Positions 1 to 64,000 of a stretch of 64,000 bases of DNA are shown here, one piece after another. The stretch lies in contig CDLV01000015.1 of NCBI GenBank assembly GCA_001244265.2, positions 744,001-808,000 on the forward strand, read 5' to 3'. The notes beneath the pieces are model-generated. The model made no database searches and was not told the DNA's origin. It saw only the letters and a list, made by a program, of their open reading frames with translations. Origin of the DNA: Microbotryum violaceum. Lineage: Eukaryota. Position 1 is the first letter of the stretch. Every line of letters begins with the position of its first letter. The translations under genes were made by a program, and so were the position numbers.

Positions 1-598
1 TTGTTCTCCTTCGGATTTGGCGTTCTGGTGAAGCGAACTCGCTTGTTGTGAGCTTTGAAGCCGGGTTGGCCTCGAGGAAGGCAGCCAGCTCCTTGCGATA
101 CTGCGCGCGCAGATTCTCGAAGTTGTTACCCACTCGGAGCCAGCCGAGCGCCTTGTACGACCCTGAGCAGAGACGAGGTAGCGGACCGACCGTTTCGAGT
201 TCCTCGAGACTCTTGAAAGCAGGCGTATACAGCGAGTTGTGATGCTTCTTCTTCACTTTGTCGAGCAGCAACTTTCGACAGTCGACGGAGTCGTGGGACC
301 AAGACGATCGGATGAGACGCCGAGCCACGAGCTTTTTCCCTTCGTCGACGTCGCGAACGTACGAGAGCCTATCGTTGAACTCGGGATTTTGGGTCGGAGG
401 ACGAAAGCGTGACGGGGCTTGGGGGTGTGGGCTTTTCGCGATTTTGGCCCATCTGAAGCCTAAATTTGTCCAGTCGGGCGCTACGCGCGTCAGGCTGGGC
501 TTTCGGGGGTCCTCGGCCGACTCGACCGACAGTTGTGTCGCACGACTACCTCGACTCGCGCCCGACTAACCGTTCGTGAGCGGTTGATGGTAGCTCAT
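1..598 (-). CDS. Hypothetical protein, partial (runs off left edge)
   Basis: ATG at 598, 28-nt exon 1 and intron 570-481 (GTTAGT...CTGAC...TAG). Splicing keeps a stop-free frame to base 1 (MSYHQPLTNAPDWTNLGFRWAKIAK...ENLRAQYRKELAAFLEANP...). Not in the ORF track because it has no stop in the window. Confidence 0.5.
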
Positions 599-744
599 CT
601 TTCACGCCCTTGCCGCCAACTACACGTCTCGGTGAACCACGTACACCCTGTCATTCGTGAATTTCTACGGTACACTTGCCAGTACATTCTGTGCTCCAGT
701 CTGCGCTGCCGCCTTTTTGTCCTCATTGCCCACACACGTCATAT

Positions 745-2420
745 CCCACGCCCGGACTCGGAGGCATCTCGCAGCTGTTTTCCCTCCTCGCTGTCCGCTA
801 CAAGCGCAATCTGTCGCGGTCTGGTCTTTCACGCAGGCACCAGAGCTATCAGTGAGTGTGAATGAGACATTCCTTTTATTCGAAACCCGCTACACCATTA
901 AGGACTCTGACGGAGCTTTTGAGAGTAGTGAAGCCCAACGATGCTCCTGTCAAGTACTCAAGGAGCATTGCTCCTGTCAAGTACTCAAGGAGCATTGTTC
1001 CCGGCCACGACACCAACCGCAAGAAATCATCCACGACAGACTTAGGTAGGAGCTGGGCGTTCGTATTGAGTTCTCTCGAAATCTACACACGTTTTGTGGC
1101 AACTCCAAATCCCGACTTAGACAACCTGGCCGAGCATGTCACCTTTTCGGGTACTTGGGGGGAGGAAGAGCCGATGAAAGACCTCTTTGCCCAAATCAAT
1201 GCGGTTGTGAGTCTGCTATGTCGTTGCCCAATACAAGTTACCCAATATATTAATTACAAAAGGGATCTTCTTCTTGCGCACCAGGGTCCGGCTATACGCC
1301 ATATCGTCGCAAGTGGGTTTCTCAACATCGTCGTTCCGACCTCGGCCGGCCAGCAACCTCACGAGGACCACGCACCGGACGCCGTCGTTCTCTTCTCTTC
1401 GCGTCGACCGAGCCAATCGAGAGGATCTGGGCTATGTCAGACGACGAATGGAGGAGGGGGGGGGGGGGGGGTACGGTTAGGCAAACATCCAGAGGATCTC
1501 CGCAGAGTGAACCAGGTTCTCGCTCCTAATCAAGAAGGAAAACAAAGGAGGCTCTGCCGCTTGGCAGAGCAATTGTCGATTTCAGTCGATAAAACCTCCG
1601 CACACTCTGCCAAGCGGCAGAGCCTCCTTTATTTCCCTTCTTGAGTTCTCCAGGGACGAAGACTTGGTTCACCTCGCGGAGATCCTCTGGATGTTTGCCT
1701 AACCGTACCCCCCCCCCCCCCCCCCCCCTCCTCCATTCGTCGTCTGACATAGCCCAGATCCTCTCGATTGGCTCGGTCGACGCGAAGAGAAGAGAACGAC
1801 GGCGTCCGGTGCGTGGTCCTCGTGAGGTTGCTGGCCGGCCGAGGTCGGAACGACGATGTTGAGAAACCCACTTGCGACGATATGGCGTATAGCCGGACCC
1901 TGGTGCGCAAGAAGAAGATCCCTTTTGTAATTAATATATTGGGTAACTTGTATTGGGCAACGACATAGCAGACTCACAACCGCATTGATTTGGGCAAAGA
2001 GGTCTTTCATCGGCTCTTCCTCCCCCCAAGTACCCGAAAAGGTGACATGCTCGACCAGGTTGTCTAACTCGGGAGCTGGAGTTGCCACAAACGTGTGCAG
2101 GTTTCGCGAGAACTCAATACAACCAGCTCCTGCTTAATTCGGTCATGGATGACTTCCCTGCGGTTGGTGTTGAGGCCGGGAGCACTGCTCCTTGAGTACT
2201 TGACGGGAGCATCGTTGGGCTTCACTGCTCTCAAAAGCTCCGTCAGAGTCTTAACCAACTCACGGGAGTGATAAATTTCGAAGCAGTGACGCGTTGTAAT
2301 CTCACTCACTTGTCGCTGCTGTCGCTTGCGAGGAAGGCAAAAGCACGACCGTGTTACGATGGCAGTGGACCGCGAGAAGGAAGCACCGGCTGCAAGATGC
2401 GCCCTGCTGGCGTGGCGCCG
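745..2420. repeat. Large inverted repeat (fold-back) with arms of ~820 bp and a 35-nt spacer (1570-1604)
   Basis: 1131-1503 is the reverse complement of 1676-2053 except for poly-G/C length (16 vs 21). The inner 26 bp (1544-1569 vs 1605-1630) pair perfectly. The outer arms are homologous but diverged. The ORF track gives identical peptides on opposite strands (1216..1416- and 1768..1968+). Confidence 0.95.
942..995 (+). repeat. Perfect 27-bp tandem duplication (TGCTCCTGTCAAGTACTCAAGGAGCAT x2)
   Basis: Read directly from the sequence. The right arm of the palindrome has only one copy (~2185-2212). Confidence 0.95.
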
Positions 2421-2467
2421 TAGGCTCCGACCGAAGAGGACGATGGGACACGAGGGGCCGTGGTACC

Positions 2468-2556
2468 CGGGATCCCGTCGGGGACATTTCCGACATAGCG
2501 GGCCGGGTTCAGGTTGTCTCGGGATCCCGCGGGAGACATTTCCGACATAGCGGGCC
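2468..2556. repeat. Two near-identical 37-bp direct repeats (period 52)
   Basis: CGGGATCCCG...GACATTTCCGACATAGCGGGCC at 2468-2504 and 2520-2556. Confidence 0.85.
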
Positions 2557-2647
2557 TCGCAGGAGTCGTTCCGGTTGTAGCGGGGTCGCGTCATTCTAGC
2601 GGGGTCTGTGGTACTCGGGATTCCGTCGGAAGCAGCGGTTGTAGCGG

Positions 2648-2722
2648 AGTCGTCTCGGTCGAAGCAGGGTCGGGTTCCGAAGTCGTTCCGGTCGAAGCAG
2701 GATCGAGTTCCGAAATCGTTTC
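2648..2722. repeat. Degenerate 33-bp tandem repeat
   Basis: AGTCGT(C/T)(T/C)CGGTCGAAGCAGG(G/A)TCG(G/A)GTTCCGA x2 plus a partial copy. Translates as SE(L/P)DPAST(G/E)TT on the minus strand. Confidence 0.7.
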
Positions 2723-5615
2723 GAGGGCCGAGTCGGGAGTCGTTTCAATTTCCACTAGTCCGGGCAGGATCAAAACGCCGGTTTCGGCAGATTTCTCAGC
2801 GGTTAAGCGGTCCCGGATATGCTCAGTACTTCGGTGACTTGAGGCCTGACTGTCGGCGACGAATTATGTGGCGGGATCTGAATGGAAGACCGGGCCGGAT
2901 GCGCGGATGAAGGGATGAAGGGGAATGAAAGGAGCGCAGCGGTTTGAATGGTCGGAACGTTTGAGGGGAGTTTGCTTCTTGTTTTTAGCTAGACCACTTC
3001 TAGGATCCAATACAGCATCTTAGCTGGTTCTCATTTTCTGCTTGTTTCAAGTCTCGTCTCTTGTCTCTTGTCTCCAGTCTCAGCGTTTCGTTCTCGTACT
3101 CGGTCTCGTTTCTCGGTTTGGGCCCCTTTCTCGCCTCTCGTCTCGCGCCGTTCTGGTCGCTCTCTCTCTCGTCTCTCGTCTCCCTCGTCTTCGGTCTCAG
3201 TCCCCTCTTTTCCCGTATCATTCCATATCATCTTTGATCGACCGCCTTGCTATACCATAGGGGCGGCGCAGGCGTCATGACGGAACGGAACGGTGAGAGT
3301 ACGGAAAGAGAGCACTAGAGTTTACGTGGTGCAGCGAGACGTGTAGTCGGCGGGAGGAGCGTGAGAGGTGTGCTTGCACACGGGGGCATGGGCTACGTGC
3401 TCGCTACTGGCGATTATGACTTGGACAGACCGCAGGCTGCTCAGTGGGCCAGCGTGCAGGTCGCGCAAACTATGCATGGCCGGCCGGCCGAACTTTCACT
3501 GCAGATGATCATAGGAGCAATACAGTCAAGCGATTTGGGCAAAATCTCGATACACACTCTTAGCTCCAAATCGGGTGGTCATGAATTCGCTGTAACCTCT
3601 CTTCGTGCTTTTGTATGTAGTGATCGACTCCCGACTCGAAGTCAAACTTCGATTGACGGCTTTCAGTTCAAGCCGCTCCTTGGATTGGGAGTGGGCTTCT
3701 TCATGTACAGGAAGTATTGACCGCGACACCGAATGGACCACTCGTTTCCGGCCCAATAGAGAATATGGCACAACTGCGACTATCCTATGGTAAACCAAGA
3801 GGGGACCCGTTAACTTGAGGGGAACTTCAATAGCAAGTTGGAGGGCTACGGATCCCGCTGACCGGGGTGAGAACATCGGATGATAAACGTCTTGCGAATC
3901 TCAGTAGATGCTGCTCGGTACAAAAGGGAGGCACATCATCAAGATCGCGCTTTCAGGTGGAGATGGTCTACCAACAGAATCCACACATACGCAGAAGAAA
4001 CACCGACAAAGGAAGTTGCGGAGGGCGACTGTGGTGGATGTGTCGATACACGGTTTCGTCTGCCGCACTTGCCTTGCACCTGCCTGTGGTGTCCATGTTC
4101 CCATCAGACGTCACGTACAAATCCTGTGCGTCCTTTGTATCCAGTCCGCCGCTCACAAGAAGCGATTACAGCGTGCCCGTATTTTCCTTCACTTTTCATT
4201 GTCGTAAAACAGTGCTCACATCTATTGGAGATGCATTTGGGCACACTGCGTAGGCCAACCAAGGAAATCAGTGTTCCCTTTCGTTTAGACATGGTTATGG
4301 TGATTGTCCATCCAGTTCGTCGCTGGAAAGACTTCGGCGACGTGGGAGCCGATTCGGAGCCGCGGGCGGCGACGCTGACCGCGGTGGCCCTCGCCCCCTG
4401 AATGAGCACACCCCTGAGCCTCTACTGCGCGGGCGTGCAACGGCTCAGAAGGCAGGAGACCCTGCGGAAGCAGGATGGGGGCCGAGCTGCGGGCTCTGGT
4501 CCCTTGGTCGTCGTCAAGGGATCGTTAGAATGTTGCAATGTTCTGGGTGAAGTGGTTTTGGTATGCCCTCAGCGCTCCGACGGCCAGTGCCAGCAGCATC
4601 CTCCGTGTCGTCACCAGTGAGGCTCAAGCCTGGCCGGCCGTGACGTCGGGGCCATACTTGAGGCGCTCCTGCGCTTGGGCGCGCGTGAGCTCGGAAAGCC
4701 CCGTCCGTGCTGCCCCTTCTCCCGACTTTTGAAGAAGGGCGGGCGTGTCGACGCTCTCCTGTGGGCTGCTCTCGCCCTTCTTTTTGCTTCTCTTCACACA
4801 TCCAACCCTGACCTACGTCCGCCCCTTCCATCTGCTCTCCATAAGAAGGGCTCTTCGCATTACGACTGATGACGTTGTCGCCGCACTGGCCTGGCCCACA
4901 CCCGCGAAGTCACGAGTCGGCCGGTGGTGGAGCAGCAGCGACGACCACAACCGCTACCTCGAGCGCGACCACGACGGGCAAGCGCATGATGGCGTCCATG
5001 TCTCACCACGCACATCGACCCCACGACGCGTCGACGGACCCGGCCCATTCTCCTAATCCCTCCTTGGGGACCAAGCTTTCGTATGAGATTCGACTCGAAG
5101 GCAAAGGAGTTGTGACGGGCTCGCTGTACGACCCCGTTCGTTATGAGGCGAATCCCCGTCGTGCGCTGCTCAGCGCGCCGTCAGCGGGCGGGGTGGTGGG
5201 GTCGTCTGCCACCCCTCATGCACGCGCTCCTGCGATTGGCTCGACCACCGCGACCAAGCGCAGGGCCCATTCCCCTGCACGGCAAGAACATCAACTACCC
5301 GGGAAACGTAATTGTATCGTAGCTGCTACTGCAGCTCACGGTCGATGTGAGTCTTCATGTACTTGTCCTGGTGTGGTCCCTTCGCGCGTGGGTCCCGCCG
5401 AGTAGTCATCGACGCGCTGGGCTGGCTCGAGCTGCTATCATGCAGTCGTCAGTCAGTCCGGCTCCAGCTGTTTGGTCGCCCCGCCTTCTGCTCGCGCTCG
5501 CGTTGTTGATACGAGGCGCGATACAGCACCACGGCACATTCCCACCACCGAACTTTGGATATCCAGGAAGACGCTTACTGAACGGTACTGACTGCTCTCT
5601 TTTTCTCTCGTGTAG

Positions 5616-7277
5616 CCTCGACTCGAACGGCGACGACAGCAGCCCAGACAGGACCATCGACGGGGGCCGTGAAGTTGCCCCACCTTCTCTCGCACATGTC
5701 GCTCGGCGATGAATTCGCCCTCAGTCCATCAGAAGAGGTTCGAGCCGCTTTTGAGCACGCACATCAATGCTCATCCTCTCCACTACGCTCGACGACATTC
5801 CCCGGACGAACGTCCACCAAGCGCACACCAGGGACATCATTGACGTCAGAGGGGAAACGAAGCGCGGAGGATTGCATCCACTTGACGATGCGGTGCAAGA
5901 AGATGAAACTTTATCATGCCTTTTATCGGTGTGGATCACTCTTCTATCGATCTGCTCCGATATCCGACATCACTTCGGGCCCTACGTTGACTCCACCAGC
6001 ATCAGAAGCCGCCTCCGCTCCGATGTCGACGCCAACTCCGAGAAGATACATCCCGCAAACAACGCGTCGGCTATCGTCTTGGTGGGCATCCGCTTCTCGA
6101 CACGATGGAGATGCACGCGTCAGTCGTATGTGCCCCGACGAAGCGATCTGGGTCGCGAACGCTGGGTCAGAGTGGCAGGGCCCCAAGTGGCAGACGTTGT
6201 GGAGCCAGAGGGTCAATGCCAACAAGGCCGAAGATAAATCTTCAAGCGGATGTCCCTCAAAGTTGGATGGGACGTTGAGCTCGAGTGATGAGCTCTCGTC
6301 GCCGACTGCGGCACCGAAGGGCTTGTCAAAATTCTCGTTCCGGTCAAGACCTTCTCGCTCCGTTTCGTCCCTATCGAATTGGACTCCTCCTACATCCCAA
6401 CCGCACACGCACCTGTCGGGCGAGCACAGCTTCCCTTGGGCTCCGATACCGCTCAAACAACACCTCTTGGCGGTGCTGAGGGCTCGTTCGACCGAGAGTG
6501 GAAATAGTTCGAAAGCAGGGGACGCGGGGTTGAAGTTCAAAAAGTGAGTACGGATAACTTGGCGCGAAAAGATCACGAGAAGACTTGCTGACCTTGTTTG
6601 GATCAATTAGGTGGGTCATTTGGAATCATTGGTCAAGAAAAGGACGATCCGAGCGGACCGACGCAGAGGAGGGCGAATTCGACGGCATCGACGACTCTGA
6701 CGACTCGGACGAGGAGGACATGATGTCCCCAACTACACAGGACGACGACGTGCGGGGCGATCCTATGGGTTACGATGCGACGAGTCACCCTTTCGAAAGC
6801 GAGAAAGAGTCGATGTGGTCAGAAGATCCAACGAACTTCTTTGACGGCGAGAACGCATTGGATGCCGCTCTCGATTCGACTGTCGTGCCTCTTCCGATCG
6901 TGCTCTGTGACAAACCGGGCGTGACCGTTGTCGATCCCATTGTCTTACCTCTACTCGTGGACGACGACCTCGTCGAATCAGAGGACGTCGGTACCGAATC
7001 GAACTATACGCTCGATTCATCATCATCGGTCTCCCCGATCCTGCTTCAGCAACCTCACCTTCTCTCCCTTCGACCAAATTTACGGCGATCGCATTCCGCC
7101 CCATCGTCCATCTCGTCGCTCTCTTCATCGTCCCCAGGCTCAGCGATTCTCTCGGACGATCCATCCTTGTTCATGTTCGACCCTACCGCGAGCGCTGGTG
7201 CGAATGGCGTCGTCGAACTTGTGTGCGTCGATCGGAAGGACGGTGCGACGTCACCTCCTATCACTTGTGAGGGGTGA
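5616..7277 (+). CDS. Hypothetical Ser/acidic-rich protein (5' end uncertain)
   Basis: A long open frame starts after the acceptor at 5615. Intron 6544-6610 (GTGAGT...CTGAC...TAG) joins ORF 5669..6547 in frame to ORF 6585..7277. No family recognised. Confidence 0.55.
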
Positions 7278-7660
7278 AGAAGTGTACAGCGTAGTAAAAG
7301 TGTACATAGATTCTTTGGCCGTCAGATTACACAGTTTGGCGGAAAAGCAGATTGTTGTAATTCACGTGTTTTGTATTGTTCCTGCTACCTCGTAAGGGGG
7401 GTATTGGTTTACTGTCCCCGTAGGTTGTCAAGGGGAAGGAGGGAGGCTCACGAGTGATTTGTTGATGGTTCTAGGATACATCCTTGCGTTCATTCTCACA
7501 CTCTTCTCTGCGCGACGGCTCGCACGCACATTGGAATAGGGACCGCGAAAAAACGTGATACGAAGAGAATCAATTCCCAATCACTTTGCACATACGCACA
7601 CAGAACACGAAAAAAAATCAACACCTCGAATCCCCAACCTGGGGACGTTTGCTTTCCGTT

Positions 7661-8909
7661 CTAAGAAAGCATGACCATCCAAGCCAACAGGAAGAAGAGG
7701 AGGACCAAGGGGTAGATGGCCAAGACGGCGCGATCCTTTTCGAGGCGCGTGCCGCCGAGGAAATTGACGGCGGCTTTTGGGTAGAAATGTGCAAACGGAG
7801 TCAAGGGTTAGTTTAGAATGTTTTCTACGAGAGGGTTTTGGTGCTTACCCCAGATGGACCACCCGAACGCAGCGAGACAGATGGGCAAACGGATCCAGAG
7901 GACTTTGATGAAGACGGAGACGATGGCGGCGATATCGATGGGAAAGACGCAGTAGCCCAGGACGCAAAGGGATTGGAAGAAGGAGCTGAAAAGTTCGTTG
8001 AGATGTGGGTGAGTTTTCAAGGGTGTTTTGAGGTTGGAAGTTGGGCGGGACGTACACTTTGCCTCCGAGGAGCTTGGCGTTGAGGGTCACGACGACCGAG
8101 CCGAGCCAGACAATGACGAAGACGCCGGTGAAGATGGCCAGGGATTGTTCCGAGGGCGCTGTGGGGGAACGGGAAAGTCCGACATGTCAGTTGCGGTACA
8201 GGGTCTTGGATTGGATTGGCGCCAACCCTCACCATTTGTCGAGAGCAGGATAGCGAGCGAGAGGCAGAACTGGGAAGCAAGTCGTCGATTTCCGCTTGGT
8301 CAGCACGAGAAGGGCCTGTCTCGAGAAAGTTGATGACTTGCCATCAAAGGTCCCCAGAGGTCCCAGTCCTTCAAAACGGCGTTCTCGCTCGTCGGGTGCA
8401 AGACTTGCACGATCTTGGTGCCGATCGCTCGCAGGTCCCTCATCTGCGCGTCGGGTCAAACGCGAGGTTCAACTGTGAATCTTGCCTGGCGTAAGTTTGT
8501 GCTGTGACTGACAATAGTCTCTGATACAGGTTCATCCAACGTGTCTTGACCCGTGTACCTGTTGGGAGCGAGTGATTCAGTCAGCCCCCCTCCGCCCCCC
8601 ACCACTCTGCACTCCGCTTGCGACCCACCTCGTCTCCGTCTTGACGCCCCCAACCGTACTCCTCGTAGTCCTCTCCCCGACCCCACCAGGACTGCTCCCA
8701 ATCCTCCCACTCAACGCATTCGGGTCCGGTGAAACGGAAGCAGCCCTCCCCTTCCCCTTGTTAGAATTCGGTGTCGTAGCCGGAAGAGGGAGCAGCCCTT
8801 CGGATTGACCAGTGGTGTGGGTGTGGAGGTTCGCGGAGGAGTGCGCGACGAGGTCGTCGCCTTCCTCGTCCGAGTCGGCGGCGATGGTGTAGGATTGGTG
8901 GGAGGACAT
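7661..8909 (-). CDS. Yip1-domain Golgi membrane protein (YIPF6/Yip4-like)
   Basis: Spliced exons give TLDEPVSETI, RDLRAIGTKIVQVLHP, DWDLWGPL, FFQSLCVLGYCVFP and LAIYPLVLLFFLLAWMVMLS*, which are typical Yip1-family motifs. Confidence 0.9.
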
Positions 8910-9271
8910 GATGAGCGACGCGCAAGGGGTCGGCCTCCTGTTCGTCTGGGCCGCGCCGGTGGAGCGTTCCTCAGCTTGGCAGCTTGGGAGGGAGTGTGGG
9001 CGCGCGGGCTCTACCTCGTGTGGGGTTTGTACTGAGTACGAATACGTGTGTTGAGAGGCGGTGGTGTTGGAGTGTGGGCAGGCGAGGTGAGCAGGAAATG
9101 AGTTCAAATCGGGCCGCCGTTCTAATGACGCGACGCTCTTTCCCCAGCCACGTATTCACGTCGTGAGCTCGGACCGCTTTCACCCCGAAAACTGATCGAG
9201 CACGCGAGACTGGCTGGCGCCTTCGCAGCCTTGCAGCTCTCCGCAACGATTCTCGCTCGCGGTGTTGGCCC

Positions 9272-9320
9272 ACGCACGTGTAGGAAACGCACGTGTAGGA
9301 AACGCACGTGTAGGAAACGC
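9272..9320. promoter_or_regulatory. 3x15-bp tandem repeat, each unit containing a CACGTG E-box, in a divergent promoter
   Basis: ACGCACGTGTAGGAA x3 between the Yip1-family gene (-) and the G-patch gene (+). Regulatory role is inferred. Confidence 0.6.
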
Positions 9321-9478
9321 CTATCGTATCCCAAGCATCAGGACAGAGACACCACTCTTTGCTTCAAGGCCTTACACCTTGGAATCCTCCTTACACACCT
9401 CAGCTCGCTTCATTTAGTCAACCTCGACTCGAACCCCGTTCTCGCTCCACGTGTCCTATCCCACCATCCCCCACCACC

Positions 9479-10612
9479 ATGACCACCACCACCACCCCCT
9501 CCTCTTCAACCAAAACCACATTCTCCCCTCACATTTACCTTCAAAGCCAAGGCTGGACCCCAGGTCAACCTCTCACCTCAGCCCCTAACGCGCGTGCGAG
9601 ACCGATCACCATTGTGCATAAAATGACTTTAAGCGGTTTGGGTAAAGATCGGGATAGGAGTTATAATTGGTGGGAAGTGGTTTTTGAAGGTTTGGCCGGG
9701 AAGGTCAAGGTGAGTTCAAATTGGCTGTGGGGTTTAGAGGCTCTTTTGAGGTGGCGCAGGGTGGGGGGGGGTGGGGGGGGCTCGAGTGGGGCTTTGGCGA
9801 GGAGCGGGGAGAGGAGTTTTGGACTGCCCAAGTCTGGATTTGAAGGGTTCATATGATTGCAGCTAGGATCGCAAGTAGTGACACAATATTACTCGTTCAC
9901 TCATTCACAGAAAGAGCACGATCGCACCTCAACGGGTCTGATATCCCCTCTACCCCCTCGCCCACAACCCTCCGCGCTGGATTCGCACTACCAATCTACA
10001 CCATCCACTTCCACTTCCACATCCACCGGAACTTCAACGGGAGGAGGAGGTGGTTTGAATTGGGAAGCGATGGGCCACGCCAAGATGGAGATCGCGAGGA
10101 GGCAGTTGTATGCGAGCTTCTTGAGGGGGACAGTGATTGGGTCGACGGTGGGGGAGGAGGAGGTGGTGGTGAAGAAGGAGGAGGTGATGAAGGAGGAGGA
10201 TGTGGTGAAGGAGGAGATGGTGATAATGAAGGAGGAGATGGTGATAAAGGAGGAGGAGATGTTGAAGAAGGAGGTGCTACAAGGGGTTAAGCGGGAAAAT
10301 AAGGATTGGAAGGGGAAGGACAAAAATAAGAAGAAGAAGGGGAAAGAAGTTGATGTAAATGATGACGAAGGGATAAAAAAGAGGTCGAGGAAGCGGCAGG
10401 CCGAGGAAGAGATAAAGGTGGAGGGGAAGGAGGTGACAGGCAAGGCGTCGAAGAAGAGCAAGAAAAAGGACAGGAGGGAGAAAAAGGACAAAGACGCCTC
10501 AAGCACAACAGTGGATGAGAGAGATGCCGAAGTGGACGAAGCGCAAGAAATTGCGAGGATGGTCGCCAAAGAGGAATGGCGGAGGGAGAATAAATTGGCC
10601 CAAGGTCGGTAA
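9479..10612 (+). CDS. G-patch domain, Lys/Glu-rich protein (Tma23-like ribosome biogenesis factor); 3' end uncertain
   Basis: YLQSQGWTPGQPL...GLGKDRDRSYNWWEVVF is a G-patch-like N-terminus. Intron ~9710-9909 is followed by RRQLYASFLRG and a KE-rich tail. Confidence 0.75.
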
Positions 10613-11946
10613 AATGGCCCGGACAGGGTGTGGGATAGAGTAGCTTGACGTGATATTACGATCGGGAAAAGGGTCGTGTATATTAGCTTCGAAGATCATC
10701 ACCTGACTAGCACGAGCTGGAGGACCCGTCGTCGTCGTGCTCGGACACTCGTTCCACCCGACGCTCGATTTGCTCGTCACTTCCCGAGCTCGTCAACGAG
10801 AGCAAGGGCCCCCCTTTCGAATGATCTTCACAGAATGAACGCTTGGCCAAAGGCAAAAGGCCATGAAATCAAGAGGTCCAGGCACTACTTTCCGGATCCG
10901 GGAATTGATGGACAGAATCGCCTCGATTGGAGGTGCCCTGGGAGGGGAGGACGATCCTCGCAGATTGCCACTTCGGCCGAACTTGAATCCTTCCGCCGAA
11001 AGGATCGGATGATGCAATGACCGAGGGGAAGCGGGGTCCCCTCATCTACATCTACATAAATAACACATATCATATCCACCTTCATGTGCTTAATGGATGA
11101 AACTACTCGACCCTACAAGTGCTTCAAAAGCACTTTGTCGAAAGCCTACGTTTTCAAGGGTTCAGAGACCACAGACGTTCGTTGGGCTTCCATGCCGTTG
11201 TCTGTACGCGACAGGAGGCATCTTTTACGAGCGGTGGGGGGAAAAGAGGACGTCGACTCCAACAAGCTTGGCGCTAGTCGACCGAAAGGGTGGCAATCTC
11301 GCTCACCAATCTACTTTGCTTCATTTGGATGCATTAGCGTCTTCAGGGGGGTCGCTCTATTGACACTAGCCTGTTTTTGAGGTGAGCGCGTTCTCTTGGG
11401 AACCAAAAAGCTCGGACCGTTGACGAACCTACGCGGCCGGCGCGCCCTCGCTTCAACTCACCTATCTCGGTTCCGAAGCCTCCACTCTTGCAACGCGCCG
11501 TTCCAAAGCGCGTTTCTGTTTCCCCCTCTACCTCTTCTTGACTGTTTGCTTTGCACCACGCTTCATCTGTGGTTGGATCAAGACGAGCACGCGACATGTC
11601 TTTTGCACCTAATCTCACCCATCGTCCTTCCGTCAAGCGCTCCCGAATGCACACAACACCCGCAAAGGTTAGTCTCTTTGCGCCTTCACTTTTGGACACT
11701 GTTTTCGGCTTCTTGCGCGGATGCGTCTTTTTCTTCGGGACGGACGGACAGGCTTGAGGACGGCGCAGGCCGGCCGAGGCTCTGCTAAGCCTGGGAAAAA
11801 GGAGGCCAGTGCTCCACCCCTTCGAGAGTGCTTGGTGCTTGACCATCTGCAGTCTAGTCCTCGGGGTCGAAGCTGACTTGATTCCTGGATTATATACTTC
11901 AAACTCTACTTTATCCTTCCTCCTTCCTGTTCTCACTATTCAGCCC

Positions 11947-13635
11947 ATGACTCGCTCTCGGACGCTCTCTCGCCTCGCCAAAACATCGATCGGGCGCATC
12001 TCGCGCTTCCTCAACACCGGCGGCGGCGGTGGCGGTGGGGGAGGAGGAACCGGCACGTCTGCCGTCGGCTACACACGCAGTCGATCCGAACCGCCTTTAC
12101 CTCCTTTACCTTACGCCGTCAAGACCGCCGCGCTGGGCCCGTCTCTCTACAGAGCTGAAAGTTTCGAGAATGTTCCTTTAGCCGATCATTCCATCTCTCG
12201 CAAACGGACTTTGAAAGGTTCCATCTCGTACCCCGTTTTACGAAGCGCCACCTGCGCGAGTGTGTACGAGTGCGATTCCGAGGATTCGAGAAGGTTGGGT
12301 TTTAGTACACCGAGGTCGAGTCCGCCGGTCGGGTACGGTTTGAAGGCGTATAGGAGGGAGGGGCAGGAAAATTCGGGGCGTTCGAGTATGGCGGATGATG
12401 AGGAAGAGTTGGTGATTACGGTGTCGTCTAGGAAAGATGCGAGGAACCCGAAGACTTTGAAGAATGGGAGTCCGCCGTCGCCTGCTCCGCCGGCAACGCC
12501 CGCGAAGAGTGTGCATTGGCCACCTCGCAAAAGCTCCCTAGCCACCGAATACGAATACGATCCCAACGAATGTTCATCCAAGACCAAGGTCGACCCTTTA
12601 CCCACCCCCACCTCATTGAAATTTTCGGAAAAGGAACAACGCCGCATCTCCGTCTCCGCTGCGATGGCTCGAGCTCAACAACGCCACACAACGTTCCATG
12701 AGCGCGATCTTGAGACATGGACTTCATTCATCAATGATTCTTTCGGGTCTTTTGACTCGTCGCTTGCACTTGCGACGTTCGATACGTCCGTACCTGTATT
12801 GACCATCGTCGATTTCGAGGATGATCGAAGTGGCGCAAGATCGCCGGACGCAACGAACGTTGGTGACTTTGCACCCCTGACGACGGGGGACGGTTGCGCC
12901 ACTTCATCCGATCCCCGCCCGCTCTCTACAACTTCGTCCCTCTTCACTTCGGGGCTTCATTCAGGTCAACTCTCAACCATGTTAGACTCGACCTCCACGC
13001 TCACTAGACCTATTTCCTTCTGTTTGTCGCCTAAGGGGATGGGAGACTTCTCAACTTTCCCGTTCGACGTGGCGACGAACACGATGGACGAATCCTGGTT
13101 ATTCGACGAGAATCGATTTTCGTTCCTTTCGTATCCTTTTAGAATCGAAGGCGAACTTTCCCGACCGGGTGATCAATTCGAGGAAGATCGGGATTCCGTC
13201 ACTTCGGAGTGGCAAGGGGAATCTGGAGCTGATGAGGCGACGGAGGTTGGGGAGGGGAAGAAGAGGCAGAAGACGACGATTTCGATGATGTTGCAGTGGT
13301 GTCAGAGGCCTCCATCGGAAGGATATTTGGTCGATAGGGAGGATGTGGAGGGGATGGATGAGCAGGATGGCGTTGGGGAGCACGAGGAGGAGCACGAGGA
13401 GCAGGAGCAGGAGCAGGAGGAGGTGCTGGAGGAGGATGACGACGAGACTCTCCTGGATTTGGATGGACTATCCGATTGTTTCGACGTCGAGATTGATTTC
13501 GAGGTGGAGATGGACCCTACTATTTGCGGTGCGAGGCAGTCGAATCGACCTGTGTCCCTGGATGCGTATCCGTTTCGTACGATGAGAGGTGATGATTGGT
13601 CCGGTTTGGACAGAAAGATTAGGAATACGATGTAA
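11947..13635 (+). CDS. Hypothetical Ser-rich/acidic protein, single exon
   Basis: Long uninterrupted ORF from ATG 11947 (MTRSRTLSR...). No recognisable domain. Confidence 0.7.
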   Translation: MTRSRTLSRLAKTSIGRISRFLNTGGGGGGGGGGTGTSAVGYTRSRSEPPLPPLPYAVKTAALGPSLYRAESFENVPLADHSISRKRTLKGSISYPVLRSATCASVYECDSEDSRRLGFSTPRSSPPVGYGLKAYRREGQENSGRSSMADDEEELVITVSSRKDARNPKTLKNGSPPSPAPPATPAKSVHWPPRKSSLATEYEYDPNECSSKTKVDPLPTPTSLKFSEKEQRRISVSAAMARAQQRHTTFHERDLETWTSFINDSFGSFDSSLALATFDTSVPVLTIVDFEDDRSGARSPDATNVGDFAPLTTGDGCATSSDPRPLSTTSSLFTSGLHSGQLSTMLDSTSTLTRPISFCLSPKGMGDFSTFPFDVATNTMDESWLFDENRFSFLSYPFRIEGELSRPGDQFEEDRDSVTSEWQGESGADEATEVGEGKKRQKTTISMMLQWCQRPPSEGYLVDREDVEGMDEQDGVGEHEEEHEEQEQEQEEVLEEDDDETLLDLDGLSDCFDVEIDFEVEMDPTICGARQSNRPVSLDAYPFRTMRGDDWSGLDRKIRNTM

Positions 13636-13848
13636 ATACGGGTTCGCGTGGGTGCTGCGCGTCGGTGATAACATATTTCGCGTTTGATAAAGTTCTTCTT
13701 CTTTGTAAACTTAGCTTTGTTGGCATTACGTAACTAGGATCACCGGATGTCTGCTCTTCAGGTCCGATTCACCCAGCAGCGTCTGTTGTCCCACCTTCGA
13801 GTACTACACTTGCTCGAACCTCACAGATATACACTGGGTTTTCCACCT

Positions 13849-15314
13849 TTATTCCTTCATCTCAGTATCCTCCCCCTCCTCCTTCTTTTTCTCCTCCTCC
13901 CCCTGCTTCTGCACATCTTGCAAAAAGCTCTCCACCCCCATAGCCGCCTCCTCCGCCATACCTAGACCCCTAACCAAAGGCCCCAAGGCCCCCGTCCTCA
14001 GCGCTCGATCCAAGGCCGCTACGGAGCGACGGAATTCGGGGGTCCCTGTTGTCGCACGTCGGAGGGATTCGGAGTTGGAAGGGAGTATCGGGGGTAGGAG
14101 AGGGGATAGTTTTGCGAGGAGGGCTGGAGAGGGGTTGGAGAGGAGGGAAGAGATTACGGTGGGTGTGAGGACGTCTTGCAGTTGATATTCTGTGAATGGA
14201 TGGACGAATGAGATAGTAAGATGGTGTTTGAGAGGGAGGAACTGCGCTGAGTAAAATTACCTGGGACCTCGTTCATCCCTCCAAAGCCCGACGAAGACTC
14301 GGATGCGGTCTCACCAGTGATCCCAGCAAGGATGTTGCGCAATTGAGCCATTTGGGCCTCCGAACCTAGTCGAGGGTTAGCTGCCGACGAAGACGAGGAT
14401 GAGGGTGCAGGTACAGTGCGGGCTACTGTTTGAGCCGTTGTAGGTGGTGGCATGGCGATTCGGGATGCCGGTGCCGGGGTCTGGAAAGGGTTTCGAGGGG
14501 TAGTTCTGTGAGAGTAGACAGGGCGATAGATAAGTAAGCCTTTCGGTCGTGGTCCTCGCGATTGGAACCAGATGTGATGTGGATCATGGGGTTGCATTGC
14601 GAGGTGCCGTTTGATATCTACATGTACAAAAAGGGATGGATCAAAGCTTCTAGCGGAAACCAATGGCTCACGGTTCGACCTCCATAGCCCCCGCCGAATC
14701 CTCTTCCTCGTCAATCTGAGCGCCAATCAACTCGTTGACCTTGTCCGCTCGCTCCTGATCGTGCGATGCGTCGACGTCTTGGTGCCAGAAGAAGCTTCGA
14801 GCGGAGGAGGAGGAGAACTTGAGTACGTGAACGCGTTCGCTCGCTTTGACGAAGGTCGCGTCGCCGGGGAAAATGATGAGGTCTTCAACGATAGCGTTGG
14901 CGTCGAGGTCTTTCCAGTAGACTGTGGAAAGGATGAAGGGGGCTGTCAGGACGTGGCAATGACGAGGGGAGTATGCGATCAGGGCGATCGTGGGTGTCGT
15001 GGGGCGAAGAAACTGATTCACGCTCCTCGCCAGAGTGTGATGACTGCTTACAGTGCATCAGGCCATCCTCCTCTTCGATCGTGATCAGTCTAGTATCCAC
15101 AACAGCGATTGAGGACGTGTGGAAGGTCAGCACATCGCGTTCAAGTGTCCCAACGGTGGGACGATTACGCGGCTTAGCCAATCCGCCGCAGGTGATGCGA
15201 GGGGTGTATGTAAGTGAGATCGGTAACTGACCCTCTTCCAGGTGCCGGTACGACCGTGTTGGTCTCGCCCTGGCGGAACGCTCGGCCAGCGCGGAACGAG
15301 AGCAGAGGGGCCAT
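13849..15314 (-). CDS. RPN13: Proteasome ubiquitin receptor Rpn13/ADRM1
   Basis: Pru domain motifs (LSFRAGRAFR, EEEDGLMH, YWK, EDLIIFPGDATF, RVHVLKFSSSSARSFFWHQD) and C-terminal UCH-binding helices (TPEFRRSVAALDRALRTGALGPL). Confidence 0.92.
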
Positions 15315-15958
15315 GGTGGGGGTGGATTATGGGTGGGAGGAGGTGGCCGAAAGAGGGAGAGGGGCATCTCTTGCCGGCTTGGCCAACTTGCACTGAGGCC
15401 AGCAGCTGCAGTGGCAGCGCCGTTGTTCGACTTTTCGAGTGGCGAAAAGGTACCGGCTATAACTTTCCATACATGATCCGATGCGTTCTTCCGAAATGGA
15501 AAATTCACAAATGTCAATGTTGATCAAAATCCATGTGCCAGGGCCGAGCCGTGCGCACGGACCTCAGCCGACATGTGCGCGTGAGTCCGTGACGACCTCT
15601 ACTCCATCGAGACATAAATGCGGAGAGATCGAACGCGAAATTCGAATAATGATGGGCAGCAGACGGTGCGTTGAGATAGAGCACGCAAGGAAGTGATTGG
15701 CACACCTGTCCGGCCACCCTCAGCTTGCTCGGTGCTCAGAAACTTGAGATGCTCCGCCCCACTCAGCACTTGACCTTTCGGCCCAGGGAAGGCTGACGTC
15801 GATCTCGGCCGAGTTGGGACGACGCACGTTATCGGCCTCGGGCGAAACTCGTCCGGACCTTCCGAGTCTTGAAGCGTGATTGGGTCCGTCTCCTGCTTGA
15901 CTCCACCCCAACCCCGAGCCCACCGCTCTTAGGTCCGCTTCTTCATCCCAGACTCAAA

Positions 15959-18316
15959 ATGCTCGGCTCTGCATCCACTCCGATACCAATCCCCTCATCG
16001 GACGGCCTTGCTGGCTTGAACAAGTTCAACTCGTCCGAGCCCCAAGCTCAGCAAGGCACGACAGCGCCGGGCGGTGCGACTGGCAATGGCAATAGCGATG
16101 GCACCTCGACCGATACTACTCAACTTCTCGAGGCCATCTTGCTCGAGTTGAGGAACATCAAGCTCAACCAGGCACAATTCGAACACAAGGTCAGTGCACC
16201 ATCCTCGTCCGCCTTCCACCTCTCCGGCGTATGACTCGTACTGAATTCAGACCGAATCTCGGACCCACGTTCCGCTCGCCTCCCCGCCCCCACATGACCT
16301 TATCCACCGCGCTCTGTCTCGCTCCAAACACGCCAGCTCGAAGCACTCGCGCTCGCACCGGCCTCACCCTTTTCGTTGCAAACTCTCTCCCACACCCAGT
16401 CCCCACCTTCCTTGTCCCACACACCACCCCTCGAGTCGACCTCGCCCTTGTCGCTCGCCCCTATCTACGTCTCGGCACCGCTCAACCCGAGCGCCTCGCC
16501 TTCTCTCCCAGCGCGCAATGTCCCCGCTTCGTCCCCTTACTCGCAGCGCGTCATACTCACCACGTACCCAAACCAAGTGGGGATCTCTCCTGTGCCTTTG
16601 AAATGGGGTGCTCCCTCGGCCATGGAACGTGGTCCCGTGATTGCTTCCCGTCACGCTCTGTCCATCAAGAAGAGGAATGCGATTGGCGCGTATGCGGGGT
16701 CGTATAGCGTTTATCGCGCGCTCGCGTGCGCCCAGGGCTTGATTGATCCCAATCACCGGCCAGGTGGGTTCCTGCCACCGCTTCCAAAAGCGCTTGATCA
16801 TGAACTTATGATCAGGAATGTGGGATGCGTCCAACTCACAGACTACACCAACACCGAGCCCCCTATTGACATCAAATGGAACCCTTCGTGGGACGACAAA
16901 TCAAAGATCGTCTCCATCGATCCGTACGGCCATCTTGCCCCACAAGTTTTCAAGTCGTACTTTGATGCTGGACTCGACATTCGCCCTACGATCTCCATCA
17001 CCAAAGCTCACATCAAGTTGCTCGACATGGACGAGGCCGTCCGCTCGGGAGCTTTGCAAGTCGATGGCAAGATCGTCGTCAAGACCCCCACGGAATGGAT
17101 CAACGCGAATCGAGCGGCCTCGACGGCGGCCAAAACCAAAAGGGATGAACATGACATTGCGGGTCAACACATCGAGCATGCCGCTTTCGACGCAGGGGTG
17201 GAGTTGAACGTCAACAAGGCGGCGCTCGAGCCGGTCTGGTACCTCCCAGGTATGTTGGGGAATTGCATGTGTCGCTGGTGCAGCGAACCTGACAGACATT
17301 TGGTTTCCGTCATTCCAAATAGGTATCGCGCAAAGATTCGGGATCACCGAAGGAGCGCTTCGTCGCTCCTTGTTCGAAGACACTGGAGGTGAGCACACGG
17401 CAAGAAAGCCCGAAGAAGCGCACTGCTCATCAAGGTCTCCTTTTCCCTAGGCGCCTTCCCCGAACTCATGACTCGTCCCGACCTCAAAGTCTTCTTGCCT
17501 CCCATCGGCGGGATGACGGTCTACATCGTGAGTGGCCGTATGAACGACCCCACCTAAGCTCTCGATCTGAGCAACAGTTGTCCTTGCACAGTTCGGACCT
17601 GTGGAATACATCTCCGATGAATCGAAAGAATTGACTTTGAGGGTCCACGACGAATGCTCGGGGAGTGATGTCTTTGGATCCGACATTTGCACCTGTCGAC
17701 CCTACCTCATCTATGGGCTGCAGGAATCAATCCGTTGTGCGCAGCGTGGAGGGGTGGGCATCGTCATCTATTTCAGGAAGGAAGGGAGGGCGTTGGGAGA
17801 GGTGACCAAGTACCTCGTTTACAATGCGAGGAAACGAGGGGGTGACAATGCTGCGCACTACTTCAAGCGTACTGAGGATGTAAGTAGAACCAAGGTGGAG
17901 TTTCCAGAGATGAGTCTGCAACTGACTAACTTTGGTGTGTGCTAACAGATTGCTGGTGTCAAAGACATGCGCTTCCAAGCGCTGATGCCGGACGTGTTGC
18001 ACTGGCTCGGCGTCAAAAAGATTGACAACATGATCAGCATGTCCGATCTCAAGTATAACGGTCAGTCCTGTATCCCATGTGACGTTGTACATCGAATCGC
18101 AGCACCTGACCCGCTTTGATTTTGATTCACCTTGCATCAGCCATCGTCGAGTCAGGTATCCCGATCCACAAGAGGTACGAGATCCCCGAAGACCTGATCC
18201 CACCCGATTCGAGGGTCGAAATCGATGCCAAGATTGCCGCGGGGTACTTCTCGACGACTTCGGTCACCAACCTCGAGGCGACCGCTGGTCGATTGTGGGA
18301 GGAGGTACAGCACTGA
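15959..18316 (+). CDS. urg1: Urg1-type GTP cyclohydrolase II family protein
   Basis: N-terminal domain (RVILTTYP, RGPVIASR, RNAIGAYAGSYSVYRALA) and RibA-like domain (RVHDECSGSDVFGSDICTCRPYL, YFRKEGRALGEVTK, DMRFQALMPDVLHWLG, EIDAKIAAGYF). Multiple introns. Confidence 0.9.
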
Positions 18317-18544
18317 GGAGCTGGGTAGAAGGCGGGGGCGGGGGAGTTGAGGTGGGAGCGCCGCGGGGAACGGGAATTTGGGTTTATGTACAGTTGAATA
18401 TATTTTGCTTGCATGTGTCCCCTAAATAAGTATGAGGTCAGACTTTCTGTCGGTCAACGGCTACATCAACCTGCATAGATAATATGCCCACCATAGTGAA
18501 CCGCAAATACGATCTGGGAGTACGGCAGCCTCCCCGAAGGGACT

Positions 18545-18830
18545 GGATCAACATGTTCATCGAGAGCAACCATATGCATCATCACACGGGTATCCCGAGG
18601 TACAAGATGTAAGTTCCTTTTCATGCACCCTTTCTCCTGGGAGGGCAGAGTGAAATATAATATTAATGTTATGCTTCACCAGCTAAGAGATTACCGATGG
18701 CTTTATATTCCACACGGTTTGAGGGGTCGGGATCGACCCCACGATCGCTGCGGGTTACTTCCCGATGAGTTCGCCTGCGGGGGGTTTATAGGAGACAGCG
18801 AGAAGGAGCTGGAAAGGTGGCAAGAGGTAC
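18545..18830 (+). pseudogene. Decayed tandem copy of the 3' end of the Urg1-like gene
   Basis: GGTATCCCGAGGTACAAG and GATCGACCCCACGATCGCTGCGGGTTACTTC resemble GGTATCCCGATCCACAAG and AATCGATGCCAAGATTGCCGCGGGGTACTTC of the intact gene. Stops and indels are present. Confidence 0.65.
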
Positions 18831-19095
18831 GGGTGTGCTTGATAGGGGAAGTTGGATCATACCTGGCATGGGTGTTTTGAATTTAGTTCTTACTTCGTGT
18901 ACAGATAGGAACAAGCTGGAACGCGACATTCCATTCATGTTCAAGTCGGGGGTGTTGCTTCGAATTCGGTTCACAAAGCCCTACATTACACCAAAAACCT
19001 CTATCCCAAGCAGTGAATGGAGAAGAAAAAAAAAACGAACAGTGAAAGGTGACTGAGAAGACGTCCTCTTCACCCCCTCAGACCTTTCCCGGGGT

Positions 19096-20761
19096 TCAAA
19101 TCTCAAATGAATCCCTCCCCGCCGCAAATATGAGTAATTTCTTATGCCACTCCCTTTGTTCGGCCAATCGCACCGTTTCGTCCTTACCATCATCTTCATC
19201 TTGAGGTAGACGCGCGAAAGCGTTTTTGTAACCTAGGGAAACAGATCGATGAGGGGTTTGAAGAAGATTTTCCGTAGAGGTGGAGGCGATTTGATTGATT
19301 CCGAAGCCGAAGAGGTCTTCGTCGGTGAAGACGGAGCGAGAACGAGAACGAGAGCGGGAATGCGTTGGGCTGTTCGTGCGTGTTCGAATGAGGGAAGTGG
19401 AAACTGAGGAAGGTGGAGAGGATCGCAAGTGGGAAGGAGGGTGGGGTGCATGCTGTGTGCTTGTTCTTGAATTTTGGGAGGGTACGATGACCGTTTCGAT
19501 TTTGCGGATCAGGGAGGCACGCCTTTTCGCAAAGGAGGGGAGAGTTAGCGAAAAGGGAGGACGTTTTGTTGCTCGAGGGTAATGATTCGTCAATTCTGCT
19601 CGGGTGCGGGTTGGAGTTGGAGGTGACAACGGAGCACGGAGAATACGTGACGGTGGTGAGCGAGTGTGGATTACCGTGCTTGGAGTCGAAGGGGTCAAAG
19701 GAGGGGTCCGAGCGTCAGAGTAATGAGGGAGATCACTCGTACCGCTCCCCGACGCCGAGGCGCGAGCGCTGAGGGAGGAGCTACAATGACGGAGAGGGGG
19801 GCTGAAGAAAAGCGCATCCTCGTCGATGGTAGAGTCGTGGGGGATCTCGTTCGTCTCGTTATTGTCGGTTTCTTCTTCCGGAGGGTCAAGCGCAGAGGAG
19901 GAGGGCGAAGCGAGCGAGGAAAGCGGCGACTCCTCATTGAGGGGACGCTGGTTGAGCAACGAGGGACAACTCGACGAATTGCGACGGTACGCAAAGGAGG
20001 CATCGTCCTCGGGGTCATGGTAGCCCGCGACGTCCTGGTGAGTTGATGGAATTGGGTAACACGAGTGATGACGACGCAAAGGGGAACGCAAAGTCGTCGA
20101 TCGACGAAAAAGACTCGACACGCCCGCCGATTTGAACGAGCCGCCGGGAGAGTTCACCTCCTTTCCAACGACGATCCCTACGGCGGTAGCGGAGTAGAGA
20201 CTGCTGCTGGCTGTACGACGTCGCTCGGAGGCTTGATACTGCCTGCGCTCCCGAGCGAGCTCAATCAACAAGTTTCGTTCGATTTCGAGCGTGTCATCCT
20301 CTTGTACGTTGCCATGTCGTTGCGTTATTACCGGGTCCGCCGTCGTGCTCGAGCCGGCACCGCGCTGAGCTCGCGATCGTTTTCGTAGCCGATTCGGTCG
20401 TCCACTCGTCGTACCCGAGACAGCGCGACCACTCGGAGTCGCCTTTGTGGTTCTGACCAGGTGACTCGAAATGGAATTGAGGGAAGTATCGAACGAAGGT
20501 GTGGCTGAACGAACAGAGCTCAAACTGGGTGAAGCGGGGAGGATGTGTTGGCAGACTTGTTTGACGCGAGTCGCGAAGCGGCGGAATGATGAATTTGGCG
20601 TCTGCCAGCAAATCGGGGTTGAGCGGGCAGAGTTCTTGCGGTTAGGTGCTCGATATTCAGGAGGGCGGTGTTCAGTCGAGGGATACGCTTACCGAGGGCA
20701 TCGAGGTGTTGTCGGCGGGCAGGACGTACTTGGGTTTGTTGGTGCTGGAGCGGGCTGTCAT
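19096..20761 (-). CDS. Hypothetical Ser/Arg/Pro-rich disordered protein
   Basis: ATG at 20761 and one GTAAGC intron near 20692 splice in frame into the 475-aa ORF ending at 19096. Confidence 0.65.
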
Positions 20762-21359
20762 GTCGTCGGTGCAGGCAGTGCGGAATAGTCTGCTGAGGAG
20801 CTAAAACGGTGGGAGATCAAATGGTGGACAAAGACAAAAGCGATATGAAAGAGAAACCACACCAAGGTGGGAGGTGATCGTCCCTCCCCAAGTGTGAGCA
20901 GGTCAGGTTCTTGGCACGAGGAACAGTGTGCTGAAACACCTGGAAGCTATCATGAAGATCCAATTTTTCCAGCTTGGCAATCGCGGAGTATAGCCTGGTG
21001 GGCTTATTCGGGCAAACTCTAGGAAAAGGGGCTAGTCATTCTTTCGGCTAGTCGTTTGTGGGACGACCGAATGAGGCCATTGAGGGGTTAATTCTGTGGG
21101 GAACGTGACGAGCTGAAGTCAGGAAAGAATCGATAATTCTAGAGGAGAGAGGGTGATGGAAGGAACATCAAATGTGACGGAGTGTCGACCCGAGTTAGTA
21201 TGGTGACACGGGGAGGTATCACGATCGTCCCTCGACGACCATGTGGGGAGGCTCGGCATGGTCCGTGCGAATGAAACCCGGCGCACGATATGTGGGGGTT
21301 GGTTCGAGGCGCCAACAAGTGCCTCCCTGCGCCCGACCATCGAGCGGCTTGCATGCGCC

Positions 21360-23841
21360 ATGGCCTCGCACTCTTTCACCAACGAAGCCGACGAATTCAC
21401 TCAAATCTCATTCCTTTCCAACCCTTCCAACCTACCCCAACCCACCCCCGTTCCGAAACTCGATCGTTCCCAAGTCCTAGCTCAACACCAGGCGCTGATC
21501 GAGCGCGAACGAGCATGGAGTCAGTCTTCCTCCACTGAGACAAGACAACGCAAAGAGGTGGTGGGGCCGTATAAGCCTTGGTCTAGGAGGACTGGATCCA
21601 GGGACTTAGAGTTTGTGGAAGGATTGCACAAATTGAGGTGCGATGAGAGTGCCAAAGGTCAGTTGAGGAAGAGACGTAGCGCGAGGTGACTTGGGGGCCT
21701 AGCTTGCATGCACTCACCAACCTGTTACCATCCAGGCAAGGCTTTACTCGTTCGAATCATCTCTCCCACCGTTGTCAATTCCATCTCGGTGCATTGCGTC
21801 ATCGAAGATAACCTCGGCGACGTCGCTCCCGTCCAGCTCTATCGACTCCCCCGAAACACGTCGCTACAAGATCTAAACGATCGTTTTCCTCAAAGCTCTA
21901 CATTCGGTGAGTTCTTCGACCTTGCACAATACCATTTCGTGAACCCTCTGCTGATTGAACAAGGTCACACTGAGTTGCACAGTCATTTCCGAGCCGACGC
22001 TTCGATCAAGCAAGGGTGGTTTCCTAATTCGCATCGACTCGCCCGCCGATTTTCACGAATGTTTAGACCCACTCAACGTCCAAACGAATCCATTCCGCAA
22101 CGAAAAGCAAAACCTTTCCACACCCCAGGAATACGCATTGGCCGCCGAGACTTACCTCGAGCAAGGTCGTCTTCAAGCCGGTTTGAGATCGTGTGCGCTC
22201 GCGATGGATCGCGCGTGGAATACAGGCAAGGATGAACTACTCGCATCGTTAGGATATCTCCAAAGTAGAGCGCTCTATGAAGTAGGTCAATACCGCAGTT
22301 GTTTGGACGGGACCGAAGGTGCGTTCGAGACTGCGAGTAATTGGCCTCAAGCGACGGATCCGAAGGGACAAATTGCGAAAAAGGCGTTGTGGTTGGGTGC
22401 GAAAGCGGCGTATCGGATCCAGGAATGGGATCATGCGAAGGGGAATTTGGCCGATCTGAAAAGGTTGCAGAAGTTGGATGGCGAGATGCTCGAGTTGGAG
22501 CGCAAGATTGGAAAGAGAATCGAGGAGAATCGAGAAGGTTCGTTCGAGTGGGAGGGGCTGTTCGACTCTGCGAAAGAGGGGAAATATTCGGAAACTTCAG
22601 ATTATCGACAACCTTCGATCGAGGTTCGGGAGATCGAGGGAAAAGGTGCAGGGGTGGTCGCCAAGTCCAGGATCGAACGAGGGGAATTGATCCTGTTCGA
22701 AGAGGCGTTGGCGAGTGCGGAATCGACTTCGCTTTTTCAAGGACATGGAGGAGGCTCATCGACTATCTGTGTGAATCTCTTCACGAAGGAATACGATCCC
22801 GAAGCATTGGGCCAGACCGTGTCGGTCTTATTGGAGAAGATGTCTGGGGACGAGAAGGTCAAGAAATTGGTTTATGATCTGAGCACGGGACCTGCGGAGG
22901 GGGTTTTGGATAAGTTGAGGGTCGAACGAGTGAAGGTAGAGGAAGACGAAGTGTACGACTACGACGAAGAAGAGGATGACCCGGACGCCGCTCCACCTGG
23001 TCTCGACGTCAGTCGCGTCGAAGCGATCGTCACTTACAATTCGTTCAAAGTACGCTGCATCACCGCTCAAGCCTCAGCATTCGATCCCACGGCCAAAGAT
23101 CAACCCAAGACCGATCGTTTGGCGATCTACAACTTTGCCTCGCGCTTCAACCATTCGTGTCTGCCCAACGTTTCGTACCAATTCCTCGGTGATCGCATAC
23201 TCGTACGCGCGATCAAGACGATCGAAGAAGGGGAGGAAGTCGTACTTTCGTATACGGATTCGATGAGGGGTCTTGAAGAGAGGAGAATGCATCAGGAGAA
23301 ACACGGGTTTGAGTGTGGGTGTCGGTTGTGTGCGTTGGATGCCTGGGAAGGGAGCAAGCAGAGGGAGGAGAGGCGGTCGTTGATTACGCAGTTGGAGGAG
23401 ATGGACGAGAAAGAATCGGACGACCTTGATGCGTACCTTGACCTACTCCGACAGATTGATGATACCTACGCAACCGATCGACCTACGTCACTTCGATCGG
23501 AATCCTTCCGACCCCTTACCATCTTTGCTGAACGACTTGCGCGGGCCTCACAATTGGCGCAAGCGATCGAGATGCAGAAAAGGGCGTTGGAAGCGGTCGG
23601 AGCTTCGTTCGCACCCTCCACCGAAGTGGTGAACTCATTCCCCATCTTGGGCGATGAAGAGTCCGTCAAGATGGCTTTGCGGATCGCGGATAAGTATCAG
23701 GCGATGGGGGACAGGGCCAAGGTCGGGATTTGGGTGGAGAATGCGAAGAGGTTGGAGGATGGGGAGAGTGGAGGGGTTTTGTTGGAAAGGAGGTATAAGG
23801 ATTGGGTTGGAGATATGGGCATCAAGTTGGATTTGAGGTAG
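21360..23841 (+). CDS. TPR + SET-domain lysine methyltransferase (SMYD-like)
   Basis: TPR-like helices, then GKGAGVVAKSRIERGELI, ASRFNHSCLPNV, EEGEEVVLSY and post-SET FECGCRLC. Two 5' introns. Confidence 0.88.
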
Positions 23842-24152
23842 CGTATTTGAAATAGTCGTTGTATTCTTAGAGGTGTTGGTATGTTCCAAGTTTTGGAGGG
23901 TGACATCGTCGACGGAGCGGGAGGATGACCATCCCTCAGACTTTTAAGTAAAATTTGTAGGCGGCGACCTACTCAAGCTTCATCTCTCATCTGGACGAAC
24001 GCTCAAGAGTCGTATGGTTTCCACGAAGATGCATTGCTAAGGAACCCGTTCTCTTTCCTCCTCTCCCCTCGACGAAATATTACAACGTGTTTCTCCCCTC
24101 TCTTCTCCCGGTCCCCTCTTTACTCCTCGCTGGCCTCTTCCTCCGGACCCAT

Positions 24153-24873
24153 CTAGCATTGACCGCCTCGGAGCGAAAGGATGAGATGCAAAGTACTGCC
24201 TGGTGTGACCTTGAGGTCGGACGCGGTCTTTTCTTCCGGCCTGAGAGTGGGTGAGGGTCGTCGATGGATTGGGGGAGATCGGGATCGGATTTTCGGAACG
24301 AGGTTCGAGGAGCATCCGATTCCCAAAGAAGAGGACAGAAGAGGATGTTAAGACGGGAGTCAGTGAATCGTACTTTTGGCTAGATTGAGATTTGAACCGT
24401 ACATGGCCTTGCCCATAAAGATGAGACGTTGTTGTGCCGGGGGGATCCCCTCCTTCTCCTCTAGTGCGACCTTGATGCGTTCGACCTGTAGAAGGGAAGA
24501 TGATTAGTGCACGGGTACGGTGTGGTGTAGTCGGGGTGTGGTGGGGTGGGCTTGCCGTGTCGTTGGGCTCAATGTCGAGGTCGATCTGTGGGGCGGATTT
24601 GGGAGCTCGTGGATCAGCTGTGGGGGCGTGAGGATCGAGGGCAGAGTCACGGGGAGACTCACCTCTTTGCCAGTCAGTGTCTGCAGAAGAGGGAACGTGT
24701 GACGAGGTGCGAGAGGATACGGTGTGCGTGTTGTCGTGCACGGGGGTTTGGAGCGAGTGCCGGGTTCGGTTCAACATCGACGAGCGGATGAGCAAGTCAG
24801 CAACCCACATTAGTACAGTACACAGCTTGGAGCGAAGATGCGAGACGGGACTGACCTTGATCTTGATGTTCAT
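24153..24873 (-). CDS. RUB1: Ubiquitin-like protein NEDD8/Rub1 precursor (5 exons)
   Basis: Spliced product is [78 protein letters not shown]. It has NEDD8-like residues, no Arg72, and a diglycine followed by a 2-aa extension. Confidence 0.93.
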
Positions 24874-25147
24874 TTTGCTGGAAAGTAGGCGAGTGCTCGA
24901 GGGGTGTAATGCGCAGAGGGATCAAGCACGACCAAGTTCAGACGCGTTACAGCCGATTACACTCGGTCACGGTGTTCAGCAGTGTAGAGCAGTGCTGGGC
25001 AGTGTAGAGCAGTGTTCAGCGCTCACTCGGCGCTCACTCAGCGCTCGACGTTCAACGTTGTCAACCTCTTCGAGCTCGGACCGATTTCGGCTGTCTTGTC
25101 TCTCTCCCACATCGCGCCCGCGCCCGCTGCCATACCCGCACACGACC

Positions 25148-25813
25148 ATGTCACGGCCGCATGCATCCTCGGTCGACGCACAGGACCCCTGGGGAGCAGG
25201 CGACATTGCCTCACCCCTCCACAGCACCCGCACCGTCGAGGCTCAGCCTGAGGACGATGACGACGAGTTGGACCCAGCCGAGATCCAGGAGAAGGAGAGG
25301 CTTGTCAAGTACGTGTTCAAACTGATCTCATAAGGCAGAGATGATCCCATGGCTGAACACGTCGCGACTATTCACAGGGACTTTACGACCAAGCAGGATG
25401 GGCTCAAAGGTGTGACTCACCGATCACTCCGGGGAAGAGGAGACACCATCCCGACGCGTGCCACACCGATTTACGTGTACCTACCCCGCACCTTCGCAGC
25501 TCTTATGGAAAGGATCTCGAGCGTCAATAAGGAAACTCAAAAGATCAAGTCCGGCAATGAGACATTGCAAACATGTCAGTCTTGCCGAACTGCAGATCCG
25601 ACTCGGGTGGGGAGGCGTAAACTGATTCGACCACTCGTGATCACTGACAGATATCGATAATCTGACGCGCAACAAGTACGTCCTTTTCGTGTTTGGTCGT
25701 GGTCGTACCGCCGTGGGGCAACCACGTCGTACCGATCGCTTCGTTACTCACCCCCCTCTCCTGTCTCGATCCACAGCGCCCAAGCCGCCGTCTCGGGAGG
25801 TGGCAAGCGGTAG
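25148..25813 (+). CDS. Short coiled-coil protein (SCOC/Slo1, DUF2205-like)
   Basis: Spliced product ...EIQEKERLVKDFTTKQDGLKALMERISSVNKETQKIKSGNETLQTYIDNLTRN... The (E)NxxLQxYIDNL motif is typical of SCOC/Slo1. Confidence 0.8.
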
Positions 25814-26445
25814 CACGAGCAATGCACCACTCGATTGTCGTCAGAGTCGCTCAAACAAGAATCCCATCTTGACCATATCGCATCAAGCTGCAACCCGAGC
25901 TCGAGCTCGACCCCACATCGTCAGCTTTAAACCTGATTTCGGCCAGTGCCCTCGACATCGACGTCCATCCTTATACCAGCGACTCTTACCTATGTATTAT
26001 TTTATTGCGCATGAGCGTCTCATTTGACATGTTGTAAGCAGATGACAGTTTCTAGCAGCTTCGAGCTCCCACGCCGCGCGGTTCCAACGGGAGCAGATTT
26101 CTCTTCCCTAGTACTTCCGAGGGCCCTACCCCTTGTAAAGGTGTACATCTTCGTGATCGGATCATGGAACGTTCCCCAGTCATTGCTCAAGAATGAGTCC
26201 AAGCAAGCTGGCCCTGATTTGAACACTTTTTGCAAACTCGTCCGAATCGTCCAACGGTCCGATCCGATCGCGCGCCGAAAGCTCCCTCGAGCCGAGCGAG
26301 GCGGTTCGGCGGGGTCGTGCACGACTCGGCCTCCACCCGTCCCGGCCCGCGTTCTTTTTCTGATCGTCCACGACGACGACCACCTCTCTCGTTCTTTCAC
26401 CTCCACTCCCAACTTCCACCTGGTTCCCTCAGCATTCACCAGGTC

Positions 26446-28252
26446 ATGGCTTCACCCGCTCCTCCAGACAAGTTGCCCGCGTTCGACAACTCGATCGGCG
26501 CTTTCGTGAGTCCCGGGTTTGTGCCGAAGCTGCCGTTCAGAACCAAGGCTGCGTCGGCGCGAGTATGCACAGCTGAAATCTTCGCACCAACCTCCACTCC
26601 ACCCCTTCTCTTCGCTCGCTTTCCAGTTGATCGGGACCTTCTTGGCCGTGTTTCTCGTGAGTTCAGCTCGGTGGATTGAGTCAAGTCGTACGCTCAGCCT
26701 GGCTGATCTACCTCACCCTGTTATCTCGTTTCAGGGCGGTGTTACGCAAGTGCTCCTTAACATCGCAGCCCGGCCGTATCGCCCTGACCTACTTGTGTTG
26801 ACTTCAGCGATCGCATCCTTCCTCCTTGTACAGTACTACTCAATGCTTTACGTACCACCTTCGCTTCCATCGCACCGATCGTCTCGTGTACAAGGTCGTC
26901 GTCTACGGCTTGTTCGTGCTCGATACGATGCATTCGGCGTTTTGCTGGTGAATTTACCGTCGGGGTCCCTGAAACTTGTTTGGAAAACTCTGACATGGCA
27001 TTTATACTCCATTCTACTCTTGCATCATCCCTACTCTCTGTAGCATGACCATCTACTGGTGGGCCGTGACCCACTACACCGACCCCGCCGTGCTCTCCAT
27101 CAGCCCCTGGACCTTCACCGTCGATCCAGCCGTGACCGCGACTGCGACCATCATCTGCCAGGCCTTCTTCGCGTACCGCATCTACGTCATATCCGGTCGC
27201 AGTTTTTTCGTGCCGGTGCTTATTATGACGCTCAGTGTATTGCAATTCGGTGAGTGCGGTGGCTTCTTTCCCAAACCGAATAAGGTCCGGCACTCAGAAC
27301 CTGAGGAGCCCCCTCGTCACCATAGGCTTTGGTGTCGCCTCAAGCTTCATGATCCACTTCCTCGACAGCAAGTTCTCTCGCTTCCACGAGTTCACCTACG
27401 GTGTGGAGACCTGGCTCTTCTCTGCCGCGTGCGCAGACATCCTCATCACCATCTTTCTTGTCTACTACCTTCGTCGAGCGTCCAGCACGATCGAATACTC
27501 CAAGACGCACACCGTCATCGCGAGGATCATCCGTCGTACGATCGAGACGAACGCTTTGACCATGCTTGTCGCCGTGACGGATGCGATCCTCTTCAGCACT
27601 GGCCCCGGATTGGCGTGGCACGTCATCCCCAACTTCTTGTTGGTCAAGTTGTACTTCAACTCGCTGTTGGTCTCCCTCGTCAATCGGCCTTCATTGACGA
27701 CGCCGAATGGGAGTGATCAGTTTTTGGGGCATGGAACGGATGGGGAGGCGGGAGTTGGAGATACGAGGTGGTCAGGATACACGACCTCCCTCAAAGGTGG
27801 TTCACCTATCATCTCCACCGGAGGTTCGAGCTTTGCGACGGCAGTTCATCATAGGCCTCAGATCACGGTACAGACGCAGTAAGTTCCCTTGCTGGTGTCG
27901 GTATACGTAAAACTCCACCACCAGTCGAGTTGGGCTCATACGTTATCACCCACAGATCCGTCATCGAATGCGAGAAAGCGCACCCCTACACCCAGGCCGC
28001 CGCCAATGCGGTCAGCGGAGGAGCGATGCTCGAGTCCTCGCCGATCGAGGAAGAAGAGGTCAGTCTCGTTCTTCACCCCAGCCCACCACTATATAGAGCA
28101 CTTTCTGATCTGGAAATCGATCCAAACAGCGTTTTGAAGCTCTTCAACCAGGCTCGAACCCGGCCAGTCCGACCACGGCGAACGCGAATACGGACACGAA
28201 CTCGAATGGTCGTACCGGCTCTCGTATCCCGCTCTCATGGGCTTCGCGCTGA
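26446..28252 (+). CDS. Multi-pass membrane protein, DUF6534-type basidiomycete family
   Basis: DNSIGAFLIGTFLAVFLGGVTTTQCFTY, LDTMHS, QAFFAYRIY, WLFSAACADILIT, IIRRTIETNALT and KLYFNSLLVSL, with about seven hydrophobic segments. Confidence 0.8.
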
Positions 28253-29541
28253 GCGATTCAGCACCAAAATCTAGGCCGAACGCTTCGGTCAACTTTCGTT
28301 TTCTTCCCCGTCTTTCGTTGCCTTCCTGTGATCCTATGTTCACCACATTTCTTCCGCTCTTTTCCTGTTGTTATTCTCCACCCCTGCACTCTCATTTATG
28401 CTTGATCAGTGACTTCATATTTTTTCGTTCCTTCCTTCGCATCTCAATCTTCTAGGGTCTCGAAGTCACGAGTATCCCTGATGCAACTGCATTGCAATTT
28501 CATGAATGTTTTGACAAATTTATGCTCTCGAAAATAAGTTAAAGAATGCGACCCTTGCTTCGTCTTTGAAGCTGATGTGTTTGCGCAGCACGCTTCGCTA
28601 ATTGCCGAACTCGGAAAGAACGAATCCGTTGAATACAAAATGCTTAAAGTGCTGTGACAAACCGGCGATGTTTTTTTGGTCCGGTTTACTCTCGACGTGC
28701 ATATCCCTCACTCTGGGTCATGACACTCGGAGGGACGCCTGTTATCACCTATGGACATGTAAGCTCCAGCCCGTTGCGCCGAGCGTAAGGACCTCACCAC
28801 AGAAGAGCGTCACCTTATCCACCTTATCCTCCCTAGAATTATCGTCCCATCCAATGTCTCGTTTAGAATTCAAGTTTCGCTTCCTTCAGACCTTGCCGGG
28901 GACCGCTCTCTTTTTCAAGCTTGACAGCGTACGTAATCGTAAGCCCGCAGCGAAGACTTCTCAACGATGGAAAAAAAGGCCTTGCACCTGCCCCCATCTT
29001 TCCAACTTGTTTCATCTTTTCAGCTGTTCATTTTCGGACACGTCGTCTGTCTTGAGAGAGGAAATTTGATCTCGTAGAGAAAATAAAGAGTCAGATGCTC
29101 AGACACCTTCCCCTCTCGATCGGGCTGCGCATCCGACCCAAGTTCCGGATCAGGCAAACCGCCTTACTTTCTGAAGGTCACGAAAAATTGAAGCAACCCG
29201 ATAAAATGCTCTCTCTTAAAGAAAAAACTCCGGTACTGAATTCGGTGGGAGGCACTTGTTGGATTGGAAGAGGGGCCTAGCTTTCAAGCGAGAACTGGTC
29301 CAAGTAGGTGTGCTCGCAGGTTGTTGGGCTTGACTCGACGAATGCGAGACAAAAGTTCCGAAGTGATAGAATAGTATTAACATGGCACGAATTTTAACAA
29401 AAAAAAAGAACCGGAAGGTAGCAAAAAATGAATGTACAACTTTTCTAACCAAATAAGTGCAAGCAAACGAACGAAATAAGTTCCTCCAAAATCACGACCG
29501 CCCGAGTCTTCCCCCCCCCCCCCACGCCCCCTGGGAGCTTC

Positions 29542-32500
29542 TTAGCACCCAATCTCCCCCGCGACTTTTTGCAAACACCCCAACGTTAATTTCACTACAT
29601 CTGTATCCTGACCTTCCTCATACTTCACCCGTCCAATTCGACCCAATTGAGTACCCTCGGGAAGACCAGACAAGCCTTCGTCTTCAATGCTTGAAGGGTC
29701 CGAATTGACTATACGTCGATACGGGATGTAAGCTGAGGTGATGGACGGCGAAACGATGGAGAGGGATAACAACGCCGTTAAGGAAGGGTAGAGTTCGTAA
29801 AGGTGTCCGAGAGGGGAACGTAAGAGCGCCGAACGGATCAATGAAGGTCCGCCGGAGGGTGAGTCGAGGGTTAGGGGTGGTGGTACGAGCAAGGCTGAGG
29901 TCGGGTCGGGTTGCGTGGAGGAGAAGAGCGTACCCCCACCGATGCGGAGAGTGGTGAGATGTTGTAGGACAAAGGTCAATTCTTCTTGTCGGATGCTGTG
30001 AGAGAAGATGAGGAGATGCAGGTCAGCAAGACAACGCTGTGATTTGTGGCCGAAGGTCGCTTGGACATACCGAGGGAATGGCATGCGACCTCGCAGTGGT
30101 GCATCGACGATATAAGTCTTGAGCACCGCCGAGCACCGATTCAAAAGCGAAGGCAAGCACAGTGCCGCGATACGACGTCGCTCCACGATGTGATCTGCAC
30201 GTCGACAAATTTCATCATCAGAGCAGGCTATCGCTTTGTGCGTCATTGAAAACGTACCTGAGGCATCCGCTTCCGCGCACGTCAAAAAGAGCAACTCGAA
30301 GCACCAATAAGCGAATCTCTCCCTCCCCACTCCGACGCATTCCGCCGTCGTGCCATGCATCTCCCCCGTTTGAGCTTGTCGATCGAAATCGTTGTCGAAG
30401 CGCGTTTCCTTCATGGACGAAGCGGTTGAAGAGAGTTCATCGTCGACGGAACGCATTGAGGACCTTGAGCGGGAGGAAGGGTCTTGGTCGTTCGTAGGAT
30501 CAATGAGATCGAGTTCGTACAACCTACTTGCTTGCTGTAACGACTTGCCGAGGCGTCGAATGAGATCATCCGGAACGAGCGCGTGCCCGATGAACGGCAG
30601 AACGTCCTGTTCGATCGTCGCCAACAACGCCAGATCAAAGTTTTCCTCGGAATGCAAGTTGACTCGTTTCGAACTCGCAGAAACGTGCTGAGCCGACTCG
30701 GCGAGTAAAGCGCCTCGGAAACCATTGACGATTTGGCGCCAGACCCCTTCATAGTGTTCGACGAGGACGGAATCGCCAAAAGACCGAAATGCAGCGACGC
30801 AGTCTTTGACGGCTTTCAGAAAGTTGACCGTGGCGGTTTTCCACAAAGGTTCGGCTGAGCTGAACTTGGCTGATGCGGGACAGTCGTGCTTGAGACGCAG
30901 CGGGATCGCATAAGCCTGTCGCAAAACGGTAAAAACAATCAGTAGCTGCCAAGTCGAACTAGAGTCCAAGTACCGCTTACGGCCAACATCATCTCCACCG
31001 CCCCCTGATCATACACCGTCACATCCTCGCGATACCTCTGATAAAGCCAATACACGTGCGGCATCACCTCCTTACTCAATGCGACATAAGTGATTCTCTG
31101 CGTCGGACGACCTTTACTCTTGGCTCCCATCATCGCTTCAGGCTCTCTATCGAAGGACGCAACGAACGCGTAGGTGAGGTATTCGGAGAGGTCCGAGAGG
31201 ACTGCCGAGGCTGCACCGGGTACTTCGAGTTTGATCACGGCTACGACTTCAAGGATCGCGGCTTGGAGAGGTGTCAACGAGTCGATGTCGGGGCGGAAAT
31301 CGGGGGATCGCGAATAGGTCAAAACGACTTTGAGGATCGCGAGGAGGCGGAGGATACGGGGTAGGTCGAAAGTGATGTAGGGTGGCGTATAGATGGGGAG
31401 GATGACGCGCACGTAAGCCTCGAGATTGACTTGCGTGTACGCTTTAGCCGAGTGGGAAGCCGAGGGAGCAGCGGCGATCGCATGCCCAATCTCGTCCCAT
31501 GCGGTCCAGGCGACTTCCCACGACGACGAAATTCTTGACGCCTCGTTGCCATCCAAAGAAACGGACAGGACCTTCTCCAAAGCATGCATCGCCGCCGTCG
31601 AAGCTTGCGGTCTATCCTCGATGAAGCTTCGTTTGAGCAAAGCGACGAACATCGCCCAGGTCTCTTCGTACCGAACCGTTTTGACGACCAGAGGGAGGTA
31701 GTCGAAAAAGACGTCGCCCATCGATTTGAGAGCGAGCGTCTTGGAGTCGTCCCATTGTTTATCGACGAGGCGTATTGGAGGACCATTCGATTGCGAGACG
31801 AGTTCGTCGCCAGGTCCACCTTCGCTGGTCCCATTCAACGCCATTCGATCATGCATCTGGATCGAAGCCGACACATTCTCTACAAGAGGAAATACCACAT
31901 CCCAAAGCGTCGCATCCCACGTCGCTTTCGAAAGTGTCGCGCCATACAACGAGATCGATCGGAAGACCGTCGTGATCGCACCATCCCTCGCCTCTTGCCT
32001 CGGATCCTGACAGAGAGCCAAGAGTTGCTGCAAGAGGAAAGCCCACAGCTCACCATGCGCGACTTCCATCGATCCTTCTTTCCGCTTCGCTTGCAAGTGG
32101 TCCGATACACCCCATAACAAGCCCCCGGCCGTGAGAGCAACGTTGACATCGTCTTTTTGCTTGCCGAAATCGGTCAACGTGCCGATACAATCCCTTAGTT
32201 CGTCGGTCGTGAGTGCGCCTAAGAAGTCGGTGCAGATAAGCTGCAGCGAAGGGAAGCTCGTTCGCACAAGTACAGAATTTTTGGACGACTTGGTCACGCT
32301 CGGTTCGATTCGATGGTCCGTCGTCGTCGAACGTCGAAGCGGGGAGAAAGTCGACATGGACCGATCACCATCTTCCGAAATTGCATCCAACCCCGACGAC
32401 GACATCCCATCCGGTGGCACCGTCGGCGATGGTGGAGGATGTTGCAAATGCGACGGACACGCCGTTCGGAGGACATGAAATATCCTCTCCCAACCGGCGA

Positions 32501-35500
32501 TGAAAGAATGGCCATCGTTCTCGAGAATCTTGAACAGTGTATCCAGGGCCATGCGACGAATCTCGATATCCGTCGATGTCTGGATTCGCATATGAGGTTC
32601 AGCTTGTTCGGCCAAAGCAACGAGGACCTGGGTCTGGACTCGACGTTGGAGGGTGTCCTCGGCCGTAGCGATGTTCTTGGGTGCAACGAGCAAGATGGAA
32701 TCGAGCACTTCGGCGGCTTGTAAGCGGATCGTTGAAGGGGCGGGGGTGTGGTGTAGGACAAGCAAAAGATGCGAAGTGACGAGGTTCCAGCCCAATTTCG
32801 CATCGCGGTAGATCAATCGATGAAGATTCATTAACGCGATCACCCCGAGCTTGCTCACGCCGAATGACGTCAAGCTGAGACGTTGAGTCGCCAACGCCGT
32901 GATCCCACTCGAGAGGCGTCTCGCACCACCCGAGACGCTCTGACTCGTTCCATCAAGAGGGGTCGCCAAGGCCGTCCCGAATGTATTGGCGACTTGACCG
33001 TCCTCCGTCATAGGGATCCCATTCATCTCCCCGTCCAGACGACAAAGACTACCGACGAACCACTTGAACGCCTCGTCGTCGAGCGCCTTGGACACCTCAA
33101 ACAGCTTCGTGATACTCGCTTGTACGGCCTGCTCGTCCGCCTCCGTGGGTTGAACAGGCAACTTCGAAATCGACGCAGCACCCGAAGCGCCAAAGTTGCT
33201 CGAAGTCGGCGACATGGGTGTCGAAGAATTTGCGGCGTTGCCTCGAGGAGGTGTCGCAGGTGGTGCGGTCGGCGCGGCCCTCTTCTTGCTATTGCGAGTC
33301 GCATTGGCTTTGAGGATGTAGTCGGCGTTCTGCAACGTCTCAAAAACGGCATACCAAGTCGCATCAAGACTTCCGGCAAGGTATTGCGCGACGCTCATCA
33401 ACGCCTTCAAGCAGGCGAGATTGCGCGTGCTCAGCCCCACAGGCAAAGCCACAGCCTGAGACGTGAGCCCTAATGACTCTGCACCGATCGCGAGTACCGA
33501 CGCCGCGGTCTTGGGGTGGGCCGTACTCGAGTCCTGGGAGGCCAAATGCGCGACGACCGTGGGTGGGATCGCGAATTTGCACAACGACGTCAAGAACGCT
33601 TCTCGGGGGGTCGTCAAGCCCAGTACCCCGCACACGGAAGTGAAATTTTGCAACGAGGTAACGACGTCGGTGAAGAGGTCGTCGTCGAGGTTGGTCCCGA
33701 TGAAGAAGGAGAAGGAAGCGAGGAATGCGGGCCACGAGGTCTCGGCCATGTCCTTGACGGTCATCAAAGCCGCGATCTTGGGTTCGGATCGATCGAGCGA
33801 GTCCCACGACAGGGCACCCGGAGCCGTGGCGTGGGTGGACGAACTCGAGGACGAGGATGAAGCTTCGCTGCGCTGCTGTTGAGCGACGATGGACGAGTAC
33901 GCCGAGAGTGTGTAAGTTGCGAAGCCATCAGAAAGCGAAGCGAGGCACTGCAGAGCCAGGAGGAAGATGTACGTCTCCGGCATCGGTGGTGCCTCGGCTT
34001 TGTCGAGCTGATCGATGCACTGAAGCTTGAGCGTCGAAGAAGCGATACTCAATCCCGGTAGGTTTGCTTGACCTGCTCCTACGCTGCTACCGACGACGTT
34101 GCCTGCAACTTGGGCAAGACCGAGCCCCATCTCCATCGCCGAATCGAGCATTGCCGCCGCGCCACCCATCGCTCCCGACCCGCTTGCGCTCGACGATCCA
34201 TGATTCGATCCGACGTAGGGTTGAAGGGAGCTCCCATAGACAAGGGCAGCACCATGCCCCAGTACATGGGGTTTCTCCGTGGCCAGTCGATTCAGCGCCG
34301 TCATCAGATCGTTGAAGATGCTCGATGCGCCACCTCCCGCTGTCCTATTTCTGTTTTGGGCGTCGTAGCGTTGAAAGAACTTGGTCATGAGCTCAAAGTC
34401 GCCGCAGAGACCACGGAAGATCTCGAGCGCGAGCACGCGCATCCATAGCGGTGAGTTGCCACCGCCAGGTCCAGAGGGGTGACCTCCTTCGCCTTCACCC
34501 TTGTCGCCGGGACCGATGACGCGGATGAACATGGTGAGGAAGATTTCGGATTCGAGGGTGAGCAAATCGGCGAATTGCTTGAGCAGGAGGAAGACGACGC
34601 GAGTGAGGCGAAGGGTGAGCGGGAAGGAGAACGTCGGCAATGACGATGCGGAAGAAGCTCCAGAGGAGGGTGGGGACGACAGGAAGCGGATGAGCAGAGG
34701 ACAGAGGTGGGCTCGCAGAACCAACAAAAGTTCGGGGTGCTGTGAGACGAGTCGCACGTGAGTAAGCGTGCTGGCACACTACGAAATGGCTCATGGAAGA
34801 CCTCAAACTCACCGTTCGTACGACAGGTCCAAAGCTCGACACGATACTCTCGACGAGTTCAAGACCAAACGTCCGACTGAGACTGGTCCAGCGCAAGAAA
34901 GAAGGTTCTCCCTCTGGCCCTCCCTCGGCCGAGCCAGAAATCAGCAGACACAGATCCTCGAGCAGGAGGTAGGCATCCCTCGCTGCGGGTCGGAGGGTGA
35001 TACTCGTCGAGCCTTCACCGAAGGCAGCTGATTTGCCCGAAGCCATTTCCGGGTGTTGAGGTGCCGCCGCAGCATCATGCTCCGAAGGAGGTACGTCGAG
35101 ATTGAAGGAAGGCCTGGGTAGGGCGGCCAAGAGCGCTGGGTCTTTGCTTGCTTCGGCGCGGGCGACTTGGGCATCCTCTTCGCCGACGCGCTCAAAGACA
35201 AACATGAACATCTGCCGCAGCGTAGCCGATGCGCTCGAGGCGACGACGGGTATCTTGGAGGTCGACAAACGATGAGAAAGTTCGAGGGTCTGTGGGGAGG
35301 GATCAAGGGTGCGGGGATGAGCTCGGCGGTCCCAATCTCAAACGCTCTGAATGATGAGGTACCTGTCCCAGTATTTCCCCCTGCACCAAATACTCTCCTC
35401 GCCCATCGAGGTGGGATGGATTGACAGTCGTCGTCAAGAGGGATACGAGGGTCTGCAACACCTTGAGTTGGATCTCGACGCCTTGAGGAACGACTTGCTC

Positions 35501-36183
35501 CAAGGTCTCGAGGATTTGTTTGACCAGGGACTGCGATATCCAAGTGCGCACGGTCAGTACGGTCTTTATTCAGGAAGTGTAGAATGACTGAATTCAGGTA
35601 CCTTGGGCACTGCGCCGGCGGATATGAGGCGCTGCAATGCCGAGACGGCGAGGGCGATGACCTTTACATTCTTGGTCGCTGCGGCAAGGAAGATGGGCTG
35701 GTACAGCGGCTGGGGTGCATTGCTCGATTCGGATCCTGGAGCGTCCATGAAATCTGAACGTCAGCTTGTGTGATCGGATGATCAAGACGAGTTGGCCTGT
35801 CTACGCATCGCTTGCTGCATGAACGGACCTGCTCCGAGTTGAGTCACGGCGTGGTGTTCCTTGTTCGTCTTGAGCAACTGGTGAGTCTTCTCTGCGGCCT
35901 AACGGGGCGTATATCGAATGCACAAGTCAGTCGCTGCTTCATGCCCGCCCAACCGGCCGACTGTGGTGCGCTGCACGTGCGAGGCCACCGCGCCTTCACG
36001 CCCGTTCGGCCACCACATCGCAGCACGCCGAGTGCACAAGCCACAGGCACACAGGCCACAGACACAACACACAGGCCACAGGCACAGGCCACGTACCTCT
36101 CGAACATCGGCGTGTCGGCGACCCGCTTCTTTGGATAGAGCAAGGAGGTCCGCTTGGAGCAGACTCCATGACTGCGACGACAT
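29542..36183 (-). CDS. MON2: Mon2 (Ysl2) Sec7-family scaffold for endosome/Golgi traffic
   Basis: LQADLLALSKEAGRRHADVRE, GVEIQLKVLQTL, VVASSASATLRQ, PLWMRVLALEIFRG, CIDQLDKAEAP, REAFLTSLCK and RERFAYWCFELL. Very long multi-exon frame. Confidence 0.95.
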
Positions 36184-36915
36184 TGTTCGCTGTCGCGCAC
36201 CGCCGGCTGGGGATCAGTGGCTGTCAGGGGGAAGAGGGGTGAGTGGTGGGGGCGGTGAAGCCGGTGAAGGGTGGGGGCGAGGCCGGCGAGGAGCGAGCCG
36301 AGAGACATCGGCGAGCGTCGGCGCGTCAATACTAAAGGCCAGAGGAATTTCTACAAGTCGTTTGGCCATCTCGCAGCGCCTCACAATCGGTTGAATCCAA
36401 GATATCTTCACACTACAAGAAATTCCGTAAAAATGTAGCGTAAGAGATCCCTGTTCCTGGTGTCGACTCGGCACAGAAACCGGACCAAATTCTCCGAATT
36501 GCGTCACATTTGGCACAACAAAGTTGATCCATCTGCAGGCTCGTAGAGGCAAGGCGACTATTTTTAAAGTTTTCTATGGCATCTACCAAGTGTACACGGC
36601 ATCAACGGCCGCCTTGAGGCTGAGCGCCGCTCGGACCACGTGCTGGATCTCGGCCGCCGCGCCACGAGAATCTACCAGAATCTTCGATTCGCTACGATGC
36701 GCTCTCGAGTCATTCCTCTCGCTCCGGTCTCTTTCCTCCCACTCGCAACAACCACACCGGTCAAATACGTCCTACACGCACATTTCCTAGCTTGTGCACA
36801 CATCTCAGATCGTTTCCCCCACCGCTTTCGCACGTTCCCCCACTCGTTACTCGCCACCACCACACGCCCCGCTCTTCCCTGCTGACGTGTCACCTCCCCG
36901 GAAGTTCTCTTCATC

Positions 36916-38100
36916 ATGACGCGTTCCCAAAGAATCAAAAGTAAGCTTTCAACACCATTTCCCTATCTTTTCCTCACTTGCCCGCGCGTTCTCACACCCT
37001 TACACCGATCCTACAGTGACCTCCCTCAAAGCTCTCACTCTCCACTCCGGTCAATCGACCAATTACCGTCGCACTTCCCCCGTACCTCAACTCACCTGCC
37101 TAGGAAAGGAATGTCGTCGGTACGAACCGGACGTCGTACAATGTACTGCCGTAGGCGAGGATGGTGCCGGCGGTTTGGAATGGAGTTGTACGGCCGAATT
37201 ACCGAGCGGTGTGAGATTCGGTACGGTTGAAGTAGGTTGTGAAGGATGGGAAGGTCCTGACGATCCTTACATCCTCAGAGGTGAGTTAGGATTCCATCCC
37301 CGCGTCCTCTGAGACTTGGTAGGAAAATGACTGACGTGGCAAAAAAAAACTGAAAAAACACTTCCCCTCGATCACGTGATCAATTTCCTTTAGGTTCGTG
37401 CGGACTCACTTATGAACTCGTGCGTACCTCCCCCGCACTCGAGAACGGTTATGGGTACACCAACCCCCTCGCTCAATACGGTTCCAAATCATGTAAGCAC
37501 CAAAAGTCGATCCCCTTCTAGAGTCCGGAACCTCCAAGTTGACAATTTCTCCAATCGTTTCGATTTTTAGTCTACGACGCTTTCTTCAACATCGCTTTCA
37601 CTGCAGTCACACTTTTCGTCCTCTATCGTCTCTTTATGAGTTGGTACAATCGTAGACCTGCAACGCGCGGCGGTGGAGCAGGAACACGTTCGAATCGAGG
37701 TGGTTGGGGAGGTGGGGGTGGATGGTGGCCCGGAGGAGGTGGTGGTGGAGGTGGAGGAGGAGGTGCGGGAAGTGGTCCACCCCCTCCTTATTCTGCCAAA
37801 CCGGACCCGGCAACTACAACTTCCCAAGGATGGCGACCCGGTTTTTGGTCCGGTATCGCAGCGGGTGCACTCGGAGCCGCAGCGATGAATCAACGTGGTG
37901 GGGCAAGGTCAAGGTTTGACGAACAACGTGATTTTGAGAGGTATCGCGATGGCGGTTGGGATAGGGGGGTGGGAGGAAGTGGGAGTTGGGGATTCGGTGG
38001 TGGTGGTGGAGGTGGAGGAGGTTTGAGAAGTCGTGATTCGGGGAGTGAGATGGGTTCTATGAGGGCCAGTACAGGATTTGGAGGGACTAGGAATAGGTAG
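36916..38100 (+). CDS. SARAF / DUF1183 family membrane protein
   Basis: RRTSPVPQLTCLG, YEPDVVQC, EWSCTAELP, VEVGCEGWEGPDDPYILRGSCGLTYEL, one TM segment, PPPPYS, GWRPGFWSG and a STGFGGTRNR end. Confidence 0.92.
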
Positions 38101-38491
38101 AACATAGGGGGGGGGGGGAGGGGATGCTGGAATGGAGATCATCGCCTCTCGAAACAGGCGGACCGACTGTTGCTGGGTGCACAAGGACGAACGCTCGAGT
38201 CGACTGCGCAGTAGACAAAGCGTCGCAATTTCCTCCTTCAGACCTCAATAACAGAAGCAAGAGGTTAAAAGCCACGAAGACTGAGATTTCAGTGGGCACA
38301 GACACAAGCACGACCGGAGCTATCACATATGGGCATCTACTCTTTCGAAAAGTGGAAGGTGACTGGCTAGCAGGGCATCGACGGTGTGTGTGAGGGGGGT
38401 TTGGCTAAGATGCGAACGAACAGACCAGAGTGGTATAAAAGATGAGAGCGAAAAACGTTGTCGAAGATGGGACTTGATCGATTATCGACTC

Positions 38492-38932
38492 CTAAGCGGA
38501 CTCGACCTCTTCGACCTGAGCAGTCCTACGAACTTTGACGAACTTCTTCTTGCAACCCGGACCCACGCCATAACTCTGCGACTCGTACGAACTGTATCCA
38601 GGACCAGTCGCGACGTACGGACCTCCACCCACATAAGCACCCGCATTGATGCCGACGCTGGAGCCGATGACTGGACCACCGAGCACACCACCAAGGACGC
38701 CATTGACGATATTACCGGCGGTGTTGAGGGCGGCGCCGACCACTCCACCGGCCGCGAGGACGGGGCCGGCTCCGACGAGCAAGGTGCGCTTTTCGACGGC
38801 TTCGGTCGAGGGGACAGATTCGAGGGAGCGCTCGACCGTGACGGAGTCGACTTGGGGGGTTGCGGTCGCGGAGACGAAGGTCTGCAGCGCCCCAAGCAAG
38901 AAAAGGGCTTGGACGCGGGCGGAGAACTTCAT
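38492..38932 (-). CDS. Small secreted Gly/Val-rich protein with signal peptide and Kex2 site
   Basis: 146-aa ORF. Signal MKFSARVQALFLLGALQTFVSA, pro-region ending EKR, Gly/aliphatic mature part. Related to the genes at 41647-43341 and 59396-60671. Confidence 0.85.
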   Translation of the reverse strand: MKFSARVQALFLLGALQTFVSATATPQVDSVTVERSLESVPSTEAVEKRTLLVGAGPVLAAGGVVGAALNTAGNIVNGVLGGVLGGPVIGSSVGINAGAYVGGGPYVATGPGYSSYESQSYGVGPGCKKKFVKVRRTAQVEEVESA

Positions 38933-40750
38933 GTTGATAAGTTGGGATGGAGCTGGAAATGTGGAAAAGTGTGTTGGTCAGTGTCGGAGGTGCACGCATG
39001 GCATGGACCATGGAGGAAAGGCCACTTACTAGGGATTGGATAAAATTTGTTCGAAAGCGGGCGGTATGGGTGCAAAGTGATGGAGGGCGAGGAAAGCGGG
39101 ATTTGGTTGGGAGTGATGAGAAGAAAGGAGAGAGAGCAACTTATCCCAATGTAACCTTTTGAATGGCATCGCGTTGAACCATTGTCACAAGTAAAAGAGG
39201 ATCTTTAATCGCCGAACTCGCCGGAGGAGGCGGGGCGTTAGATATCTCAGCCACCGTACGTAGCGGCCCGAATCTAGGGGTAAAGTCGACTAGGGGTGAG
39301 CCCGAGATATGCGATAACACACTCCACTCAGAATAGTGTGGAAAAGCCGAAATCCTTGGCGAAAGCTTGGGCGGGACGAGCGAAAGCTCAGGCAGGAAAT
39401 CACGGGTCGAGAACCTGTGGCGGCGGGTGTCAACCCAGGGCCAACTGGCGTCCGTCCGCCCGCGGGCACCGGCACAGGCTCACGCCGAAGCTATTCACTT
39501 CGCCGAGCGAAGCGGTGTCAGTCCTACAGCCGATTTACCGTCTTTACACAGCTTCTCGCAACAGTTTTATCCTTAGCTTCGATGTTTTAATGCCATGGGC
39601 ACTCGTACCCAGGCTAATGCGCATGTTCCAAAGAGCTTGGCGAAAACTGGAACGTGCAAAGCGGATCCTCGTGCTCTCAAGGCGCTCGGATAAGGAGGAC
39701 TTTCGCCGAGCGATGATGGTCGGGCAGGGATCAATTTAATAAATAATGCTCCGCTTCACAAATGTATTCGATTTATTTCGTTTACACCGCATGCTAGATG
39801 AAACTATCATTCAAACAATCCAGTTCCTTGATCAAGCGATCATGAGAGCACTCCTGTGACTCCCCCGAGGAGGGGTACCACATACCAAATTCTTGTTGAA
39901 CCGGGAAAAGACGGAGGGGGTCTTTGGACCACAGTACCGACCAAAAGTTCCGCCATTTTCCCGACGCTGAGCCAGAATTCGGGGCCCGGGCCCTGCATTA
40001 TCACGAGCTTCGAAGGTTCTTCAAACAGCTCCCGTTTGCCGGTTTTGACGATGAGTTGCACATTGCGCAAGCGTTCGTGCTTCACTTTCTTAAACTTCAT
40101 CTTTGTTCTGTCTCGCTCTCGCGGACCTCGAGTTTTGGGTTATCACCACAGATTGAACCACGTATAATAGCGACTCGATGCCCTATCACGCTTGGTGTAA
40201 TACGCACTTTCTCTAATCGGCCGCCAGCACTCGCGTTGAACGGAAAGATTCCCTGCGAGCGGAACAAAGCGATCGCAGGTCAAAAGTTCTGTAAGTGGGC
40301 TTCAGCTTGGCAGAGTCGGTTTGGGAAAAAAAAAAACTTACCACATGCGCAAATCTTCAGGCTTTTCGCTGGAAGAGGAATCCACAAAGATGGCGAAATT
40401 GTCACCAATAAAGACACCTTCACCGCTTGGGGAGAACAGAGATTTCGCCGGGCGATGAAGGCGAGACATCGCGGTGAAGAATACCGCGACGGTCAAGACC
40501 CCGCAGGCCTGTCGGTAAAAAAAATGTGGATCTGCCCACCTGATGGGGAGATCTTACCTGGCTATTATCACCGCGATAACGACAAAGCGAGTGAAGGTTC
40601 GTTGGTGTCGCAGTCGATTTCCACACCTTCGATGCCGCCACACTCTCTGAGCTCTCGCGACGTGTTGTGAGTTCTCAAGATTACAATAACTATCCACGAG
40701 TTGGTGTTGAAGGTGTTAGTAGACCTTGCACTGATATCCCGTGGTATCCC

Positions 40751-40861
40751 ATAAATAACTTGCTCTATAAAATTAAAGAAAAAATGAGTCTATTCAAAAT
40801 CTAAATCATGCTACAAGCTGCAAAATACATTGGTTCAGAATTAGCTACAATTGGGTTAACA
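40751..40861 (+). pseudogene. atp9: Nuclear copy of mitochondrial atp9 5' fragment (NUMT)
   Basis: AT-rich island. ATG at 40808 reads MLQAAKYIGSELATIGLT, matching the fungal mitochondrial ATP synthase subunit 9 N-terminus (AAKYIGSGLATIGL) with A/T-ending codons. Truncated after 18 codons. Confidence 0.85.
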
Positions 40862-40892
40862 AAAAGAATTGTGTCGCCTATCCTGTCGGAGG

Positions 40893-40964
40893 GGCCGGAT
40901 AGCTTAGTTGGTCAAAGCTTTCCAATGAATGGAAGCAACCCAGGTTCGACTCCTGGTCCAGCCG
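40893..40964 (+). tRNA. Decayed tRNA (pseudo), probably mitochondrial tRNA-Phe(GAA)
   Basis: Acceptor GGCCGGA/TCCAGCC (one mismatch), D-arm TAGCTTAGTTGGTCAAAGC, anticodon stem TTCCA/TGGAA around a shortened 5-nt loop ATGAA, T-arm CCAGG-TTCGACT-CCTGG. Confidence 0.75.
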
Positions 40965-41646
40965 TTCTTCTTCTTCTGTTGATCATTTCGGGATCATCGT
41001 TGATTCCAACAGTTGGTTCGGCTATACACATGAAACTGATCTGAGGAATATGCTACCTGCAGGGTACGCTGTCATGCATCACTCGATTACCCCGGCGCCG
41101 TCGGACATCACCACATTTGGCACGACCGCATTGAGGCGATGGAACGACGGGCGCCAATACTATTTCGACCAATAACGGCCAAAACACCTCGATGACTTGG
41201 AATCATACCAAGGCGAGGTCATAATGGTTCACAATATGGAGGAGTCCATCCATCGGGTAGACTGACTATACACAGCCACCAACCGCAGCGAGTATCGAGG
41301 ACTGAGCAAAGGAACAGAGTCCCCGAATCGAGGAAAGACGCCAAAACCGACTCGATACACAATACAACGAATCTGAAAACTCGGAGAATGATCATGTGGA
41401 ACATAGATAGGGGGTAAGCGCTGAGAATGCTGATTGCACCAAGGCTAGTAGTGTCTACTCAGAGGATGGCTTGTGAGGGCAAGTTAAAATGAATTCTTCG
41501 GTCATAAAAGTTGCAGGCTGATCAAGAAACCGGTAGGGAATGAGGACAGACGATTCGAGACGGGTAATGAGAGAAGATTGCGTGTTGAGGGTGAACGGGA
41601 AAAAGTGTTCGAAGTGCAATGGGCGAATGTCCGAGCGAAGATCAGT

Positions 41647-43341
41647 CTAATCGCAACGGCACACCTTGTTCTTGTGGTGCTTCTTAGGCTTGTGGCCCCC
41701 TGACCAACTGCTTCCGCCGCCTCCACCGCCTCCACCACTGCCACCGTTGCCACCGTTGCCACCGTTGCCACCGTTGCCACCATTGCCACCACTGCCGCTA
41801 TAGCCACCACTGCCGCTGTCGCCGCCATCATCGCCGTCACCGCCATCACCGCCGTCACCACCATCACCGCCGTTACCACCGTTGCCACCGGCTCCGGGGT
41901 ACCAAGAAGAAGGCCCCGAAGGACCGGACGAAGGGCCAGACGAAGGGCTGGAGTCAGGACCTGAGTCAGGACCGGAGGGAGGACCGGAGGGAGGACCCGA
42001 GGAAGGACCCGACGGAGGTCCGGAGCTCGAGCCGCCGGATTGGCTCCACCAGGTGCACTTGTTGGAACGCCATTGAGAGGGAGCGGACCAGGCGGGAGGA
42101 AGTTTGAAGGCGGGAGTGGGTTGCCAGCCGTTCTCGCTGAGAGGGATTGGAGGAACAACCGGGATCAGCTTCAGCAGGTAAGCGCGGAGGATTATCGAGG
42201 TTGTCTGATGACTTACACGCCGAAGTATCTCCAACCTCTGGGGAAATAACCGGGGCAACCGTGGCCGTTGACATCGTATGCGTAACCGTCGTGACCGGAG
42301 CCTACGGAGGAAGAAGATCGTTCAATACGATGAAAACTGTGCAGCGCAAGCGGGGGAAAGATAAACTGACCATCGCAGCTGAAGGTGAGAGGGCAACGCA
42401 GGCCAAGGTTGAGACCGGCGTTCAAGCTCGCTCTGTGCATCCCACCGGTGAACGAGAGCGTAGAGATGAGTAAAAATGTACCATACCCTTGGAATCGAAG
42501 CGAGGAAAGACTGACCCAAGTCCAAGCGTGTGTCCCAACGCTCCCAAACCGCCCAACAAACATCCACCACTCCCAAGGCCCAAAATTGCGCCCGGGAGAA
42601 GCAAGCACCTCCTTATCAAAGCCCCCGATTCCGAATCCTTGACGACATCGATACTACGTTGACGCAACTTGTAGTACTCATTGTCTTCGGTCGTGTCAAA
42701 GGCCGATTCCGGTGCTGAGAACCAGGGAGCGAGGTAGGCCGTTTTGTGCCATTCGCGAGAGGCACGCCAGTTGGATTCGCAATGGAAACCGGCGGGCGGT
42801 TGCCAGCCCGTGTTGCTGCGAGATGGAAGGACGAGAGGATGATCAAAATCCAGTCGACCACCAAAATAATTAAAATTTGCACTGAACAGAGACTTACACG
42901 CCAAAGTACTTGTAACCACTGAAGCAGCTCGGGCAACCATTGCCGTTGACGTCGTATTCGTAACCGTCACTGCCCGAACCTGTCGCACATCCCGAAAGCT
43001 TAACTCAGTACCCAATCGAATGAACTTCAAAAGAGCATGATAGATAACTCACCATCACACTGGAAATCCAAAGGGCACCTCACGCCAAGGTTCAACCCCC
43101 CATTAAGGGAAACTCCAGCACCTAACCCCAATCCCACACTATCCTGCAGTCCGCCGCCTAGAAGACATCCGTTAAGACCAAGGCCGAGGATGTTACCCGG
43201 GAGGAGGAGACAACGTTTCTTGAGGACCATGCGGGTGCTGACCGCACCATCGGGGAGGAGCTCGGGGGAGGCGGAGGCGGAGACGAGGGCTTGGAGCGCG
43301 CCGAGGAGGAGGAGTGCTTGTACGCGCGTGTGAACTTTCAT
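41647..43341 (-). CDS. Secreted protein with two tandem Kex2-delimited Cys/Trp/Gly modules and a Ser-Gly-Pro / Gly-Gly-X tail
   Basis: Signal MKVHTRVQALLLLGAL. KKR|CLLLPG and IRR|CLLLPG begin two homologous modules. Five GT-AG introns splice in frame to ...HKPKKHHKNKVCRCD*. Confidence 0.85.
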
Positions 43342-44239
43342 CTTGGCGTTTCGGGGGGAGGTGAGGTGTGAGGAAGAAAGCTGGCAGGTAATAAGACTTT
43401 GAGAAGTCAGCATCTGAAAGGAAGAGAGTAGAAGATGTGCATACCTCGAGAGACGTACCTCGAGAGAGCGAGCTGAAGCAAACGAGGTGCTGGCTCGACA
43501 GGGGGTTCAAACGTTGGAACGAGCAAGGATGGGGTAGGATCGAGATTGGGTGAGAGTGATGAGAAGGAGGAAGAAACCAAACTCAACCAACCAGTGCGGT
43601 TTTAACGGCGTCCAAAGACAGTCCGGTCCGTCCTTCCGGTATGTAGTACCAAGTGCTCAGGTCCACGCGACGAACCGACGGACCGGATCCGACCGACCGC
43701 TGGTGGCTATCCATAGTCAATAGTGCGAGGGCCTTCGCCTACTACCGACCAACAACCCCTCACCGGCCGGCGGTGGACCCCCGAAATAGAACATGCGCTA
43801 GCACCCTGCAGGACCAATAAGAAGTGGCCTCCCGGCCGGTGTGTGCTTCTTTGTCCCACGCAAAGTATAAGGCTAGACCGACCCGCCACGGACGCGTCAA
43901 GGGAAAATGTGTGTCCGCGGACGCACGGCTGGAATGGGCCTGAGCGGGAAAGCGCACGTTTTGTGTCACGCTTGAGGCCTTGAGGCACAACGCGTGGGTT
44001 CGGCGCGACAAATCGGGTCGATCGTGGTTATGGTATACAGGTTCGAGCGGGGGAAGATGCACCGCTTTCAAGTTTGGTTCCCTAAGCGCAGCGAGGGAGC
44101 GAAGAAGAGATCGTCATCGGACGCGTGCACTGGGAGGAAACACCTAGCTCGTCACTCGCTACCCGCGCAGACCCTCTCTCGCGCAAGTTGCTCGAAAGTC
44201 ATCACAAGTCACCGCCATCACTTCAACGTCGTGAGCAAC

Positions 44240-46143
44240 CTACGGATCCAACTCCACTTCCAAACCCTCCCCGATCCCTCCTCCTTCCCCTCTCCACTCC
44301 CACACCTCGAATTTATGATTCAAGCCCTCCCCCTCCTGCACCGTAAATACGCTCCCGCATCCACCGGACCCCGATGCTTTGCGTATATAATAAACATTCG
44401 CGATCCTCGAATGCAACAACGCCATCGAACACATCAAACACGGTTCGTGGGAAATGAACAAGGTCATTCCTGTGAGGAGGTAAGGGGGTGTTGAAGAAGG
44501 GTTGGAGGAACGAGGGCGGAGGTTTTGTCGATCCATTTGAGCGACGGAGTCGATTAGATTTGGGATGGCGTGTAAGAGAGGGTTTGAGGTGGAGAATCTC
44601 GTATCGTGCGCAGACGAAAGTCGGATCGGAAGATTCGTCGGGGAATGAATCTCAGGATCAAAGGATTCCGTCACGTGACATGCGATAGGTTGCTCTCCTT
44701 TCTCATTGCGACTTTGCTTCGCCGCTCGCCAAACTTTCTCCGCTTCGGATCGGACCCATTCGAGTTTACACCTTTCCCAACCTTGAGCGCGGGGTTTGGC
44801 CTTAGGTCCTTCCCTGATGTGCATCGTTTGAACGGGCCAAAGCTGACCCCAATCCTCAGCTTGGGCATCGGTACGCGCGATCGTGGCCGGGACTAGGAGG
44901 GTGTAGAGGTTCAAGGTGATGTTGACGTCGTTGAAAGGTTGGTGAGTCGCCAAAAGTTCCGAGAGGTTCGAAGGGGCCGAGGATACGGGGAACAAGAGGA
45001 CCGAGACGCTGGGTGAGGACGCGGAGAGAAGAGGTCGAACGCGTTTCAGATGCGAGAGTTCGGCGGGGTGATGTCGGGTATAAGGTTCTGCGTAGAGCTT
45101 AATGAATGCCAAAGCGAGGGGTACATGCCGAGCCGGAACGTCGACGACGTAGCACTCGACTGTGGAGGGGAGAACGGCGCCATTCAGCACTTGAAAGTAA
45201 TCTCCGAGAGCTAAGAGCGCCTCACTCACCTGTCGTCAAGGGTATCTTTTCCGGATCAATCATCCTCGTCACCTTGACCCATTCCAAATCATCAAAGAGG
45301 ACGATATCATCCTCCCACCTCCCCTCTGAAACGCTCGTATTCGTTCCACCTGCCCTTCGCTTGTATTTCTTGGTCTTGAAATCCCGTTGCTCTTCCTCCA
45401 TTTCTCCCAATCTCAAGTCGCTCAATCCACCCCACGGTCCAGCATCTTCATCCGAATCCGTCGGATCTGGTGAAACTCCATTCTGGCCGAAATGAGCATC
45501 GTGACCATAGAATATGCACAATTCTTCGCCCTCTTGAATCGCGCGACAGGTGGTATAATGTATCGTGTATTCGTCGGGGTGAAGCACAAAGTTGATATTG
45601 GGTCGTGGGGAATGGTTGAAGAGACTCCCTGTAGAGTTCAAGGAGGTCAGTTGTCAATCATGGTGAAATGGTAAGAATGAAAAACGAACCTAATCCCAAA
45701 GCCAAGGCCATCCCCTTTTCCTCCTTTTTCTTGCCCTTCCACGTAAACACATAGCCCTTCAACTTTGTCGCATCGACGCGATGACTATAATATTCCTCAT
45801 CGCTCAGAACGAGGACAGGGGCGATCTCGATTAGGGTTCCTGATGGGATGGGAGCAGAAGCGAATACGCCTCGACCTGCTAAAGGGGTGGAGAGGATGGA
45901 GATGGGGGAGGAATGGAGGTGCGGGGTTGTGGAAGGGTAGGAAGGGATCGAGATGGAATAGTTGTAGTCTGGGGCTGCAGCGGTTGAAGTGGAGGGGAGG
46001 GGAGCCGGGGCAGAGGAAGTCGATGCAGCAGACGAGGTGATGATCGAGTCCGAGAAAGCGTGACCGTTTACGAGGCTAGGTACTTGTTCGGTCGTGGGGT
46101 CTTGTATCCGCAGTGGATCGTCGGACGAGGTAGCGTGGTCCAT
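44240..46143 (-). CDS. TAD3: SET-domain / tRNA adenosine deaminase subunit Tad3 (ADAT3) fusion protein
   Basis: SET motifs AGRGVFASAPI, SLFNHSPRPN and EGEELCIFYG. Intron 45229-45160 joins in frame to Tad3 motifs SHLKRVR, WPV, NPLLHAI, YLLTG, HEPCLMCSMALLHSR and LNHKFEVW. Confidence 0.88.
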
Positions 46144-46701
46144 TTTGGGCAGACTGAGGCTGAGGCTGAGGCTGCGAAGGAGCGGAGCCAGGTCCAAAAC
46201 AAGCGGATTGTCAGTCACAGCGAGGGACACGCATATGCGAGGTAAGTCCTGGTCATCCCATGCCGTACGGCGACCGAATCGTACAGGTGTGAAGGTGGCT
46301 GGCTACATGCACATTTCGCAGGCGAGCTCGACGACTCGAAAAAGAAAGCGGAAAGTGGAGCAAGCCTTGTCGAATGAGCACTACTGACCAAGCTGCACAA
46401 TACCAAGGAGCTCGTCCTTAGTGATCGAAAATGGATTTCCGGTGGAGTCGACCCGAGCTTGCGAACGTTGCGAACAGCGCAGTGCTGCTGGGGTGTGCGC
46501 GTGTGGAATCTGGATACTGAGCTACTGAGGCAAAGGTGCGAAGCGAAAGCGCGGAGGAAAGCGGTCGGCGCAGAAATAGAAGGCAGTGCACGCAAACTAT
46601 ACAAACATCGATCTAGCATTTTTTCCGCTGGCCGAATACTTTTCCTTGCACTAGTGCGAAACCACGGTATAGGATGATGTCACATCACACTTGCGGCGTC
46701 T

Positions 46702-46713
46702 GGTCACGTGACC
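46702..46713. promoter_or_regulatory. 12-bp palindrome GGTCACGTGACC (Cbf1/bHLH-type site) in a divergent promoter
   Basis: Perfect palindrome containing GTCACGTG between SET-TAD3 (-) and BUB1 (+). Function is inferred. Confidence 0.45.
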
Positions 46714-47055
46714 GTTTCGTCGCGTGAGCCCGCGCGGTGTTTGGCTCCGGCGTGCTCTCGGGCTGCTCGCTTGCTCCGGCTTGCCACACCGCGACGCGCT
46801 GCAGGCATTCCGACGGGGGATCGTCACTTGCTCTACGACACCGCAACAAGACTCGCCGTACAAGCGACTGTCAACGGGACCCATCTCGCGTCTACACCGA
46901 CTCACATCAGCCCTGGTAGTTCGGGTCATTCCGGGTCCGCTCGCGCATCGTTCAACTTTGCCCGTCATCGCCCTTGATCGTCCGGCTCCCATCTCGGCCT
47001 TCCTCGCCTAGGCCGTAGCTCGACATCATCTCACCGCCACCATTCGCACACCAAC

Positions 47056-50000
47056 ATGGCCACCACAGCATCTGCTCCGGTCGACATCTCGACGATCGAA
47101 GCCGCCAAGGAGAACATCCTCCCCCTCGCGTCCGGTCGATCCGCGTCCCAACTCGCCTCGCTTTCCTCCTCCACTCGATCAGGTCTCGGTTCCAAACTCG
47201 CTCAAGAACACAAAAAATTCGATGCCCAGATCGCCGCGATCGATTACTATGAAAACACGGGCGAATGGCCACCACCCCCTTCTTCTTCTTCCTCCTCCTC
47301 CTCCTCTCCCACCTCGTCAGTCAACTCGACACCGCCAATTGACTCGTTAAAGTTGAGCTTGGAGGAAGTCGAACGTATGGCCGAAGACCCTCTGGACGTG
47401 CACCACCAATACGCCCGTTTCGTCATTTCCAACTACCCCGCCGGAGCGAGCGCAGCGAACAAACTCGTACCCCTGCTTGAAAAATCAACCCGTCGGTTCC
47501 TCCAAGATGAAAGGTACCGCAACGATCCGAGGTATTTGAGGTTGTGGAACTTGTACGCCAAACATATCGATTGTCCAGAGGATTGTTACAAGTTCTTGTT
47601 CGCAAAAGGCGTCGGCGAGAGGTTGGCGATGTTGTATGAAGAGTATGCGGCTGTTTTGGAGCAGGCTGGAAGGTAAGCGACGCGTTATGTCGGTCAACGT
47701 AGAGACGGCCGAGCAGGGCGCGCTGACCCGGCCTGCCACTTGTACAGACGGACCCAAGCCGACCAAGTCTACTCGCTCGGCATCAATCGCTCCGCAGCGC
47801 CCTTGGACCGACTCAAGAAACGCTACACCGAATTCACGGCACGGATGCTCATCGCACCCCCTGTGGCATCCCCACCCCGAGCCAATCCATCCACCTCCAC
47901 CGATCCTACCATCAACCCCCATGCAAGACCTGCTCTTTCGGGTCGAGGATTCACAGCAGGAGCGAAGGAGAACCAGTCCGCTTCGTCCACAAACGGTGCT
48001 TCCGCATTCGCCATCTTTAGGGATACGACCCCTTCTTCGTCATCTACATTGGAAAACTCCGGGGGAAGTGAATGGAAGGACCTCGGGACGGTCGCAAGTC
48101 GGAAGAGGGAGAATGAGATGGAAGCCAAGGGTTGGAAGGGGGAGACGATGCCGATGGGGGGTGAGAAGGCGCAGACGGTGGCACCGATCAAGTTGACTGT
48201 TTTCAGGGATGCGGTGAGTGGTTCGCGATTTTTGACGACATTGTGGGGCGGTGACTGACTCGCCGCAACCTCGTGACCGTTTTTTCTTAGGACGCTCCCG
48301 CAACTTTGACTTCACACTTGCAAGACCCAACGATCGACGTCTTTGGTCGCTCTATGCGAGGCCCAAGCGAAGCCGAACAATTGCGCAAGAACCCGTTCAA
48401 GAATTACTCCTCCGCTGACTCGCACCTGTCCACCATCGACCCCCTCGATGGACTCGTCGTCATCGCTCCTCCTAAACCTAGAGTCAAGGCTTCCTCCATC
48501 TCTGGTAGCTCGAGTACAAGCTCGACCAAGGTAGCTGCTCCCTCCACCGCTTCAGCTTCGAATACGAGTGCTGCGCCGTCCTCGAGCAAGACGACTAAAG
48601 GAAAGAAGGAACCCGCTCCCAAACCAACAAGTGAGAAAGTTGCTTGTGACTTGCGGGCCATTTATCCCGATTCTAAATCCGAAGTCAGTTTCGAGGAGTT
48701 GATGATGAAGAAGAGGGGTGGGAAAGTCATGGGTTGGATAGGGTGGGAGTGGGCGGAGGCTTGGAGTGAGGAAATGATGAGGAGGGGGGACAAGTCATTT
48801 GAGAGGGATCTGGGGACGGGATATCCGAGGTTGTACGACCTCAAGACGCATGGTACGTTAGGCTAAGATCACTCGGACTGAGTTCCGCAGAGCTGATGCA
48901 AAAGTGTGACCGAACAGCTCCTCTGTACGACTTGCTCCCTCGACCCGTCGAAGCGACCGTCGTAAGCCCCGTTCAATCTCCGGCGCGCCTCCCTTCGAGT
49001 GATAGCACGCTACAACTCTCGACCATCACCCTCGCCGATGTGCCTTCGACGCAAAGCGAACCCGTACGACTCGTCTCGTCCATTTCGCTCTCCCCTCCCG
49101 TCTCTCGACAGGTCGTCACCTCTTCACCGACCTCTGTACCTCTGCGAGACTCGTCCTCGACGCCTGATCGATCAGACTCATCTTCACCGGTCGATACGAG
49201 GCGTCAACCTTCACCTACCATCAACACGCGTGAAGCTCAAGCTATGATCGATGGCCTTTTCGCCAAAACGCTCAACTTCAATGACCGAGCCCAACCTCGC
49301 ACGAACGAAAATTCCGACTCGGGTTCGGATTCCGAACCTTCTACCGAAGATTCGGACGTCGAGAATGACCGGGCCGCTTGGGCCGATCTTCCCGTTTCTC
49401 AACTCGATCTAGCCATGTCCCAATTCACTTCTCAAGGAGCTACCTCGCAATCGTCCACGGTGAGCGAAATGGAAGCACCTTTCGTACCTTTCTCTCAAAC
49501 GGCTAGTCAGACGCAGGATAGTTTGTTTGGGCCGAGTCAGTTTTCTCAATTGGAGGAATTGAGAGAGCAGTCCGAGTCGAGTGAACGAGTAACTTCGTTG
49601 GGTTTGATGGGGTATGGTGGAGGGGATGAGAATGAAGGGATCGTGGTGGCCAAACCGAGGCCGATGCAATTGTTCCGAGATGCCTTACCGACCCATCAAG
49701 CAGGATTGAACGATCGACCTATTCCTATGTCTTTCAAACCATCTCGAGCACCTTTCGGAGAAAAGTCAGCGTTGAATTTTGCTATTCATAAGGACGAACA
49801 ACCTCAAGGCGTTTTCGCGGCGCACGATAATGGAGCTATCCCTTCTTCGCAACCGGACGAAAGGGTCGATGAATCATTTGAGGATTTTGAAGCGCCTCTT
49901 GCACAGGGGTTCGATACGGACGACGAAGGAAGTGTTGGTTCCGATCGTATCGGAGTTTCGTTGGGTCGTAGACCTGCTGGTGTACCCAATCGTTATGCAC

Positions 50001-51898
50001 CCTTCATTCACGCGATGACACCGATCACGGAACGAACGGGCGAGTACACGGCTTTCAGTTCGTTGTCGACGAGTCAAAGGTCGAGGAGGGATTCGGCGTT
50101 CCCTGCTACGGTTGAAGAGGACGAGGATGAGACCGATTCGGAACCTAGTACTGGGGATGACGAGGAAGAAGAGGAGGAAGGTGAAGTGGCAAATCAGGCT
50201 TTCGAAGGGTTCTTAGGCGGTGCGGCGCAGCCTGAGGAGGAGGATGACTCGACTTCGAATAGCAGTCGGACTACTTCGTCAGAGGACGAGGAAGAGCAAA
50301 TGGCGCCTTCAAGACACGTCTCGATGGCTCCGTCACTCTTTGAGGTTCCTGTCGAGGCACCGCAGGAGTGGCGTCGACCGTCGTTGGTCGGGAAGGAAAC
50401 GAATCTACCCAAGACGAGCAGTGGTCGCCCCTCGACGGAAAACTCGTACGATGCGTCGGTCAATACTTCGCTGCCTGAGGGATTGGCCCTCACGGGCAAT
50501 CGGACTGGCATGACGACTGGGAAGGTTGTTGATTCGACGACTCGCTCGTCCCTCGTCTCGACCTCATCACTCGCTCCGATCGACCCCTGGTCCGACGCCG
50601 CGATCGCCCAAGCCGTCGCCGCCGCCGACCCACCCATCTTCTCGCACCCGAACGTCCGTGATCGAACAACACTCTCGATCAAGAACCTCCCGCAACTCCA
50701 AAAAGCGGCCAAGAAGCGCGAAGGGAAGAACAAATCCAAAGACCGAACCGGCACTTTCGACGAAGTATGGGAATTCCGTCTCGACGATCAAACCTACCCC
50801 GTCCGAGCCAAATTAGGTGAAGGCGCTTTTGGTTCCGTCTTCCGAGTTGCGATGCCCACCGCTTCAGATGATGATCCGGACGCTTCATTCGATTACGATG
50901 CGGAAGAGACGACTATGGCGGTCAAGATTGAACGGCCGACGAATTTGTGGGAATTTCATATTCTCGATCGATTACATTCCCGTTTGGACGAAAGGGTCAG
51001 GAGGAGTGTTGTCGCTGCGAGTCGATTGGACGCTTATGCCGATGAATCGTACCTCTTCCTCGACGTGTGCACGCAAGGGTCCTTACTCGATGCAGTTAAT
51101 AACGCCAATGAATTGGGCATCGCACCCGCGACAGGAGGTGTCGCACAGGGAGTGGACGAGATCCTAGCTATGTTCTTCGTCGTCGAATTGTTGCGCACAC
51201 TAGAAGGCTTCCATCGAGCAGGGTTCGTGCATGGTGATCTCAAGATCGACAATTGTCTCGTTCGACTCGAAGACGTTCCCAATCCCGCTCGTAACTGGTC
51301 CTCGCGCTTCGACCGAACAGGTGCAGGAGCATGGAATGCCAAAGGTCTCAAATTGATCGATTTTGGACGTACACTCGACCTTTCCACTTACCCCGAGGGA
51401 CAGACATTCATTTGTTCTTTCCAAGCCGATCAAGGGGATTGTTTGGAGATGAGGGAACGAGAGGCGTGGACGTTTGAACCGGATTATTTCGGAGCGGCGG
51501 GTATCGCTTTCACTTTGTTGTTTGGCAAACCGATCGAAACGCGTTTGGTCGGCGGGGAAGGTACGAAACGACAAGTTATTGACCAACCTTTTAGGAGGTA
51601 TCACCAAGTCGACTTGTGGACGCAGATGTTTGAGGCGTTGTTGAACCCTCGTTTGGTGAAAGGGTTGGGGGGCAGGTTACCAATCACGGAAGAGGTGGGG
51701 AGGATTAGGGGGATGATGGAGGATTGGTTGGAGATGAATTCCGAGAAGAATGGCAAGAGCTTGAAGAAGATGATCAAGGATATGTGAGTACTGCCTTTCA
51801 AACTTGAATCGCATCTGATGGCTTGTCGGAGGACTGATTGGCTTGCCTTCTTTGCGTCTGCTTTTCTTCTCACCAGAATGAAAGCCTCGCTTCAATGA
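47056..51898 (+). CDS. BUB1: Spindle checkpoint kinase Bub1/BubR1 (Mad3-Bub1)
   Basis: KEN box (AAKENILPLASGRSA), Mad3/Bub1 TPR region (DPLDV, YRNDPRYLRLW), second KEN, GLEBS-like EVSFEEL, and kinase domain (LGEGAFGSV, HGDLKIDN, LIDFG). Confidence 0.95.
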
Positions 51899-52632
51899 TG
51901 ATTTTGCGGGTTCAGATGCTTACTCGCTTTTGTTTTTCGATACGCACAACTTAGTTCGATCCCTATTACTGTATGACGATGAAATAAACACCTTTGATAC
52001 CTCGAAACTCTCTTTTGCTCGGTGTAGCCGGCCCACTTAGCAGCGTTCGACGGTCCCAGAGTGTGGCAAGGAAGTCGCCAGGCCAAACCAGCCTGGAAGT
52101 AAACGAAGAAGAATGTGAGCCTGCTTCGCGTTACTAGCCCGTGCCCTTGGACAGCTAATACGCGCTTTCTGCAATGATTAGATGGACCAAGTATAGGGTC
52201 GCAAGATTATGAGGTCCGCCTGAAAAGTTTGTCTCGCCTGCCGTTTGGGTGACTACGTTGTGGGCAGTAAGGTTATGAAGGTTCTTGATCTGCACCATCA
52301 TAATGATATCACCCCTTCGTTCTAACTATTTGCCTCTACGCTCAAGATTGCGTACTTCACGGCATAAGCAAATTGGAGTCAATGCGTCCTCAGCTGATGA
52401 TACATCTGACCCATCTTCATCAAAATGGTGTAAGGTCGCGAGAGAACATAGGTAAGGAACGAGATTTGTTTTTTGTGTGTAAAACAAGAGGGTATGTAAA
52501 ACGTCGGAAGAGCTAAAAGGACGAAAAACAAGAAACAAAAAAACGAATAACAAGGTAAGAACCAATGCGACGTCAACCCCCCCCCCCCCCTTTCCCCAAC
52601 CATCCTCGACGAAAACCTACAACCTAGAACTC

Positions 52633-55061
52633 TTAAGCGCTTCCCGGTACCTCGATATTGAACTCCTGCAACGCGTTCGCCTTTGCCCAATTCCTCGCAA
52701 AGATCGAAGCCTTTAGGAACTTCTTATTCGCATACTTTTTGTAAACGAACTTGTGATCGAAATCGGTCGCGACGATGGATTCGAGGAGGAATCCCGTGGG
52801 TACGAATAGTTGAGGTTCGGTGTAGCTGGAGTAATAGATGAAGGATTCGTTCTGGGGGTCATCAAAAACAAAGGGGATGAGTTCGTCGAGCTCTGGGGAA
52901 CGTACGCGTGCAAAGACGGTCGTTAAGACTTACCCAATCGCCACCCAACATCCTCCTAGCAAGGTACATCCCAATCGCAGCAATCATACTCGGTTTGGCC
53001 CTCAAGAATCGATGATCCAACAATGTAACCTCCATGAGGAACTTGCTCAACGTTCTGGTCTGCAAGTCGTAATCATCCGCTTTCGAAATCCTCCTCACCC
53101 ATGAATAAGGCGAACAGTACGGAGAGATGTTGAATTCGAGGGATTGGAGAATGATCCTCTCCCCTTTAAGGATCTCGTCCCGGGTATATCCGGACTCGGT
53201 CATAAAGACGAATTCTTCGACGGAAGGGGCGAGGATCTCTTCGTATTTGGCTGCGATGAACATGGCTGTGACACCAACGAGTTGAAATTTGACCAATGAG
53301 ACGACGCGGTTCGACAGGAAGCGATCGATGATGTTGATGGCTATCCAGAGCGTTTCGGGAAGCATGTGGTAGCGCATGTGCACTTGGAGAAGCCAGTCGA
53401 TCAAAGTTGTTCGCATTGGCCTGGAGCAAGGATTGGTACCGGTGTGAGTTCATTCCTAGGTCCGGTGGGGCAGACTCGAAAGAGGAGACTTGGGACTGAC
53501 CATTCGATCTCGCTTTGATGATCCATGTAACGAGGGTTGGGCATGCACGTCTCCTATACGCTCACCGCCAATGAAGTAGTCAGTCAGCGTTACCCAATCT
53601 CACAGAGACTCCCTCCTCGAGACAGCGACATACCTCCAGTTCGGACATGTAAGCAAAAATCTCATCCGAGTACTCGGCGACCATAGTTGTATCCCAAAAA
53701 TCGACTTGTTCATCAAACTCGCGACGAATCAAATCCAGTACTTTTTCCGATTCGATCTCGTCCTCCTGATCGACATTACGGACCCAATCCTCGGGATCCA
53801 TCACTTCATCTTCGTCTTCCCCTTCTTGATCGTATTCCTCTTCGTCGATCTCGAGATTATCGGGGCAAAGCCCGCCGTTCTCGTGATCGATTAGAGCTTC
53901 GGTCTCCTCGTCTTCGTCTTCGAGGTCGAGATGGTGGCCTTGTTTGAGCGAATTACTCATTGAAGGACTGGACATCATCGAAGGGAACGAATGGCCATTC
54001 GTCTCGATCCCCAGACCGAACGAAGCACCATTCGATCCAGAAGCATGGTGGTTGGAGCCTTCGGCCCCCCAAGCGCCATTCCATTCCGCACCTCTCAAAG
54101 CTCCACCGGGGGCCTTCAACCCTACCACAGGAGGTTCCGCAGGTACGGCGCTGGGGACTCGACGAGCTTTACTCGGACCTCCCACAGCGACGTTACCCGA
54201 ACCGATGCGTAATCGAGAGAGGCCTGTTCCCGTTGAGGAAGGGGGTTGAGGAACCGTTTGGGCTTGTTGGGATAAGGGGACCGAACTGGTTCGTGTTCGA
54301 GAGGTACCGCCGACGGTGGTGGGTTTACCTGCTACGCCGAGCGATAACGAATCTTTGGATGTTCGATCGGCGTTCGCCTGTGTACAGTAGAATGATCGTC
54401 AGCGGGTTGTGGTGCATAAGGATCGAGTTGGGTGATGAACTGAACTGACGCGACTTGCAGCCCCCGTGGCGTTGGATACGTCACCCAACGCTCGTCGAGG
54501 TTGACCGACGGTGCTGTTCGACGAGGCTTTCCCGGGTCCATGACCGTTCGTCGCACCGAGTACGGATTTGGCAGTACCGACGGCTGCACCAGCGACACGC
54601 AACGAGATGGTGGACGACTTGCCGGCCAATCGAGGTGCTTGGGCAGCGGCGAGGGAGGAAGCGGCGTTCTCGTCCCCAAAGCCGGAGACGGCGACACGTA
54701 CGGCTCGACGCGGTTTATTCAAGGGCTGTTTGTGGGTGTATTGTGTGTTGGATGGATTGAGAGTCGGATTGAGATCGGCGATCGACGTTGGCCAAGGAAG
54801 AAAAGGAGAGAGCGCGGGTCAGCATGTTTGGTCATTTCGCGCTCTCGCGTGCGGAGGCAGTGCCGCAAGTCATCCCAGAAAGTGAATGCAGTAAATCATC
54901 AGAAAAAAAGATATGGTGATGGTGTGGATTGACCGTTGACCCAGGATGTGCCTGGCACGCGAGGATGGATGGTACGCGATGGTGTTTCGCGTGGAGGGAG
55001 GGGCTTGCAGCGTCGAGTAGACCGATCGACGAACCTTGGTTTGCGGTGGCTGCGACGTCAT
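52633..55061 (-). CDS. B-type (G2/M) cyclin
   Basis: D-box RRALGDVSN, MVAEYSDEIFAYM, cyclin box MRTTLIDWLLQVHMRYHMLPETL...FIAAKYEE and VYKKYANKKFLKAS. Confidence 0.95.
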
Positions 55062-55937
55062 GATGCACGCGGACGAGACAAGAGACGCGTGACGGTGCAC
55101 GGTGTACGGGGCCGAGTGATAAGCCCAACTATCGAGGATGTGCTTTCGACGACCTGCGGGCGCTGTCTGTTGGGACGGTGCGAACGAGGCGATCGGATCG
55201 GATGACTTGACTAGCGCGGCGAGACGGCGACGGCGGCTGGGACTGAACAGGCGTTTAGGGGGGAGCGCCAAACAAGCGGCGCGGGAAGACGGCGACGAGC
55301 TCGAGTCGGGGAAAAGACACCGAGTAACGCCGAAACAAACAACGAGCACAACGGCGACGATGGACGGGGTGAGATGCGCCCGGGAACTGGTCGAGGTGGG
55401 ACGAGATGGGAGGTAAACCAAGTAGGGCGGCGCAAGTGGGTATGTGGGTGTGTGGGTGTGAAAGGGAGCAGAAGCACACCGTTTCAGAATGCCGTAGTTG
55501 ACTGATGCCGCCTCGCCCTGGCTGAGAATGGCACACGCGCGCGCCAACGCGGACTCGCACGGACCCATCGCATTCCTTCGAGCGAGCGACGCGATGACGA
55601 GTCGATTATCTTTCGAATTGACTTCACGACCTGTGTGGCGCGCGTCAGGTCGGGCGGGCTTCGAAGCGAGCTCGGGTCTCAGATCTCAGATCTCAAATCT
55701 CAGGTCGGACCCTCTTCTCTCTCGCTGTGCGCCACACCTCAACCTGACCTCCCCTGTTGATGTTTCAGGACGGACACAACGACAATGTCACAAACATGAT
55801 TAACGAGGTAGGCACCAGTCTTCTCCGCCTCCTCGCAGAACGGGTATCGCCACTCTGCGGACACCCCGGACTGACCTGTCTCACTGCATGGCCGTACACC
55901 CACCGCTCACCGCACTCGATAGACTCAAGACGCACGA

Positions 55938-58613
55938 ATGGATGCCATCTCGGACTATGGAGACGAGCTCGCATGGGACGACGAGGTGGTAGCCAGTCAA
56001 TTGGACGTGATCGAGTCCTCCATCGGCGCGGCCCCACTTGATGCGACCCAGCCGACACCAACACCACCTCGGGATATGCCCACCGTCGAGATTCAAGTCG
56101 AGAACACGACGGATCAAATACCACTGGACCCTCAAGTGAACATCGTCATCGACCAAGCGTATGAGCAAGCCCTGGCGGAAGCGATGGACGACTTGAATGG
56201 AGTCTACGAAGCGAGCGATGCTAGGAGCTTATGGTGAGCCGATCAACACGCTCTCTCTCAGAAAATGACATCATCAAGATCTTGCTCAATCACTCCTCCC
56301 ACCCCGTAGGGAACGATATCGCAAACGACGAGGATGGGGTGCGCTGAGCGTCACTGATTTGGTGGCACCGAGCTGGTGCGAGGTCGGTTCTTGTCTGACC
56401 AAGATCAGCAGAGCAACTTACTAGAGCACTGATGCAAGCTCTGTCTGAGCTGATCTAGTATCAACACACCTACCGACTCGCCTCTAAATCCTACCTACCC
56501 CCACTCGAACGTCCTGCCGAGATCCTCTCCAAGTTAGGCGCGACCATCACTATCGACCGTACTCGAACCGTCGCCAGGGAGAAAATCCTCGACGGGGGTA
56601 AAGCCGTTCACCTCAAGATTGAGAAACAAGTCATGGGGGACGTCGAACCCGTCAAAGTGGATGTAGCTGGAAAGGAAGAATGGTGGGCGCTGAGGTTTCT
56701 AAACACGATCGTGTGCTTGGAGACGCTGGTCCAAACGGGAAGGACGGTGAGTTTTACTCTCGAGATCCTGGGTGATTGAAATGAGTCCCTGATCCTTGTG
56801 GTCGACGCTCACAGCGCGAAATCCCTGTGACGGGGTTTGTGGGCGAGTTCCTCGTTTCTGGCGTCATTGATGAGGTCGAGCGACGAGAGATCAAGTCGAA
56901 GCCTGCGATGAGCGAACCCAAAACACCGTCAAAGCCACAAATCCCGTCGAGCATTCGAACAAAGAAAGCCGGAGCTAAACCCGAGGTCGATACATTTCAG
57001 CGCAAAATCGAAACTTTCTTCAAATCACCGTCGTCATCGAGCAAAACATGGCCAAATCCTCCCGTGGCCGATCCGGCAATGCCTTCGACACCCCCGGCTG
57101 AGAACCCCTCGTCTAGGTGGGGTTACATCATGAGTGATACCAAAACTCGGTGAGGTTGAAGTGTGAAACAATCGAGCGATATACCCGTCATTTACTGATG
57201 ACAGTTCCCACTGATCATGACCCCTTAGCAAAACACCGACTTTGCCCTATGAATCCGAATCCAAGGCCAGTCGACTTCAACTGATGCTTTACCACCGTCT
57301 TTTGACCTCTCTACTACTCAAGTCCACTCCTCGATCGGAAAACACACCACTCGATCCAAGCCCTTCGACGCGGGGTGATCAAGCGTTCGATTGGTCACGC
57401 CTTTACGCTCATCTTTCACTTGATCCGAATGTCGAGTTTGGGCAGGCCTTCGTACGATCCATCGAGCCGATTCTGGGAGGGTTGTCGATTCAGGAATTCA
57501 GACCTAGGACTTTGAGGGAGGTGGTAAAGGGGTTGCAGTATTTTGGGGAGATGATGAGTCCTTCGAATACGGGGAAAGGCTTCTTGGAGAACTGTTTGGA
57601 GATCAACTACGTCATGAGGGAGAAGGGGCGACGTTGGGGATGGAAGAAGAGAGAGAGGGTAGGGAGGAGGAGGAGGGACCTGAAGGAGGAGGACGATAGG
57701 GTGGAGACGGCGATAAGGGAGAGCTTGGACGGGGCCACGGATACGGATCAGAGGGAGGCGTTGGAGTTGGAGAGGGCTTTGGAGATGAGCTTGGAGGACA
57801 GAGAGGGGACGGGTGTGAAGGGGCTGGGAGGGATTGGGGCGAGAGAGGAAAGTCAGGTGGACACGAAACACGAAGTACCGATTGTTTCTGACGTTGGGAT
57901 GTTGGATAACACGCTTGCACTCTCGATGCTCGAGGAAGCGTCAAAATCGGAGGATGCGATGGCGATGGAAGTGGACCAAGGCACTTCGATCGATTCAGGT
58001 ACATTGGGGATCAGGACGGTTCCGTTGGTAGAAGTGGAAGTTGGACCGAGGTACAACCTTCGTCGGGGGCGCAATCCTTCGGGAACATTAGTTTCTGAAG
58101 TTGTCGAGAAAGAAAAGGAGATGGTGATATCGTCACTCCCTTCCTCGCCTGTGCCGAAGTTCTCAAATCTTACTTCCTCTAACCCCATCGAAGACCAAGA
58201 CAAACCCGACGAACATCTCGACGAAGGAACAACCATCGGCACGCACCGTTTCAAGAACGAACCCCTCGAACTGGACGCTTGGTTGGAGCACGTAATGGGG
58301 TATTGGAATGGAACGAGGGAGGCGGAAGGGGTCGATGTGAGGCAGACGAATCGCTGTCGGTGAGCTGAATTGCTTTGGGGGTGACTTTGGAGGCGGGCTC
58401 GTGACTGATAGGTTGGGAGTTTGTGTGCAGGAATTGCGAATTCGAGGACGATTGTGAATGGTTAAAGATCAAGTCGGAGGTCCGTCAACTTGTTCTCAGA
58501 GCTGATTTTAAGGCATCTTTCTGACGATACTGTGTTCTTGATTTGTGTCATAGGAGGCCCTCGCAGCATCGCGCCAGAAGAGGCGCAAACTGGAAGAAGG
58601 AAACTCGAAGTAA
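55938..58613 (+). CDS. EXO5: Exonuclease V (Exo5/Dem1), Fe-S PD-(D/E)xK nuclease
   Basis: LSVTDLVAPSWCE, GKAVHLKIE, REIPVTG...VSGVIDE, SDTKTR, LQLMLY and C-terminal CRNCEFEDDCEW cysteines. Confidence 0.92.
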
Positions 58614-59395
58614 AACCTCGGTTATGTAGCGTTTCTATCATTATCGTCATGTTGTGTACGACTACGCAAGGTTAAATTACTACCCATCTGTTTGCAAGGA
58701 CAGATGGATTAGTCAGAATGCTGTGCATGTCGTATCTCGGTGTTTTGCCGGCGTCCGAGTCGCAGCCCGTTGCATAGTCGGCAGGTCTGAGTGAGTCTAG
58801 AATGCCGATAAAGGAGCACGATTTGGGATTTGGGCATTCCGGCGACTCTTGTCGGTTTCTGCACAGCACAGCGACTGTTGAACGAGCCGCTGTCAGCTTC
58901 GGCTTCAGACAACGACTTCGAACCCTGAGCCAATCGCTCTCGATAGCGCCCGAGTTGGTTGCGACGGACGTCCGCGCGCGCACGCACGGTCGAGCATTCA
59001 CCCGGCCGCGCTTGTTTAAGCGCTCAAATTGGCTTCTCGGCGAGTGGCTGTATAAGAAGGACGGCGCATCGCATTTGACTCGGAACTCAGTGTAGTTGAA
59101 GAAGCTCGGGTGGGCGATCTCTCTCTCGTTTTTTTTGAGCGGTGTGCGGCCTTTGGCACCCGTCCTGTGGCAGCTCGAGCAGACCAACGCACGGCGGGTC
59201 CCCGCTGCGCACTAATGTGAACCGGCGACTGCCGGCTTGTTATACGGATTTTCACATGGGTTCGAATCATGAGGGTAGTATGAATACGATCTGAGGAGGA
59301 TCACTTCTTGTTCTCCTATACATCACTGCCATCTCTCCCTTTCCTCATCCTTGCCACACTCCCTTTACCCTTCACTCCTTTCGACGACGCCCAGT

Positions 59396-60671
59396 ATGAA
59401 GGTCGTCGCTCGCGTTCAGTACTTGCTCCTTCTCGGAGCTCTCGGTCTCGCTTCGGCGACAATAACCGAGGATTAGGAGGGGATACTGCAGAAGCGGTGC
59501 TTGGTACGTCTAATTATTCTTCATCCTATTAACGATCCATCACCGACCCTGTCTTTGTCGTGCGTAGCTCCTCCCCGGCGGCCTCCTCGGCCTCGGTGCC
59601 GGGGGTCTCGTCAGTAACGTCCTCAACACCGCTGGCAGTGTCCTGGGAACCATCGCTTCCTTGGGTACCGGCGTTTCCTTGAATGGTGGTCTTAACGTTG
59701 GGGCTAGGTGCCCGGTGACTTTCAACTGTGATGGTCAGTCTTCCAACATCTGATATCCATTGGCTGGGAGACTGATGTGCCTTGATTGTCGGAAAAAAAG
59801 GCTCGGGTAACGACGGTTACAACTACGACGTCAACGGCAATAGCTGCCCTTCTTACTTCCCCTCTTCCGGATGGAAATATTACGGAGTGTAAGTCTCCCA
59901 ATCTCCTCCCGACTCCAAATTCACATAATTCATCTTCGCTCCATTCTCGAAACATCATAGCAATGACGGCTGGCAACCCTCCCCTTCATTCAACCCCCCT
60001 CCTTCCTGGACCCCTCCTCCATAATGGCAGAGGACCAAGTGCACGTGGTGGAAGAGCTCCAGTGGAGGTTCGACTTCAGGGGGTTCGTACCCTTCCTCCG
60101 GCTACCCTTCTTCCGGCTCGCCAGCCTCCGGCCCTCCCCCGGCCCCCCCCCCCCCTCCGACTCGGGAAACTGGGAACAACCCGGACAACCCGGAAAACCC
60201 GGTCAGCCCGGTCAACCAGGTCAACCCGGTCAACCTGGGCAATTGGGAGGTTCGGGGGGTAATTATGGGCATCATGGACATCATGGACATCATAAGCACA
60301 AGAACGGCGGTGGAGGTAAAGGAGGTAAAGGCGGAAGTGGTGGTGGTGGTGGTGCCGGTCAGTCACCAACTCTTTAAGAGCTTTCTAAAGTTGGAAGCTT
60401 ATTGGCATGGTGACTGTGAACCCCGTTCTTGCAGGAGGCGCTGGTGGCGCTGGCGGAGGAGGCGGCGGCGGAGGTGGAGGTGGTGGTGAGTCAGCCTGCA
60501 TCTACAGATTCCGCGTTTTGGACAACGAACTGAACTTTCTTTCGGCCCTTTCTTTCAGGAGGTGGAGGCGGAGGTGGTGGCTCTTACGACGACTGCGAGA
60601 AGTGCAAGAAGGAATGCTACAAGCGCTTCGCCAAGCACCGAAGGTCGCAACGCCTCCAGGCCGACCATTGA
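59396..60671 (+). pseudogene. Disrupted paralog of the secreted CLLLPG-module family
   Basis: Signal MKVVARVQYLLLLGAL, QKR|CLLLPGGLLGLG and one full module with the same introns. In-frame TAG at 59474, TAA at 60022, and a frameshift in the C-tract near 60130-60157. Confidence 0.85.
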
Positions 60672-61343
60672 TCCTGCTCAACCGTCGAGCTCGTCTGTTC
60701 CAATCTACTCCCATAGACAATTATCTTCTCAGAACGTTCCAACACTCCGCGCAACTCGTATCCTTTCCTCGCCTCTTTTATCATTCCCCATTTATCCTTT
60801 CTTTCTCCCATTCCCTGGCATGGTTTCTTTCTCCTATTCCCCATCCCTAGGTCTCGTTGACTGATTCCCAACCCCTTTCAAAGTGGCGATTTTTTTGTTG
60901 TGGCTTCGACTTGCTTCTTCAGTTCGATTGGAAACTACTTTGTTATTTTAGTGCAATCAAATCTCTGATACTTCGCTACCCATATATTCTCGAGACGGTT
61001 GCGCAGTCGTTGTCGCCTCCTGGCTCGAAGTCGACGAGATCCGAGATCGCGACGGTCGACAACAAGATGAACGATCAATCATCAAGAGTCCTAGATGTAC
61101 GATGTAGAAGAGTTCATTTCTCGAGGTACACTAATACTGTAGTAGCGAATTGGAATGCGCTCCAGCTCGAGGTTCGAGTTTTCGGTGAAGCCTCCCGGCC
61201 GATGGGGTCCGAGCGGAAGGCCACGATTTCGGGCGTTTCGATCGATCGAAAGAGATCGGCGACAACCGAGCCCGCGGTCGGCTTCCGAGTTGTCATTTGC
61301 CTTTGCTGTCCCGGCGCGTACGATCTTGATCGACGCCAACGGT

Positions 61344-64000
61344 ATGACCATGGAGGCATCTATGGCGTCAGACCCCGGATTTCTGCTGCAGCATCCCGCA
61401 TCTGTTCTATCAGGGTCGTCGTCGTTGCCGTCATCGTCGTCCCCACCTAGCGCAGCGGTCGTCATCGCCCTGGCTGTGGCCTTGTTGATCTCGCTCAGCG
61501 CGTCTGTATGGTCCGTCTACGCTTCAATTCGTGATGCAGCTCGTGCTGAGGATCATCTTAAGAACGGTCCCAATAATCATCCGGAACACGACTTGCTCTT
61601 GGATGATAGCGACGAGGACGAGCGCGAACATCGCGACGACGATGACACAGATGGGGACGATCAACGACCCTCGCTCGCGCAGTGGATTCGAGAAGCAGCA
61701 CGACTTGTGCTATTGGCTGGTTTGTTGGGGGTCACGACAGCCAAGCTGCCGGTCGAGTCGCATGCTTCGACGTGGCTTGTGCTTTGGGAGGTCGAGTTGA
61801 TCGTGCTCGCGGTGAGTGAACATACCTACGCACGCGAAGGGCGGAGGTTGGGCAGCTGTCCCAACACCGAGCACTGATCTCATGGCTTGATCACCACCAT
61901 GCAGGTTTACTTGACCTCACTGAGTCTACTCGGTGTACTCCACATCGTGCCTCCGTCGCTGTCGAGGCTGCAACAAGGCCCGCTCGCGCTCATCTCACTC
62001 GTCTTCCTCGCGATACGTCACGTGAGTCCGGGCGAGGCCGGCGTGTGCACTGTGGGGTTCCAGGCTGATAGGCTGAGCAGCTGTTTACGGTGGGATGACT
62101 AACGCGTTTCTTGTTCGCTACAGATTTTGCCTTACTTTTTACAGTCACGACCTCATGCATCGGTCGTGAGCTCGCTCGGAGTGGCTCAAACCGCGATCGT
62201 GGCCGCGCTGTTCTTGATCGTGCTTTCGACGCCGCCTGATTGGTCGCCGGTGTTGCCCAAGGTCAGCCTTCGCTCAGCGCTCAGCAAGCGGTGGCCACTC
62301 GTGTTTGTCTCGGAATAGGTGCTAACCCATCCTCGAAAATGTGTCAACTTCCAACCAGGCAAAAGCCCACCCAGCCCAAGTCGCATCACCCTTGTCGCGA
62401 CTGTTTTTCACTTTCCTTGAACTTCGCATGATCCGGTACTACCTCGGCTCCTCGCGCCGATCAAGTTCGACGAGCGCGTCCGAAGATTTCCTCAAATACG
62501 TGCCCGTCCTCCCCGACGTCCTTCACACCCAACACGTCCTACACCACTTTCGATGGAGAGGTGACGAACCTCGAGCTTCGGCCAACGACGAAGAACGCGT
62601 CGATCAAGATTCGGCGACGATTGGAGGTGTTTGTGCCTTCATGTGGACGTTTCGGATCGAGTTGGTCAAGATTCTATGCTTTGCGACCGTTTGGGTCCTC
62701 GCCTTGTTTGTTTCGCCTCTCTCGATGAATTTGTTGTTGCGATACGTACAAGGTCAAGATACAACAAACGTCTCGCCTTACCTCTTCGTGTTTGGCATCT
62801 TTGGTGCTCCTATCGTCGCTTCGACCGCCTACCAAGGGGCGACGTACCGGCTGAGCGAGATTGGGCTGCGACTGAGGGGCCTACTAGGTCACGCTGTTTT
62901 CGAGAAGTTGCTGCGGGTCAAAGCTGGAGGAGGAGGATCAAAGGAGGATGGTGAAGATGTGGATGATGACGATGGGCTAAACGAGGAGGTGACCGAAGAC
63001 GGAGCTTCGACCGACTCGGCGCCGAGCCCCACGTCATCGGGCAGCAAATCGGGCGGAAGCGAGGCTGTCGGCAGGGTCAACAATCTCGTCGGCACCGACA
63101 TCGACGTCATTACCAGCTCCTTAACGACCTCATTGCAACTGTTTGGCGTCTTGCCCAAGCTCTTCGTCTCGTTGTTGTTCCTTTACTTCCTCTTGGGTTG
63201 GTCCGCCTTCGTCGCCTTGGCTTCGATTGTCGCATTCGCTCCGATGAGCACGGTCGTCAGTCGCAAGTACGGCGCCGTACAAGAGGAGATCATGAAAGCT
63301 ACGGACAAGCGTATCACGATCGTTCAGGAACTCGTCTCGTCCGTGAGGATCATCAAGATGTTCGCGTGGGAAAAATCGATGATGGGTAAAATTTACGAGG
63401 CGAGGGAGATTGAGCTGCGCAGGATCACCAAGAGGGCCAAGGTTTATGCGGGGATGATGGGATTATCGACGGGGGTTCCAATGGTCGTTACTTTGAGCAC
63501 CTTTGGAGCCTATGTCTTTGGGATGAAGCAGGTGAGTCCGAGGGGTATTCACATTGCTTCTGAGCAAGTCGGCTAATGAGGGTGATTATGCGCAGACCTT
63601 GACGGCATCAACTGCCTTCACCAGCATGTCCCTTTTCGGTCTCTTGAGGGAAGCAGTCATTTCGTCGACCTATCTCCTTTCAGCTTTCATGCGAGCCAAG
63701 GTCTCGCTGAACCGCATAACCCGCTTCCTCTCCGACACCGAAGAACTCGACTCCTCCCCTCGCTCTTTCGAAGGCGACACCATCTCCTTCAAGAACGCCG
63801 TCTTCCGTTTCTCGCGCTACAACTCGAAAGGATCTCAGCCTTTCGAACTCTTCGTCAATGATCTTGCGATCCCGATGGGTAAGACGACGATCATCGCTGG
63901 TGACGTTGGGTCCGGCAAGTCGGCTTTGTTGCTCGCTCTTTTAGGCGAGCTGCATCGTCGTTCGGGAGAGGTCAAGTTCCCCGCGAGGGTCAAGACGAGT
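61344..64000 (+). CDS. ABCC/MRP-type ABC transporter, partial (runs off right edge)
   Basis: N-terminal TM segments, TMD1 motifs (GRVNNLVGTD, IMKATDKRI, VRIIKMFAWE, VSLNRITRFL) and Walker A GDVGSGKS near 63898-63921. Confidence 0.93.

What the first reader, a model, noticed from the sequence alone, without database searches (positions are those of the whole stretch)
44240..46143. SET methyltransferase domain fused in frame to tRNA deaminase subunit Tad3
Seen: the SET-coding exons have no stop before a GTGAGT donor at 45229. A 70-nt intron ending CAG at 45160 yields ...KIPLTT-VECYVVDVP..., continuing through a full Tad3 domain. That exon has no in-frame ATG before the conserved HLKRVR motif, so an independent Tad3 gene is unlikely. 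The deaminase has HAI in place of catalytic HAE, as expected for Tad3. Known: yeast Tad3 and human ADAT3 lack a SET domain, and Tad2/Tad3 make wobble inosine-34. Inference: a physical link between lysine methylation and tRNA editing. I cannot tell whether this fusion has been described.
Basis: partly seen in the sequence, partly recalled or inferred. Interest (0 to 1): 0.72.

Follow-up and report, generated by a model that had tools for sequence, protein, structure and literature searches.

The report
Known fungal SET-Tad3 fusion gene
This is a real spliced fungal gene that joins a small lysine-methyltransferase domain to the non-catalytic subunit of the enzyme that makes inosine in tRNA anticodons, but the fusion was already reported for basidiomycete fungi in 2011 and what the methyltransferase half does remains open.

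Summary
A three-exon minus-strand gene (46143-44240) encodes a 590-aa protein: a SET domain most like S. pombe Set7, a loose acidic linker, then a full Tad3/ADAT3 (HAI for HAE). Contigs from two runs of a ~96%-identical relative skip both introns in one piece, including the 45159/45230 joint. Nine metagenome loci carry the fusion as one intron-free ORF. It is not new: Iyer et al. 2011 (PMC3239186) reported the basidiomycete SET-Tad3 fusion and proposed the same inference. This scan also noted it on another genome (e1-7575650). Added here: SET catalytic motifs are nearly invariant in 125 fusions, so the domain is probably active. The fusion is widespread but not universal: SET-less Tad3 occurs in annotations of rusts, Wallemia, Tilletia, Serendipita and others, and in raw contigs. 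The SET domain is predicted to homodimerise (0.60 vs control 0.02; possibly from memory of Set7). Most likely Tad3 works with Tad2 as usual, and the tethered SET works largely independently. Already known; modest interest as an untested link.

The parts
45690..46143 (-). Exon 1: ATG, low-complexity N-terminus (aa 1-70) and first half of the SET domain
   Evidence: aa 1-65 pLDDT <50
45629..45689 (-). Intron 1, 61 nt, GT..AG, inside the SET domain
   Evidence: skipped in contigs of X2 and X3
45230..45628 (-). Exon 2: second half of SET (NHS, EELCIFY), acidic linker, start of the Tad3 N-terminal domain
45160..45229 (-). Intron 2, 70 nt, GTGAGT..CAG; holds the TGA (45224-45222) that would end a 286-aa product if retained
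   Evidence: joint 45159/45230 in X2 and X3
44240..45159 (-). Exon 3: rest of Tad3/ADAT3 (HLKRVR, deaminase fold) and stop
45489..45912 (-). SET domain, aa 78-198, Set7/vSET-like (spans intron 1)
   Evidence: phmmer to 5H6Z E 1.1e-23; Foldseek TM 0.83 by target, 45% identity
45318..45488 (-). Acidic linker, about aa 199-255, low confidence in the model, variable length in relatives
44564..44572 (-). HAI: zinc-binding His with Ile in place of the catalytic Glu
   Evidence: no HxE in 122 of 122 fusions where the motif was located, 3 of 125 not located
44429..44443 (-). PCLMC zinc-binding motif

Best explanation
This is the genome's single TAD3 gene, in the basidiomycete form that carries an N-terminal Set7-type SET domain. 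SHOWN here: one spliced reading frame joins the two domains; Tad3 lacks the catalytic Glu; a catalytic Tad2 (HAE, PCIMC) is encoded elsewhere in the genome; the SET cofactor-binding and catalytic motifs are conserved. FROM ESTABLISHED KNOWLEDGE: Tad3 pairs with Tad2 as the non-catalytic, tRNA-binding subunit that makes inosine-34. INFERRED: the SET domain is an active SAM-dependent protein-lysine methyltransferase, probably a homodimer. It hangs on a flexible linker and most likely does the job of its free-standing orthologues in other fungi (Set7), largely independently of deamination. The fusion would then mainly co-express and co-localise the two activities, and I34 formation would not need methylation.
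For: Fusion: 9 loci, 4 distinct sequence types, with SET and Tad3 motifs in one stop-free frame of 571-600 aa; SET upstream on the same strand in 50 of 80 loci. One Tad3 match in the own genome; Tad2-type gene at L002. SET motifs in 125 fusions: G90 124, Y131 125, N156 125, H157 124, E187 125, L188 125, Y192 125. Independence: linker pLDDT <50 and pTM 0.53 with both domains well folded; SET-to-Tad3 gap of 6-238 aa in 130 proteins; SET-less Tad3 in named basidiomycete annotations and in raw contigs L050, L054, L037, L052; stand-alone SET in Serendipita, Exidia, Auricularia, Meira. Homodimer: score 0.60, best of 3 controls 0.02; runs agree in at least 96% of contacts; pLDDT at least 79; the mark was reached by 17 of 29 eukaryotic homodimers and 0 of 30 single chains, but by only 1 of 7 without an older solved relative.
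Against: The fusion is kept in all three subphyla, which could reflect selection for coupling rather than independence. No activity, substrate or localisation was measured. A low pTM does not exclude a transient contact. The dimer prediction may be recalled from solved Set7 or vSET. Several SET-less annotations could be gene-model errors: Phanerochaete carnosa is SET-less while P. sordida is fused, and one ENA call of a Cyphobasidiales gene lacked the SET that NCBI's model has.
Confidence: 0.55

Rival explanations
1. Functional coupling, as Iyer et al. proposed: the tethered SET domain methylates Tad2, Tad3 or an associated translation or tRNA-processing protein, or its dimerisation joins two Tad2/Tad3 pairs, and so tunes I34 formation.
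For: The fusion is kept across Pucciniomycotina, Agaricomycotina and Ustilaginomycotina. The predicted dimer interface is more conserved than the rest of the domain: mean 0.77 vs 0.60; 14 of 30 vs 23 of 94 positions at 90% or more; 27 of 10000 random sets reach it. Proposed in PMC3239186.
Against: SET-less Tad3 genes exist in several basidiomycete lineages and in all non-basidiomycetes seen. The linker is variable and unstructured. Interface conservation may simply reflect core and active-site residues, and the sequences are related.
Confidence: 0.33
2. The locus also makes a SET-less Tad3 isoform (internal start in exon 2) or a 286-aa SET-only product (intron 2 retained), so the two functions are partly delivered separately.
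For: In-frame ATGs at 45401 and 45263, and a stop inside intron 2. Fusarium TAD3 has long and short transcript isoforms (PMC11156358 section 7).
Against: The only bridging contigs are fully spliced and run from upstream of the ATG into exon 3. M228 is K in M. saponariae, and M274 lies after the conserved 266-270 element. Contigs drop rare variants, so minor isoforms were not tested.
Confidence: 0.15
3. The SET domain modifies tRNA itself (a new base near the wobble position), the second suggestion of Iyer et al.
For: Tethering to a tRNA-binding subunit; proposed.
Against: [quoted passage not shown] The domain is 45% identical to free-standing Set7 in the structural alignment.
Confidence: 0.05
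4. Two adjacent genes joined by a wrong splice prediction.
For: A stop follows the donor by 5 nt, and in-frame ATGs exist in exon 2.
Against: Spliced contigs bridge the joint; intron-free fused ORFs exist in other basidiomycete-like contigs; exon 2 holds both SET and Tad3 sequence in one frame.
Confidence: 0.02

Closest known systems
Basidiomycete SET-Tad3 fusion (Cryptococcus CNBC2910; Iyer et al. 2011, PMC3239186)
   Same: Same architecture (N-terminal SET, C-terminal Tad3 lacking the HxE Glu) and same phylum; the C. neoformans protein P0041 is a hit with both domains. NCBI models are already named 'Set and Cytidine deaminase-like domain containing protein'.
   Different: Nothing essential; only the species and the linker differ.
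Tad3 / ADAT3 (yeast 7BV5, mouse 7NZ7-9, T. brucei 8AW3)
   Same: N-terminal domain with HLKRVR, deaminase fold, zinc ligands H and PCxxC, no catalytic Glu; top Foldseek hits, E 2e-19 to 4e-14.
   Different: The solved chains are 317-369 aa and match only the C-terminal half; they have no SET domain.
Schizosaccharomyces pombe Set7 (PDB 5H6Z, 5WW0)
   Same: Best match of the SET half: E 1.1e-23 by sequence, TM 0.83 by target, 45% identity. Reported as an H3K37 methyltransferase (title seen only in a reference list).
   Different: Free-standing 147-169 aa protein; whether the substrate is the same was not tested.
PBCV-1 vSET (1N3J, 3KMA)
   Same: Minimal SET fold, E 3.7e-8, TM 0.88 by target; that it is a dimer is recalled.
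   Different: Viral, free-standing, H3K27-directed by the PDB name; about 30% identity.

Membership tests
Basidiomycete SET-Tad3 fusion (Iyer 2011) | N-terminal SET and C-terminal Tad3 in one polypeptide | tested here: met
Basidiomycete SET-Tad3 fusion (Iyer 2011) | Basidiomycete host, homologous to the Cryptococcus prototype | tested here: met
   558 of 590 identical to an M. saponariae protein; C. neoformans P0041 hit at E 1e-20 with SET. CNBC2910 itself was not retrieved by name.
Tad3/ADAT3 | Deaminase fold with H and PCxxC zinc ligands but no catalytic Glu | tested here: met
   HAI and PCLMC
Tad3/ADAT3 | Tad3-specific N-terminal domain (HLKR motif) | tested here: met
   alignment to mouse ADAT3 from residue 317; H321 and L322 invariant in 52 sequences
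Tad3/ADAT3 | Catalytic Tad2 partner encoded in the genome | tested here: met
   L002 has HAE and EPCIMC, best PF00383 match; named Tad2 from its motifs, orthology not tested further
Tad3/ADAT3 | Heterodimer with Tad2 that makes I34 in tRNA | not testable with these tools
   needs biochemistry or tRNA sequencing
Set7-type SET lysine methyltransferase | SET fold with GxG, NHS and EELxxxY motifs intact | tested here: met
Set7-type SET lysine methyltransferase | Homodimer | tested here: inconclusive
   model supports binding, 0.60 vs best control 0.02, but may be from memory of solved relatives
Set7-type SET lysine methyltransferase | SAM-dependent methylation of a protein lysine (H3K37 in S. pombe) | not testable with these tools
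   needs an assay

The most novel reading that the evidence does not exclude
In most basidiomycetes the wobble-inosine enzyme is a SET-bridged dimer of Tad2/Tad3 pairs whose methyltransferase modifies the editing complex or a translation factor. Lysine methylation would then directly set I34 levels and codon decoding, and lineages with SET-less Tad3 (rusts, Wallemia, Tilletia, Serendipita) would have lost this control several times.
Probability: 0.2. Interest if true: 0.6.

Novelty: already known. Interest (0 to 1): 0.2.

Why it matters
The architecture is in print, so it is not a discovery. Its value is as an old prediction for which four searches of the held library found no experimental follow-up (most subscription journals are not held). 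If the SET domain proved to regulate I34 formation, it would be a direct link from lysine methylation to the reading of the genetic code in a whole fungal phylum. The intact active site, the predicted dimer interface and natural SET-less lineages make that test easy to design.

Tried and rejected
Two-gene/mis-splice reading: rejected. Alternative acceptors: 4 other in-frame AGs keep a long frame (45210, 45201, 45189, 45087), but only the 70-nt intron is seen in contigs. No listed run is on record as RNA; X1 gave 5 short contigs, none bridging a junction, and X6 is an unspliced near-identical contig that may be this DNA's source. Only 4 of 11 listed runs were laid. SET-domain tree of 41 sequences: poorly resolved. 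Fused SETs were not monophyletic, and stand-alone ascomycete, mucoralean and liverwort SETs nested among them, so it cannot order fusion against fission; the stand-alone SETs of Exidia, Auricularia, Serendipita and Meira fell beside fused ones with weak to moderate support. Essentiality data: not obtained. In PMC5922974 the supplements held gave no hit for the gene; supplement 1 is too large to read and file 1 is cut, so the answer may lie there. In PMC12136443 no Tad3 row was found with recalled gene identifiers, and the C. neoformans locus tag could not be got because the cluster's tagged member P0418 is unrelated to P0041. The S. pombe Set7 paper is not held. A search for its dimer in the library gave nothing relevant. 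The bacterial promoter scan is not applicable and showed nothing.

Full report
Observation. The gene lies on the minus strand, head to head with a Bub1/Mad3 kinase gene. A script on the window gives ATG 46143, exon 1 to 45690, a 61-nt GT-AG intron, exon 2 45628-45230, a 70-nt intron 45229-45160 (GTGAGT..CAG) and exon 3 45159-44240. Retaining intron 2 would stop the frame at 286 aa. Pfam finds the two halves of a SET domain in exons 1 and 2 and the deaminase domain in exon 3. The model equals an annotated 590-aa Microbotryum saponariae protein at 558 of 590 positions, so the window is from a Microbotryum species. The genome holds one match to this Tad3 and a separate gene with HAE and EPCIMC, read as Tad2 from its motifs (L002).

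Is the joint real? Four of 11 listed runs were laid. X2 and X3, from one study of a relative about 96% alike, each have a single contig that runs from upstream of the ATG into exon 3 and skips both introns, with joints 45159/45230 (70 nt) and 45627/45689 (61 nt). Their RNA status is the tool's guess, but loss of two GT-AG introns is what spliced cDNA gives. Independent of splicing, 9 of 80 metagenome loci hold all SET and Tad3 motifs in one stop-free frame of 571-600 aa; they fall into 4 distinct sequence types. A minor SET-less isoform is therefore possible, and Fusarium TAD3 has short isoforms (PMC11156358, section 7 and passages read). It was not seen here, but contigs cannot show rare forms.

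Distribution. With exon 3 as query and proteins over 534 aa, 43 of 47 hits carry both domains; the other 4 are animal or unnamed (the length filter favours fusions). With the SET region as query, 109 of the 120 listed hits (of 215) carry SET and the Tad3 zinc motif, 5 carry SET with part of Tad3, and 6 unnamed ones only SET. Named hits cover Pucciniomycotina, Agaricomycotina and Ustilaginomycotina. SET precedes Tad3 in 130 of 130 proteins, with a gap of 6-238 aa. The fusion is not universal. Of 150 Tad3 representatives 28 had SET, and many of the others are fragments or non-basidiomycete. Of 20 SET-less ones chosen for look-up, named members were from Mixia, Melampsora, Cronartium, Puccinia sorghi, Austropuccinia, Phaffia, Wallemia, an Auriculariales species, Hysterangium, Phanerochaete carnosa, Botryobasidium, Serendipita, Tilletia and Clavulina (partial); one proved to be a piece of a fused Cyphobasidiales protein. 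Stand-alone SET proteins are annotated in Serendipita, Exidia, Auricularia and Meira, and in ascomycetes, a mucoralean fungus and Bacteroidota. Annotations can be wrong, so raw contigs were checked: of 80 loci (the best of 404), 50 have SET upstream on the same strand 154-872 bases away, 2 (L050, L054) have none within 1.5 and 2.3 kb, and 28 were too short by my rule. Of those 28, L037 (near-duplicate L038) has a divergent ORF directly upstream and L052 an in-frame stop before its ATG, so they too look SET-less.

The two halves. By sequence and by fold the C-terminal half is ADAT3/Tad3 and the N-terminal half is closest to S. pombe Set7 (5H6Z; E 1.1e-23, TM 0.83 by target) and vSET. No fusion has HxE (0 of 122 located, 3 of 125 not located). 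In 125 fusions the SET motifs are almost invariant: G90 124, Y131 125, N156 125, H157 124, E187 125, L188 125, Y192 125. That these are the SAM-binding and catalytic motifs is established SET knowledge, recalled. AlphaFold2 folds both domains well and leaves residues 1-65 and most of 196-252 below pLDDT 50, with pTM 0.53, as expected for two domains on a tether. Two copies of residues 72-202 scored 0.60 against a best control of 0.02; runs agree in at least 96% of contacts and pLDDT is at least 79. On eukaryotes this mark was reached by 17 of 29 homodimers and 0 of 30 single chains, but by only 1 of 7 without an older solved relative, so the pass may be memory of Set7. Interface positions are more conserved than the rest (0.77 vs 0.60; 27 of 10000 random sets), though core residues would be too.

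Mechanism. Most likely Tad3 works with Tad2 to make I34 as in other eukaryotes, and the SET domain is an active, probably dimeric lysine methyltransferase that does the job of free-standing Set7 orthologues largely independently (0.55). The main rival is functional coupling, by methylation of the editing complex or by dimerising it (0.33). Direct tRNA modification (0.05) and a mis-splice artefact (0.02) are unlikely. Additional SET-less or SET-only isoforms (0.15) are compatible with the first two. Only the gene structure, motif conservation and distribution are shown; activity, substrate and coupling are inferred.

What is known. Iyer et al. 2011 (PMC3239186; passages read) state in their Table 1 and text that basidiomycete Tad3 is fused to an N-terminal SET domain (example Cryptococcus CNBC2910) and suggest methylation of RNA-editing proteins or synthesis of a new modified base. 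NCBI models already carry the name 'Set and Cytidine deaminase-like domain containing protein'. Four searches of the held library listed no experimental study of the fusion; of their hits I read passages of PMC3239186, PMC7306014 and PMC11156358 and saw only listings for PMC12884345 and PMC10275265. Most subscription journals are not held. For Set7 as an H3K37 methyltransferase I saw only the title in a reference list. Supplements of PMC5922974 and PMC12136443 were searched without finding the gene's essentiality; the largest file of the former could not be read. This scan noted the same fusion on another genome with the same verdict (e1-7575650), looked up after my own reading was formed.

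Verdict. Real, well supported, already known. The patchy distribution and the predicted dimer are small additions that sharpen an untested 2011 hypothesis. Interest 0.2.

Noticed in passing
window 21955-23841 (+): A second, unrelated SET gene: 628-aa open frame with a long-insert SET domain at 22645-23253 (Pfam E 5e-13) after a helical, TPR-like N-terminal part (the TPR label is my impression).
   Followed up: partly
window about 47056-51787 (+): Bub1/Mad3 spindle-checkpoint kinase gene (Mad3_BUB1_I and Pkinase), head to head with SET-TAD3 across about 900 bases.
   Followed up: partly
window about 42200-43340 (-): ORF with a signal-peptide-like start and an internally repeated Cys/Gly/Leu-rich unit (similar segments near 43210-43050 and 42700-42370); looks like a secreted protein with a duplicated module, followed by a Gly-rich frame at 41647-42321.
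   Followed up: no
window 46150-46175 (-): Short hexamer repeat just upstream of the ATG; its length differs in the relative's contig X3. The relative's contigs also jump from 46172 to 46419 with 28 other letters between, a possible 5'-UTR intron or a diverged stretch.
   Followed up: no
L009, L010, L014, L015: In these Microbotryomycetes-like loci the SET-linker exon frame breaks off at the same peptide position as intron 2 of the window, suggesting a conserved intron position.
   Followed up: partly
P0047: A Trichuris muris UniRef protein joins a SpoU RNA methylase to a deaminase domain; may be a gene-model fusion.
   Followed up: no
P0006, P0023: Two SET-Tad3 models carry extra domains (DUF2462 N-terminal; DUF2834 C-terminal), probably merged neighbouring genes.
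   Followed up: no
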